Below are positions 1 through 48,763 of a DNA stretch of 48,763 nucleotides, piece after piece. Location: assembly GCA_017480995.1 (NCBI GenBank), contig JAFUQJ010000051.1:1-48763 (forward strand), read 5' to 3'. Numbering within the stretch: the first letter of the stretch is position 1; the number at the start of each line of letters is the position of its first letter. A program made the translations under genes and the position numbers. Under the pieces are notes generated by a model. That model ran no database searches. It was not told the DNA's origin and was given only the letters and a program-made list of their open reading frames with translations. Source of the DNA: Alphaproteobacteria bacterium (GTDB lineage Bacteria > Pseudomonadota > Alphaproteobacteria > RF32 > CAG-239).

Positions 1-358
1 ACCCCTCGCAGGCATCGGTGTTGACGGTCTGTCCGTTCGGACAGCCGTTGGCAACGCCTTTTCCCGGCGCATAGACATATTGAGGTTTGCATTTACAGTC
101 CGACCAACACTTAATCCCGCCAGGCATGTATTTAGGTGAGCAAGATTTGTTGGCGGGAATTTCGGATAACCAGCCCATGGCCTCACAGCTGAGCGGATCA
201 TAAAAAGTGGGATTGTCGGCGTCGGAGACGCGCTTTCTGGACGCGAGCTTCTCCTGATACTTGGGTAACCACTGAATGTCGGCATAACACGCGCCGGCGG
301 AAAAACCCAACGCCGCCGCCGACAATATTACAATCCTTGCAATATCCTTCCCTCTCAT
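1..358 (-). CDS. partial Cys-rich putative lipoprotein (3' end cut by window edge)
   Basis: ATG at 358 follows GGAGG. N-terminus MRGKDIARIVILSAAALGFSAGAC has a signal peptide and a lipobox-like AGAC. Frame stays open to position 1. Confidence 0.45.
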   Translation of the reverse strand, partial: MRGKDIARIVILSAAALGFSAGACYADIQWLPKYQEKLASRKRVSDADNPTFYDPLSCEAMGWLSEIPANKSCSPKYMPGGIKCWSDCKCKPQYVYAPGKGVANGCPNGQTVNTDACEG

Positions 359-582
359 GGCCGCCTCCGTCCTTTTGTCAAGTCTCATCCGACAATTAAT
401 GATAAATTATTATCAGGATAGCAAAATATTAAAAGCGTGTCAAGATGGTTTCCGGAGCTGACAGAGGCAGAACAAAGATGCCGGCGTTAAGAAATGAAAA
501 GCTCTTTGCCGAGATGTTTTTTTTAGAACTTGAAGTCGTCGAATTTCGGAATATACTTGTTATAAAACAAAGGAGAAAATCA

Positions 583-1101
583 ATGGAATATTATGACTTA
601 ATTCGTAAACGTTATTCTGTCCGCAGCTATTCGGACAAAAAAGTGGAATCCGTAAAGTTAAGCCAAATATTGGAGGCGGCTCGGATTGCTCCTACGGGAT
701 GCAATAGACAGCCTTTTAAGATTATTGTGTGCGATATGCCGGAAAGTCTGCAAAAAGTTCAATCCGCAGCCAATCTTTACGGCGCGCCGCTGGCCTTGAT
801 CGTTTGCGCCGAAACCGACAAAGCCTGGGTTCGGCCTTATGACGGCAAGAATATTGCCGAGATTGATGCCGGCATTGTGACGACGCAAATGATGCTGGAG
901 GCGGTCAATCAGGGACTGGGAAGCGTTTGGATTTGCCATTTTAATCCGGAAACGCTTCGTTCCGAATTTAAACTTCCGGCTAATCTTGAGCCGGTAAACA
1001 TTTTGGCCGTGGGATATGCGTCAGGCGAGGCGCCTTCTGCCAACCGGTTTGAAACCCAGCGTAAGAAAATATCGGAGCTTGTTTTTTATAACCGGCTTTA
1101 G
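583..1101 (+). CDS. nitroreductase family protein
   Basis: ORF 445-1101. Start moved to ATG 583, which has AAAGGAG upstream. MEYYDLIRKRYSVRSY...RIAPTGCNRQP is typical of NAD(P)H nitroreductases. Confidence 0.8.
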   Translation: MEYYDLIRKRYSVRSYSDKKVESVKLSQILEAARIAPTGCNRQPFKIIVCDMPESLQKVQSAANLYGAPLALIVCAETDKAWVRPYDGKNIAEIDAGIVTTQMMLEAVNQGLGSVWICHFNPETLRSEFKLPANLEPVNILAVGYASGEAPSANRFETQRKKISELVFYNRL

Positions 1102-1340
1102 AGGAAAAGAAAAATTTTTGCCGTTTTGCCCCTTGTAATCATAAAAATGATGATTATATGCTCCTATATTCGTATATGTAAGATGATTTATATACGAATT
1201 AAGTGTACATATTTTTCGTGCACGGTGTTCGAAAATATGGGCTTGTAAATTTGTAGAAAGCATTTACACTAAAAATTGTGATAGGCGATTTGTTTCGCTT
1301 AGACGTGTTTCGTTTTGTTTTTTTGAAGGGAGAAACTATA

Positions 1341-1544
1341 ATGTTACTTGGAACTGTAAAATGGTTTAATACTAAAAAAGGTTATGGTTTTATTGCTCCG
1401 GAAAAAGGGGAGAAAGATGTCTTTGTACATATTACTCAGTTGGAGAAAATCGGATTAAGACGTTTGATTGACGGCCAGCGTGTCGGATATGAACTTTATG
1501 ACGATCGCGGTCGTATTGCAGCAGGTAATATTACAGTTTTGTAG
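1341..1544 (+). CDS. cold-shock protein, CspA family
   Basis: GTVKWFNTKKGYGFI and DVFVHIT are RNP1/RNP2-like motifs. ATG 1341 follows GAAGGGAGA. Long AT-rich leader. Confidence 0.9.
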   Translation: MLLGTVKWFNTKKGYGFIAPEKGEKDVFVHITQLEKIGLRRLIDGQRVGYELYDDRGRIAAGNITVL

Positions 1545-1561
1545 TCTGAAAACATGGATAC

Positions 1562-1598
1562 AAGGCGGCGTTTTTTAGGAATGCCGCCTTTTTCTTTT
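1562..1598 (+). terminator. rho-independent terminator after csp
   Basis: Stem aaggcggc/gccgcctt followed by a T-rich run. Confidence 0.7.
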
Positions 1599-1911
1599 GA
1601 GTTTTGGGTTTATATTATCGATATGGCGTTGGTAAAACGTTTCGCGGCCTGCCAGAGATGTGCCGGTTGCGATTGTTCCGATTAATGTTTACGACGGCAG
1701 TTGTCCCGTTTGATTAGTGAGGCAGATATGAAGTTGCGGCATTGGATTATTTTGGCAGTTTTTGTTTTTGCGGTAATGATTTCTTTGTTTTTCTGATCCC
1801 GGGGGTTGAAATGTTGTGCGAACCCAAAAAAGACGTTCATGAGCATTTTAATTTTTTGCCGGACAAAAACAGGCGCGGAAACTGTCGGGTAAATTTTTAT
1901 AAAATAAAGGC

Positions 1912-1940
1912 TTGACAACAGAGACATAAAAGCGTAAAAC
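1912..1940 (+). promoter_or_regulatory. sigma70-like promoter for host tRNA-fMet
   Basis: TTGACA, 17-nt spacer, TAAAAC. AT-rich UP-like stretch upstream. tRNA begins 14 nt downstream. Confidence 0.5.
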
Positions 1941-1953
1941 AACGCTATTCCAT

Positions 1954-2030
<77 letters not shown>

Positions 2031-2342
2031 GTTGATAGGCTTGGGTTTGCTTAGGTTTTGGCAATTTTCCAAGCCTTTTTTGTTTGCCTTTTTATCTCTG
2101 CCAAAATTGCTAATTTTTGCCCTTTTTTCCAAGGAGTGCTATTTATTCTGTTACTCATTTGTTACTCCGATTAAAAAGTATGAAAAAACTTTAATCGTTT
2201 TATCAGCGTATTTTCAGCATTATGTTTTGACTTTTTTAGTATTAAAATTTTACGCTTTTTGCCGTCCGTTGACGATAGAAGTATAATCATCTATTGACAT
2301 TTTTCTTATTCTGGCTATTTTAATAGGTACAGGGTTATTGAA

Positions 2343-3653
2343 ATGAAGAAAAAAATCACAAAAACATTGGTCGAGAGCGCGGCGACTCCGCAAAATTCAA
2401 AACTTTTAATCTGGGATGAGACAATTTCCGGATTCCATGTTGTTATACGTCCGAGCGGGCGCAAGAGTTTCTATGCTGTATATCGACTGCGTAATCACAA
2501 ACAACAACGTTTGAAGCTTGGCGATTTTCCGGCCATGACGGTTGAGGAGGCGCGCGAAAAATGCAAGGCACTGATGAACCAGGCCTTTGACGGTGTGGAT
2601 CCTTTGGCTGTTATTCGCGAACGCGCAAGGCTTGAAGAGCCGGATCCGGCCAAAAACGGCACGATGCGCGACCTGTATGCCAAATATATGGCCGAGCATG
2701 CGATTTTTAAGAAACCGGCGAGCCGCAAGAACGACGTTATTTACTGGGAAAGGCATATTTTACCGAGAATTGGCGACAAACGCGTGCGCGAGGTCACCCG
2801 CGGTGACATTTCGGCCATCCATAAGGGAATCGGCGCCGAGCTGAACCGCAAGGGCGAACTGATGAAGACGACAGCCAACCGCGTGCTTGAGGTTTTGAAA
2901 AAGGCTTTTTCCCTGGCCGAGGAATGGGAATGGCGGCCGGAGGGCTCCAATCCCGGGGCGCGGATTAAAAAGTTCAAGGAACAGGCCCGCAACCGATATC
3001 TGACACTTCAGGAAGCGGCGGCTCTTGACAAAGTTCTGGTGAAATATCTCGATGCCGGATATCGCGAGCGGCAGGTTGCGCGGCTGGTTCTGATTTTGCT
3101 TTTGGTCGGCGGTCGCAAGCAAGAGATAAGGAATGCCCGCTGGGAATGGGTTAATCTTGAGCGCGGCGTTTTATCCCTGCCGGACAGCAAGTCAAACGAG
3201 CCGCAGGATATCCAGCTGCCGGACAAAGTTTTGGATATTTTGGCGGATATTCGCGAAGATCAGCGGCGGAATAATCGGGAAAGCGACTATATTTTTGACG
3301 GGCACGTTCGCGGCCAGCCGCTTAAAGACGAGGGCAAGCATTGGGACAACATCCGCGCCGAGGCCGGTTTGAAAGATTTCCGCATGCACGATCTGCGCCA
3401 CAGTTTTGCCTCGTACATGGCCATGGCGACAGGATCCGAGCTGATGATCCAGCAAAGCCTGCGGCACGCTGATGCCAAAACGTCGAAACGCTACACCCAT
3501 ATGTTTAATGAGCCTTTGCGTTCGGCGGTCAATCAGACGGCCGGAAAAATTATCGAGGCCATGCGCGGCGATAAAATCGTTGATTTTGAAACGGCCAAGC
3601 AAGCACACCGCAAGGCTAACGACCGCGGTCAGGTGTCCGAACAGACTGCGTGA
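2343..3653 (+). CDS. int: tyrosine integrase (P4-type, tRNA-targeting)
   Basis: N-terminal arm-binding-like region (ISGFHVVIRPSGRKSFYAVYR). C-terminal HDLRHSFAS ... RYTH catalytic motifs. Confidence 0.9.
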   Translation: MKKKITKTLVESAATPQNSKLLIWDETISGFHVVIRPSGRKSFYAVYRLRNHKQQRLKLGDFPAMTVEEAREKCKALMNQAFDGVDPLAVIRERARLEEPDPAKNGTMRDLYAKYMAEHAIFKKPASRKNDVIYWERHILPRIGDKRVREVTRGDISAIHKGIGAELNRKGELMKTTANRVLEVLKKAFSLAEEWEWRPEGSNPGARIKKFKEQARNRYLTLQEAAALDKVLVKYLDAGYRERQVARLVLILLLVGGRKQEIRNARWEWVNLERGVLSLPDSKSNEPQDIQLPDKVLDILADIREDQRRNNRESDYIFDGHVRGQPLKDEGKHWDNIRAEAGLKDFRMHDLRHSFASYMAMATGSELMIQQSLRHADAKTSKRYTHMFNEPLRSAVNQTAGKIIEAMRGDKIVDFETAKQAHRKANDRGQVSEQTA

Positions 3654-4092
3654 GGCTGTTCAGAAACTTGACAACTCCCTCTTTGGCCATAAGGTCGGCT
3701 AAGGCGTTATTGATGGCTTTAAATTGATAGTGACCGGTGTGAGCCTTGACTTTTTCGATTTTTAAGCCCTGCGGGGCGATTTGGTTGATACGGTATGCCC
3801 ATTTGCGGCATTCGAGCCGGTTTTTCTGCTGTTTTGGCGTGAGGGGGCGGTCTTTGATATTGTCGGAAATGTAGGCAATGGCGTTTTGGCTGTCGGTGTA
3901 GAGCGTATGCGGCCCGGGATATTGCTTGATGAGTTCAAGAGCATAATATATGGCGTAGAGCTCGCCGATGTTGTTGTTTTCGGCCTTAATCCATTTTGAA
4001 AAGATGCGGCGCTGCTGTCCGCAGATGATGACACAACCGATTCCGGCAACCCCGTGTTTTTCGTTGAAGCTGGAATCGGTGTATATTATCAT
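3616..4092 (-). CDS. RNase H (type 1) domain protein
   Basis: MIIYTDSS...GIG...GELYAIYYAL...LYTDSQ...KAHTGH resembles the RNase HI DEDD pattern. ATG 4092 overlaps the spanin stop (ATGA). Confidence 0.75.
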   Translation of the reverse strand: MIIYTDSSFNEKHGVAGIGCVIICGQQRRIFSKWIKAENNNIGELYAIYYALELIKQYPGPHTLYTDSQNAIAYISDNIKDRPLTPKQQKNRLECRKWAYRINQIAPQGLKIEKVKAHTGHYQFKAINNALADLMAKEGVVKFLNSLTQSVRTPDRGR

Positions 4093-4280
4093 TTTTCGCA
4101 CCTGCAGGCTTTGATGACGAGTTCCTGACAGTCAAATCCGTTTTCAAGGTCAAGAACGGTTTGTCCGCGCTCACAGGTGTTGACCGGGCAGCAGTTGACA
4201 GGCACATATTTAATGTTGGCCGCGCAGCTGGCGACGGCAAGCACTGAGGTCAACAGAATACAGAGCTTTACAATCCGCAT
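4089..4280 (-). CDS. o-spanin-like lipoprotein (Rz1-like)
   Basis: Start at ATG 4280 after GGGAGG. MRIVKLCILLTSVLAVASC lipobox. Start is embedded in the i-spanin ORF in another frame. Confidence 0.65.
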   Translation of the reverse strand: MRIVKLCILLTSVLAVASCAANIKYVPVNCCPVNTCERGQTVLDLENGFDCQELVIKACRCEK

Positions 4281-4485
4281 TGAGGTTTGCCTCCCTTTGT
4301 TTGAGTTTTTGCTTTTGGTTTTCGAGCGTTTCGGTGTTTTCAATTTTGCACATGGCCGCCCGGACGGCTTTCTTTTGATAGATAGCTTCGGCTGCGGCAT
4401 AGCCTTTGTCGTAGATGAACATTGCACCCCAGAAAAGCACGACAGCTACGATAATGACGACGGCAATAACGGCTCGTATTCTCAT
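4210..4485 (-). CDS. i-spanin-like protein (Rz-like)
   Basis: N-terminal TM helix, then a charged coiled-coil-like region. ATGA overlap with the endolysin stop. Confidence 0.65.
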   Translation of the reverse strand: MRIRAVIAVVIIVAVVLFWGAMFIYDKGYAAAEAIYQKKAVRAAMCKIENTETLENQKQKLKQREANLNADCKALYSVDLSACRRQLRGQH

Positions 4486-4955
4486 GCGTCCACCTCTTTG
4501 GCCAGCTGGACAAGCCGGTTTTTCCAGCCCTCGCGGAATGTCGGCCAGCTTTTGGCCTCGGTGTAGGCATAAAGCCGGTTAATCATAAAAACCGTGTAAA
4601 TGCTGTTTTTTGCTTGACGGGCAGCGGCTCTGGTTTCCTGCCCGATGACACCGTCGGCCGTAATGCCGAGGCTTTCCTGCAGGATTTTAACCGCCTTTGT
4701 AACGCCGTGATTGACGGCGGTGTCAAACAGCATGATATCGAGCGGGTACGGGATTTCCTCGCACTGGGCTTTATCCCAATAATCGCGCTTGTATATGGCA
4801 ATGGCGTCGGCTTTGGTCAGGCTGGCGATGTCAAGACCGGGATAGGCGGCCTGGCTGATGCCGTATTTGGTCAAACCTCCGGCATCGTCTTTGTGATCAG
4901 ACAGAATGCCTTCTTTTTCAAGCGTCAAATTAACAGCGGTTTCAAAATTATTCAT
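4482..4955 (-). CDS. endolysin, GH108 with peptidoglycan-binding domain
   Basis: LEKEGILSDHKDDAGGLTKYGI ... YWD ... DTAVNHG ... ADGVIG pattern. Start ATG 4955 after AAGGAG. Confidence 0.8.
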   Translation of the reverse strand: MNNFETAVNLTLEKEGILSDHKDDAGGLTKYGISQAAYPGLDIASLTKADAIAIYKRDYWDKAQCEEIPYPLDIMLFDTAVNHGVTKAVKILQESLGITADGVIGQETRAAARQAKNSIYTVFMINRLYAYTEAKSWPTFREGWKNRLVQLAKEVDA

Positions 4956-5694
4956 AGCGGTTCTCCTTGATTTGCTGTCCGTCAAAAGCCAGGCCGGTGA
5001 TGCGTCCGTTGATCATCAGGCCGAATTTTTCGACGTCCATAAACATTTCGTAAAAAAATACCCACCAGGTTTTGACTACCTCGATCGACATTTCGTCAGA
5101 TGATAGCAGCTCACGCAATAGCCCGACGTGCGACGACATCCAGACCTTGAACATCTCGTTGATGTAGGCGATTTTGTCCTCGCTCCAGTTTTCACCGCTT
5201 AACTTTTGGCGGACGACTTTTTGAACGGCGTCGATAGCGCCGCAGGCAATATGATGGTGGGTTTTGCGGTAGCTGGTGAAGTCCTCGTTTTTGATTTTGC
5301 CCTGCCGATAGTCATTATACATGGTGGTGAAGCCCTTAAAAAAAGCCTCAAACATGGTTTTGACAAGGTATTGATAAAAGCGGTTGCGGCCTGGATCGCG
5401 GTCAATTTGCAGATCCGAGATGCGGCAGATGAGCCCGTAGATCTTTTCGGCAAATTTCTCGTAGCGCAAATCGCACAGTTCAATAACTTCGAGCTGGCGC
5501 TCGGCTTTGGCGCGATATCTGCCGGAGCAATGCCGGAGGATAACCGACCCGAGGCGGCGCAGGGGTTGCTCATATTTTATCCAGGCCAGCACACCCAGGC
5601 AAAACAGGGTTATCGCCAGCAAAAGCCAAATAAACGGGTTGCCCTCTGCCAAAAGCATGACGATGTTATCCCAGTTTAGCCTGATGTCTGACAT
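4948..5694 (-). CDS. membrane protein of unknown function (upstream of endolysin)
   Basis: One N-terminal TM helix (FIWLLLAITLFCLGVLAWI), then a helical soluble part. Position fits a holin or lysis regulator but its size is atypical. Confidence 0.5.
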   Translation of the reverse strand: MSDIRLNWDNIVMLLAEGNPFIWLLLAITLFCLGVLAWIKYEQPLRRLGSVILRHCSGRYRAKAERQLEVIELCDLRYEKFAEKIYGLICRISDLQIDRDPGRNRFYQYLVKTMFEAFFKGFTTMYNDYRQGKIKNEDFTSYRKTHHHIACGAIDAVQKVVRQKLSGENWSEDKIAYINEMFKVWMSSHVGLLRELLSSDEMSIEVVKTWWVFFYEMFMDVEKFGLMINGRITGLAFDGQQIKENRYE

Positions 5695-5700
5695 TTTCCG

Positions 5701-6075
5701 CTACTCCGTCAATTCTTCAACTTCTTCAATCGTAAAACCGAGACGAAAGATTTCGGCGTTCGGATCTTCGACAAGGGTAAAAATTGACCATTTTTCCGGC
5801 TCGCCATCTTTGGCCGTGTTGATCAGTCTTGAGTTTTCGCCGTTGTCGAGCTCGGCTCTGGCGGCGGCATTGGCGGCAATAGTCTCGTTTTCTTCGGCCT
5901 CGGTGGCGCCGTCCGGTACGGGAACCGGCTCAAAAACCTCGCCGCTGTCTTTCCAGATAAAGCGGTCGGCGGCCAGAGAGCGCAGGCGTTCTTTTGCCTG
6001 GTCCGTGTATTCGGGGTCGGCCAAAAGGTTCAAATAGTCTTGTTTGGTGCAGAAAATTTTAGGAAATCCTCTCAT
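5701..6075 (-). CDS. hypothetical acidic protein downstream of the DGR RT
   Basis: 124-aa ORF, tightly packed in the RT operon. No motif recognised. Confidence 0.55.
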   Translation of the reverse strand: MRGFPKIFCTKQDYLNLLADPEYTDQAKERLRSLAADRFIWKDSGEVFEPVPVPDGATEAEENETIAANAAARAELDNGENSRLINTAKDGEPEKWSIFTLVEDPNAEIFRLGFTIEEVEELTE

Positions 6076-6089
6076 TTTTTTGTGTCCTT

Positions 6090-6440
6090 TCAGATGATTT
6101 TGAGCGCGCGGTCATCTTTGACAATCGTGCCGACACGCGGCAGTTTGTCTTTGAAAACTTCGAGCGTTTTGGTTATGTTTTTAGACTGCGTGAAAAATAT
6201 ATGCTTTTCGCCGTCTACAATGATTTGCACCTTGGTCACGGATTCGCCGAAACGCTTGTATTGACTGGGTGCAACGCTAAAATCCACGAAGACAATCTTT
6301 TTGTTCAAAAGCTTGTCAACGGGGATTTTCGAGCCGACAAAGCCGCTTTGCTCATTTGATTTTCTGAGCATTTCCGGATCATCGGCAAAAGCCGGATAAT
6401 TGTCATAATCTGGCGAGGATGTCATTTGCTGTTCTTGCAT
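6090..6440 (-). CDS. hypothetical protein overlapping the RT 3' end
   Basis: 116-aa ORF overlapping the RT by up to 38 nt; start uncertain. No motif recognised and not Avd-like by eye. Confidence 0.5.
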   Translation of the reverse strand: MQEQQMTSSPDYDNYPAFADDPEMLRKSNEQSGFVGSKIPVDKLLNKKIVFVDFSVAPSQYKRFGESVTKVQIIVDGEKHIFFTQSKNITKTLEVFKDKLPRVGTIVKDDRALKII

Positions 6441-7446
6441 TTTTTGAGGCCTCTCTTAACCGGTCAAGATCAAGTTTTATTCGCAGATTGTATGTTTTTG
6501 CCCATTTCATCCAGCCGTCATAACTGGCAATGACCGAACGAAACTGCTCAGCCGTTATTTTGTGCCGGTGCAGATTGTAGACGGCTTTTTTGATGCGTTT
6601 GCGCGCTCTTTTGGCTGTTGACTTGCGCAGCAGTATGTATTCCGGAAAATGGCGGTAACCCAGAAAATCAACACCGCGGCTGACGGGAAAAAGGTCGCAT
6701 TTGCTCATGCGGAGCCGGAGCCTGTCGGTTAAAAACTGCCTGATTTTGGCGGCGGCATCGTTCAAAACTTTTTTGTCGTTGTGAAAAAGGCAAAAATCGT
6801 CGCAATAGCGCAGGTAGCATTTGATTTTGAGCTGATGCCGGACAAACTGGTCAAGCTCATTCAAATACAGATTGCCAAACCATTGGCTGGTGAAGTTACC
6901 GATCGGCGTGTTGGTTTCGCCGGGAAAGCTGTCAATAATGTCATCAATCAGCCACAGGACGTCTTTATCTTTAATTTTGCGGCGGACGATGCTTTTTAAA
7001 ACATCGTGGTTGATGGACGGATAAAATTTTGAAATATCGCATTTCAGGCAATATCTGTTGCCGCGGATATATTCCATTGTCTTCAGGCTGCCCTTGTGCA
7101 TGCCTTTGTTGTCGCGGCAGGCGTAGGATTCCGCAATAAACAGATTATCCCAAATCGGGATTAAAACGTTCATTACCGCGTGCTGGACAATACGATCGGG
7201 GTTAAACGGCAAAATATAAATAGTCCGGCGTTTGGGTTCAAAAACGGTTTTGGTGCTGTAATGCGCCGTTGTGAAGGTCTTGTTGACCAGGCTTTGACGT
7301 ATTTTTTCAAGATTGTTTTCCAAATCGCGGTTAAAGAGACGCACATTGCGCTTTTTGCCCTTGCCGAGCTTTGCCTGCTCATAGGACAAGCGGATGTTTT
7401 CTTTGGTGATGACACTCGGCCACAAATTTCCGTATCTTTTAACCAT
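6403..7446 (-). CDS. DGR reverse transcriptase
   Basis: RT domain with IGNFTSQ (DGR hallmark [ILV]GxxxSQ) and YCDD catalytic motif. Lies beside the TR/VR pair. Confidence 0.9.
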   Translation of the reverse strand: MVKRYGNLWPSVITKENIRLSYEQAKLGKGKKRNVRLFNRDLENNLEKIRQSLVNKTFTTAHYSTKTVFEPKRRTIYILPFNPDRIVQHAVMNVLIPIWDNLFIAESYACRDNKGMHKGSLKTMEYIRGNRYCLKCDISKFYPSINHDVLKSIVRRKIKDKDVLWLIDDIIDSFPGETNTPIGNFTSQWFGNLYLNELDQFVRHQLKIKCYLRYCDDFCLFHNDKKVLNDAAAKIRQFLTDRLRLRMSKCDLFPVSRGVDFLGYRHFPEYILLRKSTAKRARKRIKKAVYNLHRHKITAEQFRSVIASYDGWMKWAKTYNLRIKLDLDRLREASKNARTANDILARL

Positions 7447-7526
7447 TTCAATCCTTATTTTGCAGAAGCCGGGGTTTCGTTTTGGGCTACTAGCCCGGCA
7501 TTGCCTCCGTTTTTGTGTTTTGCCGA

Positions 7527-7554
7527 CTGCGGTTCCCGTTGTCCGGGCGCGCGG
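7527..7554 (+). repeat. inverted partial VR/TR-like segment (fold-back partner of TR)
   Basis: ctgcggttcccgttgtc is complementary to 7664-7680 (16 of 17). gcgcgcgg is complementary to 7612-7619. Confidence 0.7.
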
Positions 7555-7606
7555 TGCGACATGGATAAATATCTCAGCCGGAGTTATCCAAGAGGATTAA
7601 ACCGTA

Positions 7607-7719
7607 TCCGCCCGCGCGCGCCATTATTGACATTCGTATTCGAAAGCGAATTATTCGCATTGCGACAACGGGAACTGCAGTTCGAGGAATTGTCCCAGTT
7701 GCCTCCTGCCAGAAGCACC
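7607..7719 (-). repeat. DGR template repeat (TR), 113 bp
   Basis: Gapless alignment to VR1 at offset 222. Adenine-rich AAY codons in the VR frame. Non-coding, between target gene and RT. Confidence 0.9.
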
Positions 7720-7802
7720 CGGTAATGTACTGCTCGTGATAAATATTTACCCAAAACCTTCATATTTTTTTGCCTTTTCTTTTTAATTAAAAAGAATTTG
7801 CC

Positions 7803-9290
7803 CTAGTTTGGCATCCTCTTTGGCAGGCTCCGCCCGCGCGCGCCATTAGCGACATACGCAAGCGAAAGCGAATGATCCGCAATGCGACAACGGGAACCGC
7901 AGTCCGAGGAACTGGCCCAGCGGCCCCCCGCCAGAAGCACCATACAGGAGCCGTAGAACGAACCTTCGTCGCCGTTCTGGCTGTTCCAGTTCGCACCGCC
8001 GGCGGCGTGAGTTTCGGCCAAATGTTGCCATTGCAGGCCGCACATTTCCTCACAACCTATGTTTGATACCATTCTGCGGCCGGCTGTGTCGCTGTGGCCT
8101 CCGGTTGTGTCCGGGCTCGGCTGTTTGGAGCCGCTGACAACGGTTTTTTGGTTGCTGCCTTTGGACGCCGAATAGAATTCTTCATCATGCAATAACGTTT
8201 TTTTGACCGAGCGCTGGTCATCCACAAAATCAAAGTGCATTCTGGTGTTGGCTCGGGTGCCGCCGTAGACCGATTTTGTGTTGGCGCCGGTGCCGGACTG
8301 ATTATAGATGTCAACCCAGACATCATTAACGTCGTCATAAACCATGCCTTCCGGCTCGGATATCGGCCGGTGGTTTAAGCACCACACCGAGGCGGGCAGA
8401 ATGTCGCCGGCAACGTAACCGGACAGCGGATGACCCGAGATTGTGCCGACATTGCTGCATTCGGTGTGAAATCCGCCGATTTTGCGCGAGTTGTCCGCCG
8501 AATATCCGCCCGGATAGGTAGAGTTGAGCGAAACAACAAATTTTGTGCCATTGTCGCCTTCCGGTACCAAAAAGATGTGATAGTCCTTGCCGGCCGAGAA
8601 TGACGCGCCGGAATCCATCAGCGACTGGCAGTTGATAACTTCATCCGAGGTTTGCTGGCGCCAGCGTGACACGCCGTCGACTTCCAGACGGATGATACTC
8701 CCCGCCTTGATGGTGATGTTGCGCTTGCCGTTGACGACCAAAAACGGGTTGACCTGGAAGAAGGTGTCATAATTGGCCACGCCCGAGGTTTCGTAGGAGG
8801 TTGAGATGAACTCCCAGTAATTCCCTGCGGCGTTCCAGGAAAATTCCACTATGGCGCCGGTTAAGAGGTCGCCGGAGCTTAAATCTGCGGTGCCGGCATA
8901 TTTTTTTGCCGGTTTGGCACCGGTGCCGTAGGCGTTGATGGTTGCTGAGCCGCTGTTTGGGTGAACGACCTTGAAACGGATGCGCTGTCCGTCGGTTAAG
9001 GCGCTGTATTGTACCTGCCCGGTTGACGACAGCACATAAACGTTGGCCGCGGATGACGAGGCCTCTGCGCAAAAGTCGGAAATGGTGGCGGCCTCAAACA
9101 AAGCGGTGCCGAGCTGATTGTTGGCCTCTGCCGGCGTCATGCCCAGTTTGGTGATGGCCGCGACGATTTCACGTTGCGGATTTTCAAGAGCTCCGGCCGG
9201 AATGATTGAACCTTCCTGTCCGTTGGCAGGGTCCGCATTGACGTATATAGCGTCTGGATCTTCGGAATTTAAAGGCGGTGTGTATTTCAT
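7803..9290 (-). CDS. tail fibre / receptor-binding protein, DGR target
   Basis: Tail-fibre position after the baseplate genes. C-terminus CMVLLAGGRW..DCGSRCR..GARG looks like a CLec/FGE-type fold and contains VR1. Confidence 0.85.
   Translation of the reverse strand: MKYTPPLNSEDPDAIYVNADPANGQEGSIIPAGALENPQREIVAAITKLGMTPAEANNQLGTALFEAATISDFCAEASSSAANVYVLSSTGQVQYSALTDGQRIRFKVVHPNSGSATINAYGTGAKPAKKYAGTADLSSGDLLTGAIVEFSWNAAGNYWEFISTSYETSGVANYDTFFQVNPFLVVNGKRNITIKAGSIIRLEVDGVSRWRQQTSDEVINCQSLMDSGASFSAGKDYHIFLVPEGDNGTKFVVSLNSTYPGGYSADNSRKIGGFHTECSNVGTISGHPLSGYVAGDILPASVWCLNHRPISEPEGMVYDDVNDVWVDIYNQSGTGANTKSVYGGTRANTRMHFDFVDDQRSVKKTLLHDEEFYSASKGSNQKTVVSGSKQPSPDTTGGHSDTAGRRMVSNIGCEEMCGLQWQHLAETHAAGGANWNSQNGDEGSFYGSCMVLLAGGRWASSSDCGSRCRIADHSLSLAYVANGARGRSLPKRMPN
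7829..7941 (-). repeat. DGR variable repeat VR1
   Basis: 17 mismatches to TR, all at TR adenines (manual alignment). GC-rich IMH-like 3' end ggcgcgcgcgggcgg. Confidence 0.9.
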
Positions 9291-9293
9291 TTT

Positions 9294-9908
9294 TTACTCC
9301 TTTGGTGTTGCGTAACTTAGTTTGATGATGGTGTGGGCGGGCTTGATGCGGTTAAGCAGGCACTCCAGATCTTCCGCCCAGGTAATGCGGCAAAGGACTT
9401 CACCGCAAACAGCCGTGCCGCAGCGCGCATAGCTCAGGCGCGCGCCGTCCACAATCGTGATCCAGTAATAATTGGCCTCGGTTGCGCCGCCGAGGTTTTC
9501 GCCGCAGCGGGCAATGCCGCAGACAGACGGCGGGGTGGTGACAATGCTGACGTTGTAGCCTAAGAAATTGGCCAGTTTGGCAAAGTTTTCCTTGGTCGGC
9601 GAAATATTGCGGTTGATTTTGGCAATCACCGCGTTGACACGCTCGTAAAATGTCTGACCTTCGGCGTGGTTTCCGTGTTCGCAGGGCTCCGGGAGCTCCA
9701 GCATTGCCTCCCAGTCGACAAGCGTTTCCTCGCAGGTGTCGGGGAACATCTCGCGGGCGGCCTTCTCAACTCTTTGGTGGATATAGAAGAAAAATGCCGC
9801 GGCGGCGTCGCCGAGTTTGGACATATCCGACTTCGGGCTGCGGCTCCATGCCGGGCCGCTCGGCATCAGGTTTTGAAAAAGTTTTTTGTAGTCTGACTGA
9901 TCCATCAC
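9294..9908 (-). CDS. tail protein, Mu gp48-like (DUF2313-like)
   Basis: LFQNLMPSGPAW N-terminal motif. Sits between baseplate J and the fibre. Confidence 0.65.
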   Translation of the reverse strand: MMDQSDYKKLFQNLMPSGPAWSRSPKSDMSKLGDAAAAFFFYIHQRVEKAAREMFPDTCEETLVDWEAMLELPEPCEHGNHAEGQTFYERVNAVIAKINRNISPTKENFAKLANFLGYNVSIVTTPPSVCGIARCGENLGGATEANYYWITIVDGARLSYARCGTAVCGEVLCRITWAEDLECLLNRIKPAHTIIKLSYATPKE

Positions 9909-10987
9909 AAATCCTCAACTTCCGGGTAGGTTATGGTGCCAAGCACCGTGATGTGGCCTTTGGGCATGACAATGTCTGCCGTCGGCGAGGACAGGACAAA
10001 ATCCTCGTTGCCGGTGGCATTGCTGATGGCGGCGCGGATTTTTGACAACTTGATTTCGCCGCCCGGAATAACCGAGCTTGACTGCACCAGGCTCTTTAAA
10101 TTGCTTTCAACGGCGGCTTTGGCCTCGGTGGTCATCGGGTCGAGACTTTCAAAGATGATGTTGAGCGGATCGGCAATCGGCGCCTCGATATAGACGGTTG
10201 CGGTGGCCGGCTGCAGGGCGTCGATGTGGTTTTTGACACGCTGGACGTCGCCGGCAAGCGGAATGCCGTCGTCATAGTTGTCATCCATCATGAAGCGAAC
10301 GGTGACGGTGCCGGGACCGGATTCTATCGGATAGCACCAGGCGCGCGTAACACCGGAAACTTCACGCGCCCAGGTTTCATAATCGGTTTTTGAACCACCG
10401 GTCGGCGGGTTCTGCACATAAAAAAGCAGGCGTTCACGATAATCTTCAATGTCTTCGATATCGGCGCCGCCGGTTATGCCCAGATTGCCGACGCTGCCCT
10501 GCGTGGTGACGCCGGCAACGGGCGAAACAAGCGACAAAATCGTTCCGGCGGTGGCATTGCCGTCTTTGCCGGCATTGTCGGCGATGAGTTCCAGGGTTAC
10601 GGTGCCGTCAGCGCCGGCGGTGCACTCGGCCTTGGTTGAGTAGGTCACGTTGTCGGCGCGCTTGATTTTGGTTCCGGCGGGGATAACGGATCCGGCCGTT
10701 GCCGGAAAGGACGCCGGTCCCTCGGCTTTGGACGGCATCTTGCGCGGGAAACGCTTGGTTTGCCCGTGCTTGATGAGGTATTCCTCATCGGCGGTCTGGA
10801 TAAACAGTTGTTTTAACAGGTAATCGACCCGGCGCAGGACTTCGTCGCCCATGGCGGCAAAGATGGTGGCAAAAATGTTCAAAATACGGCGCCGCAGGTT
10901 AGCATCAGCCCCCTGCAGATAGGTGTTGATGTTTGAGATTGCCCGGTTGCGCAGTTCTTTTAGGCTTGGTTTGGCAAAATTTGACAT
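9905..10987 (-). CDS. baseplate J-like protein (Mu gp47-like)
   Basis: 360 aa. Synteny and general baseplate_J-like sequence. Confidence 0.7.
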   Translation of the reverse strand: MSNFAKPSLKELRNRAISNINTYLQGADANLRRRILNIFATIFAAMGDEVLRRVDYLLKQLFIQTADEEYLIKHGQTKRFPRKMPSKAEGPASFPATAGSVIPAGTKIKRADNVTYSTKAECTAGADGTVTLELIADNAGKDGNATAGTILSLVSPVAGVTTQGSVGNLGITGGADIEDIEDYRERLLFYVQNPPTGGSKTDYETWAREVSGVTRAWCYPIESGPGTVTVRFMMDDNYDDGIPLAGDVQRVKNHIDALQPATATVYIEAPIADPLNIIFESLDPMTTEAKAAVESNLKSLVQSSSVIPGGEIKLSKIRAAISNATGNEDFVLSSPTADIVMPKGHITVLGTITYPEVEDL

Positions 10988-10996
10988 TTCGGCTCC

Positions 10997-11446
10997 TTAT
11001 AAAAAAGACCATAAGTCGTTGAACTTCATGGTGCGGCTGCGGTCGCCGCGAACAATCTGAACAAGGGCGTCGGCGCGGTTGACATCGGACGCATTGCGCT
11101 CAACCTCGACTTTGATTTCAGTCGCGACGCCGTCTTCAATCATCCATTGCAGCGCCTGTTCAATATATTCGCGGGAATCCATAATGGTCTGGTTGGTTAT
11201 TTTTTTGCGTTTCAAAAGGTAAAGTTTTGAGCCGGTGCTGTCGGTGTTGTCGGCGTCTATTTTGTCGCCAAACCAGCCGAAACGCGGAGCGTTTTCGTCG
11301 ACCTCACCGGCCGAGGCTCTGGCCCAGGTGAACAAACTGATGATAACGGCGGAATCCAGGTCGTCGCATTCTTTGAGGTCGCCGTTTAAGATGCTGATGT
11401 CATATTCTTTAATCTGGCTTTTGTACTCAATGGCAATGTCTGACAT
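10997..11446 (-). CDS. baseplate protein, Mu gp46-like
   Basis: 149 aa. SLFTWARA..WFGD motif region typical of the GP46 family. Synteny. Confidence 0.65.
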   Translation of the reverse strand: MSDIAIEYKSQIKEYDISILNGDLKECDDLDSAVIISLFTWARASAGEVDENAPRFGWFGDKIDADNTDSTGSKLYLLKRKKITNQTIMDSREYIEQALQWMIEDGVATEIKVEVERNASDVNRADALVQIVRGDRSRTMKFNDLWSFL

Positions 11447-11536
11447 TTTTATCCGCTTTCATACTTTTTAATACTATTAAAGTTTTTTTATACTTTTAAT
11501 TTACCGTTTTGAAACTCAAAAAGTCAAAAAATAAAA

Positions 11537-12148
11537 TTACATTGACGCTGACGGTGTGCCGGTTGTGCCGCCGCTGTCGCCTGGGTGTGTATGGCTATTG
11601 TAAATATCGCGCATGGACTGCATCGTGCCGGTTTTGTCATTAACCTCGCCGCCGGCCGAGATATTGTCGGAGGCATTAAGCGCCGGCGTTGTAAATGTCG
11701 CGCTTTGCGTAGCGTTAACATTAAATGTTTTGGTGTTGTAACTGATGCTTTCGGCCGCGTTGACCTCCAAATGCAGTGTGGAAACCTGGATTTTGCGGTT
11801 GCGGGCGAGCTTGATGACGTCGCCCTCGTCGGTATATAGCGCCACTTCGCCGGGCTGCAGCTCTTTGAGGCGGAATTTGCGGTCACCGGTGGCAACGATG
11901 ACGCCGTTGTTGCGAGAGCCGCCGCAGAACACCACCAGCGCCTCGGTTCCGGCCGGTGGGTTGGTGCTCAAGCCGTATTCCTGATAATGTTCAATGCCGT
12001 CTTTGAGCTCTCCGGCCAAAAGTGAGGCCTGGATCTGCTGGATTTTGGTTTTGTCGTTAACAAGCTTGATGACGCCGCGGACAATCATTGTCTGGACGCG
12101 GGTTGTCAGCGGTTTCATGAAACGTTTGAGCTGGTCGGCAATGTCCAT
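11537..12148 (-). CDS. baseplate assembly protein V / spike (Mu gp45-like)
   Basis: RGVIKLVNDK...QEYGLSTNPP..PGEVALY pattern. Synteny. Confidence 0.7.
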   Translation of the reverse strand: MDIADQLKRFMKPLTTRVQTMIVRGVIKLVNDKTKIQQIQASLLAGELKDGIEHYQEYGLSTNPPAGTEALVVFCGGSRNNGVIVATGDRKFRLKELQPGEVALYTDEGDVIKLARNRKIQVSTLHLEVNAAESISYNTKTFNVNATQSATFTTPALNASDNISAGGEVNDKTGTMQSMRDIYNSHTHPGDSGGTTGTPSASM

Positions 12149-13222
12149 TTATACCCCCTCGCGCAGTTCCTTCCAGCCCTGATATGTTTTAATCGGCTGG
12201 TCGGCGGATGATAGAATAAAAGCGTCCGGCGGCGACAGCTGAAGGCTGGTCGTCGTGCCGGATCCGGTTGATAATTTAACGGCCGAGATGATGAGCTTGC
12301 CGACAACGCGGATGAAGTCATCCTCGACCGAGACATAAGAGTTCGGCGCCCAAAGCTGACCGTTGGCGTTGCGCCAACCTTGCACGGTGAACTCAAAAGG
12401 CTGCCCTTTGGCGCGGCGGTTGGAGCGCTCCCACTCGGCGCGGGTCTGCGCGGTGGCGGCATCCATGGCGTTTTCGCCGGTTAAAACCAGCGGGCGGTAG
12501 CGGGTGACATCACTGTCGACCGCGTGGCCTTCAATGCCGGTGATGTCTTCGCCGCCGGAATCGTCAGAACCGGCCATTTGCGATTTGACGTAATAATCGC
12601 GGAAAATGTTGCGGCTGCTGTATTTGCCGCGGCCGCTCAAGATGTTGTTGCCGGAGCCGTCGCTGACACGGTGGACCAGCCTGCCGCTGGAAAAGCCGGA
12701 ACCTATGGACTGCACCACCAGATTACCGTTGGCGTCGTCGGTATAAACAAGGCCGGTTTGTTTGCAGACTTTCTCGATGATCGACTGGGCGGTTTCGCCA
12801 GGCTCAACCTGGAAATCCGAGACAAGCGGCAAGCTCTGGTCGGCGCTGAACACCAGTTTGATGCCGAACGGGGCAATGACTTTCTCGATGATCTCTTTCG
12901 GGGTGCCGCCGATAATCTGCCCGGTGTCAATAATGGCCGAGCAGTCGACCAGGTCACAGGTTTTGGAGCGTCCGGCAAAGGTCACTTCGTGAGACGTTGC
13001 CGAGTAAGACGGCGTTATCTCGTCAAGCCACCCGGTAACCGCCGGGACGCCGTCAATTAAAATCTGGCATTCGGCATTCAGCGGAATATTTTGCTTGCTG
13101 CCGATGAAGCGGTCCGAGACGACCAAATCAAAGGACGAGGCCATGCAGTTGAGCGCACGGGACACATTGGCCGATTTCCAGCCGTTGTAGATCTGCCCGC
13201 CGATTTTCAATTCAATGCTCAT
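12149..13222 (-). CDS. baseplate hub / late control D-like protein (Mu gp44-like)
   Basis: 357 aa. Synteny between gp43-like and gp45-like genes. Confidence 0.65.
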   Translation of the reverse strand: MSIELKIGGQIYNGWKSANVSRALNCMASSFDLVVSDRFIGSKQNIPLNAECQILIDGVPAVTGWLDEITPSYSATSHEVTFAGRSKTCDLVDCSAIIDTGQIIGGTPKEIIEKVIAPFGIKLVFSADQSLPLVSDFQVEPGETAQSIIEKVCKQTGLVYTDDANGNLVVQSIGSGFSSGRLVHRVSDGSGNNILSGRGKYSSRNIFRDYYVKSQMAGSDDSGGEDITGIEGHAVDSDVTRYRPLVLTGENAMDAATAQTRAEWERSNRRAKGQPFEFTVQGWRNANGQLWAPNSYVSVEDDFIRVVGKLIISAVKLSTGSGTTTSLQLSPPDAFILSSADQPIKTYQGWKELREGV

Positions 13223-14439
13223 TCGCTCAGCACTTTCAGGTCTTTGCCCGCGGGGACAAAAGCCGGATAGGGTATTTTGTTCTTTTTGACGATTTCGTCG
13301 GCGCGGTCGAGATCCTCATATAAATCATAGGCCAAAACGCGGGACGGCATGTGCTCGGGGACGCGGATGGTGCGCATTCTGGGGAGTTCGAGAATAATCT
13401 CGCGCACATATTCGACGACATTTTCGCGCGTGGTGCGCAAAGCCTGCATAATTTCGTCGGACGGCTCGATATCCTCAAAAAGCTCGACTTCCTCAGTGTC
13501 GGCAACAAAATTTTCCAGCACCGACGAGGCGTCATCGGCGTTGTCAAACTCAATTTGAGTGATGATCTCGGCCTCTTTGGCAACGACGACCTGCTTGGTG
13601 AGTTGCTCAATCTTTTGCATGCAGAGCTTTTCGGCCTTGGCGTCGTCGTTGGAAACGCTGGCCGTTGCCGAGGCGTTGCTCTGGGATGTCAGATTGCGCA
13701 CGGTGTTAAAAGAATCGGGCGAGGTTCCGGCCATGGACGCAACCACCGAGAAAACGGTGTCAAGCTGAGCGGCCAGAGCGTCCGGCGTGTTTAACAGGCT
13801 CTCGGCCGAGCTTTTGAGATCGTTTGCCATGGCGACGGCGTCAACAACCTGGTTCATGGCGCCGGTTAAATCGCTGCGCAGCCCTTCGGCATATTCCAGC
13901 CCTGAGCCGATGGCGTTGAGCGACGACGTGCAGACATCCGCAATGGTGCCGACAAGCGAGGTCAGTCCGGCAACGCCCTGCGACAGGCTGAAACCGGAGA
14001 CAAAACCGTTGCGGGCGGCGTCCGTCAGCGCCGAGGCCGACGACAAAACGGAATCCGACATGTCAATCGATGTTTCCGGTATGGCCTGGGCGCCGGCCTC
14101 GACAAACGTCAGTTCAAAAACGGCCATGCCCTGTTTGTCCACTTCTTCGCGGACGGATATGGCATCGCAGAGCACGCTGACCGAGCCGTAGTCGGGGTGG
14201 ACCAGCGTCCCTGGTCCTTTTTGCAGGCAGGCTTTGCGCAAAGCGTCGCGCTTTGCGGCATAGTCATCGCCGATAACAAAGGCGGTTACCGGGTAGTTTT
14301 CGGCTTTTTTACCCAAATCCTCGGCGTATGGCGTGTCTTTGTCCGGGTATTCGTGAAGTTGATTGCGGCGGCCGGATGACCAGCTGCGCCCCGTAACCTC
14401 AAACTCCACGCCGCGAAATGATGCTTTTCTGAATTCCAT
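13219..14439 (-). CDS. DNA circulation protein-like (Mu gp43-like)
   Basis: N-terminus ASFRGVEFEV...HEYPDKDTPYAEDLG is typical of that family. Confidence 0.7.
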   Translation of the reverse strand: MEFRKASFRGVEFEVTGRSWSSGRRNQLHEYPDKDTPYAEDLGKKAENYPVTAFVIGDDYAAKRDALRKACLQKGPGTLVHPDYGSVSVLCDAISVREEVDKQGMAVFELTFVEAGAQAIPETSIDMSDSVLSSASALTDAARNGFVSGFSLSQGVAGLTSLVGTIADVCTSSLNAIGSGLEYAEGLRSDLTGAMNQVVDAVAMANDLKSSAESLLNTPDALAAQLDTVFSVVASMAGTSPDSFNTVRNLTSQSNASATASVSNDDAKAEKLCMQKIEQLTKQVVVAKEAEIITQIEFDNADDASSVLENFVADTEEVELFEDIEPSDEIMQALRTTRENVVEYVREIILELPRMRTIRVPEHMPSRVLAYDLYEDLDRADEIVKKNKIPYPAFVPAGKDLKVLSE

Positions 14440-16031
14440 TAAGCGCCTCCGTATGCGTAGCCGTATTCGACGCCGAGGTCGGCCTGACCTTCCTGGCTTA
14501 TTTTTTCAACCGATGCCTCGCGCGGCATATTGTCAAATTTGACGACAACCTCCGACTTTGAGCGCGACTGCGGCGCAGGATACGGCGTATAAGTCTGCGG
14601 CAGGGTTTGCGGAATGGGCGAGGATTGCGGCATACTCTGCGGCGCCGGTTCGCTTTTGGGTTCGTCACCGCCAAAGCCCAGTTTGTCGGCAATCCAGCCG
14701 CCGGCACTTTTTATGGCGTCTATTCCCTTCATAAGGGTGTCGATCGGGTTCATAATTGCTTTAATGCCGCCGGCAATGAAATCGACCACGGCCTGGAACG
14801 ATGATTTGATGATATCCCAGAGGCCGATCCAAAAATTGCGGAAACCCTCGCATTTTTTCCACAGCAACGTAAAAGCGGCAACAACGGCGGCTATACCCAG
14901 AGCAATCCAGCCGACCGGTGTGGTCAGAATGGCAAGGCCAAGTTTTAAGAACCCGGCGGTTAAAATTTTCAAAAGAGAGCCGAGCCCCGGGATCATCATG
15001 GCAAGTTTGCCAATTCCGAGCGCCACGTTGGCAAGCGCGGTAATCGTCTGGACGTTTAAAAGCGCGATAAATCCGATTAAAGCCCATTTGCTGGAAGTGA
15101 TGACGTCGATAAACCCGCCGAAAACGCTGATTATATTTGATATGGTGTTGCCGACGGCCTTAAAATCTATCTGTTTAAGCCAGTTGGCAAAATTTTTGAC
15201 AAAGGTGTCGACCTTGGTGGCAATCAAATCGCGGTTGGCCATAATCCAGCGGTTGAAGCTCTGGATTATGGGGATGATAACCGGCAGGAGTTTGGAGCTG
15301 ATAGCGCCGGAAAGCCCGCGGATGACCTCGCTGTTTTCCTCCAAGGCGTCCATAAACTTGGCTGAGTTATTGACGGCATCCTCGCCAAGCACAACGCCCA
15401 TTTCCTGCGCTTGTTTGCGCAGCTCCGCCAGACCGTCGGCACCGTGGTTGGCCAGTTGCACCATTTTGAGACCGGATTTGCCGAACGCCAGATTGGCCAG
15501 ATAGGCTTTTTTGGTTTGGTCATCCACTTTCTGAATGGCCTTGATGATAAGTTCGAAGGCTTCTTCGTTGGTTTTGGTGGCTTTGAGCTGCTCGGCCAGA
15601 ACCGGGGAGACCTTTTGCAGCCCCGAAAGGAGCGAGCCGGTCCCGGCGCGGAGCATGCCCATGTTTCGCGTCATTTTTTCAAGGTTTGACGCAAATTCTT
15701 CGGTGGTCATATCGGAAAAGCGGGCGGCGTGCGCATATTCCTGGAAGGCTTTCGTCCCCCAGCCGACGCGCTCGACCATGTTGGCTATCTGATCGCCGTA
15801 GTTGGCAGTGTTTTTAACCATTGCCGTCATGCCGGCAACGGTTGCGGCGCCGCCAAGAGCAATAAACGGCGAGGTCAGACGGCCAAGGTTGCCGATGACC
15901 GTTCCCGCGTTTTTGCCGATAAAAGAAAGCTGACGCGACAAAGACGCGCCGGCTTTCCCGATGTTTTTGAGGGCTTTGGTGGCTTGGTCGTTGATTTTGA
16001 AATTCGCCCAGATGTTAAAATTCTTCGCCAT
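14439..16031 (-). CDS. tail tape measure protein
   Basis: 530 aa. Helical N-terminal half, multiple TM-like segments. Lies after the chaperone genes. Confidence 0.8.
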   Translation of the reverse strand: MAKNFNIWANFKINDQATKALKNIGKAGASLSRQLSFIGKNAGTVIGNLGRLTSPFIALGGAATVAGMTAMVKNTANYGDQIANMVERVGWGTKAFQEYAHAARFSDMTTEEFASNLEKMTRNMGMLRAGTGSLLSGLQKVSPVLAEQLKATKTNEEAFELIIKAIQKVDDQTKKAYLANLAFGKSGLKMVQLANHGADGLAELRKQAQEMGVVLGEDAVNNSAKFMDALEENSEVIRGLSGAISSKLLPVIIPIIQSFNRWIMANRDLIATKVDTFVKNFANWLKQIDFKAVGNTISNIISVFGGFIDVITSSKWALIGFIALLNVQTITALANVALGIGKLAMMIPGLGSLLKILTAGFLKLGLAILTTPVGWIALGIAAVVAAFTLLWKKCEGFRNFWIGLWDIIKSSFQAVVDFIAGGIKAIMNPIDTLMKGIDAIKSAGGWIADKLGFGGDEPKSEPAPQSMPQSSPIPQTLPQTYTPYPAPQSRSKSEVVVKFDNMPREASVEKISQEGQADLGVEYGYAYGGA

Positions 16032-16493
16032 TTTGTTGTCCTTTGGGATTGAACCTCTTGTTTGTTTCGCACATTAAGCCATACAGCCACTCTATTCTGT
16101 CAATGCGCATGCCGAAGAGCTCGGTCGGCGAGATGTGATAGGCGTAGATTAAATCGCCTATCATCTCGCTGTAGCTTATTTCTCCGGCTCTGATTGGCCG
16201 AAAAAACCGATAATAACCCCGATTGCGGCCTGGTAATCGGCAAGCGACAGGCGCTTGATCGTTGACGGCGGCACATTAGCCAGCCGGGCGGCGAGTTTTG
16301 TGGCAACCGTTACGTTAACGTCGTATTTTTGTTCGCCTACGGCAACGTCGGGATCGGTTGCACTGCCCATGATAATCCGCACCGGATAACCGCAGGCAAC
16401 AATGTCTTCGCCGATAGGTTCGCGAAACTCAAGAGATTTGATTTCGGCGCCCTCGGACATAACCGGCGTTGATAATTCGATTTTTACAGACAT
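16015..16493 (-). CDS. tail assembly chaperone, predicted -1 frameshift long form
   Basis: Slip at GGTTTTTTC (16201-16208) opens a protein-like -1 frame (EISYSEMIGDLIYAYHISPTELFGMRIDRIEWLYGL...) ending at 16015. Confidence 0.6.
16176..16493 (-). CDS. tail assembly chaperone (short form)
   Basis: 105-aa ORF between tube and tape measure. Ends just after a T6 slippery run. Confidence 0.7.
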   Translation of the reverse strand: MSVKIELSTPVMSEGAEIKSLEFREPIGEDIVACGYPVRIIMGSATDPDVAVGEQKYDVNVTVATKLAARLANVPPSTIKRLSLADYQAAIGVIIGFFGQSEPEK

Positions 16494-16505
16494 CGCATCC
16501 TCCGG

Positions 16506-16865
16506 TTACATTTCGTTGATGACTTTGCCCTCAAGGCGGATTGAGATCTCGCCCGTGGCCAAATCGTGAGACGGCTCGCCGGCCAAATACATCTCGGAGC
16601 CGTAATAGCTTTTGCCGTTGACCAGCTCCAGCGTTACGGTCGCGTTGTCTTTGTCTTCAAGTTTTTTAATCAGCTCCTTGGAACCGTCGTCGATGATACT
16701 GCCTTCCATGAACGGAATGCGCGGCGCTTTGGTATAGCCTGCCGGACCGCTCAAGCCGGCAACGCCGGTTTTGACGTTTTTGGTCGGCGAGACGCTCCAG
16801 GATCCTGCCAGCGTCAGGCTTTCGCCGTCAATTTTAATATAAGCTGTTCCGCCTACTGCTTTCAT
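16506..16865 (-). CDS. tail tube protein
   Basis: 119 aa directly after the sheath gene. Mu/P2-type order. Confidence 0.7.
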   Translation of the reverse strand: MKAVGGTAYIKIDGESLTLAGSWSVSPTKNVKTGVAGLSGPAGYTKAPRIPFMEGSIIDDGSKELIKKLEDKDNATVTLELVNGKSYYGSEMYLAGEPSHDLATGEISIRLEGKVINEM

Positions 16866-16877
16866 TTGTGGCCTCCT

Positions 16878-25146: not shown

Positions 25147-25677
25147 TTATTTTTCTTTATTCTTATCTTTAACGGCACGAACTTCGGCACTTCCAAAGGC
25201 GTCATAACCCGTCAGGCCGTTGATAAATTGCGGCAGGTCAATGAGTTCGCCGTTGTCGTCGTGCAGATCTTTTATTTTGTCGCTGACGAACGTGCGCTCA
25301 GCCTTGCGCAACTGGCAATAGCCTTGAAAATAAAAGCGGGTTTTGCTGTCTTTGAATATTTTGTGCAAAGCGATGCGGCGTTTGGTCTTCTTTCCGGAGG
25401 CGTCGGTGTAGGAAAAGTTTATCGGAACGCCTTTGTCGGATTGCCACACCGGCTCGCCAAAGCCCGGAAGATCGAAATCATCGTCCGTGTCGCGTTTTTG
25501 TTCAATGACGTGGTAAAAACCACCGCCGATGATGGCATAGAGCAACATAATAACCGGGATTGTCCAGCCGGCGCTGATGATGTCATACCCGTATAAAACC
25601 GCCCCGCCGATGATGGCAAGAAATGCCGCCGCCGACAACACCTGTTTTTTGGTTTCTTCAAATTCTTTTTCAGTCAT
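25147..25677 (-). CDS. membrane-anchored WYL-domain protein
   Basis: Start ATG 25677 after AAAGGA. Two TM helices, then RRIALHKIF..TRFYFQGYCQLRKAERTFVSDKI, which matches the WYL-domain pattern. Confidence 0.65.
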   Translation of the reverse strand: MTEKEFEETKKQVLSAAAFLAIIGGAVLYGYDIISAGWTIPVIMLLYAIIGGGFYHVIEQKRDTDDDFDLPGFGEPVWQSDKGVPINFSYTDASGKKTKRRIALHKIFKDSKTRFYFQGYCQLRKAERTFVSDKIKDLHDDNGELIDLPQFINGLTGYDAFGSAEVRAVKDKNKEK

Positions 25678-25708
25678 AACCCTGTCCTTTCCGTCAAAAT
25701 TATACTTT

Positions 25709-25737
25709 ATCGTAGCATCAAAGTATAAAATAGTCAA
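25709..25737 (-). promoter_or_regulatory. sigma70-like promoter for the WYL gene
   Basis: Minus strand TTGACT, 17-nt spacer, TACGAT, about 30 nt upstream of ATG 25677. Confidence 0.45.
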
Positions 25738-25786
25738 CAAAAAGTATAAAAAAGTCATTGTTTTTGACTTTTTCAAATTGTGCAAA

Positions 25787-25891
25787 CTTCTGGCAGGGGG
25801 CGCCTGGGACAGATCCTCGTACTGCGGTTCCCGCAGTCGCTTTGCGTGGGGTTCGCTTTCGGACACGTCTGTCTATACTGGCGCGCGCGGG
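25787..25891 (+). repeat. orphan VR-like cassette VR3
   Basis: Gapless match to sense TR positions 5-109. 17 adenine-site and 5 other differences (manual). Hairpin at 25912-25931 follows. Confidence 0.8.
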
Positions 25892-25944
25892 TTGATCCGT
25901 GCCAAAGGGATCTTTTGCGAACACGCAAAAGAGGCGGCCTGTAT

Positions 25945-26054
25945 GGTGCTTCTGGCGGGAGGCTCCTGGGACATTTCCTCGGATTGCGGTTCCCGCTGTC
26001 GTACTGCGGACAATTCGCTTTCGGTTGCGTATGGCAATTATGGCGCGCGCGGGC
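25945..26054 (+). repeat. orphan VR-like cassette VR4
   Basis: Gapless match to sense TR positions 1-110. 13 adenine-site and 5 other differences (manual). Hairpin at 26071-26096 follows. Confidence 0.8.
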
Positions 26055-26099
26055 ATATCCGCCAAAATAACTTTTTCTTCCCTTGGAAGTAAAAAGGCA

Positions 26100-28028
26100 T
26101 CAGGCAAATCTGCCGACCAGGCGCCTACGGCGGCGCGGCCTTAAAATATCCGGCTTAGGGATATTTTCAACAACCACTTCGGGATTGCGTTCTACCATTT
26201 CGCGGACTTTTTCGGCGTATTCCTGCCGCGCGAGCATCTTTTCCCAGCGCCGCCGCATGTTCAGCCCTGAAAGTTTGAGCCCTTCCAACGCTGCCAGGGC
26301 ATAGCCGAATATGTCCAGCGCCTCGTTGCGTTTGCGTCCCGGACGCAGGGCGTAATAACGGAGCTTGCGTCCTTTGACATAAGAGGTTTTGGCTTCCTCG
26401 GCTGTCAGCTGAATAAAGTGGTTTTCGTCGTAACTCATGTTAAAATGGCAATATCCGGGGGCTGCCGGATCGTCAATCTTAAGCCGCGAATAAACCACGT
26501 CTTTGACCGTATCGGTGCCGACCAGAAAAAACTCCAGATTGAGCTTTTTAATTTTTCCCGGAGCGCGTTTGAGAATCGGGCGGCCTTCGCCTGGCATGCC
26601 TTTAATCGCCCAGACGCGCCGGTTCCAACGTTCCTGACAAAACTTACCGACCTGCTGGGTTAAATAGCCGCTGTCGATGCAACAGGCCGAGATTTCCATT
26701 TCGCCGGTCAAGGCGTGGGGGATTGGTGTTTGCAAGAGGTCGTCGAGCTCTTCCCAGATGCGTGCAGCCGCAGGATCGCCGAGCAACACAACCTTGCCGA
26801 GGCCGTAGCTCTGGTTGTTGACCGTCCAGCCGAGGCGCTCAACCTCCAGACGGTCATCCTGGACGTCAACGCCGGCCGTGATGACAACAACCTCCGGCGG
26901 CGCTGTCGTGTAATCCTCGCGCCGGTTGATCAGTCTGGTTTCGTCGACGCGCTCGCCTTTGTCTTCCCACACCTGACCGAGCGAGGTGTTGATGAATGTT
27001 TTTAATGCCTCCGGATCGTCCTTGGCGTCAAGAAAAGATTTGACTATTTCCTTGAGCGGCACCCAGGGCGAATACCCCTCCCAGAGCGAAAATCCCGCGT
27101 GTCCGTTAAACGGCATGGTTGCCTCCCAGCGCCCGAGGCCGACGGCGTGCCAACGCTCGACATCATTCCAGCAGGCGCCGCAATGCGGGCAGGCATACAC
27201 GGCCGTTTTGGCGCTTTCCTCATTTGTTTCTTTTTTTTCCCACTTGACGTTTGCCCACTCAATCCGCTGATATTTACCGCAATGCGGGCACGGCACCAAA
27301 AAAAAGCGCATGTCCGATTGCTGGAATGATGCGTCTATTTTGCTCATGCCGGCAATGGTCGGCGTGGAGCATTTGACGATTTTGCGGTTCCAAAACGTGG
27401 TTGTTCTTTTTATGGCCAGCTTGACCGGGTCACCCTCTTTGCCGGCCGACAACGGATAACGGTCGACTTCGTCCATCATGACAACGCGGATCGGGCGGCT
27501 GGCCAGCTCGGCGGCCGAATTGGCGCCGACCATGGTGATGTGCCCGCCGGGGAACGACTTGTGCAAGACGGTGTTGCCGCTGTCTTTGCTGTCCGAGACC
27601 TTGCCCTGCAGACACGGCGTGTCGCGGAGCATCGGCATCAGACGGTCGGTTGACCAGCTCTTGGCGACGTTTTCAGTCGGCTGCATCAGGAGGATCGGGC
27701 AAGGGTCTTTGTCGATGTAGTAGCCTATGGCGTTGTTGATGATTTCGGTTTTGCCGACCTGAGACGAGGCGACAATCGTCACCTCAGACACATTGATGTC
27801 TGATATGGCGTCCATAATACCGCGCTGATATTCGGCGCGGCTGGTATTCCAGTCCCCGGGCTCAGCGGAACTCTCGGAACTCAGCTTGCGGTTGGCGTCC
27901 GCCCACTCGGAAATCGTCTGGCGCGGCGGTAGCTCCAAACCTTTTAGGAAGCCTTCGCAAAAGCACCTAACGCCTTCCAATATCAGCCATTCGTCTGAGT
28001 ATCTCTCGACCGCATCTGTTGCATTCAT
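26100..28028 (-). CDS. terL: terminase large subunit, lambda gpA-like
   Basis: 642 aa. Walker-like SSQVGKTE, MMDEVD, and a zinc-ribbon-like CPHCG...CPHCG, as in the gpA family. Confidence 0.85.
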   Translation of the reverse strand: MNATDAVERYSDEWLILEGVRCFCEGFLKGLELPPRQTISEWADANRKLSSESSAEPGDWNTSRAEYQRGIMDAISDINVSEVTIVASSQVGKTEIINNAIGYYIDKDPCPILLMQPTENVAKSWSTDRLMPMLRDTPCLQGKVSDSKDSGNTVLHKSFPGGHITMVGANSAAELASRPIRVVMMDEVDRYPLSAGKEGDPVKLAIKRTTTFWNRKIVKCSTPTIAGMSKIDASFQQSDMRFFLVPCPHCGKYQRIEWANVKWEKKETNEESAKTAVYACPHCGACWNDVERWHAVGLGRWEATMPFNGHAGFSLWEGYSPWVPLKEIVKSFLDAKDDPEALKTFINTSLGQVWEDKGERVDETRLINRREDYTTAPPEVVVITAGVDVQDDRLEVERLGWTVNNQSYGLGKVVLLGDPAAARIWEELDDLLQTPIPHALTGEMEISACCIDSGYLTQQVGKFCQERWNRRVWAIKGMPGEGRPILKRAPGKIKKLNLEFFLVGTDTVKDVVYSRLKIDDPAAPGYCHFNMSYDENHFIQLTAEEAKTSYVKGRKLRYYALRPGRKRNEALDIFGYALAALEGLKLSGLNMRRRWEKMLARQEYAEKVREMVERNPEVVVENIPKPDILRPRRRRRLVGRFA

Positions 28029-28334
28029 TCCGTATTAACCTCTCATTTTTCTTAACGTCGGTTTCGGCCGACACCCGCGCGGCGAGTTTTGACGGTAGCC
28101 CCGCCAGTTTGTCGCGGAGCAGACGACCAAGGTCAAAACCGTTTTTTTTTGCGCGTTTTTGTCCAGCAAGCGGCCTTCAGCTCTGTCCAGCTCAATCTTT
28201 TTCAATCTGCCTTCGTAATCTGTCCGATCGGGTTCTTCGTCGCTTTCCGGCAAATCCGGAATGAAAAAGTCCTCCGGCGCGAAATCAGGTATTGATGATT
28301 TCGGCGATGGCTGCCTGGATTTCCCTGATGACAC
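27967..28334 (-). other. terS C-terminal-domain paralog split by an A9 tract (pseudogene or -1 frameshift gene)
   Basis: ORF-track frame 28035-28334 joined to the -1 frame after A9 (28142-28150) aligns without gaps to the TerS segment YTARLRKIEFEKEMG...RLAPKV. Confidence 0.5.
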
Positions 28335-28869
28335 CTTCCATTTCCTCCGTTAAAATAATAAAATTCTCTTTCTGATCCGTTACAACCGTAACTTTGGGCG
28401 CCAGCCGGTTCGGTACCGCTTTGAGCTTTTCGCGCAGGATCCTTGATACGCCGAAGGCCGCTTTTTCCACACCCTCTTTGTTGACAATCGCGCCCATCTC
28501 TTTCTCAAACTCAATTTTGCGCAGGCGGGCGGTGTAGCTTTCCTTGACGGCGCGGCTTTTCTGGTATTGTGTCGTGCTGCTGGATTGCGCCGATATGCCT
28601 TCGACATCTGCGCTCTGCGTCGTCCCGGACTGGCGGAGCGCCATGCCGACGGATGTCTTGCGGCGTCCGTCCGCCCTTGGCATTGTCGTTGCCGGATTGT
28701 TGGCCGGATCCGCATGGGCGGCAATTTTGGCCAGCGATGCCTCAACCTCGACCATTTCGCGACCGTCCTGTCTGGTCAGGACAATCAGGCCTTTTTTAAT
28801 CAGGCTCGAAACATACTGATGCGACCGGTCAATCTTGCGGGCAAAGTCACTTTTACTCAATACCGACAT
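28285..28869 (-). CDS. terS: terminase small subunit, Nu1-like
   Basis: Start ATG 28869 after GAGGAG. N-terminal HTH (LSKSDFARKIDRSHQYVSSLIKKGLI). Directly upstream of terL. Confidence 0.7.
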   Translation of the reverse strand: MSVLSKSDFARKIDRSHQYVSSLIKKGLIVLTRQDGREMVEVEASLAKIAAHADPANNPATTMPRADGRRKTSVGMALRQSGTTQSADVEGISAQSSSTTQYQKSRAVKESYTARLRKIEFEKEMGAIVNKEGVEKAAFGVSRILREKLKAVPNRLAPKVTVVTDQKENFIILTEEMEGVIREIQAAIAEIINT

Positions 28870-30241
28870 ACGGATACTCCTCGGCATCGTCAAACGCCGC
28901 TCCGTCTTTCTCGCGCTTGGCCGTTCCGCCGAAGAGTTCCTGCCAGCGCCGGATGATGACGTCGCAATAGCGCGGATCAATTTCCATCAGCCGGGATTTG
29001 CGCCCCATATTTTCGGCCGCAATCATGGTTGAGCCGGAACCGCCAAAGAGGTCGAGCACGATTTCGCCGCGGTTTGAACTGTTAACCATTGCGCGCTGGG
29101 CAAGTTCTACAGGCTTTTGTGTCGGATGGACATAGCTTGAGGCGGCGTCGCGCCGGATTGCCCAGATCTCGGAGCCGGATTTCAACTTCTGGACAAGCTC
29201 GACCAGGCGCTCGCGCGGCCAGTCGTCAAGGTCATGATCCGCAGAGCTCCATAGAGTTTTTTGCGTACGGTCGCCGAACCACCGGCAATTCTCGCCCTCG
29301 TGACATCCATAGAAACAAGGCTCGTATGCCCAGTGATAGTCTGAATGCCCGAGCACCATACCTTTATCCCAGATGATGACCTGCTTGGGTCTAAGCTCAA
29401 CACCGCGGATGGCTGTTTCAAAATGGACGTGGTTGGTGTTGGCGTACCAAATATAAAATGCGCGGCTTTTCCGCAAATATCGCTTGATGTTTTTGAAAGC
29501 CTCAAGCAGGAATAGAAAAAGCTGATCACCCCGTAGCTGGTCGTTTTTGATGATTTGCCATTCGCGGCCGTTCGGGTTGTTTGTGCCTTTATAGCTGACA
29601 CCATACGGCGGATCCGTAAACACAAGGTCGGCCAGTGTTCCTTCCATCAGACTGTCGACATCCGCCTCGCTGGTGCTGTCGCCGCACATGACACGGTGCT
29701 GACCGCAAATCCATATATCGCCGCGACGGCTTTTGACCGTTTCGGACAAAGGCGGGGCGTTGTCGAGCTTTTCAATATCAATGGTTTTTGGCGTTTCCTC
29801 AAGGTCGTCAAGGGTTTCATTGAGTTCGTCAAGAGACCAACCGGTTTCCTCGATATCGGCACCAAGCTCCAAAAGCCGATCCATTTGCGCCTGCAGGTTT
29901 TCCCAGTTCCATTCCGCCATTTCGGCCGATTTGTTGTCAAAAATCTGATACTGTATGCGCTCGGCCTCGGTTAAATTATGCAAAACGATGACCGGGACTT
30001 TTTCAATTCCCAGTTTGAGCGCCGCGAGCCGTCGTCCGTGGCCGGCAACAATCATCATGTCGTCATCAACCAGAATCGGGTTTGTCCACCGCTTTTTCAT
30101 AGATTGCGCAATTTTCTCAATTTGCTCATCCGGGTGATTTTTGGTGTTGAGCGGATCCGGCACTAAACGGCTGAGCTCCACGAGTTCGAGCTTCATGGTT
30201 TTTAATTTTTCAACAATTTCGTTTTGGTCAATCTCTGTCAT
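28853..30241 (-). CDS. ParB-like nuclease domain fused to a DNA methyltransferase (DPPY type)
   Basis: N-terminal ParB-N-like VAGHGRRLAA. Methylase motifs FTDPPYG and HPTQKP..DLFGGSGST. First ATG is 30241 (ORF opens at TTG 30268). Confidence 0.8.
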   Translation of the reverse strand: MTEIDQNEIVEKLKTMKLELVELSRLVPDPLNTKNHPDEQIEKIAQSMKKRWTNPILVDDDMMIVAGHGRRLAALKLGIEKVPVIVLHNLTEAERIQYQIFDNKSAEMAEWNWENLQAQMDRLLELGADIEETGWSLDELNETLDDLEETPKTIDIEKLDNAPPLSETVKSRRGDIWICGQHRVMCGDSTSEADVDSLMEGTLADLVFTDPPYGVSYKGTNNPNGREWQIIKNDQLRGDQLFLFLLEAFKNIKRYLRKSRAFYIWYANTNHVHFETAIRGVELRPKQVIIWDKGMVLGHSDYHWAYEPCFYGCHEGENCRWFGDRTQKTLWSSADHDLDDWPRERLVELVQKLKSGSEIWAIRRDAASSYVHPTQKPVELAQRAMVNSSNRGEIVLDLFGGSGSTMIAAENMGRKSRLMEIDPRYCDVIIRRWQELFGGTAKREKDGAAFDDAEEYPYVGIE

Positions 30242-30356
30242 TTTCGCAACTCGTTTTTTATTTTTCAAACTTAGCTATAAGCCGCGCCGCGCGCTGACCC
30301 GCGGCTTGTGGGGTTTAGGAAGAACCTATTGATGGCGGGCATTGGCTTTCCGGACA

Positions 30357-30977
30357 TCATCTCGCCGTCCTCAAAGCCTGGTCCATTGCCCGAATAAAGA
30401 ACACATCCATATAGCGCTGAGCTCTTTTCTCAACGATTTTATGCATGTTGAACCTCGGTGTGATCATTTGTTGTTTGCGCCTCAAAAATAAAGGCTTGAG
30501 TGCCTTGCCCTTGCCCTTGCGTTGCATGATATAGGTGCCCTTTTTTGTATTGACGACAAATACGCCGCGTTGTTTGAGCGCTTTTTGCGGGCCAAAATTG
30601 CGCTTACGCCCCTGCAGCGGCACCCACAAATATTTGCTTGTTAACGGACGTCTGACCGTCTGTCCATCCGCGATTTGTTCAGCAATACCCCAGTGCTGGT
30701 TGCCGAGAACAGCCTGCATGCGGTTGATGCCGTGATTTTTATCTGCCGGCAACGTGGCAAACGAACTTCCAGGAGACGGAGCTGCACCGATGCGCGCTGT
30801 GCGGTGAGTGCGCGAGAATGGTGTTAAGGTGTGGAATTGGTGAGCTGCTTTTTTGGCCAAATCATCGCCGATTTTGGCGGATGTTCGGGTTAAAGCCATG
30901 GCGCAGGCAAAAGGCAGTTGTTTCTCGGCGATGTCGTCGAGATAGTATTCCAAATCTTTTAATTTGACGTCAGTCAT
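30357..30977 (-). CDS. hypothetical phage protein (first gene of the late block)
   Basis: Start ATG 30977 after AAAGGAGG. No motif recognised. Confidence 0.55.
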   Translation of the reverse strand: MTDVKLKDLEYYLDDIAEKQLPFACAMALTRTSAKIGDDLAKKAAHQFHTLTPFSRTHRTARIGAAPSPGSSFATLPADKNHGINRMQAVLGNQHWGIAEQIADGQTVRRPLTSKYLWVPLQGRKRNFGPQKALKQRGVFVVNTKKGTYIMQRKGKGKALKPLFLRRKQQMITPRFNMHKIVEKRAQRYMDVFFIRAMDQALRTAR

Positions 30978-30995
30978 CCGGCCTCCTTTTCTCAA

Positions 30996-31025
30996 ATGAT
31001 AGTATTTTTTGACTTAAAAAGTCAA
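30996..31025 (-). promoter_or_regulatory. sigma70-like promoter of the late/packaging block
   Basis: Minus strand TTGACT, 18-nt spacer, TATCAT. The -35 lies in the palindrome TTGACTTAAAAAGTCAA. Confidence 0.5.
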
Positions 31026-31059
31026 TAAATTTTATTTTTCTTGACTTTTGCTCTATTTT

Positions 31060-31264
31060 ACCGATTTTACCGTTTTTCCGTCTTTTTGGGTTTTTCGCTA
31101 TAATTTCAAAAAAATAATACTGAAAAAACCGAAAAAATAGGTTAAATTGGTTAAAATGGTAAAATTTCGCAAATTCAAAAACTTACAGTATTTTTATACT
31201 TTTTGCATAACGTGATTTTGAAAAATAAAGTTAAAAAATCGGTCAAATCGGTCAAATCGGTAAA
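31060..31264. repeat. three arrays of 9-bp iterons
   Basis: accgatttt/accgttttt/ccgtcttttt (31060-31087); ggttaaatt/ggttaaaat/ggtaaaatt (31140-31166); atcggtcaa x2 plus atcggtaaa (31238-31264). The outer arrays are mutually inverted. Confidence 0.7.
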
Positions 31265-31450
31265 TTAAAAAAATGTAAAAAGTCAAAAATGACGCAAAAA
31301 TGACTTGACTTTACGCCCGACAAGAGCGTCAATGAACATATAAATAGGAGGTTATCTTCTTAAAAATCAGGTTTATCTCAGGTAAAACCGATATTAAACA
31401 AGGTTAAATATTATCGATCAACTGTATGGACATATTTTAAGGATGCTGTT

Positions 31451-31687
31451 ATGGATAACAAAACTAAATTAACGATTGTTTCCGGGAATGTTGCCGCAAT
31501 GGAGGCTATTCTCAAAGATATACACGAACGTATCAAGGCCGCAAAGGAAGGCCTTGAATGGAAAGACGCCGACAATGACGAACGGCGTGTAAATTCTGCG
31601 CTGGGCGGCTTGTCAGGGGTTCAGGTGCATATTGATGCGCTTAAATCTCTGGCGGATGCTTCTTTCTGCATCGGGCGCGCTGATTAA
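31451..31687 (+). CDS. hypothetical small protein
   Basis: 78-aa ORF, AAGGA SD. Convergent with the minus-strand early block. Confidence 0.5.
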   Translation: MDNKTKLTIVSGNVAAMEAILKDIHERIKAAKEGLEWKDADNDERRVNSALGGLSGVQVHIDALKSLADASFCIGRAD

Positions 31688-31713
31688 AAGAAAGCCCCGG
31701 ATTATTCCGGGGC
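31683..31713 (-). terminator. terminator ending the minus-strand early/replication block
   Basis: Stem gccccgg/ccggggc followed on the minus strand by tttcttttaat. Confidence 0.6.
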
Positions 31714-31795
31714 GATGATGTTATTTCCCCGGCTCAATATTAGGAATTGGTTGCGATGTGCTTCCCAAATCTGACCGGGGCGAATATCCTTAATT

Positions 31796-32143
31796 TCAAC
31801 AAGTTTCATCAGGTGCCTCGCTTTCTTGTATCTTAATATCAGCTGCCGGGGTAGCTTGTATTTTAGCAACGGCAAGCGTTTCCTGTATTTTTTCCAAAAG
31901 TTTGAGGTTTATCGGAATTTGCGGAATCCTATACCAGCACTCTTCCAATAATGCTCGGAGCCTTTTGTTTTCCTTCAGCCGGTTGCTTATTTCGTGGCGC
32001 TGGTTATGGATGCGGTATCTCTGATTGCCAAGCTGGCAGGCTTGAGCTTTGTTCTTTTTATCCAGCTCGTCAATTTTGGCTTGCAGGCGGTCACATTCCT
32101 TATTGGCGGCGTGAATAAGTTCAATTTCGTATTGGTTGCTCAT
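31796..32143 (-). CDS. hypothetical coiled-coil protein
   Basis: ORF 31796-32338. Start moved to ATG 32143 after AAGGAG. Confidence 0.55.
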   Translation of the reverse strand: MSNQYEIELIHAANKECDRLQAKIDELDKKNKAQACQLGNQRYRIHNQRHEISNRLKENKRLRALLEECWYRIPQIPINLKLLEKIQETLAVAKIQATPAADIKIQESEAPDETC

Positions 32144-32153
32144 AAAAAACTCC

Positions 32154-32351
32154 TTACCAAAAGAATTCTTCAATTTTATCGCCGATATATTCCAGGGCTT
32201 TGCCGAGCGGATAGCTGACAGGCCTAAACCACGCCACAGGGAAAGCCAGCAAAACAACGGTAATGCCCGCCGCGACCCAAAAGCCGAGGCATAACAGCAC
32301 CCACAGCGCCAGAAAAAGAGCCCTATATCCCAAAACAAGATTTTTTTCCAT
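32154..32351 (-). CDS. small membrane protein
   Basis: Start ATG 32351 after GGAGGG. Two hydrophobic helices. Confidence 0.5.
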   Translation of the reverse strand: MEKNLVLGYRALFLALWVLLCLGFWVAAGITVVLLAFPVAWFRPVSYPLGKALEYIGDKIEEFFW

Positions 32352-32590
32352 CAGGCTGCCCTCCGATAAAGGTTGCAGTGACAAACGCCGTTTTTGGCGA
32401 TATCTGCCCAGCAATGACCGGAAATGCAAGCGCGGTCACTTCCAGGGTCACAGGGGCACCTCATCCAGTATTTGGCACCGAAAAACCGGCTTTTGGCTCT
32501 GGCCACGGCATCAGCCTTGTCGGTCAGCTCCAGATTGTTTTCTTTGGCTTTTTCAGCGATTTTGGCGCGAATTATTGCAAAATCATCCAT
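32351..32590 (-). CDS. small Cys-rich protein with ferredoxin-thioredoxin-reductase-like CPC...CHC motif
   Basis: YWMRCPCDP...GHC...GVCHCNLY resembles the FTR catalytic-subunit cysteine pattern. Confidence 0.45.
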   Translation of the reverse strand: MDDFAIIRAKIAEKAKENNLELTDKADAVARAKSRFFGAKYWMRCPCDPGSDRACISGHCWADIAKNGVCHCNLYRRAA

Positions 32591-32601
32591 GTTTCCCTCC
32601 G

Positions 32602-32781
32602 TCAGTTAAAAATTAAATTCAAAACAAAAATAATAAGATGCACCACGCAGGATCCCCAGCAGATGGCCATCATGGCGACGAAGCGCATCCGGCTGCGTCG
32701 CTGGTATTCGTCAAATTCCTTTTGCAGGCGCACATAGCGCTTTAAGGCATCAAAGTATGATTTTCCGTAATCTATTTGCAT
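32602..32781 (-). CDS. small tail-anchored membrane protein (below ORF-track cut-off)
   Basis: My own translation: MQIDYGKSYFDALKRYVRLQKEFDEYQRRSRMRFVAMMAICWGSCVVHLIIFVLNLIFN. ATG follows the G8 run. Confidence 0.35.
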   Translation of the reverse strand: MQIDYGKSYFDALKRYVRLQKEFDEYQRRSRMRFVAMMAICWGSCVVHLIIFVLNLIFN

Positions 32782-33440
32782 TTACCCCCCCCGAATAAAA
32801 GTAATTGTTTGGTTTCCTCGGCCAGTCTGGCGCAGGATTTTTGCCAGTACACCTGATCTTTTTCGGTGCAGATAAATTGTCGGCCGAGTTTGTAGGCTGC
32901 GACGGCGGTGGTTCCGGAGCCGGAAAACGGGTCAAACACGATGTCGCCGGGTTTTGAAAAATCCTACAAAATGGCTTGAAACAACTGAAGAGGTTTTTGC
33001 GTTGGATGAATTCTTTTGCCTTTTTCTTCTTTTCCGGCAATAAAACCCATATTGACAAAAGTGTATTTTTTGACGGTGCAGGAAAAACTTGTCCAGGCCA
33101 GCTCGCAGTCCGAAAACGGGTTTTTAAGGTCATATTGCCCGATTTTGTCCCAAACCAGCCACGCATTTGTCGGCTTCAAATATTGCGTGAAATAATTTCC
33201 GCCGAATATGATTTGATTTTTTGAAACCCGCATAATTTCGTCAAAAACTTCTTTAGAGGGGATTTTGTCATTCCAACTGAAATCTTCCCATTTTTTCTTT
33301 TCAATCTGCATTCCGAATTTTGACTTAAACCTTGAACCTATGCCATACGGCGGGTCAGTCAGGACCAGGTCAACACTTTTGTCCGGCATCTGGCGCATGA
33401 CATCAAGACAGTCGGCGTTAATGATTTTGTTTAATTCCAC
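32772..33440 (-). pseudogene. DNA methyltransferase (DPPY/HPTQKP type) interrupted by one in-frame TAG
   Basis: LTDPPYG...[45 protein letters not shown] continues in the same frame. TAG at 32964-32966. Confidence 0.7.
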
Positions 33441-33443
33441 GTC

Positions 33444-34184
33444 CTACCTCGCAATCACGCGAAACGGGGTCTTTCCCTCCGGATCGCAAATTTTAATGAT
33501 GGCGTTGATAAACCTGACGACATCGTCGGTGTAGAGTTTGTTTCTGCTCTTGGTCGAATAGATCTGATATTTGAACTCGCCGTCTTTGGCGTGGTTCAAA
33601 ATAACAGCCGTATAACCACCGCAGGCATTGTTAAACTTGGTTTCATCTGCCGCATTCCACGGATCCGGTCGCGGCTCTTTCGCCACGCCATAACGTTTCG
33701 GCCCGTAGCGCAGTGGTTTGAGATTAACATGTCCGAAGTTGTCGACTTCTTCAGTTTCTTTATCCTCAACCGGCGAGGCAGCCAGCGCCGGCAGAGGGGT
33801 CTTATTTGGAGTTATACGGTAACGGCTGCCTAATTCTTCAGCATAACTGCGGGATTGCGGCTTTTCCTGACGCTCAAGAGGCGTAGCTCCGGCGGCTTTG
33901 GTAGATTGTTTGGTGCGGTTTTGGTTGAATTTGCGCCGGCGGCTTTGGTAGTCACTTTCAAAAACGCAGGATGCACCGATCATCAGCGGCGCGCGCGGCT
34001 CCTGGTCCTCAGGTTCAGGCATCGGCGCAGGCACCGGTTTCGGCGTTGGTTTCAATTTTGAGGCGCGGCGCTTGTTCGGCGTGGACAAAGCTTCTTCAGG
34101 CGTCATGCCGTTTTTAAGCCTTAAATAATAAGTCGGCAAAGATATGCCGATGGCGTCGCATCTCTGTTTAATCGTCTGAGCCAT
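33444..34184 (-). CDS. hypothetical protein with N-terminal HTH-like segment
   Basis: 246-aa ORF. IKQRCDAIGISLPTYYLRLKNGMTPEEAL. Confidence 0.55.
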   Translation of the reverse strand: MAQTIKQRCDAIGISLPTYYLRLKNGMTPEEALSTPNKRRASKLKPTPKPVPAPMPEPEDQEPRAPLMIGASCVFESDYQSRRRKFNQNRTKQSTKAAGATPLERQEKPQSRSYAEELGSRYRITPNKTPLPALAASPVEDKETEEVDNFGHVNLKPLRYGPKRYGVAKEPRPDPWNAADETKFNNACGGYTAVILNHAKDGEFKYQIYSTKSRNKLYTDDVVRFINAIIKICDPEGKTPFRVIAR

Positions 34185-34194
34185 ATATCCCTCC

Positions 34195-34416
34195 TTAGTT
34201 TAATGTTACCTTGGCCGGCATGACCGGTTTTTGTTCAAAAGCGATGGCTACAATATGAGCTTTGGCCAGGTTCCAGATTTCGCCGTCCTGCTTGACGGTG
34301 ATGCGGTCTGTTTCGCGGTTGTCATAAGCCGACATAATCCGATGCGCCTCTTTTTCGTCAACCTCCGTGGCCAGATACTGCGAGCCGGAAACGTATATGC
34401 GCATCATCATCACCAC
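34195..34416 (-). CDS. hypothetical small protein
   Basis: 73-aa ORF packed between neighbouring genes. Confidence 0.45.
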   Translation of the reverse strand: MVMMMRIYVSGSQYLATEVDEKEAHRIMSAYDNRETDRITVKQDGEIWNLAKAHIVAIAFEQKPVMPAKVTLN

Positions 34417-36905
34417 CCCCTGTTGAATTCCGCCCAGGTTTCTTCCTGACGCAGTTTGACACCGACATAGGCTTTTTCGCCGCGCGGCGTGGTGCCTTTG
34501 GTTATGTGACGCTCATAAAGCCGGCGGCCGAATTTGTTTTTGCTGTAGGGGCTGTGTCCGTTGTCCTGACACCACTTCTTGTAGTTTTCGTAAAGGCTGG
34601 CACAAGATATAGTATTGCCGGCCGATTTTATGGTGTTTTCTTCCAGGTAGCTGCCAAGCACGTCCATCTCGGAACGGTATTCCTGGGTTGCCTCACGGAC
34701 GGCATCCGGCGGGTTAAGCCCCTGTTTCTGCCAGTCGAGGCAGCCGCGCACTGCCCAGGCCAGAATTCCGGGGAGCTCGCTTTTTAAGCGGGTGATCAGC
34801 AGTTTGTCTTTAAACGGTCCGTTAACCGGCGCGTCAGGATCTGATTTGTCATAAAACTGGGCGGCAAACGGTATCAGGAGCAGACGGCGCCAAATGCCGT
34901 CGTCGGTGCCGCGGATTTCCGGCTTGTGGTTGGTTGCCAGCCACAATTTGAACTGAGGGCTGAACTGGAACGGGTTCTGATGCAGATTGCGGGCGGTGAT
35001 GGTGCTGTCGCCGGTGGCCTCTTTGATCAAACTTTCGTCCAGCGCCCGGTCGGCCTTGGTTTCGGACGCGGTCACAAATCGTGCCGAGCGCAGCATGGCC
35101 AAAAACGGGTTGGCGTCGGTGACCTTGCCGGTTTCCATAAAGGCGTCGGCCTTGGTCTTGACATGGTAGCCGCACATCAGCGCCTGGATGGTGTCGAGAA
35201 AGGTTGATTTGCCGTTTGAGCCTTTGCCGTGCAAAACAAACATACATTGCTCACGGGTGTCGCCGGTCAGGCTGTAGCCGATGGCGCGCTGGACAAAGCT
35301 GATCATTTCGTCGTCTTCGCACAGAATTTCGCGCAGGAACTTCTGCCAGGCCGGACATTTGGCACGCGGGTTAAATTCGACGCTTGATTGCTTGGTGCAG
35401 TAGAAATCCGGGCAATGCTTCATCAGTTTGCCGGTGGTCAGGTCTACGGTGCCGTTGGCGCAGTTGAAATAAAGCCGGTCGGCGTCCAGCCGGTCAATGT
35501 CAATGTATAAGTCCGGCTGCGCCAGCTTGAGCGCGTAGTTGATGCGGCCGCCTTCCTGGCTTTTCTTGCACCAGTTCTTGATGCCGGATTTCTGGTGTTC
35601 TTCAACATAGTCGGCCTCTTTGGCAATATCGAGCGCGGTGCGCTTGGCCATGTTGACGACGCGCAGATCGGCGTGCTTGTTATCCCAAAATCCGTGCGAA
35701 TAGATAATCCAACCCATTCCGGGCGCATATTTGACAATTTTGCCCCAACGGGCGACGATGCGCTGTGAATTGCCGACATCGGTGCGCGGGCGGTAGGCCA
35801 GTTGGGCAAATATGGAATCCTCCGGCTCCGGATAGTCCGGCGGTGTGCTCTGATAATATTCGGCGGGGGGTTCGATTTCCTCATGGCGCGCGTCAATGAC
35901 CGGCTGGGCGTTGTTGATCATTTTGACGACTTCGTCGGCGCCCATTTCCTGCAAAAGCTGGTTGCTGTCTTTGATTGAGCGCGGCGGGCGGGCGCACATC
36001 AAATTTTTAAAGCCGCGGTCCAAAAACGAGGCCAGGATCTTGTTCATGGTTTCGTCAGGCTTGGAGCCTTCCTCGTCGTTGTCGCGGACGACTATCAGCG
36101 TCCGGCCTTGCGGTTCTTCGATTTTGCCGATAAAATTCAGCCCCATGGCGCACCAGACTTCAAAATGCGTTGTCTGGGCAAGCGTCAGCGCGTCTTCCGG
36201 TCCCTCAGTCAGCAAAACGGGACCGTTCGGATCGCCTTTAATTTTTAACGGGTTGCCCGACGGGAAGCCGTTGGTTCTTTTTTTGACTGCAAAGTTAGCT
36301 TTTTTGCCGTTGGCATCAAGATAGACACTTTGAACGGCCTTGACGATACCGGCACTATCTCTGGCGATGCAAACCAGGCTGCCGCCGCTGTTACTTTTAT
36401 TCGGCCGCCATTTGAATTGTGAAGCAGGAGCACCGGTAATGCCGCGGCTTTTGAGATATGCCTGCGCCGGGGTACCTCGCAAATCGACAAGTTCTGCCAA
36501 TATCTGGTCGAGTTTAGCCTGTTTTTCCTGGTCATAGTCGTCTTGTTCTTTTTGTTGTGTTTCTGTGCTTACCGGCGGCCGGTTGTACTTTTCGGTACGC
36601 TCGTTTGCCTCACCACCCTCAAGCCCGAATATTCCGGCCAGCTTGCGTGCGGCCTCAACCCGGTCGAGGCGGAAAACTTTAGCGCAGATGCCGATTGGGT
36701 CGCCGACGGCTTCGTCTGCCGAAAAATCCGAGCCTTTACCGGTTTTTAGGTTGATGAGCAGGCTTTTCCCGGGATTGCCGTTCCAATCGCCGCACTGCCA
36801 TTCATTGCCGTTGCGGCGGCCGTTTGGCAACCAGTCGCGGACAAGACCTTCAAGGTTAGCGAGAGCTACCGCGTTTACTTCGTCAAAATTAACCATTCCA
36901 GCCAT
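34410..36905 (-). CDS. primase/helicase (P4 alpha / D5-like)
   Basis: N-terminal zinc/TOPRIM-like region. Walker A GKGSNGKST. Conserved phage/plasmid primase C-terminal region. Confidence 0.8.
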   Translation of the reverse strand: MAGMVNFDEVNAVALANLEGLVRDWLPNGRRNGNEWQCGDWNGNPGKSLLINLKTGKGSDFSADEAVGDPIGICAKVFRLDRVEAARKLAGIFGLEGGEANERTEKYNRPPVSTETQQKEQDDYDQEKQAKLDQILAELVDLRGTPAQAYLKSRGITGAPASQFKWRPNKSNSGGSLVCIARDSAGIVKAVQSVYLDANGKKANFAVKKRTNGFPSGNPLKIKGDPNGPVLLTEGPEDALTLAQTTHFEVWCAMGLNFIGKIEEPQGRTLIVVRDNDEEGSKPDETMNKILASFLDRGFKNLMCARPPRSIKDSNQLLQEMGADEVVKMINNAQPVIDARHEEIEPPAEYYQSTPPDYPEPEDSIFAQLAYRPRTDVGNSQRIVARWGKIVKYAPGMGWIIYSHGFWDNKHADLRVVNMAKRTALDIAKEADYVEEHQKSGIKNWCKKSQEGGRINYALKLAQPDLYIDIDRLDADRLYFNCANGTVDLTTGKLMKHCPDFYCTKQSSVEFNPRAKCPAWQKFLREILCEDDEMISFVQRAIGYSLTGDTREQCMFVLHGKGSNGKSTFLDTIQALMCGYHVKTKADAFMETGKVTDANPFLAMLRSARFVTASETKADRALDESLIKEATGDSTITARNLHQNPFQFSPQFKLWLATNHKPEIRGTDDGIWRRLLLIPFAAQFYDKSDPDAPVNGPFKDKLLITRLKSELPGILAWAVRGCLDWQKQGLNPPDAVREATQEYRSEMDVLGSYLEENTIKSAGNTISCASLYENYKKWCQDNGHSPYSKNKFGRRLYERHITKGTTPRGEKAYVGVKLRQEETWAEFNRGW

Positions 36906-37317
36906 AGCGCAACCTCATTTCGTCAATAATCTGGCTTTCAACCAACTCCGGATCGCGGGCGACAATATAAATTCCGCCCATGTCCTTGATCATCTTGGCA
37001 AAGCGTTTCTGCTGCTCGGTTTGCTTGTAGCGTCCGAATTTTGTTTCTATGTAGATAACCGTGCCTTTGGGTGCGATTATGCCGGCAATATCGCCGGAGC
37101 CGATTAAACCGAAGTTGACGGGATGAGCGCCGCGGAGCAGAATATCGCCAGGCTCAATCGTGATGTGTCTGCCCATCTCGTCAACAACCCTCGTGCCGCG
37201 CTTTAAGCCGAAGCGTTTTCCCTGCCAGGCCTGGCCGGTATTGTTGCGCCAGATTTTAATCCAGTCTTTGGCGCCGAGCTTAATCATGACTTTTTTGAGG
37301 GTTTCGGTTTCTGACAT
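36889..37317 (-). CDS. VRR-NUC domain nuclease
   Basis: GSGDIAGII...IYIETKFGRYKQTEQQKRF fits the D..E.K VRR-NUC pattern. Confidence 0.65.
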   Translation of the reverse strand: MSETETLKKVMIKLGAKDWIKIWRNNTGQAWQGKRFGLKRGTRVVDEMGRHITIEPGDILLRGAHPVNFGLIGSGDIAGIIAPKGTVIYIETKFGRYKQTEQQKRFAKMIKDMGGIYIVARDPELVESQIIDEMRLRYGWNG

Positions 37318-37320
37318 GGC

Positions 37321-37662
37321 TTACCCCCTTAACAACTGATCCAGGAGTTCGAGGGCTCCGGCCGGCAGATTGTCATCGACAATCACGCGGGCAAGCACTT
37401 TGCGGTCGACCGCCGCGCAAAATGATTTGACCTTCATGTCGGTGCAGCTGGCGCTTGAGACGTCGGCAACGTGGATACTGCCGTCGGTTTTTTCAATACA
37501 TCTGGCCACCATGGAGTTGCCTCCTGTTTTCAGCACATAGATGCCGGCGCCGCTGTAGAAGTCAGCCGGGCGGGTTATAACGTAATCGTCTTTTTTCAGG
37601 CCTTCCGAGGCAATGTCGCCGGGGAGTTTTTCAACTAAAATTTCAGGTTTTATTTTTTCCAT
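37321..37662 (-). CDS. hypothetical protein (S24-C-terminal-like beta region)
   Basis: 113-aa ORF. GIYVLKTGGNSMVARCIEKTDGSIHV. Confidence 0.45.
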   Translation of the reverse strand: MEKIKPEILVEKLPGDIASEGLKKDDYVITRPADFYSGAGIYVLKTGGNSMVARCIEKTDGSIHVADVSSASCTDMKVKSFCAAVDRKVLARVIVDDNLPAGALELLDQLLRG

Positions 37663-37675
37663 TTTTATTTTCCTT

Positions 37676-37924
37676 TCAAATATCTAACGCTTTGCGGTAG
37701 GTTTCGGTCAGGAATTCCTGCTCATCCCTGTCCGCAGCGTTCATTTTGCGCAACTTCAAGACGATACGCATTATTTTTACGTCAAATCCGGCGGATTTGG
37801 CCTCGGCAAAAATATCGCGAATATCAGATTGAATTCCTTTTTTTTCTTCTTCGAGCCGCTCGATGCGCTCAATAAGGCTCCGCAGCCTGTCTGTGGCAAT
37901 TCCGCCAACTTCCGTGTCACTCAT
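37676..37924 (-). CDS. GapR/DUF2312-like DNA-binding protein
   Basis: LRSLIERIERLEEEKKGIQSDIRDIFAEAKSAGFDVKIMR closely matches the UPF0335/GapR signature. Confidence 0.75.
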   Translation of the reverse strand: MSDTEVGGIATDRLRSLIERIERLEEEKKGIQSDIRDIFAEAKSAGFDVKIMRIVLKLRKMNAADRDEQEFLTETYRKALDI

Positions 37925-38298
37925 TTCAGTCTACCTCCGTTTGCGAGTGTTTTTAATAACAGGTCGAAAGCGACCCCGGCTCTTACTTTTTTTTTGCCCG
38001 ATAAAACCTGGGCTTTATACCTCGAGTAGCCGATCACGAGACTTTTGTCGTCTATCTGGATGGCCTGCGCCAGGTCGCGCAACGACAGGCGCCATTCATC
38101 CGTTTCGTCTGCCTCGAACATCCGGCGGGCGTTGCGCTTGTCGTCGTCCCGATGTTTTTCGGCATAAAAATCTTTTACGCGGCCGGCAAAAGCGTCGCAC
38201 CATGCCTGCCTGATGACCGCCGCTATCAGATTGTCCTCCGGCTCCGCGAGCAGGAAGCGCTCAGGAAGATGTGTCCGATGTCGGCGATGCCTTGTCAT
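37921..38298 (-). CDS. hypothetical protein
   Basis: 125-aa ORF, translationally coupled to both neighbours. Confidence 0.5.
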   Translation of the reverse strand: MTRHRRHRTHLPERFLLAEPEDNLIAAVIRQAWCDAFAGRVKDFYAEKHRDDDKRNARRMFEADETDEWRLSLRDLAQAIQIDDKSLVIGYSRYKAQVLSGKKKVRAGVAFDLLLKTLANGGRLK

Positions 38299-39743
38299 GC
38301 GATATTCCTCTTTGCCTCCTTTGCTTTCCGGCCGTTGTAAACATATCGCGCCCAGGCCTCGGCTCGCGGTCCGTAGCCTCGTTTGCGTCCGAGCTCGACC
38401 AGATCCTCAAGTGTTGAGGCGCGTCCTTGTTCTGCCCTCTCGGCACGGCGGGTAAATTCGACCAGTTCGCCCTCGACCTCCTCAATCTCGGTTTTGGTCT
38501 TGCTGGCAGGCGTGCCGCAAATCGGGCAAACATTCACCGTGCTGGGATATACCGCGTAGCAGTTCAGGCATTGGCGGCAGGCCAGACTTCCCGATGATCC
38601 GGAACGGTTGCGGCGGATACGACCGTCAAGCGTCCATTCGTGGTCATCGTCTGGCAGGCCGTGAGTGTTGCAGTTGCCGACATGGTCAAGGATGATGGTT
38701 TCAGATTTTCCGGGATAAGGGCGCAACGCACGGCCGACCTGCTGCAGATAAAGTCCGAGCGACTTGGTTTTGCGCAAAAGGATGGCGGCACCGACGACAG
38801 GAATGTCTGTCCCTTCGGACACGATTTCACAGCTGGTCAGAACGTCGAGCCTGCAGTTTCCTAAATCATTGATGACGCGATTGCGTACATAGTCATCCAT
38901 CTTGCCGTCAATACTGGCGGCGCGATATCCGGCGGCGTTGAAGTTGTCGGCCACATACTGGGCATATTCGACCGTCGGGCAGAAAGCAATCGCCGGGACG
39001 CCGTCGCAATATCTCCGATAGTGTGTGATAACGTTGCCGATGATACGTGGTTTTTTTAATTTTTCTTGCTGTTGGCGCTTGTCAAAGTCGCCGGCTCTGG
39101 TTTTGAGGTCGCTAAAGTCCGCCTCAATCGGCGGGCAATATACCCGCGGCCTGGTTAAAAATCCGCGTTCAATCAGACTTTTGACCGACGGTCCCATGAT
39201 CAGCTTGTCAAAGATGCCGCCGCAGTGAACGCCGAGACCTTGACCATCCAGCCGCTCAGGCGTTGCGGATACGCCCAAGATGAACGCCCCGGGATAACTT
39301 TTGACGATTCTAAGCCAGGTGCCGGCGACACCGTGGTGTGCCTCGTCAATGAGGATAAAAGCAAACCTCGGCAAATCTGCCATGCGGTTGACTAAAGTTT
39401 GAACTGTTGCGATATAGATAAAGCTTTCGTCGCGGAACCAACTTTTTTGGAATTCCTCAATTTGCACTCTGATGGCGTTTTGAACAACTTTGTGAGGGGC
39501 GACGATTGAGTGGAGAATGCCGAACCGTGCTAACGCCTTGGCCGTTTGAACGACAAGCTCTTGTTTGTGGACCAGGAACACCGTCGGCGTTTTCCTGGCG
39601 TGTAGGTTGGCGCATATTTCTGATAAGATGACCGTCTTGCCGGCTCCAGTTGGTGCTGTCAGGATCGGAGCCTTGAATCCGCGTCGATATGCCTCGCGCA
39701 GGTCATTTACTGCTTTTTGCTGGTAGTCGCGTAACTCAATCAT
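38295..39743 (-). CDS. superfamily-2 DEAD/DEAH helicase with C-terminal zinc ribbon
   Basis: Walker A TGAGKT, motif II IDEAHH, C-terminal CRQCLNC...CPICG. Confidence 0.8.
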   Translation of the reverse strand: MIELRDYQQKAVNDLREAYRRGFKAPILTAPTGAGKTVILSEICANLHARKTPTVFLVHKQELVVQTAKALARFGILHSIVAPHKVVQNAIRVQIEEFQKSWFRDESFIYIATVQTLVNRMADLPRFAFILIDEAHHGVAGTWLRIVKSYPGAFILGVSATPERLDGQGLGVHCGGIFDKLIMGPSVKSLIERGFLTRPRVYCPPIEADFSDLKTRAGDFDKRQQQEKLKKPRIIGNVITHYRRYCDGVPAIAFCPTVEYAQYVADNFNAAGYRAASIDGKMDDYVRNRVINDLGNCRLDVLTSCEIVSEGTDIPVVGAAILLRKTKSLGLYLQQVGRALRPYPGKSETIILDHVGNCNTHGLPDDDHEWTLDGRIRRNRSGSSGSLACRQCLNCYAVYPSTVNVCPICGTPASKTKTEIEEVEGELVEFTRRAERAEQGRASTLEDLVELGRKRGYGPRAEAWARYVYNGRKAKEAKRNIA

Positions 39744-39855
39744 AATAACCCCTGTCTTTTTTAACCCTGTCTTTTATGTTATGCGGGAGGGCGGCACAGG
39801 GTTATTGTGTTTTAGCTGCGTTGATCTGACGCATTCCGCCCTCGTGTTTTTAACC

Positions 39856-39884
39856 ATAATAGTATTTTTTGACTTTTGCAACAA
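39856..39884 (-). promoter_or_regulatory. candidate early-left promoter
   Basis: Minus strand TTGTTG, 17-nt spacer, TATTAT. Shares the 17-nt atagtattttttgactt block with the late promoter region. Confidence 0.4.
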
Positions 39885-39890
39885 CTTTTT

Positions 39891-39920
39891 TATACTTTAT
39901 TATACTTTTTTATACTTTTG
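39891..39920. repeat. three tandem 10-bp TATACTT boxes (operator-like)
   Basis: tatactttat/tatacttttt/tatacttttg at an exact 10-bp period, between the divergent transcription units. Confidence 0.65.
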
Positions 39921-40044
39921 TTGACTTTCTGCGTATTACAGGGGTGTTAAAAAGTCAAAAAAAATCATTTTTATTGACGTTTTTGCCGTTTTTTATTGCA
40001 AAATTGACTTTTTTAATATATGATGTTGTTAGCGTTAAAGGAGT

Positions 40045-40602
40045 ATGAAAATGGGAAAATCCGTCAAAAAGCCGGTCAGCGCGCTTGGCAAAAAAATCTA
40101 TGCCATGATCCGCGCGGCTAACTTTAATTATATCAAAGATTTTGAAAAGGCGTCCGGTGTCAGGCCGGATTCCGTCCGCCGGTTGTGCGGCGGTTATACG
40201 CAAAGCCTGCCGTATGCCGATCTGGAAAAGGTTGCCAAGTGTTTGCATACAACGGTTCAGGAACTCTATGCTGCGGGCGACGGCGAATCCATCTACACCG
40301 GCAATCTGGTTCCCGGCGCTGCCGAGCCTTGCTGGTATGAGGTGCGCTCGGACGAGATGGCTCCGACTTTCAAATCGGGCGACAAGGTTTTGGTTGATGC
40401 CGGCGTAAAACAGGTTAAAGAAGCCGGCGTCTATCTTATCGGCACAACCGATTCCTATGCTTTTCGCCGTATGGCGCCGGATATTCTGACCGGTTTGGCC
40501 AAGGTTTATGTGGATAACCGGTCGTATGCTTATGCGGAGGAAGTCCCGGTGGATAACTTAAAAATCATCGGCCGGGTTATCGGCATTTTCCAGCGCATCT
40601 GA
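40045..40602 (+). CDS. CI/LexA-like repressor (HTH plus S24-like domain)
   Basis: N-terminal HTH-like region. C-terminal SDEMAPTFKSGDKVLVD...AFRRM is S24-like. ATG 40051 has better SD spacing than 40045. Confidence 0.65.
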   Translation: MKMGKSVKKPVSALGKKIYAMIRAANFNYIKDFEKASGVRPDSVRRLCGGYTQSLPYADLEKVAKCLHTTVQELYAAGDGESIYTGNLVPGAAEPCWYEVRSDEMAPTFKSGDKVLVDAGVKQVKEAGVYLIGTTDSYAFRRMAPDILTGLAKVYVDNRSYAYAEEVPVDNLKIIGRVIGIFQRI

Positions 40603-40638
40603 TATTTTGTTTCAAACAGCTTAAAAGCAAGCAATTTC

Positions 40639-40678
40639 GCCGTTTTTAGACTTTTTTTCTAAAAACGGCATTTTTTTC
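40639..40678 (+). terminator. rho-independent terminator after the repressor gene
   Basis: 10-bp stem gccgttttta/taaaaacggc, then a T7 run. Nested in an outer stem aaaagcaag/cttgctttt. Confidence 0.7.
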
Positions 40679-40763
40679 TTGCTTTTCTTTTTTTCTTCCT
40701 ATAAAGTCATTTTTGACTATAAAAGTCATTTTTATACTTTTTTTTAACGCAGGGTTATTGGAA

Positions 40764-41585
40764 ATGGCAACAATTATAAGATGTTCATCGCTTTCACATT
40801 ATACGGATTGCCCGCGCCGCTCGGCGGCAAAAATGTTTTTCAACGAACTTTCCGAAGAATACGGTTTTGACCTGACGCCGACCAAAACATCGGCCGGCGC
40901 CGCCGTCGGCACCGCCATGCATAAATCGCTTGAGGCGGCGATCGTTTTGCGTGCCAAAGGTCAGCCCTATGCCGAGGAAATCAAAAAAGTTGCCGAGGCC
41001 TCGATTATCGAAAGCGCCCGCGAGGGTATCATCTGGGATGACACGACCTTTGACAGATCGGCCGGCGTTCTGCAGGCCGTCCGTCAGGCGCACGCCATCC
41101 TGGACGTTTTCCCCGAGCTGGACGAGATTGCAATCGAGGGCGAGTTCACTGCCGACCTCGGCGATGATTTTGTTCTTTCCGGGCATATCGACATCCGCGG
41201 CCGCGAGGGACAAAAACACACCATCCAGGACTTTAAGTCCGGGACGGTCAAGCGGGTGAACATTCCGCAATACGGCGGATATTCGCTCCTGGTCCGCACC
41301 GCCGGGCAAAAGGTTGACCTGTTGCGCGAGATATACGTCAAGCGTGTCGGCAAGACCAAAGCCCAGCCGGCGCCTGTTGTCCAGGATTATGATCCGGCGA
41401 TGGCCGAAAACTTCGCCTACGCCATTATTAAAAAAATCAAATCAGATCTGCAGGCTTTCCGCAAATCCGGGAGCCCGTGGGTTTGGCTGCCGAACCCGAA
41501 CTCAATGATGTGCTCGCCGCATTATTGCCCGGCATACGGTACAAAGTTTTGTAAATGTAAAACAAAGGAGACCAAAAATGTCTGA
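40764..41585 (+). CDS. PD-(D/E)XK nuclease, Cas4/RecB-like with Cys cluster
   Basis: Start ATG 40764. HIDIRG...IQDFKSG core. N- and C-terminal cysteines (CSPHYCPAYGTKFCKC). Confidence 0.6.
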   Translation: MATIIRCSSLSHYTDCPRRSAAKMFFNELSEEYGFDLTPTKTSAGAAVGTAMHKSLEAAIVLRAKGQPYAEEIKKVAEASIIESAREGIIWDDTTFDRSAGVLQAVRQAHAILDVFPELDEIAIEGEFTADLGDDFVLSGHIDIRGREGQKHTIQDFKSGTVKRVNIPQYGGYSLLVRTAGQKVDLLREIYVKRVGKTKAQPAPVVQDYDPAMAENFAYAIIKKIKSDLQAFRKSGSPWVWLPNPNSMMCSPHYCPAYGTKFCKCKTKETKNV

Positions 41586-41727
41586 AAACAGAATCGAAGA
41601 AAAATTAAGCGCAGAAATAAAATGCAATCCATTGCTCGGAATTCATAAAGCCATGATGTTCAGCGCCATGAATGCTGAGTGTGAGATTATGAAACTTATT
41701 GAAAATGAAGAGCGTCGGGGGGGGTAG
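41578..41727 (+). CDS. small ORF ending at a G8 tract (first half of a split ORF)
   Basis: ATG 41578 overlaps the upstream stop. 49 codons, then TAG immediately after G8 (41717-41724). Confidence 0.4.
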   Translation: MSENRIEEKLSAEIKCNPLLGIHKAMMFSAMNAECEIMKLIENEERRGG

Positions 41728-41819
41728 CTGTACCAATCGAGGCATTGCGTAAGGCAATAACTGAATCTTTTATGAACGAGCTTAACGATACTTTTTGTGG
41801 AGAAAAAAATGTCAAATAA
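41724..41819 (+). other. -1-frame continuation after the G8 tract
   Basis: Open protein-like frame VAVPIEALRKAITESFMNELNDTFCGEKNVK with no start codon of its own. Confidence 0.35.

Positions 41820-48763: not shown

Follow-up and report, generated by a model that had tools for sequence, protein, structure and literature searches.

ORF116 and ORF124, candidate accessory proteins encoded beside the reverse transcriptases of an Avd-less clade of phage DGRs

RESULTS

A complete Mtd-type DGR in an alphaproteobacterial prophage

The window, by which we mean the whole 48,763-nt stretch of DNA analyzed (contig JAFUQJ010000051.1 of the Alphaproteobacteria assembly GCA_017480995.1), carries a prophage whose DGR runs in the order Mtd-like fiber gene with VR, TR, RT. 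All of the features and coordinates of a first-pass annotation of this region were recovered on the minus strand, with a gap of 83 bp (given there as ~85 bp) between the fiber stop codon and TR and one of 160 bp between TR and the RT gene, as follows:

7803-9290, minus strand: Mtd-like tail fiber gene, the DGR target, 495 aa (PF21916 mtd_2nd, 5.4e-25; phrog_11262 tail protein, 1.9e-53)
7829-7941, minus strand: VR, at the 3' end of the fiber gene, with 24 nt between the VR end and the fiber stop
7607-7719, minus strand: TR, the repeat partner of VR, 83 bp beyond the fiber stop
7447-7606, minus strand: noncoding spacer of 160 nt between TR and RT, with no ORF that has a family match
6403-7446, minus strand: DGR reverse transcriptase (RT), 347 aa (PF00078, 3.4e-18; phrog_1423, 5.7e-119)
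6090-6440, minus strand: ORF116, with a 38-nt overlap with the 3' end of the RT gene
5701-6075, minus strand: ORF124, acidic (pI 4.3)
4948-5694, minus strand: ORF248, with a single N-terminal hydrophobic helix
4482-4985, minus strand: GH108 endolysin
4210-4485, minus strand: i-spanin
Lipobox start at ~4280, stop at 4089-4091, minus strand: o-spanin
3616-4092, minus strand: stand-alone RNase HI (PF00075, 3.9e-18 over 2-143 of 141 positions)

TR and VR are 85% identical over 113 nt, and 17 of 17 differences fall at TR adenines; AAY codons are abundant in TR when it is read in the VR frame. Adenine-specific differences between the repeats, a DGR-type RT beside TR, and a VR that ends an Mtd-type target gene together mark the cassette as a DGR. 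The window holds a complete phage DGR of the Mtd type, which is apparently active. The spacer between TR and RT, which contains a partial inverted match to TR (7526-7543), presumably forms the 3' portion of the DGR RNA, by analogy with the Sp region of BPP-1. Among related loci, 69 of 70 have an Mtd-like target that ends no more than 1.2 kb upstream of the RT gene. The fiber gene of the prophage is the last gene of a Mu-like baseplate module.

The prophage lacks Avd, and the host carries a separate Avd cassette

The first-pass annotation had seen no avd gene in the window. This was borne out when the whole assembly was searched in six frames with PF05635 and with PF22296, the bAvd model and by far the more sensitive of the two: neither matched the window contig. 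A six-frame search of the assembly for the HRDC domain (PF00570) likewise found none in the window, its matches being confined to a 394-aa protein on C113 and a weak one on C24. The searches found no Avd and no HRDC domain in any part of the prophage, and the cassette has neither the avd gene of BPP-1-type DGRs (architecture B) nor the HRDC domain of architecture C. PF22296, which detected the positive controls BalMu-1, phiARM81mr, and VP58.5 at 1e-32 to 1e-43, was also negative in 40 whole viral records and in vir525, all of which carry the same RT clade. Lack of avd characterizes 26% of DGRs (Wu et al. 2018, PMC5758913).

There is a bAvd gene elsewhere in the same MAG, on contig C34 beside a second RT (60 bits, above the cutoff), and one might suppose that the prophage DGR borrows this host protein in trans. 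We regard such borrowing as scarcely credible. The C34 avd gene belongs to a separate chromosomal TR-RT-avd cassette of its own, with its VR on C108 and a TR unrelated to that of the prophage, and the RT of that cassette forms a very long branch of the RT tree, distant from the phage RT. Furthermore, 40 related phage records from many environments, 11 of them complete, lack Avd, which would make host supply unreliable, and trans avd genes were not found by Wu et al. (2018, PMC5758913).

ORF116 and Avd are mutually exclusive

The prophage RT groups with the RTs of 79 other TR/VR-bearing viral loci, and in the RT tree the 58 Avd-less rows lie on one side of a single branch (SH-aLRT 99) and all 29 Avd-type RTs on the other. 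We compared the 79 viral loci of the Avd-less RT clade (set A) with 80 Avd-type loci (set B). Avd was found at 0/79 set A loci and 78/80 set B loci and ORF116 at 72/79 and 0/80, respectively, so that the two are mutually exclusive. As each set is a clade of its own, the 2-by-2 table effectively counts one evolutionary event. Avd changes state once on the RT tree, at the SH-aLRT 99 branch, and ORF116 at least six times. Neither protein is found in three of the clade's complete phage genomes (L030, L038, and L101). Their TR/VR differences still fall at adenines (21/23, 19/19, and 12/12, respectively), which argues that ORF116 is not indispensable in every lineage.

ORF116 adjoins, or is fused to, the RT and is predicted to be a small beta-barrel

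The two small ORFs that follow the RT gene had been named in the first-pass annotation as candidate accessory factors, and this idea gained ground. The association with DGR RTs was found for ORF116 and ORF124 alike: both families are tied to such RTs across dozens of unrelated phage backgrounds, and both are fused to the RT in some lineages.

The ORF116 family is unannotated, with 1,215 cluster-50 representatives and no sequence similarity to Pfam, NCBIfam, or annotated PHROG families. When look-ups started from ORF116, an RT adjoined it in every context read. Its gene lies directly 3' of the RT gene in 72 of 79 RT-first viral loci, at a median gap of 11 nt, and the genes downstream vary (62 unrelated context groups among 88 loci). 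An avd-like placement, ORF108-TR-RT, is found in L015 to L017, with a classic TR of the LLAGGNWNN type within the 287-bp gap. In the prophage, an AGAGAGG Shine-Dalgarno-like motif lies 9 nt ahead of the ORF116 ATG. An overlap of the kind seen here, in which ORF116 overlaps the RT stop codon, is typical of coupled subunits.

C-terminal RT-ORF116 fusions occur in L021, L023, and L024 (E ~1e-14), and proteins P0252, P0306, and P0265 each combine RVT_1 with a C-terminal ORF116 domain. Unlike ORF116, Avd has to our knowledge not been reported in fusion with an RT. About 20% of DGR RTs have a C-terminal extension, up to 150 aa long, for which there was no explanation (Wu et al. 2018, PMC5758913).

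The AlphaFold (AF2) model of ORF116 (pLDDT 84.9) has five strands and one helix in the order b1-b2-b3-helix-b4-b5, and its predicted fold is an OB-like small beta-barrel, not a four-helix bundle. The order of these elements fits that of OB-fold SSBs and RT processivity factors such as phage SSBs and the Teb1 OB-A domain of telomerase, which have five strands in a barrel and one helix between the third and the fourth. Foldseek matches to OB proteins in the PDB (Teb1 OB-A, hSSB1, HIN domains, and baculovirus LEF-3) were weak and nonsignificant (best E 0.044, range 0.04 to 0.4, TM 0.26 to 0.5). The best BFVD matches were to RT-domain proteins (E 2.5e-7), and phage SSBs were matched at 5e-3 to 8e-2. 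The barrel core is basic (pI 9.9), and the N-terminal tail ahead of it is short and acidic. In an hhalign comparison with 10 aligned Avds, the probability for ORF116 was 0.07%, and an hmmscan against all of Pfam gave no Avd.

ORF124 is a putative second, facultative factor

ORF124 proteins open with an invariant MRG[FY]P and are of the alpha/beta type; the family comprises 305 clusters, with a median pI of 4.9 and relatives of 80 to 125 aa. The AF2 model (pLDDT 92.7) is mixed alpha/beta and has no fold match in the PDB. The hhalign probability against the 10 Avds was 0.27%, and the all-Pfam hmmscan again gave no Avd. Neither small ORF is modeled as a four-helix, Avd-like protein, in line with the first-pass view that nothing in the window resembles Avd by eye.

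ORF124 comes after ORF116 at 38 of the 79 set A loci and immediately after the RT at 6; at 8, as in L021 to L024, it is encoded upstream of the target. In-frame fusions of ORF124 with the RT occur in L038 and L101, and in most lineages that lost ORF116 the ORF124 gene is kept beside the RT. Among the complete set A genomes, 8 of 11 carry ORF124, always as a single copy at the DGR, and it is absent from 3 of 11. Two of the 80 Avd-type loci (L173 and L186) also have it, upstream of the target, which makes its linkage looser. Together with its absence from three complete set A genomes, this placement in Avd-bearing DGRs suggests that the Mtd-type target, and not the RT, may be what ORF124 is linked to. 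We regard ORF124 as a putative second, facultative DGR-linked factor.

The RNase H gene is a neighbor of the DGR

The first-pass annotation had also put forward the RNase H as a candidate accessory factor. In such a role it would strip the cDNA of its RNA template. An RNase H domain is missing from DGR RTs (Wu et al. 2018, PMC5758913), the gene lies on the same strand as the DGR, its ATG overlaps the TGA of the spanin gene as ATGA, just as had been described, and the catalytic motifs read from its sequence are intact (YTDSS, GELYA, TDSQ, and ADLMA, supplying D, E, D, and D). Position and distribution argue against the proposal, which did not hold up. The gene's distance from the RT is 2.3 kb, or six genes; it stands at the prophage's attachment end and is convergent with the integrase gene. 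Homologs were found by phmmer solely in the near-identical prophages L004 and L007, the next closest relative (L003) having none, and PF00075 scored above the cutoff in 0 of 41 phage records with the same DGR type, 11 of them at least 90% complete. The host itself has an RNase H-like gene, on C85. RNase H is not part of the DGR, and we hold a role as its accessory factor to be very improbable. The ORF248 membrane protein and the lysis genes are not conserved beside the cassette in related loci; like the RNase H gene, they are merely neighboring late or accessory genes of this particular prophage.

DISCUSSION

The prophage cassette and the BPP-1 DGR (mtd-VR, avd, TR, brt) have in common that the target is an Mtd-type fiber with the VR in its C-terminal part, that TR lies shortly ahead of the RT, that TR and VR differ strictly at adenines, and that a small accessory gene adjoins the RT. 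The prophage cassette differs in that there is no avd gene between target and TR or elsewhere in the phage and that the gene for the small partner comes after the RT gene, whose 3' end it overlaps. For this partner an OB-like beta-barrel is predicted instead of a four-helix-bundle pentamer, and the acidic ORF124 is a putative second partner. The two RTs lie on opposite sides of the SH-aLRT 99 branch. In its target-TR-RT core without avd, the prophage is like the architecture A and avd-less lineages of Wu et al. (2018).

ORF116 resembles Avd and bAvd (PF22296; PF05635) in its size class (~100 to 130 aa), its adjacency to the RT, and its variable order (before TR or after the RT), and the basic barrel part is what would be expected of a nucleic acid binder. 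Sequence and profile similarity are lacking, however, and a predicted all-beta core with one helix stands against four helices; the median pI of the ORF116 family is 7.8, compared with 9.5 for Avd (Wu et al. 2018, PMC5758913). The same authors described CH1, a small acidic protein of 160 to 169 aa found in avd-less DGRs only, in Bacteroides lineage 3a. ORF124 is also small and acidic, but its relatives are shorter and come from phages of many environments. Whereas CH1 is confined to DGRs that have no avd, HRDC, or MSL, ORF124 is strongly enriched in the Avd-less clade yet present at two Avd-type loci. ORF116 or ORF124 may be identical with CH1 or with one of PAG1-4 of Wu et al. (2018).

We consider it probable that the RT of the Avd-less clade is partnered by ORF116, which would stand in for Avd, and that ORF124 is a second, facultative partner. 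The two are probably replacement helpers, since their families adjoin, or fuse to, such RTs in many phages. The ORF116 gene would be translationally coupled to the 3' end of the RT gene, and its product would bind the RT at the C-terminal, thumb end, a docking site that we propose because the natural fusions attach the domain there. The single-stranded nucleic acid held by ORF116 would be the spacer of the DGR RNA or newly made cDNA, and in this way ORF116 would serve its RT as the basic Avd pentamer serves that of the Bordetella phage. ORF124 would be an acidic, well-folded partner, usually encoded right after ORF116 and sometimes fused to the RT. From comparative genomics we infer physical RT binding, nucleic acid binding, and a need for such partners in mutagenic homing. 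More tentatively, ORF116 and ORF124 might form an undescribed accessory system of a large phage DGR clade, in which OB-like and acidic alpha/beta subunits dock on the RT C terminus and replace the Avd pentamer in template/primer handling.

Alternatively, the RT of this clade may need no accessory protein, as in architecture A, and ORF116 and ORF124 may be passengers with another job, such as adaptors or assembly proteins of the fiber whose genes accompany those for Mtd-type receptor-binding proteins. The shifting position of ORF124, with its target-upstream copies at eight set A loci, in L021 to L024, and in two Avd-type DGRs, fits such a role, as does the adenine-specific VR change in three complete genomes without ORF116. 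With an Mtd-like target at 69 of 70 loci, linkage to the target is also hard to separate from linkage to the RT. We nevertheless think it rather unlikely that the two are passengers, since both families fuse in frame to the RT C terminus and not to the fiber. Moreover, ORF116 overlaps the RT stop codon, takes the ORF-TR-RT order in L015 to L017, and does not occur at any of the 80 Avd-type loci, even though tail fibers are presumably diversified at many of them too.

Mechanistic knowledge of DGRs comes entirely from RT-Avd complexes, yet at least a quarter of natural DGRs lack Avd (PMC5758913). Two concrete, widespread families (~1,200 cluster representatives and at least 300 clusters) are tightly linked, genetically, to the RTs of a single large phage clade without Avd; with these families named, the question of the Avd-independent DGR becomes directly testable, and with the RNase H a false lead is removed. 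If ORF116 and ORF124 do partner the RT, they would represent the "Avd-independent" route that has long been postulated for mutagenic retrohoming, and their fusions would explain part of the C-terminal extensions of DGR RTs. The two families would also give annotation (myDGR, Pfam) two new markers, and mutagenesis tools built on DGRs could draw on them for compact fusions of RT and accessory protein in a single chain.

The prophage DGR cassette

Contig C136, which makes up the whole window, comes from a 1.49-Mb, 84%-complete MAG, and most of it is occupied by a Mu-like/myovirus-type prophage inserted beside tRNA-Met. The genes of its DGR lie on the minus strand. TR and VR are 85% identical, and all of their differences (17/17) fall at TR adenines. 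When we re-read the coordinates, the spacing, gene order, tight packing and ATGA overlap of the RNase H gene were as the first-pass annotation had described them, and no convincing candidate for an intrinsic terminator was seen between the minus-strand genes from RT to RNase HI.

Features of the prophage and its DGR cassette
1954-2030: tRNA-Met, with the prophage integration site adjacent
2343-3653: prophage integrase
minus strand: baseplate genes Mu gp45, gp46, Baseplate_J and gp48, in an order homologous in the near-identical prophage L004
7803-9290, minus: fibre, 495 aa, with the Mtd second domain (PF21916, 5e-25); closes the baseplate gene run
7829-7941, minus: VR, 113 nt near the fibre gene end
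7607-7719, minus: TR, the second copy of VR, 222 nt downstream
6403-7446, minus: RT, starting 160 nt past TR
6090-6440, minus: ORF116, overlapping the RT end by 38 nt, with its own Shine-Dalgarno-like AGAGAGG
5701-6075, minus: ORF124, tightly packed after ORF116
4948-5694, minus: ORF248, after ORF124
minus: GH108 endolysin, after ORF248
minus: overlapped i-/o-spanin pair, after the endolysin
minus: RNase HI, its start codon sharing ATGA with the spanin stop (TGA)

Three further TR/VR-like copies, 77-82% identical to TR, lie on the plus strand (24547-24659, 25787-25899 and 25945-26061), opposite to the DGR, between the terL and portal genes and with no long ORF upstream; some of their differences are off adenines. 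A plus-strand phage tRNA cluster (23940-24427) holds tRNA-Met, tRNA-Pro and an 89-nt tRNA-like gene that scores 45 bits with the Rfam tRNA model and to which ARAGORN assigned no anticodon.

ORF116 and ORF124 are conserved with the RT

The nearest GenBank phage RT, that of BK063673 vir525 (55% identity), sits in an order like that of the window: an Mtd-like target, a gap, the RT, an ORF of 95 aa that overlaps the end of the RT, and one of 82 aa. The 95-aa ORF is 29% identical to ORF116 (E 3e-12), and the 82-aa ORF is 45% identical to the ORF124 N-terminus. This ORF116 homolog was reached only via the RT neighbourhood, a tblastn search of 50,697 phage records with ORF116 having given no match at E 0.01. 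Among Pfam, NCBIfam and PHROGs, ORF116 matched only phrog_19665, a family whose function is not known. Its relatives form 81 clusters in a profile search, and an exhaustive HMM search returned 1,215 cluster-50 representatives at E<=1e-3, none of them annotated.

An RVT_1 gene adjoins the ORF116 homolog in every context examined (loci L003, L004, L006-L020 and L190-L192), and the genes beyond this pair vary, including lysis genes, HNH, methyltransferase, structural genes and terminase. As a locus search led by the ORF116 alignment was pattern-limited and gave three loci, we sampled from the RT side, taking 79 IMG/VR loci with RT identities of 54-81%. In 72 of these loci ORF116 comes immediately 3′ of the RT (median gap, 11 nt). 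An Mtd-like target ends just upstream in 69/70 loci. Further downstream, the next genes of 88 loci form 62 unrelated groups. What is conserved is therefore the block target-TR-RT-ORF116, in many cases with ORF124 behind it, and both ORFs follow the RT in their conservation, not the phage.

The first-pass annotation had put forward these two ORFs and the co-transcribed RNase H as candidate accessory factors. For the ORFs, linkage and fusion to the RT speak in favour of this proposal; for RNase H, the comparison of genomes speaks against it. The RNase HI gene is intact and lies at the prophage end, six genes from the RT, and phmmer found homologs only in two near-identical prophages. L003, the next closest relative, is without it, and PF00075 scored above cut-off in 0/41 related phage records. 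The same lineage specificity holds for ORF248 and the lysis genes. ORF248, which overlaps the endolysin start, has a single hydrophobic helix at its N-terminus and matched nothing in Pfam, PHROGs or NCBIfam; it has a counterpart only in L004 and may be a holin or a regulator of lysis. RNase HI, ORF248 and the lysis genes are neighbours of the DGR, not components of it.

The cassette lacks an Avd

The Pfam model PF05635 scores genuine DGR Avds at 24-34 bits, at or below its own cut-off, and PF22296 scores them at 98-143 bits (1e-28 to 1e-42). We therefore redid all Avd searches with PF22296. A six-frame search of the whole assembly gave zero matches on the window, as the first-pass annotation had anticipated, and the HRDC model (PF00570), which it had also wished to see applied, had no match there either. 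The single PF22296 match in the assembly (60 bits) lies on contig C34 and belongs to a second, chromosomal DGR (C34:6900-8712), whose TR (about 6912-7023) precedes an RT of 445 aa and a bAvd of 115 aa that overlaps this RT. The VR of this DGR is on another contig (C108:686-797, locus L109), its TR is unrelated to the prophage TR, and its RT forms a very long branch in the RT tree. Since the window is negative for both models and the C34 avd is part of a separate DGR, the prophage cassette is without an Avd of its own.

The final 250 nt of C34 (C34:8730-8982) belong to a dispersed repeat, pieces of which, 77-98% identical, recur on >30 contigs of the MAG; this probably explains the assembly break there.

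We considered whether the C34 avd might serve the prophage in trans, both being carried in one MAG. We rejected this explanation: it sits in its own cassette, and PF22296 is negative in 40 whole window-type records (11 at >=90% complete) and in vir525.

ORF116 is tied to the RT

Three independent kinds of evidence, namely fusions, placement and Avd exclusivity, link ORF116 to the RT. The RTs of L021, L023 and L024 (436-451 aa) themselves match the ORF116 profile over residues about 342-450 (E about 1e-14), and three long representatives of the family (507, 420 and 281 aa) carry RVT_1 and then a C-terminal ORF116 domain. Among viral proteins, those closest in structure to the ORF116 model have an RT domain (E 2.5e-7). 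In L015-17 the homolog lies 5′ of the RT and the intervening 287 bp hold a textbook TR (LLAGGNWNN...), so that it occupies the position of avd in the avd-TR-RT order of Avd systems.

Avd is present in 78/80 loci with BalMu-1/phiARM81mr/VP58.5-type RTs, both misses being truncated contigs, and in 0/79 window-type loci; ORF116 is present in 0/80 of the Avd-type loci. The RT tree has 87 rows, and one of its branches (SH-aLRT 99) separates all Avd-bearing RTs from the other 58 rows, which hold all ORF116 and ORF124 states. Judging from these genomic patterns, we think it rather probable that ORF116 works as a partner of the RT. That ORF116 and ORF124 would jointly replace Avd mechanistically is a more tentative proposal, to which we give somewhat less than even chances.

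ORF116 is predicted to be OB-like

We modelled both ORFs, as the first-pass annotation had suggested, and neither resembled an Avd. The AlphaFold2 model of ORF116 (28-sequence alignment; pLDDT 84.9) has strands at 48-58, 67-75 and 78-84, a helix at 87-95 and strands at 102-109 and 112-115, a predicted sequence of elements that follows OB-fold order. The N-terminus is disordered and acidic (pI 4.05), and the barrel part has a pI of 9.9. Foldseek found nothing significant in the PDB (best, DUF2500, E 0.044); the weaker, non-significant matches include the OB proteins Teb1 OB-A, hSSB1, HIN domains and LEF-3, and matches in BFVD were phage SSBs (E 5e-3 to 8e-2). Profile searches of PDB sequences with the ORF116 and ORF124 families gave no match. 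The ORF116 model can reasonably be read as that of a putative OB-like protein that would bind nucleic acid.

We also considered that the small ORFs might be diverged Avds. Profile-profile comparison of ORF116 with Avd gave a probability of 0.07%, and together with the OB-like order of the model this implies that ORF116 is not a diverged Avd; for ORF124, too, hhalign and the predicted fold led us to reject the idea.

ORF124 and the loss of ORF116

The ORF124 family (305 clusters) is acidic (median pI 4.9), with an invariant start, MRG[FY]P...TK.DY.N, and a conserved C-terminal E-D-x-N-A-E-x-F-R-L-G-F. Its high-confidence model (pLDDT 92.7) has no neighbour in the PDB (best Foldseek E 0.18), and ORF124 has no match in Pfam, NCBIfam or PHROGs. 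Within the 79 loci it follows ORF116 in 38, follows the RT directly without ORF116 in 6 and lies upstream of the target in 8. It is found in 8/11 complete clade genomes, in single copy and always at the DGR, and every complete clade genome has ORF116, ORF124 or both. Two complete genomes (L038, with a fusion of 440 aa, and L101) carry ORF124 fused in frame to the RT C-terminus, and such fusions argue for a link to the RT. ORF124 also precedes the target in two Avd-type DGRs (L173 and L186) and is found three genes upstream of mtd in L021-24, so it could be tied to the Mtd-type target no less than to the RT.

According to the RT tree, ORF116 was lost about six times in the clade. Adenine-specific TR/VR differences persist in three complete genomes that have neither ORF116 nor Avd, and ORF116 is thus not universally essential. 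In 5/6 losses an ORF124 homolog lies directly 3′ of the RT or is fused to it, which hints at partial redundancy.

Relation to known accessory genes

In the survey of Wu et al. (2018, PMC5758913), avd occurs in 74% of DGRs, and 29% have architecture A, which contains no accessory gene; one lineage is without avd, and "Avd-independent mutagenic homing" was proposed for some organisms. The same study lists HRDC, MSL, CH1 and PAG1-4 as minor accessory genes and reports C-terminal extensions without explanation in about 20% of RTs. Reviews and later papers describe the same four accessory classes only, and full-text searches turned up nothing on an OB-fold protein or any further novel accessory factor of DGRs. 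Our families, compared with CH1 and PAG1-4 by description only, may overlap with a tenuous PAG gene of Wu et al.

In the crAss-like phage cr55_1 (MT774376, 2920-4564; L107), the annotated RT of 441 aa is extended at its C-terminus by about 90 aa, a 111-aa ORF overlaps it, and the Avd, ORF116 and ORF124 profiles all lack a match in the record; this may be yet another Avd-less solution. Two Avd-type DGRs have a small family-less ORF after the RT, VP58.5 gp21 (L106, 3959-4303), which overlaps the RT, and phiARM81mr p60 (L105, 4017-4298), both unrelated to ORF116 and ORF124.

The prophage element belongs to a known kind, the DGRs, with an accessory arrangement that is new. Avd censuses that rest on PF05635 alone will under-count.

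Follow-up and report, generated by a model that had tools for sequence, protein, structure and literature searches.

A prophage of uncultured, partly human-gut Alphaproteobacteria, which combines a Mu-like tail with a lambda-like head, carries a DGR and, elsewhere in the same genome, three additional VR-like copies that do not belong to any gene. Taken as a whole, the 48,763 nucleotides analyzed here (hereafter the window) are very probably best explained by an active DGR that lacks Avd and has the order target-VR-TR-spacer-RT, accompanied by a set of orphan cassettes. The core of this element is an ordinary phage DGR of the BPP-1 kind, and its Avd-less layout is already known; what is unusual is the adenine-specific rewriting found in three gene-less VR copies 17 kb away.

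Core components of the DGR

The protein-coding genes and repeats of the core element are the following:

7803..9290, minus strand: target gene, an Mtd-like tail-fibre or receptor-binding protein of 495 aa with a predicted C-terminal CLec/FGE-type fold
7829..7941, minus strand: VR1, target codons ~450-487, with a GC-rich, IMH-like 3' element at 7830-7844
7607..7719, minus strand: TR, non-coding and intergenic, with 26 coding-strand adenines and a GC-rich 3' element at 7608-7622
6403..7446, minus strand: DGR RT gene, 347 aa, with motifs IGNFTSQ and YCDD and a Pfam RVT_1 domain

A repeat search recovered TR and VR1 as a direct repeat of 113 nt (7607-7719 and 7829-7941) that aligns without gaps at 85% identity and a start-to-start distance of 222, the same constant offset given by the first-pass annotation, and the homology between the two copies ends on both sides of these 113 nt. 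A base-by-base count agrees with the 17 mismatches reported there. Each is a T on the plus strand and thus a TR adenine on the coding (minus) strand, changed to G in 9 cases, to C in 5 and to T in 3; the 26 adenine positions account for all 17 (hypergeometric P 4.9e-14), with none elsewhere. When TR is read in the VR frame it gives VLLAGGNWDNSSNCSSRCRNANNSLSNTNVNNGARGR, in which 10 AAY codons contain 20 of the 26 adenines, so the earlier statement that these adenines sit mainly in AAY codons also stands. This restriction of mismatches to TR adenines (17/17), the location of VR1 in the 3' end of a target gene and the presence of a non-coding TR beside the RT, from which it is separated by 160 nt on the upstream side, are all properties by which DGRs are recognized, and the adenine-only mismatches with a preponderance of AAY codons are shared with BPP-1.

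The target was previously proposed to be a tail fibre that ends in VR1 and has a C-terminus similar to that of BPP-1 Mtd, and each of these points was supported. The protein matches Pfam mtd_2nd (E 5e-25), phrog_11262 (tail protein) and the Mtd structures 1yu0-1yu4 (E 6e-12 across residues 188-486, VR included). Its AF2 model, for which pLDDT is >90 over residues 180-495, retrieves Mtd in Foldseek (E ~1e-23, TM 0.70-0.73), followed by TaqVP and FGE-fold proteins, which places the modelled C-terminus among the C-type lectin or FGE-like folds of DGR targets. By sequence and predicted fold, the 495-aa target is therefore an Mtd homolog with a C-terminal VR, as in BPP-1, from which it differs by an extra N-terminal part of ~185 residues. 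The label ‘tail fibre’ is reasonable because the neighbours of this gene are Mu-like baseplate genes.

The RT contains the IGNFTSQ and YCDD motifs on which its first assignment to the DGR family was based (an IGxxxSQ-type motif 4 and YxDD), and its best match in the PDB is BPP-1 bRT (8ub7_A, E 1.3e-50), to which residues 1-322 align as a full-length homolog. D138/D215/D216 of the 8ub7_A chain correspond to the bRT active site (10.1101/2023.10.23.563531). The RT also matches phrog_1423 (E 6e-119). It is exceedingly improbable that this protein is instead the RT of a group II intron or retron, with the repeat unrelated to it. Its top NCBIfam match is indeed group_II_RT_mat (E 9e-36), followed by Drt3a and a retron RT, but the group II match is far under its cutoff (124 vs 300 bits), as is the retron match (55 vs 235), and group II and retron-type RTs in the PDB are matched at E ~1e-21, 30 orders of magnitude behind bRT. 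In addition, an adenine-specific TR/VR pair lies directly upstream of the RT, and an Rfam search of the window found no group II intron or retron RNA, tRNAs being the sole matches. The sub-cutoff NCBIfam scores, the bRT match and the Rfam result thus contradict a grouping with retron or group II RTs, the outcome that the first-pass annotation had named as evidence against its proposal.

Spacer RNA, candidate homing elements and neighbouring genes

The region between TR and RT, together with the sequence 3' of VR1, contains a second set of features:

7447..7606, minus strand: spacer (Sp) of the DGR RNA, from TR to RT, recognized by fold and covariation
within 7573-7581, minus strand: invariant GGCUG motif of the spacer
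7545-7554, minus strand: spacer complement of the TR GC run
7527-7543, minus strand: spacer complement of the TR interior
7505-7523, minus strand: single-stranded spacer motif GCAAAACACAAAAACGGAG
7468-7499, minus strand: distal spacer stem-loop with a UAGUAG loop
7777..7796, minus strand: hairpin 3' of VR1 and the target stop, a perfect palindrome (TTCTTTTTAATTAAAAAGAA) with an 8-bp stem and a 4-nt AATT loop

TR and spacer together have a folding z of -4.0, and RNAalifold analysis of 26 related spacers gives 19 pairs, 12 of which carry compensatory changes, and 13 of the 19 are altered in both partners; the covariation score of 0.643 compares with 0.243 for shuffled alignments (0/500 as high) and 0.08-0.18 when the partners are slid. 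The predicted, covariation-supported structure joins the GC run of TR to the invariant GGCUG and contains two more helices. A structured TR-RT spacer RNA that includes a duplex between the TR 3' end and the spacer is also a feature of BPP-1 (10.1101/2023.10.23.563531), so the predicted pairing is of the BPP-1 type in this respect and would supply a template:primer duplex. Unlike in BPP-1, a segment inside TR, rather than one upstream of it, is predicted to pair with the spacer, leaving the TR site A43 unpaired. At their 3' ends TR and VR1 have GGCGCGCGCGGGCGG in common and diverge right after it, which, with the hairpin at 7777-7796, reproduces at the sequence level the BPP-1 arrangement of a GC-rich element at the 3' ends of TR and VR, subsequent divergence and a 4-nt-loop hairpin downstream of VR. 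These are candidate counterparts of the cis elements of DGR homing, namely an IMH in VR, a differing IMH* in TR and a hairpin or cruciform downstream. This hairpin, whose AATT-loop form is also present in two 70%-identical relatives (L006 and L007), is a candidate homing cis-element and/or terminator.

On the BPP-1 paradigm, TR and the structured spacer would be transcribed as one RNA, the RT would copy TR to cDNA with misincorporation opposite adenines, and this cDNA would replace VR1, guided by the common GC-rich 3' element and the downstream hairpin. The outcome would be the randomisation of 12 residues on the C-type-lectin tip of the Mtd-like tail fibre, and the same cDNA might be written directly into the three gene-less cassettes.

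BPP-1 has the order mtd-VR, avd, TR, brt, whereas the element described here is without avd: none of the window ORFs of at least 60 aa has a Pfam match to this PF05635-like basic four-helix protein, and the place beside TR where a BPP-1-type element has avd is a VR-TR gap of just 109 nt. Avd is required in the sole DGR that has been studied biochemically (10.1101/2023.10.23.563531), while 26-29% of surveyed DGRs are without it, and ‘Architecture A’, a target-TR-RT order without an accessory gene that has the same layout as the present element, accounts for 29% of 372 DGRs (Wu et al., 2018; PMC5758913). Since Avd is undetected, details of the mechanism here may differ from those of BPP-1. Two small genes lie downstream of the RT:

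6090..6440, minus strand: orf116, overlapping the RT stop by 38 nt; phrog_19665
5701..6075, minus strand: orf124, acidic (pI 4.3), a frequent neighbour downstream of the RT in the clade

By tblastn, 21/80 related loci have orf116 immediately 3' of their RT, at identities down to 32%, so that it is a conserved partner in part of this RT clade. Its AF2 model (pLDDT 70) is beta-rich and without a significant PDB match, and it was rejected as an Avd candidate because it is not a helical bundle. The orf124 product has tblastn matches in 40/80 related loci and no match to a Pfam or PHROG family.

Variation across related genomes

A comparison of 12 related genomes suggests that the DGR is active. 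TR is identical in 11/12 of them, and VR1 is present as 11 distinct alleles, one with an indel, in which 23/25 A sites and 0/84 others are variable. In the most direct case, two genomes with 97% flank identity and the same TR differ at 16 positions of VR1, all of which are TR-adenine sites. At the protein level, 12/12 variable residues among 15 cluster proteins lie in TR-adenine codons, and pN/pS is 9.7 for the VR codons, 0.10 for target codons 1-449 and 0.044 for the RT, in which IGNFTSQ and YCDD are intact in 12/12 genomes. The earlier proposal that polymorphism should be confined to TR-adenine positions was thus supported by related genomes, which were used in place of reads. Activity is indicated by the combination of an invariant TR, VR1 alleles that vary at TR adenines only, and a pN/pS of 9.7 in VR versus 0.04 in the RT, a pattern of ongoing diversification beside a constant TR that is characteristic of DGRs.

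If the element were instead an inactive relic, the TR/VR differences would be old and those between genomes would reflect ordinary divergence or assembly noise. The lack of an Avd in the window would fit such a relic, and the comparison draws on assembled genomes. This explanation is nevertheless very hard to sustain, since it is contradicted by the pattern of VR1 alleles (11 in 12 genomes, with no variable non-A site, and 16 adenine-site differences between near-identical phages), by TR identity and by the conservation of the RT and its catalytic motifs. The spacer RNA is conserved and covarying, and the layout recurs in independent assemblies from different studies, both of which also argue against a relic.

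Orphan VR-like cassettes

Besides VR1, the one VR covered by the first-pass annotation, an adenine-tolerant scan revealed three further VR-like copies, which set this element apart from that of BPP-1. They occupy the interval from the tRNA cluster to the terminase gene, on the strand opposite to VR1 and 16.6-18 kb from it:

24547..24659, plus strand: cassette position 1, directly after the tRNA cluster and a terminator hairpin (24489-24518); GC run 24644-24655; downstream hairpin 24674-24698
25783..25895, plus strand: cassette position 2a, 5'-truncated; downstream hairpin 25911-25932
25945..26057, plus strand: cassette position 2b, 43 nt from the converging terminase stop; downstream hairpin 26071-26096

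These cassettes are 5'-truncated duplicates, ~150 nt long, of the target 3' end (VR, GC run and hairpin). They have the same flanks in 15 independent assemblies, their GC run is invariant and every copy has a downstream hairpin. Only the window and L008 have position 2a as a copy of its own; most relatives have one hybrid copy there. The cassettes lie outside genes, where a canonical VR is inside a target gene: an ORF search found no long ORF over them, most assemblies carry no gene call there, and frameshifts disrupt the 5' end of the position-2 copy. The cassettes are thus unlikely to function as protein.

The variation of the cassettes follows the adenines of TR. At position 1, 84/87 non-A positions are identical to TR and 18/21 mismatches are at TR adenines; among 15 genomes there are 12 distinct alleles, in which 24/25 A sites but 13/84 non-A sites vary (Fisher p 9e-14), with pi values of 0.525 for A sites, 0.047 for the rest of the core and 0.031 for the flank downstream. 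Position 2b, compared in 12 genomes, is invariant at A sites in its 5' part (sites 0-45, pi 0.000), and in its 3' part (45-109) pi is 0.267 at A sites, 0.043 at others and 0.016-0.027 in the flanks (Fisher p 3e-5). Some alleles differ from TR solely at adenines (15/15 differences in L016 and 17/17 in L003, the latter over sites 0-108), and in L009 non-A mismatches have been erased in blocks next to the cassette 3' end. Because several cassette alleles are common to several genomes, their turnover appears to be slower than that of VR1.

Origin of the cassette variation

We lean toward the view that the cassettes are orphan homing sites that receive the same cDNA directly, and that repeated rewriting from TR prevents their decay; the 3'-polar variation, the conserved GC run and the hairpin fit homing into the cassettes. 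It is possible, if rather less probable, that they are not homing targets at all and that their adenine-site variation is second-hand, passed on by gene conversion with VR1 or another cassette as the donor. The sequences show that gene conversion among these repeats does occur: in L013, positions 1 and 2 share an identical 3' block (12 A sites plus a non-A marker), cassette 1 of the window and that of L001 have otherwise identical cores but 3' junctions of the VR1 and the cassette-2 type, respectively, and the TR of L020 has a VR-like 5' end. In addition, all cassette alleles carry G at TR site A43, and so does every VR1, where the alleles are under selection. Against a second-hand origin, four genomes allow the cassettes to be set beside their resident VR1, and in these the two do not resemble each other; A-site haplotype sharing between VR1 and cassettes is at the VR1-VR1 background (mean longest run 2.7-3.6 vs 3.3). 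Furthermore, at the synonymous site 15 every sampled VR1 has G, against A or T in 5/7 distinct position-1 alleles, and the 3'-polar pattern, GC run and hairpin are consistent with homing.

Variable surface proteins can also be changed by silent-cassette conversion, as in Neisseria pilS/pilE and Anaplasma msp2, or by invertible fibre cassettes, as with Mu Gin, P1 Cin and p15B Min. The present copies resemble such cassettes in being truncated, promoter-less versions of the variable 3' part of a fibre gene that are inverted relative to the expressed one. They could accordingly be a functional store of receptor-binding variants that is recombined into the fibre gene as a second tier of variation, a proposal that we regard as unlikely. 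In its favour, the cassettes are 5'-truncated from the same in-frame start as VR1, inverted with respect to it and conserved in 15 genomes, and a 3.7-kb scaffold, L028, runs from the fibre gene, via its VR, into the flank of cassette 2 and the converging terminase gene, as a product of recombination between VR1 and a cassette would. L028 is short, however, and could be an assembly chimera over a shared 26-nt sequence (GGCGCGCGCGGGCGGAGCCTGCCAAA). Apart from this ambiguous junction contig, no flow from cassette to VR1 of the pilS/pilE kind was detected in 12 VR1 alleles, as cassette-specific non-A markers (sites 51-53, 57 and 66) occur in 0/12 VR1 sequences. A domain search of the window found no resolvase or invertase of the Gin/Cin/Min kind that would make these invertible cassettes, the sole recombinase being a tyrosine integrase (2343-3653), and a reciprocal exchange between VR1 and a cassette would flip 17-18 kb of DNA and break up the late operon. 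The cassettes contain frameshifts and no longer encode a scaffold cysteine (codon lost at site 53 or 51-52), cassettes are missing from a ~73%-identical phage (L031) in which the gap is laid out alike, and, unlike in silent-cassette systems, the cassette variation is itself specific to TR adenines. There is likewise only a small chance that the cassettes are both DGR homing targets and a recombinable store of tips, which would combine hypermutation with cassette exchange.

Relation to multi-target DGRs and implications

Multi-target DGRs include that of Treponema denticola, with seven remote targets, and multi-VR phage DGRs, and targets that lie apart from the DGR yet inside one prophage with it (<50 kb) have been described as well (PMC5758913). 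That survey counts non-adjacent target genes; the non-adjacent VRs described here are not in genes, and their diversification is seen across genomes. With one TR for several distant VR copies, this element is similar to multi-target DGRs. To our knowledge, each VR of the known multi-target DGRs ends a full-length CLec or Ig-type target gene, whereas the extra VRs here are short, truncated fragments in an intergenic gap.

If the cassettes are written directly, a ~150-nt unit (VR homology, GC-rich element and hairpin) would be sufficient for homing in nature, and homing would be independent of coding context, of strand and of distance to the RT (17 kb). The covarying spacer RNA and the conserved RT-orf116-orf124 order provide leads on how Avd-less DGRs function. 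The phage is frequent in public metagenomes, those of the gut included (211 blocks of the assembly collection list its gpW protein), so read-level tests are feasible. As they are untranslated, directly written cassettes would preserve what a DGR produces by mutation before any selection on the protein, a record that is unobtainable from real targets and that makes the A43 exception directly testable. An A43 site that is always G is unexpected under unselected random mutagenesis.

The prophage and its retroelement

The window comprises a prophage plus some flanking host DNA. Nitroreductase and cold-shock genes of the host lie at its left end, where a tRNA-Met gene, the tyrosine integrase gene that adjoins it and the host-like genes to their left probably mark the attachment site and the left end of the prophage. 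A GH108 lysin gene precedes the DGR, the tail module contains Mu-like baseplate genes (Gp48, Baseplate_J, GP46, Gp45, Gp44/P and DNA_circ_N) followed by tape measure, sheath and tube genes, a lambda-like head module (gpD, protease, portal, gpW and gpA terminase) comes after these, and replication and methylase genes occupy the remainder. The features that enter the analysis are as follows.

1954-2030: tRNA-Met, left end
2343-3653: tyrosine integrase, left end
3616-4101 (-): RNase H gene (Pfam RNase_H, phrog_531), between the integrase and lysis genes
5701-6440 (-): orf116 and orf124
6403-7446 (-): DGR reverse transcriptase (RT), 347 aa
7447-7606 (-): spacer between TR and RT
7607-7719 (-): template repeat (TR)
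7803-9290 (-): target tail-fibre gene, 495 aa
7829-7941 (-): variable repeat (VR1), within the target gene
24339-24427 (+): tRNA-like gene, 89 nt
24547-24659 (+): VR-like cassette, position 1
24810-25758 (-): 63-71-aa ORF and small membrane protein gene
25783-25895 (+): VR-like cassette, position 2a
25945-26057 (+): VR-like cassette, position 2b, terminase-proximal

A copy of this prophage that is 94-97% identical is present in an uncultured Alphaproteobacteria MAG (CALXUM010000002.1), further copies derive from human-gut and other metagenomes, and the gpW protein of the phage is listed in 211 blocks of the assembly collection. The annotated phage collection held no close relative, the top match being 65% identical over 446 nt of an RT, and an Rfam search of the window returned tRNAs only. 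Across 19496-20635 the longest ORF is on the + strand and is probably spurious, as a 336-aa major capsid gene (Phage_cap_E) occupies the opposite strand there in related contigs. The RNase H gene is kept in 10/10 related DGR loci, and a role in processing the RNA-cDNA hybrid of the DGR is conceivable.

Template, reverse transcriptase and target

A repeat search found a single 113-nt direct repeat (7607-7719 and 7829-7941; spacing 222, 85% identity) whose homology stops sharply at both ends, so the TR and VR1 coordinates and offset proposed in the first-pass annotation stand, as do its mismatch count and the bias towards AAY codons that it described. Counted base by base, TR and VR1 differ at 17 positions, and 17/17 are a T on the + strand of TR and hence an A on its coding (minus) strand, the changes being A>G in 9 cases, A>C in 5 and A>T in 3; TR has 26 coding-strand adenines, and the probability of all 17 mismatches landing on them is 4.9e-14. 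When TR is read in the frame of the 495-aa ORF at 7803-9290(-), it encodes VLLAGGNWDNSSNCSSRCRNANNSLSNTNVNNGARGR, with 20 of the 26 adenines placed in ten AAY codons.

Pfam detects only RVT_1 in the RT, and the top match in NCBIfam, which has no DGR model, is a group II RT at 124 bits, far below its cutoff of 300. The top match among solved structures is the 328-aa chain 8ub7_A (E 1.3e-50, residues 1-322), which is better by 30 orders of magnitude than the group II and retron-type RT structures (~1e-21), so the DGR-type assignment made earlier from the motifs IGNFTSQ and YCDD is upheld over a grouping with either of those classes. Residues D138, D215 and D216 of this chain coincide with the active-site residues named for bRT in a cryo-EM study of the Bordetella phage DGR (10.1101/2023.10.23.563531), which identifies 8ub7_A as bRT. 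Both motifs are present in the RT of 12/12 genomes, among which its pN/pS of 0.044 indicates strong purifying selection, and the wider RT clade comprises 180 viral contigs with phage RTs at 54-81% identity.

The target protein was expected to end in a CLec/FGE-like domain resembling that of Mtd, and both sequence and structure searches agree. It matches Pfam mtd_2nd (E 5e-25) and the PHROG 'tail protein' family phrog_11262 (E 2e-53), and its residues 188-486, which include the VR, align to residues 71-373 of the BPP-1 Mtd structures 1yu0-1yu4 (E 6e-12). An AlphaFold model built from 48 homologs is confident over residues 180-495 and matches Mtd best (E ~1e-23, TM 0.70-0.73), with TaqVP, a DGR variable protein, and proteins of the formylglycine-generating-enzyme fold as the next matches. 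The target family numbers more than 1,600 proteins, some of which are called 'phage major tropism determinant' by their sources.

The core element is therefore a BPP-1-like, Mtd-targeting phage DGR with a known Avd-less layout. In contrast to BPP-1, this DGR is without Avd: a Pfam search of all window ORFs of at least 60 aa, as concatenated pseudo-proteins, found no PF05635 (Avd), HRDC or invertase, and the gap between VR1 and TR is only 109 nt. Such a layout is not new, since Wu et al. (PMC5758913) report that 29% of 372 DGRs have a TR-RT architecture free of accessory genes, and judge some DGRs functional without Avd.

Variation of VR1 across genomes

Related genomes serve as a natural experiment on the activity of this element. 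The MAG relative has a TR identical to that of the window (113/113) and a VR1 that differs at 16 positions, 16/16 of them TR-adenine sites. Across 12 genomes TR is identical in 11, VR1 takes 11 different sequences, and the population check proposed in the first-pass annotation comes out as predicted, with 23/25 adenine sites and 0/84 other sites of VR1 variable (Fisher p 1e-21) when one exceptional allele, that of locus L027 with a 3-nt indel and one non-adenine change, is counted apart. Within a 98%-identity cluster of 15 target proteins there are 13 different VR peptides, all variable residues (12/12) fall in codons that contain a TR adenine, and the scaffold residues W, SS, CGSRCR, SLS, V and GARG are fixed. 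The pN/pS of the target gene is 9.7 in VR codons vs 0.10 in the remainder. As judged from these sequences, the pattern of variation in VR1, TR and RT is the signature to be expected if the DGR works and new specificities are selected for.

The sole variant TR among the 12 genomes is that of the related locus L020 (2220-2332), in which A sites 12, 15 and 19 are G, G and T, as in its own VR1, and this suggests that the 5' end arose by VR-to-TR gene conversion. In two short contigs from different samples (L029 and L030, protein P0128), VR1 continues straight into the TR 3' flank and RT, reflecting either a 222-nt VR-TR deletion or a repeat collapse; the deletion, if real, would remove the separate template.

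Variable repeat copies outside genes

A scan that ignored TR-adenine positions found three more VR copies, all on the + strand, outside any gene and inverted relative to VR1. These cassettes (24547-24659, 25783-25895 and 25945-26057) match TR at 84, 76 and 80 of 87 non-adenine positions, respectively, and 18/21, 17/28 and 13/20 of their mismatches to TR are at adenines. They have in common ~10 nt of VR1-specific flank on each side (CCTGYATG upstream, GCCTGCCAAA downstream), so they descend from the 3' end of the target gene and not from TR. The GC run is kept in every cassette, with a hairpin 13-15 nt downstream. No long ORF covers the cassettes, gene callers called none there in most assemblies, and the terminase-proximal cassette has frameshifting changes at its 5' end in relatives.

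The cassettes lie in a 2.3-kb gap between gpW and the terminase gene, together with three tRNA genes that have a promoter-like site and a hairpin with three compensatory changes between genomes; this hairpin and those of the cassettes were identified by folding and between-genome comparison and are not listed by a consensus terminator scan. The 89-nt tRNA-like gene at 24339-24427 (+) was assigned no anticodon by ARAGORN and scores 45 bits against Rfam tRNA; it differs strongly between the window and the related locus L001, with compensatory acceptor-stem changes and an indel in the variable region, and its equivalent in L031, a phage ~73% identical, is called tRNA-Ala(ggc), 90 nt. Between the cassettes, the opposite strand carries an ORF of 63-71 aa and the gene of a small membrane protein that weakly matches WYL. 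In the related locus L016 these two genes are missing, and its single cassette is flanked as in position 1 on the left and as in position 2 on the right, an arrangement which implies that the segment between cassettes is deleted or inserted with the cassettes serving as direct repeats. L031 has the same gap layout with the cassettes absent, no cassettes stand beside the terminase gene in 80 loci of more distant phages, and 60 related DGR loci contain no VR beyond the one expected within 3 kb of the RT.

Diversification of the cassettes

Comparison with one relative gave the cassettes the appearance of frozen relics, a reading that 15 genomes rule out. The position-1 cassette has 12 distinct alleles among them, and its per-site diversity in a MAFFT alignment is 0.525 at adenine sites vs 0.047 at other core sites and 0.031 in the downstream flank (variable sites: adenine 24/25, other 13/84; p 9e-14). 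The terminase-proximal cassette has zero adenine-site variation in its 5' 45 nt, and in its 3' 64 nt diversity is 0.267 at adenine vs 0.043 at other sites, with flanks at 0.016-0.027 (p 3e-5). Some alleles differ from TR at adenines only (L016, 15/15; L003, 17/17 over sites 0-108), and in the L009 cassette non-adenine mismatches are erased in the 3' two-thirds. The changes are adenine-specific and polar from the GC-rich 3' end, and other sites are reset to TR; this combination is what mutagenic homing would produce.

Direct DGR homing into the cassettes is the route we lean towards. That their variation was instead acquired second-hand, through gene conversion from VR1, appears rather unlikely, even though conversion-like exchange has left traces: a block of 12 adenine sites and a non-adenine marker common to both cassettes in L013, a cassette 3' junction that alternates among strains between VR1-like and cassette-like forms, the VR-like 5' end of the L020 TR, and the hybrid flanks of the single L016 cassette. 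Against such an origin, cassettes are unlike the VR1 of their own genome, VR1 and cassettes share adenine-site haplotypes only to the background extent seen between VR1 alleles, and synonymous site 15, invariably G in VR1, is A or T in 5/7 distinct position-1 alleles.

The converse proposal, that cassettes are donors to the fibre gene, is not supported, as no VR1 has a cassette-specific marker, the window has no invertase, and the ~73%-identical phage has the gap without cassettes. One scaffold could be read in its favour: in L028 (ERZ16268179 scaffold_27543; 1-2584 and 2455-3686) the fibre gene is joined via the VR to the cassette-2 3' flank and a converging terminase gene, which represents either the junction of an ~18-kb inversion or, this scaffold being short, an assembly chimera across 26 shared bases.

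DGRs that serve several targets are already known, as are non-adjacent targets within prophages (PMC5758913). Two large DGR surveys define VR as part of a target coding sequence, and the passages searched in them do not describe gene-less VR fragments undergoing diversification; our claim of novelty for VR copies that lie outside genes and are diversified at adenine sites is limited to a comparison with those passages.

A structured spacer and downstream genes

The 160-nt spacer between TR and RT is predicted from sequence comparison to be a structured RNA that is conserved. The fold of TR plus spacer has z = -4.0, and RNAalifold predicts 19 pairs across 26 spacers of the RT clade, 12 with compensatory changes. 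Counted separately, 92% of cells are paired vs 71.5% in shuffled alignments, and the covariation score is 0.643 vs 0.243 in shuffles (0/500 reach 0.643) and 0.08-0.18 with slid partners. One predicted element is a short duplex that joins the GC-rich TR 3' end to an invariant GGCUG motif and is comparable to the template:primer duplex in BPP-1. The others are a variable hairpin, a single-stranded stretch that is conserved (GCAAAACAC-AAAACGGAG), and a stem of 11 bp whose UAGUAG loop is invariant. TR-internal 7664-7680 is also predicted to pair with spacer 7527-7543 in the window and in the two relatives with the closest RTs, with one compensatory change among the three (GTTCCCGTT/AACGGGAAC vs GTTCCCGCT/AGCGGGAAC).

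Directly 3' of RT, orf116 and orf124 are found in 21/80 and 40/80 related viral loci, respectively, and orf116 overlaps the RT stop by 38 nt. They may serve this Avd-less clade as accessory proteins, or be no more than tail-module genes. The small protein orf116, considered as a possible substitute for Avd, has only 15 close homologs; its AF2 model is beta-rich, of moderate confidence (pLDDT 70) and without a significant PDB match.

An adenine always replaced by guanine

In every VR1, every cassette allele and the VRs of 70%-identical relatives, whose TR keeps A, site A43 (window 7676, codon AGT) is G. The adenine is unpaired in the TR-internal:spacer helix in 3/3 cases. A spacer C opposite A43 was considered as the template for this G and rejected, as two loci without that C (L111 and L112) have G in their VRs. 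Selection for glycine in CGSRC explains G43 in VR1 but does not explain it in untranslated cassettes that are otherwise rewritten along their whole length; possible causes are a non-random reading of A43, its modification in the RNA, or transfer of sequence from selected VR1 alleles to the cassettes.

Follow-up and report, generated by a model that had tools for sequence, protein, structure and literature searches.

An inverted TR-derived insert in the spacer RNA of a BPP-1-type DGR from an alphaproteobacterial prophage

The DGR locus

The DNA analysed here (the window) comprises 48,763 nt of contig JAFUQJ010000051.1 from an Alphaproteobacteria bacterium (RF32; CAG-239; assembly GCA_017480995.1). 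Within a prophage tail module it carries a DGR locus, designated W, all parts of which lie on the minus strand. The target gene (7803–9290) encodes a Mtd-like phage tail fibre of 495 aa (Pfam mtd_2nd, E = 5e-25; PHROG tail protein) and is preceded by baseplate J and Mu gp48-like genes (Pfam). The 3′ end of the fibre gene forms the VR (7829–7941), a 113-nt direct repeat with 85% identity to the TR (7607–7719; 113 nt), which lies around 85 nt beyond it. All 17 differences between the two repeats fall at TR adenines, and the same confinement to adenines is seen in at least 60 relatives. A G/C-only stretch of 15 nt (GC14/IMH-like; 7608–7622, minus strand) marks the TR 3′ end; a run of this kind is also present in BPP-1. 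The reverse transcriptase (RT) gene follows after a 160-nt spacer (6403–7446; 347 aa; Pfam RVT_1; phrog_1423, E = 6e-119), and its product and BPP-1 bRT share 35% identity over 324 aa (E = 8e-59). With its Mtd-like target, its adenine-specific TR/VR differences, and a DGR-clade RT adjoining the TR, the element is, with high confidence, a classical DGR of the BPP-1 type, arranged in the order fibre gene with VR, TR, spacer, RT.

The nearest genomic relatives are prophages in MAGs of uncultured gut and rumen Alphaproteobacteria. One related locus, L161, has an RT 98% identical to that of W and the same TR, yet the two VRs differ at many sites, all of them TR adenines. As this shared TR and these diverged VRs show, the DGR of the window is active despite the insert in its spacer described below.

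Unlike BPP-1, W has no avd between VR and TR; the gap of about 85 nt leaves no space for one, and the neighbouring ORFs have no Pfam match. The Avd accessory protein is a four-helix bundle (PF05635-like). No Avd-family match was found in the prophage, and the genome's sole PF05635 match, located on a different contig, falls short of the cut-off. Instead, an ORF of 115–116 aa (6090–6440, minus strand) overlaps the 3′ end of the RT gene; it has no Pfam match and was found in all examined relatives with an RT identity of at least 66%. Its AF2 model is beta-rich (pLDDT 75), with weak, OB-fold-like matches in the PDB. The ORF was therefore rejected as an Avd, the model not being a four-helix bundle, and is regarded as a candidate non-Avd accessory protein of this avd-less DGR family.

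An RNase H gene (3616–4101, minus strand; Pfam RNase_H, E = 4e-18) lies downstream of the RT in the same strand block, after an endolysin-like gene at 4482–4985. On the other side of the element, an AT-only perfect palindrome of 10+10 nt (TTCTTTTTAATTAAAAAGAA; 7777–7796) begins 7 nt past the fibre stop codon, between the VR and the first strand of the stop duplex described in the next section; it could be a weak terminator or the counterpart of the post-VR hairpin in BPP-1.

A conserved spacer RNA

Reverse transcription in DGRs requires an intricate spacer RNA, which, to our knowledge, has been studied in one element only, BPP-1. The BPP-1 DGR RNA consists of the avd 3′ end, the TR, and the Spacer (Sp); Sp47–56 pairs with TR117–129, Sp59–70 pairs further upstream, and 2 nt separate the two spacer strands (Handa et al., NAR 2018, PMC6182149; cryo-EM preprint, bioRxiv 10.1101/2023.10.23.563531). 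For comparison, 247 loci related to W were fetched, and VR, TR, spacer, and RT were definable in about 100 of these. All share one architecture—VR, short gap, TR, a spacer of 110–190 nt, RT—and none of the about 100 has an avd between VR and TR. Their spacers can be aligned and contain conserved motifs.

One long-range pairing in this RNA is a stop duplex. In W, its 5′ strand (UGGGUAAAUAUUU; 7741–7753, minus strand) lies 22–34 nt upstream of the TR and pairs over 13 bp with a 3′ strand in the spacer (AGAUAUUUAUCCA; 7562–7574, minus strand); by position, the duplex is the homologue of the avd:Sp cPRT Stop in BPP-1, which has 11–12 bp. Across the family, the spacer region between a GGCUG motif and the stem-loop P3 pairs with sequence some 20–35 nt upstream of the TR. 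The paired sequences are wholly different between clades (GGGUAAAUAUUU with AGAUAUUUAUCC in W; GGCUGACAGGUC with GAUCUGUCGGCC and UGGUUGUGGCGCC with GGCGCUACAACC in others); the energy is −19.5 kcal/mol for strands of the same locus compared with −11.0 kcal/mol for strands of different loci, and in 76 of 78 loci the own pairing is better than the median of the cross pairings. [quoted passage not shown] RNAalifold also proposed a small hairpin, GGCUGG...GGCC; the long-range stop duplex was preferred and the hairpin rejected.

Immediately 5′ of the stop strand lies a primer-like strand (CUCCGGCUG; 7575–7583, minus strand), conserved throughout the family as AACUCCUGGCUG. A priming role for this strand is suggested by its position relative to BPP-1 Sp47–56. 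The family motif AACUCCUGGCUG pairs with ACAGG past the TR end, with covariation apparent by eye and a weak preference for own over cross pairing (47 of 78 loci); in W the template:primer pairing is limited to CGG/CCG. The CUCCG of the primer-like strand is also the 5′ strand of a helix, P2, the 3′ strand of which (CGGAG; 7505–7509, minus strand) comes after an A-rich single strand (AAAACACAAAAA). P2 is an extra covarying helix of the W family that sets it apart from BPP-1, its pairs (CUCC/GGAG) being canonical in 100–105 of 106–107 sequences with three to four pair types each.

Between stop strand and A-rich segment stands the stem-loop P3 (7521–7561, minus strand), the positional homologue of BPP-1 Sp71–78. 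Its base, UGUC/GGCA (7558–7561 with 7521–7524), is canonical in 108–109 of 109 sequences, again with three to four pair types per position. Last before the RT comes the long stem-loop P4 (GCCGGG...CUAGUAG...CGAAA...CCCGGC; 7465–7499, minus strand), with 11 covarying pairs in the family alignment; RNAalifold finds P4 also within the subclade that contains W, with compensatory changes. P2, the P3 base, and P4 are thus each supported by RNAalifold and by pair counts. By its position, P4 is the counterpart of the bRT-binding stem-loop of BPP-1 and a putative RT-binding element.

The order of the family spacer—small proximal stem-loop, primer-like strand, stop strand, P3, A-rich single strand, P4, RT—is established with high confidence and matches the cryo-EM description of BPP-1 (bioRxiv 10.1101/2023.10.23.563531), including a stop duplex, a short stem-loop followed by adenosines (AAAACACAAAAA), and a long stem-loop before the RT start. 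Homology of the single elements to those of BPP-1 is suggested by position and covariation rather than by a sequence model; Rfam models gave chance-level matches only in the window from 6000 to 9500 (all E at least 0.36). The architecture of the BPP-1 RNA, with a strongly covarying stop duplex, is therefore maintained in a large phage DGR family without an adjacent avd; the comparison makes it easier to apply the cryo-EM model to other DGRs and to design TRs for DGR-based mutagenesis tools.

An inverted copy of the TR in the spacer

An earlier note on this DNA had pointed out that spacer positions 7527–7543 are the reverse complement of TR segment 7664–7680 at 16 of 17 positions, that 7547–7554 is complementary to 7612–7619 in the GC-rich TR end, and that the two pairings are nested. 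These observations were borne out, by reading of the sequence and by a repeat search. The search extends the first match to 17 of 18 positions (94%; 7526–7543 with TR 7664–7681), places the 8-nt GC pairing between 7546–7554 and 7612–7622, and finds a perfect 19-nt reverse complement between spacer 7525–7543 and VR 7886–7904. With the segments in the order 7527–7543, 7547–7554, 7612–7619, and 7664–7680, the nesting is evident. The spacer piece is VR-like, as the note had described it: the lone TR mismatch sets a spacer C against TR adenine 44, where the VR carries G.

The copy is an insert of 33 nt (GCACCGCGCGCCCGGACAACGGGAACCGCAGUC; 7525–7557, minus strand) in the apical loop of P3. Read as its reverse complement, it consists of TR/VR positions 38–56, one C, and then GGGCGCGCGG, which resembles the GC-only TR end; about 40 nt of TR/VR are missing between the two segments. 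The insert is thus an inverted, internally deleted TR/VR-like copy, and its arms therefore pair with the TR in nested order. One arm (7525–7543) forms a helix, H1, with TR 38–56 (AACUGCAGUUCCCGUUGUC; 7664–7682, minus strand), a segment that encodes a C-(S/G)-S-R-C motif and has its conserved core at TR 45–53. The other (about 7546–7556) forms a second helix, H2, with the G/C-only stretch at 7608–7622.

The match far exceeds chance. The longest complementary run between spacer and TR with at most one mismatch has 17 matches, compared with a mean of 8.0 and a maximum of 13 in 1000 spacer shuffles, and the energy of the insert:TR duplex in W has a z of −6.6 against dinucleotide shuffles. With up to three mismatches, the 19-mer occurs six times in the window, where 0.02 occurrences are expected, each time in a VR/TR-type copy. 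Since alternating GC runs are self-complementary, the GC helix carries little weight by itself; this spacer stretch is, besides, a direct repeat of the TR end at 83% identity.

Position and distribution of the insert

Along the transcript of W, the stop strand (7574–7562) is followed by the P3 base (7561–7558, paired with 7524–7521), and the apical loop of P3 is taken up by the insert (7557–7525). The insert is located directly 3′ of the stop strand and is flanked by the covarying P3 base pairs. Across the family, the apical part of P3 ranges from a GAAA tetraloop (4 nt; for example in L135 and L058) up to 34 nt. TR-like inserts, of 28–34 nt, are confined to a subclade with an RT identity of at least 76% to W (clade A), represented by nine lineages (W, L161, L001/L247, L168, L002/L236, L233/4, L235, L238, and L245); of these, L161 and L168 were added from metagenome and genome scans, and L233–L238, L245, and L247 from Logan look-ups. 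Sister clades, with RT identities of 64–70%, have nothing or a short unrelated hairpin at the insert site.

The complementarity follows the same boundary. In seven clade-A loci, the P3:TR duplex has a z of −5.1 to −6.6; in L234, also of clade A, it has dropped to −1.1. Outside clade A, loci with a P3 apical part of at least 12 nt all have z > −2.8, without significant TR complementarity, and their best sites are spread along the TR and do not cluster at the position of H1. A family-wide Sp:TR helix was likewise rejected after an ungapped search in 68 IMG/VR relatives, which gave chance-level runs of 8–10 nt only. Conserved complementarity among related DGRs, on which the earlier note had made its fold-back depend, is hence found in part: distant DGRs lack it, and the close clade keeps a 9-bp core. 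The note's broader suggestion of a spacer built from a piece of VR/TR is not supported for the spacer in its entirety, the scaffold being conserved, covarying, and unrelated to the TR, and the copy being only the 33-nt insert.

Its placement also bears on priming of cDNA synthesis, to which the note had tied the fold-back: the insert is in the P3 loop, 3′ of the stop strand, and the BPP-1 primer strand is 5′ of it. For the fold-back to serve priming, it would position the spacer such that H2 acted as the template:primer duplex and H1 as a stop-like or positioning duplex. The nested geometry is indeed like that of the two BPP-1 pairings, the insert arms in W are separated by 2–3 nt much as the BPP-1 strands are by two, and H2 adjoins the GC-rich TR end, the expected region of initiation. 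Such a role is nonetheless improbable, as the BPP-1-equivalent positions are already filled by the family-wide covarying stop duplex and the conserved primer-like strand, the insert is enclosed in P3 beyond the stop strand, and it is missing from the sister clades and about 90 other relatives of the same RT family. Nor does H1 suit a cPRT Stop: it pairs with TR 38–56 inside the TR, and VR differences are present on both sides of it, so H1 does not end the cDNA. The insert is real and TR-derived, and is neither a primer nor a stop element.

The insert has cDNA polarity and starts with the complement of the GC-rich TR end. As to its origin, it might be a fossil of a branched RNA–cDNA product that marks the priming site, but its position, around 25 nt 3′ of the primer-like strand, lends this idea no support.

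In four loci of another clade (L007, L009, L013, and L165), the P3 extension (CGGUAGGUGAAAACCGAAAGG) resembles the P4 core motif (YUAGUAGG..CCGAAAG). Pieces of the element's own RNA thus seem to become inserted at the P3 tip.

Ancestry of the copy

The perfect match to the VR could be taken as a sign that the insert acts on the VR rather than on the TR, as a 19-nt antisense to the fibre mRNA or to VR DNA, either regulating expression or guiding spacer-linked cDNA in homing. The match is 19/19 to the VR as opposed to 17/19 to the TR, and the VR may be on the same transcript as the TR because the minus strand showed no sigma-70-like promoter in the VR–TR interval. The difference between the two matches has a simpler source. 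All nine clade-A VRs have G at position 44, in the GGT codon for the Gly of CGSRCR, and the same base is present in sister-clade TRs, so the insert C opposite A44 reflects the ancestral state of the TR. With G fixed in the VRs by the protein and ancestral in the TR, the 19/19 match needs no VR-directed function, and was rejected as a sign of one. Other lineages match the VR no better than the TR (15/19 and 12/19), and the cDNA already has the same sequence, such that a second guide would add nothing obvious. A role directed at the VR is accordingly very doubtful.

In clade-A TRs, position 44 (window 7676) is an adenine, though every VR has G there. The template therefore mutagenises a position at which just one outcome seems tolerated.

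Least credible of all is a function in the DNA itself, whereby the inverted repeat formed by the spacer with the VR or TR would drive inversion or a cruciform. A perfect 19-bp inverted repeat does lie 342 bp from the VR, but inversion would disrupt both the fibre gene and the TR–RT unit, none of 12 clade-A loci has an inverted arrangement, and cruciforms do not extrude from arms 120–342 bp apart.

Three more VR-like cassettes with a GC-rich end were located by pattern searches and then read, at 24547–24698 and 25787–26096 on the plus strand, the DGR being on the minus strand. Their base at TR position 44 is G, and they have the same orientation as the spacer fragment. Cassettes and insert are both ectopic plus-strand VR/TR copies in one prophage; the cassettes, which are gene-less, are full-length with GC-rich/IMH-like ends and downstream hairpins, whereas the insert is 33 nt long, internally deleted, embedded in a structured RNA, and without the IMH-like tail GCCTGCCAAA. 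The element has, so, made copies of its own repeat before.

Possible selection on the TR pairing

Pairing in H1 was tabulated by hand across clade A; MAFFT places the insert of W and L161 one column out of register. A 9-bp core (TR 45–53, GUUCCCGYU, with spacer ARCGGGAAC) is intact in all eight tabulated lineages except L233/234, where a single mismatch and a single wobble occur. Positions s4, s5, and s10–12 of the insert are unpaired in the local hairpin of P3 and paired in H1, and are conserved in eight of nine lineages, while the neighbouring loop positions s1–s3 vary freely. In favour of selection, too, the insert has persisted in a clade whose more loosely constrained spacer regions are down to 66% identity. 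Each helix also has one compensatory change: in H1, TR U52C with spacer A to G (L001/L247/L168), and in H2, TR C100G with spacer G to C (L002/L236). Covariation is thin, with one such event per helix among about eight to nine lineages. Moreover, the TR strand of the core is constrained in any case by the protein motif CGSRCR, and the spacer CGGG also serves the local hairpin; conservation alone is therefore no proof of TR pairing.

The main rival to a function in TR pairing is that an inverted TR/VR fragment, or a cDNA of the TR, came to rest in an insertion-tolerant P3 tip as a relic, where only the local hairpin is selected and the complementarity to the TR is decaying without a role. This is nearly as likely as the clamp proposed below. 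P3 tips are highly variable in the family (4 to 34 nt), sister clades and the rest of the family function without an insert, and the same phage holds the further ectopic VR-like copies in the same orientation, so that the element evidently spawns copies. A good local hairpin (−13 to −17 kcal/mol) is available to the P3 of every clade-A locus. In three lineages (L233/234, L235, and L238), substitutions that preserve or improve this hairpin (ACG/CGU in L238; GCGC/GCGC in L233) have disrupted the outer 5 bp of H1, and identity within clade A is 79% in the insert compared with 91–93% in the scaffold (66% in P4 plus tail). Against a mere relic stand the nucleotides that are paired only in H1 and yet conserved beside freely varying loop positions, as well as the two compensatory double changes. 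The energy of the fold-back itself, considered next, argues in the same direction.

Folding of the RNA and a possible clamp on the template

The minus-strand RNA from 7760 to 7447 has an MFE of −112.1 kcal/mol (z = −3.9), and its predicted structure contains both H1 and H2, with H1 pair probabilities of about 1.0. For the naked RNA, folding thus predicts the fold-back that the earlier note had anticipated, with the insert paired to the TR middle and to the GC-rich TR 3′ end. Enforcing the canonical helices gives −94.3 kcal/mol, around 18 kcal/mol less stable, again for naked RNA. The insert can also close as its local hairpin. Because its pairs cross those of the stop duplex, P2, and the P3 base, the full fold-back and the canonical arrangement are mutually exclusive in a nested fold. 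Were a fold-back 18 kcal/mol stabler merely harmful, it should be counterselected; W has instead extended the pairing to 19 bp, with a DGR that is still active, which counts further against a relic.

An intermediate arrangement was modelled in which a core tether (TR 45–55) coexists with the lower P3 stem. Before any pseudoknot penalty, it is 4–11 kcal/mol better than the local hairpin in seven of eight lineages; RNAfold does not score pseudoknots, so the tether model and this comparison of energies are rough. Such a tether would be compatible with a working scaffold.

Pairing of this kind has a precedent in engineered BPP-1. In the reconstituted system, TRs that sequester Sp or avd by pairing bring about markedly less mutagenic reverse transcription (bioRxiv 10.64898/2026.06.12.731847), and strong TR–spacer pairing is therefore expected to matter. 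In this DGRec system, as in W, TR–spacer pairing competes with required interactions (there Sp–Sp and avd–Sp); it arises by accident in synthetic TRs, involves the first ~30 spacer nt, and lowers activity (bioRxiv 10.64898/2026.06.12.731847). In clade A, by contrast, the pairing is natural and inherited, is located in an accessory loop, and occurs in a DGR that still diversifies its VR. The BPP-1 description on which this comparison draws mentions no counterpart of the 33-nt TR-complementary insert in P3.

The leading explanation, still a tentative one, is that the insert is a TR-derived, bistable extension of P3 acting as a tether or clamp on the TR, through which cDNA synthesis is modulated and probably gated; the clamp mechanism as such is put forward with moderate confidence. 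In one state, the insert would close on itself as the P3 hairpin, which fits the canonical, RT-competent scaffold. In the other, a core of 9–11 bp would form between TR 45–55 and the P3 tip, the lower P3 stem would stay shut, and the looped-out template would be tethered. W carries the longest version, its pairing having grown to 17–19 bp plus the GC helix, a form that excludes P3, P2, and the stop duplex in a nested fold. The insert would thus be a clade-specific RNA–RNA clamp on the template that most likely gates or restrains cDNA synthesis.

A bolder and distinctly less likely proposal is that the P3 insert is a natural RNA switch made from the template. Free DGR RNA would be left inert in a locked state (in W, with the scaffold dismantled), and binding of the RT or an accessory protein would capture the local hairpin co-transcriptionally, thereby licensing cDNA synthesis; its origin would be the insertion of an inverted TR or cDNA fragment. 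If this is true, DGR mutagenesis would have a self-templated governor that acts in cis. As a natural DGR that is still active with a stable insert complementary to its TR in a non-essential loop, W offers a test case for how much TR–spacer pairing the ribonucleoprotein tolerates or exploits, and for whether activity is gated at the level of RNA folding.

The TR region also contains an ORF of 59 aa (7584–7763, minus strand), which starts 44 nt 5′ of the TR and reads the TR in the frame of the VR (MKVLGKYLSRAVHYRVLLAGGNWDNSSNCSSRCR...). Its ATG is kept in clade A, and it is annotated as a gene of 58–61 aa on three related contigs. Translation of this ORF would unwind the TR and the 5′ strand of the stop duplex.

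Follow-up and report, generated by a model that had tools for sequence, protein, structure and literature searches.

Introduction

In the model established for BPP-1, cDNA integration begins where the variable repeat (VR) terminates on its 3' side, in a GC-rich element, and short 5' homology suffices (PMC3240598). Among the phage DGRs compared, the downstream hairpin has a 7-10-bp GC-rich stem and a 4-nt GRNA loop (PMC3240598). The upstream sequence is dispensable in BPP-1, the target is functional in both orientations, and homing was redirected to a new phage site when the IMH and hairpin were moved beside TR-homologous sequence there. In multi-VR DGRs one TR serves several VRs, both tandem and distant VRs are known, and one VR of Pelodictyon phaeoclathratiforme has been noted outside any identifiable ORF (Schillinger 2012, PMC3521204; Yan 2019, PMC6642488). 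Our search for literature on orphan, pseudo- or cryptic VRs returned only this passing remark, and in the DGR surveys consulted we found no population-level account of gene-less VRs, their rewriting or their shuffling. These surveys regard variable repeats as parts of protein genes; the widespread rumen and gut prophage lineage described here bears gene-less VR copies. Our reference is a 48,763-nt stretch of alphaproteobacterial DNA, the whole of which is called the window below.

Results

The DGR and its repeat family

A repeat search recovered one unit of about 106-130 nt in five copies in the window: TR, VR1, VR2, VR3 and VR4. The TR core (7611..7716, minus strand) contains 25 adenines per 106 nt and does not vary among 9 of 10 related genomes. 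The expressed variable repeat, VR1 (7833..7938, minus strand), forms the 3' end of a 495-aa Mtd-like tail-fibre target gene (7803..9290, minus strand; Pfam mtd_2nd, E = 5e-25). When counted by gapless alignment to the sense TR across the 106-nt core, as for all difference counts given here, VR1 shows 17 adenine-site and 0 other differences, and its sequence is different in each distinct genome compared. The 347-aa DGR reverse transcriptase (RT; 6403..7446, minus strand; Pfam RVT_1) lies beside TR and VR1, so that a cognate DGR-type RT and TR are present in the same element as the additional copies. The relatives of this RT adjoin TR/VR pairs, and the VR1-TR-RT arrangement is kept in related genomes; no Pfam match to Avd was found near the RT.

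Anatomy of VR3 and VR4

We confirmed VR3 and VR4 as genuine additional copies of the fibre variable repeat with no gene attached. The VR3 core (25786..25891, plus strand, 106 nt, allele B) departs from TR at 17 adenine sites and 6 other positions, and the VR4 core (25948..26053, plus strand, 106 nt) at 13 and 5; in both, the differences are enriched at adenines (17/23, p = 3e-9, and 13/18, p = 1.5e-6; Fisher). A first-pass annotation of this DNA had aligned both repeats gaplessly to the sense TR, which we could reproduce together with its 13 + 5 for VR4, while its 17 + 5 for VR3 equals our 17 + 6, the sixth difference being core position 1, just beyond the range it had used. Each core closes with a GC box, GGCGCGCGCGGG (25880-25891 on the plus strand, at the 3' end of VR3; 26042-26053 in VR4), which is the same in every repeat copy.

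Downstream of the GC box, VR3 continues into a spacer (25892..25910, plus strand) unlike VR1's CGGAGCCTGCCAAAGAGGA and then into hairpin 1, TCTTTTGCG-AACA-CGCAAAAGA (25911..25932, plus strand), in which a 9-bp stem encloses 4 nt of loop (centroid -9.7 kcal/mol, z = -2.6) and which is kept across all tandem genomes; the hairpin described earlier at 25912-25931 represents its inner 8 bp. The inter-cassette spacer GGCGGCCTGTATGGT (25933..25947, plus strand) matches the 11-16 nt preceding VR1 within the fibre gene. VR4 is followed by the IMH-position spacer CATATCCGCCAAAATAA (26054..26070, plus strand), which elsewhere swaps with VR1-type CGGAGCCTGCC at the same slot, and by hairpin 2, CTTTTTCTTCC-CTT-GGAAGTAAAAAG (26071..26096, plus strand; -7.4 kcal/mol, z = -2.7). 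Hairpin 2, previously said to abut the terL stop, indeed ends 3 nt from that codon (26100-26102). The 9-11 nt after the GC box (TTGATCCGTG in VR3, CATATCCG in VR4) are unlike both VR1 (CGGAGCCTG) and TR (CGGATACGG). The two hairpins stand 19 nt (VR3) and 17 nt (VR4) from the GC box and have AT-rich stems with AACA and CTT loops; as VR1's own hairpin is likewise atypical, with an AATT loop, the published hairpin consensus may not apply to this DGR.

Genomic surroundings and absence of a gene

The cassettes are intergenic and lie 16-18 kb away from the DGR, on the opposite strand. VR2 (24539..24700, plus strand, allele A), located directly past the tRNA operon terminator, comprises the 5' flank CCTGCATGGT, a core at 24550-24655 with 18 adenine-site and 3 other differences from TR, a VR1-type IMH and a hairpin. 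An accessory island, consisting of an ORF (24716-24907) and a gene for a WYL-like small membrane protein (25147..25677, minus strand), lies between the cassettes. Upstream of VR3 we found only the AT-rich promoter region of the latter gene (25678-25785), which abuts VR3, and its start at 25677, in agreement with the earlier description of an opposite-strand promoter and no fibre body. On the other side, the gpA-type large terminase gene terL (26100..28028, minus strand) is convergent with the cassettes.

Neither VR3 nor VR4 is the end of a gene: similarity to the fibre gene reaches no further than 11-16 nt 5' of the VR repeat in the cassettes, and neither copy is placed within a target gene with a C-type-lectin or Ig-type scaffold. 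Pfam returned no domain in the VR3-VR4 ORF, the VR2 ORF or the neighbouring small ORFs, and a promoter scan found no sigma-70 promoter into VR3. A TTGACT upstream of VR3 was considered as a plus-strand promoter and rejected on reading the sequence, there being no usable -10 box; the called TTGACT promoter (25737-25709) drives the minus-strand gene. In the three genomes with both on one sequence (the window, CALXUM and JAFUEX), the cassettes have the opposite orientation to VR1. An invertible tail-fibre segment or shufflon was discarded given this same inversion in all three genomes and an integrase (2343-3653) as the only recombinase among the scanned ORFs.

Two slots in related prophages

Gene-less cassettes occur in 22 related rumen and gut prophage assemblies (2 rumen Alphaproteobacteria MAGs and 20 further assemblies). 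The usual layout has one slot past the tRNAs (VR2) and one beside the terL stop, both present wherever the locus covers them; the exceptions among the 22 are one genome with a single fused cassette and a deleted island (L210) and two loci that stop short of the tRNA-side slot. A VR3-VR4 tandem is the less common arrangement, found in four genome types with four different tandem contents. Island content differs in L203, L207 and JAFUEX. An intact second target gene at the cassette sites is absent from all relatives compared. Beyond this lineage, blastn against INPHARED gave weak terL and tRNA matches only and no relative, and a pattern scan of IMG/VR recovered canonical VR1/TR loci only. The IMG/VR relatives retrieved via terL (L001-L003) lack VR-like sequence near terL and serve as cassette-free comparators; in L001 terL, the WYL-like gene and the tRNAs are laid out alike with zero cassettes, yet the fibre gene is on its contig (L172).

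JAFUEX and the window share about 70% nucleotide identity, with only 40% identity (saturated) at terL four-fold degenerate sites, and the JAFUEX cassettes are 78-96% identical to their own TR at non-adenine sites. The terL-side cassette of JAFUEX has degenerated: it carries 18 non-adenine differences, and its GC box is broken. The persistence of two slots across genomes of about 70% identity may alternatively mean selection for some function.

Variation and shuffling of slot contents

The VR2 slot holds 11 haplotypes in 19 loci and is polymorphic at 24 of 25 adenine sites versus 13 of 69 other sites (p = 5e-12); the terL slot holds 15 haplotypes in 20 loci, with 24 of 25 adenine versus 17 of 69 other sites polymorphic (p = 2e-10), these comparisons resting on consensus metagenome assemblies, in which strain mixtures could create some chimeric haplotypes. 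The genomes with 11-15 haplotypes per slot are 94-100% identical elsewhere. Across the 22 related genomes, the slots thus appear to undergo adenine-specific diversification, while the VR3 and VR4 alleles themselves carry apparently old marks. VR2 of L167 and the cassette of L210 have 15-16 adenine changes and zero others. On the old X allele, which is unchanged in at least five genomes, 3'-anchored replacement tracts without any non-adenine change are present in L203 (positions 47-94) and L209 (77-94), and near adenine-only tracts in L207 and L202 (77-94, one non-adenine change, at position 91) and in L208 (59-94, two non-adenine changes).

The same alleles recur in different slots. Allele A occupies the VR2 slot in the window and the terL slot in L180, L186 and L183, and allele B the VR2 slot in L168, L170, L203 and L209, the terL slot in L182/L185 and VR3 in the window. 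VR3 is identical at 96 of 106 positions to the VR2-slot allele of L168/L170 and at 91 of 93 to the terL-slot allele of L182. VR4 is composite: positions 1-27 differ from TR at adenines only, and positions 28-106 are identical (79/79) to L164, the common terL-slot allele X. IMH types reassort among cores. The idea that a VR1-type IMH marks cassettes being rewritten was unsupported, the difference (3/16 vs 10/20, p = 0.08) pointing in the opposite direction, and we found no correlation between IMH type and recent rewriting. Taken together, the patterns suggest that in the related prophages the DGR still rewrites gene-less copies and that copies exchange pieces among themselves. Comparison with relatives, recommended earlier as a check, thus revealed abundant cassette exchange and variation and no intact second target gene at the site.

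VR3 and VR4 share a T-to-C at core position 49 (position 52 in the earlier numbering), which had been attributed, with the other non-adenine differences, to a different TR or to drift. In keeping with this, position 49 is C in the TRs of the more distant relatives JAFUEX and L161, so the last writing of VR3 and VR4 probably predates the change in the current TR, unless they have drifted. Both are unchanged in a second assembly 99.95% identical to the window, which indicates that these copies are static on that time scale.

VR1 compared with the cassettes

The defining feature of the pilS and vls systems is one-way transfer from silent copies to the expressed locus. The present locus has several non-expressed partial copies (VR2, VR3 and VR4) and one expression locus (VR1), and it had been proposed that the copies form a silent store that could recombine into the fibre gene. 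We observed 12 distinct VR1 haplotypes in 12 distinct genomes, with essentially adenine-only differences from TR; one VR1 has a single non-adenine change, which matches no cassette. The cassette-specific non-adenine marks (T49C, T50A, T64G/C, T79C and T87G) are absent from all 12 distinct VR1 sequences, a small sample of related genomes, and cassette transfer into the expressed locus was thus not seen among these haplotypes. VR1s and cassettes shared A-site haplotypes at background level, except for the relationships of VR3 to the L168 VR2 and of VR4 to X. Detectable flow runs into the cassettes, as adenine-only tracts, and from cassette to cassette. As none of the 12 VR1s bears cassette marks, a donor role for the cassettes is unsupported. 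A donated tract in VR1 would be wiped by the next homing event, so rare donation may occur.

Discussion

We favour, with a probability of about 0.68, the reading that VR3 and VR4 are gene-less, or "orphan", recipient cassettes of the prophage DGR, maintained by retrohoming and recombination and most likely serving as sinks, not sources, of fibre diversity. Each cassette is a copy of the fibre 3' end, comprising the last ~11-16 nt of pre-VR sequence, the 106-nt VR, the GC box with the IMH-position spacer, and a hairpin. By analogy with the cis-element results in BPP-1, such cassettes could be overwritten by adenine-mutagenised TR cDNA; overwriting would run leftwards from the GC box over a variable length, and the 3'-anchored polarity of the cassette tracts fits the BPP-1 integration model (PMC3240598). 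Cassettes would also recombine mutually, within one genome or between co-infecting relatives, and the two processes together may keep them TR-like in the long term (concerted evolution), shuffle their contents and alter their copy number. In this genome, the usual single terL-side cassette has become tandem, with VR3 representing an allele otherwise from the tRNA-side slot that carries its own hairpin, and VR4 the resident terL-slot allele with its 5' end replaced. The tandem may have arisen by one crossover involving a VR2-type cassette, circular or foreign, or by template switching.

The old non-adenine marks of VR3 and VR4 indicate that neither has been fully rewritten recently, and both are most likely untranslated by-products. 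Our data establish the anatomy, the lack of a gene, the pattern across the population and where VR3 and VR4 come from; we infer that the adenine-only tracts arose by direct retrohoming, not by gene conversion from VR1, and that the cassettes are probably without function. Some observations run counter to the recipient reading, namely the 5-6 non-adenine marks of the window's VR3 and VR4, the AT-rich hairpins with loops AACA, CTT, TTGG and AATT, and the post-GC-box spacers of VR3 and VR4, which are unlike VR1's. With respect to retrohoming, adenine-only tracts could equally come from a diversified VR1 by gene conversion.

Other explanations account for parts of the data. That the phage keeps up gene-less repeats with its DGR for a purpose they serve themselves, either as an archive of former receptor-binding sequences, occasionally restored to the fibre gene, or as DGR-refreshed homology linkers through which related phages swap, duplicate or delete the terL-gpW island, we consider unlikely. 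The silent store proposed earlier, in which archived, differently diversified receptor-binding sequences are donated to VR1 by gene conversion in the manner of pilS to pilE or vls to vlsE, would explain why several promoterless partial copies accompany a single expressed one and why all are inverted relative to VR1, an arrangement in which exchange would spare essential genes from deletion. Recombination among copies is clear, including short VR1-type IMH patches within cassettes, and the L194 TR carries three adenine-site changes, all at its 5' end, which implies that conversion into other family members occurs. Nevertheless, 12 VR1 haplotypes with essentially no non-adenine difference from TR and zero cassette marks, A-site sharing only at background, the frameshifts in some cassettes and the far greater diversity that a working DGR already yields than 2-3 cassettes could offer make such donation quite unlikely. 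Inert relics, whether the decaying 3' part of a second target gene now lost or the product of one-off duplications, and in either case no longer rewritten or in use, would be compatible with the 5-6 non-adenine differences and altered IMH-position spacers of VR3 and VR4, the X allele identical in several genomes and the degenerate JAFUEX terL-side cassette. A remnant of a second target gene was rejected, as neither residual upstream homology to the target (lectin) body nor an intact orthologue in relatives was found. Relics are also improbable in view of the 11-15 haplotypes per slot, the focus of variation on TR adenines, the 3'-anchored adenine-only tracts, and a cassette similarity to TR far above what neutrality predicts between JAFUEX and the window.

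A non-coding function, as terminators or insulators where convergent units end, as antisense partners of the TR or fibre transcripts produced when late transcription reads through, or as conserved "linker" homology for swaps or deletions of the terL-gpW island, would accommodate the position of the cassettes around a variable island that was lost in L210 by cassette-cassette fusion, the persistence of hairpins despite different stem sequences among cassettes, the two slots kept in diverged prophages, and the TTATTTT that follows hairpin 2 on the minus strand in the manner of a terL terminator. However, L001 lacks cassettes although the island, tRNAs and fibre gene are present, none of the cassette hairpins was called in the terminator scan, and an Rfam scan matched no RNA family on the cassettes, so we regard this function as having little likelihood. 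Translation of a diversified peptide from the VR3-VR4 frame (TTG 25778 to 26092, 104 aa) or from VR4 alone (ATG 25944, 49 aa) appears very improbable. The joint frame at 25577-26092 is indeed open, with a translation matching the continuous frame reported earlier, every tandem genome has a GAGG 8 nt ahead of the VR4 ATG, and non-adenine differences fall mostly at third codon positions. Yet the frame owes its openness to the TR design (AAY codons) and hence is no evidence of coding. Third-position bias was rejected as proof of coding selection, as synonymous TR change over time gives the same pattern and relatives carry indels (L180, L182/L185, L184 and L202, with a 1-nt deletion within the cassette 5' flank in L168). 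A VR segment of ~45 residues lacks the rest of the Mtd-type lectin scaffold seen in the Mtd structure, mtd_2nd being found only upstream in the real fibre gene; the frame of the C-terminal tail shifts with IMH type (10 nt vs 11 nt), and no Pfam match was obtained. Finally, VR/TR repeats are a frequent cause of breaks and confusion in metagenome assembly, and several contigs end in VR1 or TR, so tandem and mosaics might be repeat mis-joins. This is exceedingly improbable given that the tandem with the same spacer recurs in 5 loci from 5 samples and different assembly pipelines, and that exact matches shared by different cassettes are mostly shorter than 31 nt.

The gene-less copies retain a pattern of adenine-specific rewriting anchored at the 3' end, and shuffling moves them among fixed slots. 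If the recipient reading is confirmed, natural DGR targeting would depend solely on cis elements, retrohoming could sustain non-functional repeats as a form of molecular drive, and DGR repeats could drive structural change in phages through tandem duplication and island deletion. The cassettes would then offer an unselected readout of the RT misincorporation spectrum and of homing tract lengths, which expressed VRs cannot give because they are filtered by selection; even if they lack a function, they would report on DGR mutagenesis in nature free of selection. For annotation, VR-like matches beyond genes are not necessarily noise.

Comparison with known systems

With the BPP-1 DGR target (Doulatov 2004; Guo 2008, 2011, PMC3240598) the cassettes share a TR-homologous tract with adenine-specific differences and a 3' GC-rich box, an expressed target of the Mtd type, 3'-anchored partial replacement tracts and a genome that also contains the cognate TR and RT, and their hairpins lie 19-36 nt downstream, compared with the published 4-34 bp. 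Unlike the BPP-1 target, the cassettes have no target gene and are intergenic, on the other strand and 16-18 kb from the DGR, with AT-rich stems, non-GRNA loops, a spacer unlike VR1's and no Avd detected by Pfam near the RT. They also differ from the extra VRs of multi-VR surveys (PMC3521204, PMC6642488), which are almost always the 3' ends of complete paralogous target genes. The locus resembles Neisseria pilS/pilE and Borrelia vls in its promoterless partial copies, single expressed copy and segmental recombination among copies, but one-way silent-to-expressed transfer was not seen here, and the expressed locus owes its diversity to reverse transcription of TR. Although the engineered BPP-1 site lies in a selectable gene, whereas the present copies appear unselected and untranslated, the orphan cassettes resemble a natural equivalent of the engineered retargeting achieved in BPP-1.

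A prophage DGR with three additional repeat copies

The window is occupied by a prophage of about 47 kb. Its tyrosine integrase gene (2343-3653) adjoins tRNA-Met (1954-2030), and a 57-nt copy of the 3' end of this tRNA, 91% identical, lies at the opposite window end (48669-48725); the two look like attL and attR of a prophage integrated in tRNA-Met. It combines a Mu-type baseplate with lambda-type genes for head and packaging, encoded on the minus strand. The diversity-generating retroelement (DGR) comprises, also on the minus strand, an Mtd-like fibre gene (7803-9290; Pfam mtd_2nd) whose 3' end forms the variable repeat VR1 (7938-7833), the template repeat TR (7716-7611) and the reverse transcriptase (RT) gene (6403-7446). 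No Avd-like accessory protein was detected near RT with Pfam; two small ORFs without a domain match, of 116 aa (overlapping the RT end) and 124 aa, follow RT (5701-6440, minus strand) and are kept in all relatives. TR lies within a 59-codon ORF (7584-7763, minus strand), which begins 40 nt beyond the stop codon of the fibre gene and has TR in the frame of the VRs; in the related locus L201 the corresponding ORF (5642-5821) was predicted by a gene caller.

A repeat search of the window revealed exactly three further copies of the 106-nt core, 16-18 kb away: VR2 (24550-24655), VR3 (25786-25891) and VR4 (25948-26053), all on the plus strand between terL (26100-28028) and gpW/portal (23815 downwards). 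In a gapless comparison with TR, VR1 differs at 17 adenine sites and nowhere else, VR2 at 18 adenine and 3 other sites, VR3 at 17 and 6 (adenine bias, p = 3e-9), and VR4 at 13 and 5 (p = 1.5e-6). The figures for VR3 and VR4 agree with the counts made by hand in the first-pass annotation, the sixth non-adenine change of VR3 lying just outside the range used there. The hairpin reported behind each of these two cassettes folds as well, at 25911-25932 (9-bp stem, 4-nt loop) and at 26071-26096, with 3 nt separating it from the terL stop codon. The frame said to run through both is open from 25577 to 26092 with the translation originally given, and the opposite-strand promoter and gene 5' end noted upstream belong to a gene for a WYL-like membrane protein (25147-25677, minus strand).

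The GC box GGCGCGCGCGGG is common to VR1, VR2, VR3 and VR4 and is followed by a short spacer ending in CCAAA, a CTTTT...AAAAG hairpin whose inner stem varies from copy to copy, and AGGC or AAGGC. The cassette hairpins and spacers deviate from the consensus of the Bordetella phage BPP-1 DGR, as do those of VR1. VR2 and VR4 additionally carry the 11-16 nt of fibre-gene sequence that precede VR1 (CCTGYATGGT), a flank missing from TR, so the cassettes are DNA copies of the fibre gene 3' end and not insertions of TR cDNA. Fibre-gene homology ends at this flank, so the cassettes lack the lectin scaffold.

VR2 directly follows a plus-strand tRNA operon inside the late region (23892-24525), which consists of a good sigma-70-like promoter (23892-23921), tRNA-Met, tRNA-Pro, an 89-nt tRNA (24339-24427) whose anticodon could not be assigned, and a terminator hairpin; its tRNAs are retained in relatives. 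A sub-threshold Rfam match to sRNA-Xcc1 (24945-25017, minus strand; 35.6 bits vs a gathering score of 53) lies in non-coding DNA with ~80% conservation in the relative's locus L001 (8886-9067), otherwise 70% identical. AT-rich intergenic motifs, AAAAAGTCAA...TTGACTTTTT (palindromic) and TATACTTTT repeats, recur at 25739-25773, 31016-31049 and 39949-39983, and also at 11447-11500 and 39878-39932, and are possible operators or promoter elements, of which one lies immediately before VR3 and before the terL-side cassettes of relatives.

Related phages carry cassettes in two slots

No close relative was found among public phage genomes. Three relatives were identified in IMG/VR by terL (77-86% amino-acid identity), and VR-like sequence near terL is absent in all three. 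The L001 locus has the tRNAs, WYL-like gene and convergent terminator of the window, with the promoter region directly abutting the terL stop and the last tRNA directly abutting the terminator. Its contig all the same bears the fibre gene at one end (L172). The cassettes are therefore insertions, and dispensable for the DGR. A degenerate DNA pattern recovered two rumen Alphaproteobacteria MAGs and three metagenome contigs, and searches for exact matches to the WYL-like protein, gpW, RT and a Gp48-like protein recovered many more assemblies; the phage is common, the Gp48-like protein being indexed in ~210 blocks of the collection.

The comparison took in 22 related loci that, cassettes aside, are 94-100% identical. 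Fifteen have the usual layout, with one cassette past the tRNA terminator (VR2 slot) and one flanked by the promoter of the WYL gene and the terL stop (terL slot). The tandem is found in the window and L179, and also in L181, L183 and L202, with an identical spacer (hairpin 1 plus AAAAGAGGCGGCCTGYATGGT) and four different combinations of contents. L184 and L186 show the terL-side cassette only, and both stop short of the VR2 slot. In L210, a single cassette (3835-3940 in window orientation) joins a VR2 5' flank to a terL 3' flank and the accessory-gene island between the slots is deleted by fusion of the two cassettes; in L207 the island is replaced or extended by other genes (262, 74 and 62 aa). 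All comparisons used consensus assemblies and some mosaics may stem from strain mixtures; the tandem recurs in five samples assembled by different pipelines.

JAFUEX, a more distant prophage (~70% nucleotide identity to the window, 40% at four-fold degenerate sites of terL), has cassettes at both positions. At non-adenine sites these are 96% and 78% identical to the JAFUEX TR, far more than neutral DNA would be expected to retain. The odd 5' stretch GGCGGGGGCGGCTTGG is common to its terL-side copy and the common allele of the window clade.

Cassettes are probably rewritten at adenines and are exchanged between slots

VR1 occurs in 12 haplotypes, different in every distinct genome, whose departures from an almost invariant TR are confined essentially to adenines; 24/25 adenine sites are polymorphic vs 1/69 others. 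The same bias marks the VR2 slot (24/25 vs 13/69, p = 5e-12) and the terL slot (24/25 vs 17/69, p = 2e-10). Cassettes vary less often than VR1: alleles are common to several genomes, and allele X, the common one of the terL slot, is unchanged in at least five. Two cassettes, VR2 of L167 and that of L210, differ from TR by 15-16 adenine changes and no others. In cassettes built on the old X allele, its marks disappear starting at the 3' end, and the tracts that take their place depart from TR at adenines only or almost only. These tracts span positions 47-94 (L203) and 77-94 (L209) without any non-adenine change, 77-94 with a single such change (position 91) in both L207 and L202, and 59-94 with two such changes in L208. 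Their left ends are located in adenine-free stretches such as TTCGCTTTCG. This 3'-to-5' polarity is that expected of mutagenic homing, and the adenine-only tracts may reflect either direct homing or conversion by a diversified VR1. Exceptions are T49 alone in L204, L206 and L211 and a 5' patch in VR4, which point to ordinary gene conversion as well. Among the compared cassettes, the type of IMH, the spacer position after the GC box, did not predict recent rewriting.

Exchange between cassettes is also seen. Allele A, the VR2 of the window, fills the VR2 slot there and in L164; L180, L186 and L183 have it in the terL slot. Allele B is present in all three slot types, the VR2 slot of L182/L185 is chimeric (A 5' part, C 3' part), and the two L207 cassettes have a 3' tract in common. 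Independently of the core, the spacer that follows the GC box alternates between CGGAGCCTG (VR1 type), CATATCCG/A, GCGTGGCCG and TTGATCCGTG. The TR of L194 (upstream of RT, 5961-7004) departs from the otherwise invariant form at its three 5'-most adenines (A10G, A13G, A17T), as if its 5' end had been converted by a VR. Changes in TR are mainly synonymous (window 7611-7716 vs L166 and L161: GCTTCTGG vs GCTCCTGG; CGT TGT CGC vs CGC TGT CGG).

VR4 is identical to X, as carried by L164, L170, L205 and further loci, over positions 28-106 and the 3' flank (79/79). Positions 1-27 and the 5' flank have been replaced by sequence that differs from TR at adenines only and has a fibre-type flank. VR3 is closer to allele B (96/106), which fills the VR2 slot in L168, L170, L203 and L209, and to the terL-slot cassette of L182/L185 (91/93) than to the window's own VR2 (84/106). 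By these matches, the tandem is a recombination product in which a VR2-type cassette with its own hairpin was placed before the resident one. VR3 and VR4 are both old alleles, unchanged in a 99.95%-identical sister assembly.

Donor, gene or relic

The cassettes had been proposed to form a silent store that recombines into the fibre gene. Recombination of this kind is borne out among the cassettes by shared alleles, chimeras and spacer switching. Its extension to the fibre gene is not supported: cassette marks occur in 0/12 distinct VR1 haplotypes, and sharing at adenine sites is at background level. Rare donation is possible, given the small sample and the erasure of a donated tract by the next homing event. 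The evidence is against genes: the open frame is a property of the AAY design of TR, indels of 1-2 nt are present in several cassettes and a flank deletion in L168, and the frame of the tail shifts with spacer length. Neither a start codon nor a ribosome-binding site is conserved; the second slot of the tandem alone has GAGG with an ATG 8 nt on. Descent from a second target gene is opposed by the absence of both upstream homology and an intact orthologue, and inert relics would be neither so dynamic nor so TR-like.

The VR3/VR4 cassettes are thus a real feature. In sequence comparison they behave like a DGR recipient site, and they are most probably a by-product, not a new mechanism. Gene-less cassettes run counter to expectation in DGR biology and have value as a natural neutral reporter; keeping older TR states, they can also serve as a fossil record of TR. 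In the DGR literature searched, we found no account of VR cassettes that lack a gene, hold a conserved position and are both rewritten and shuffled. Surveys report multiple VRs and remote ones, which nearly always belong to complete paralogous genes; a Pelodictyon VR lying outside an ORF is mentioned in passing (PMC3521204), and large surveys place VRs in coding sequence by definition (PMC8144416; PMC5758913; PMC6642488). A DGR variable repeat is by definition part of a target gene; the cassettes lie outside any such gene and in this depart from known DGR recipient sites.
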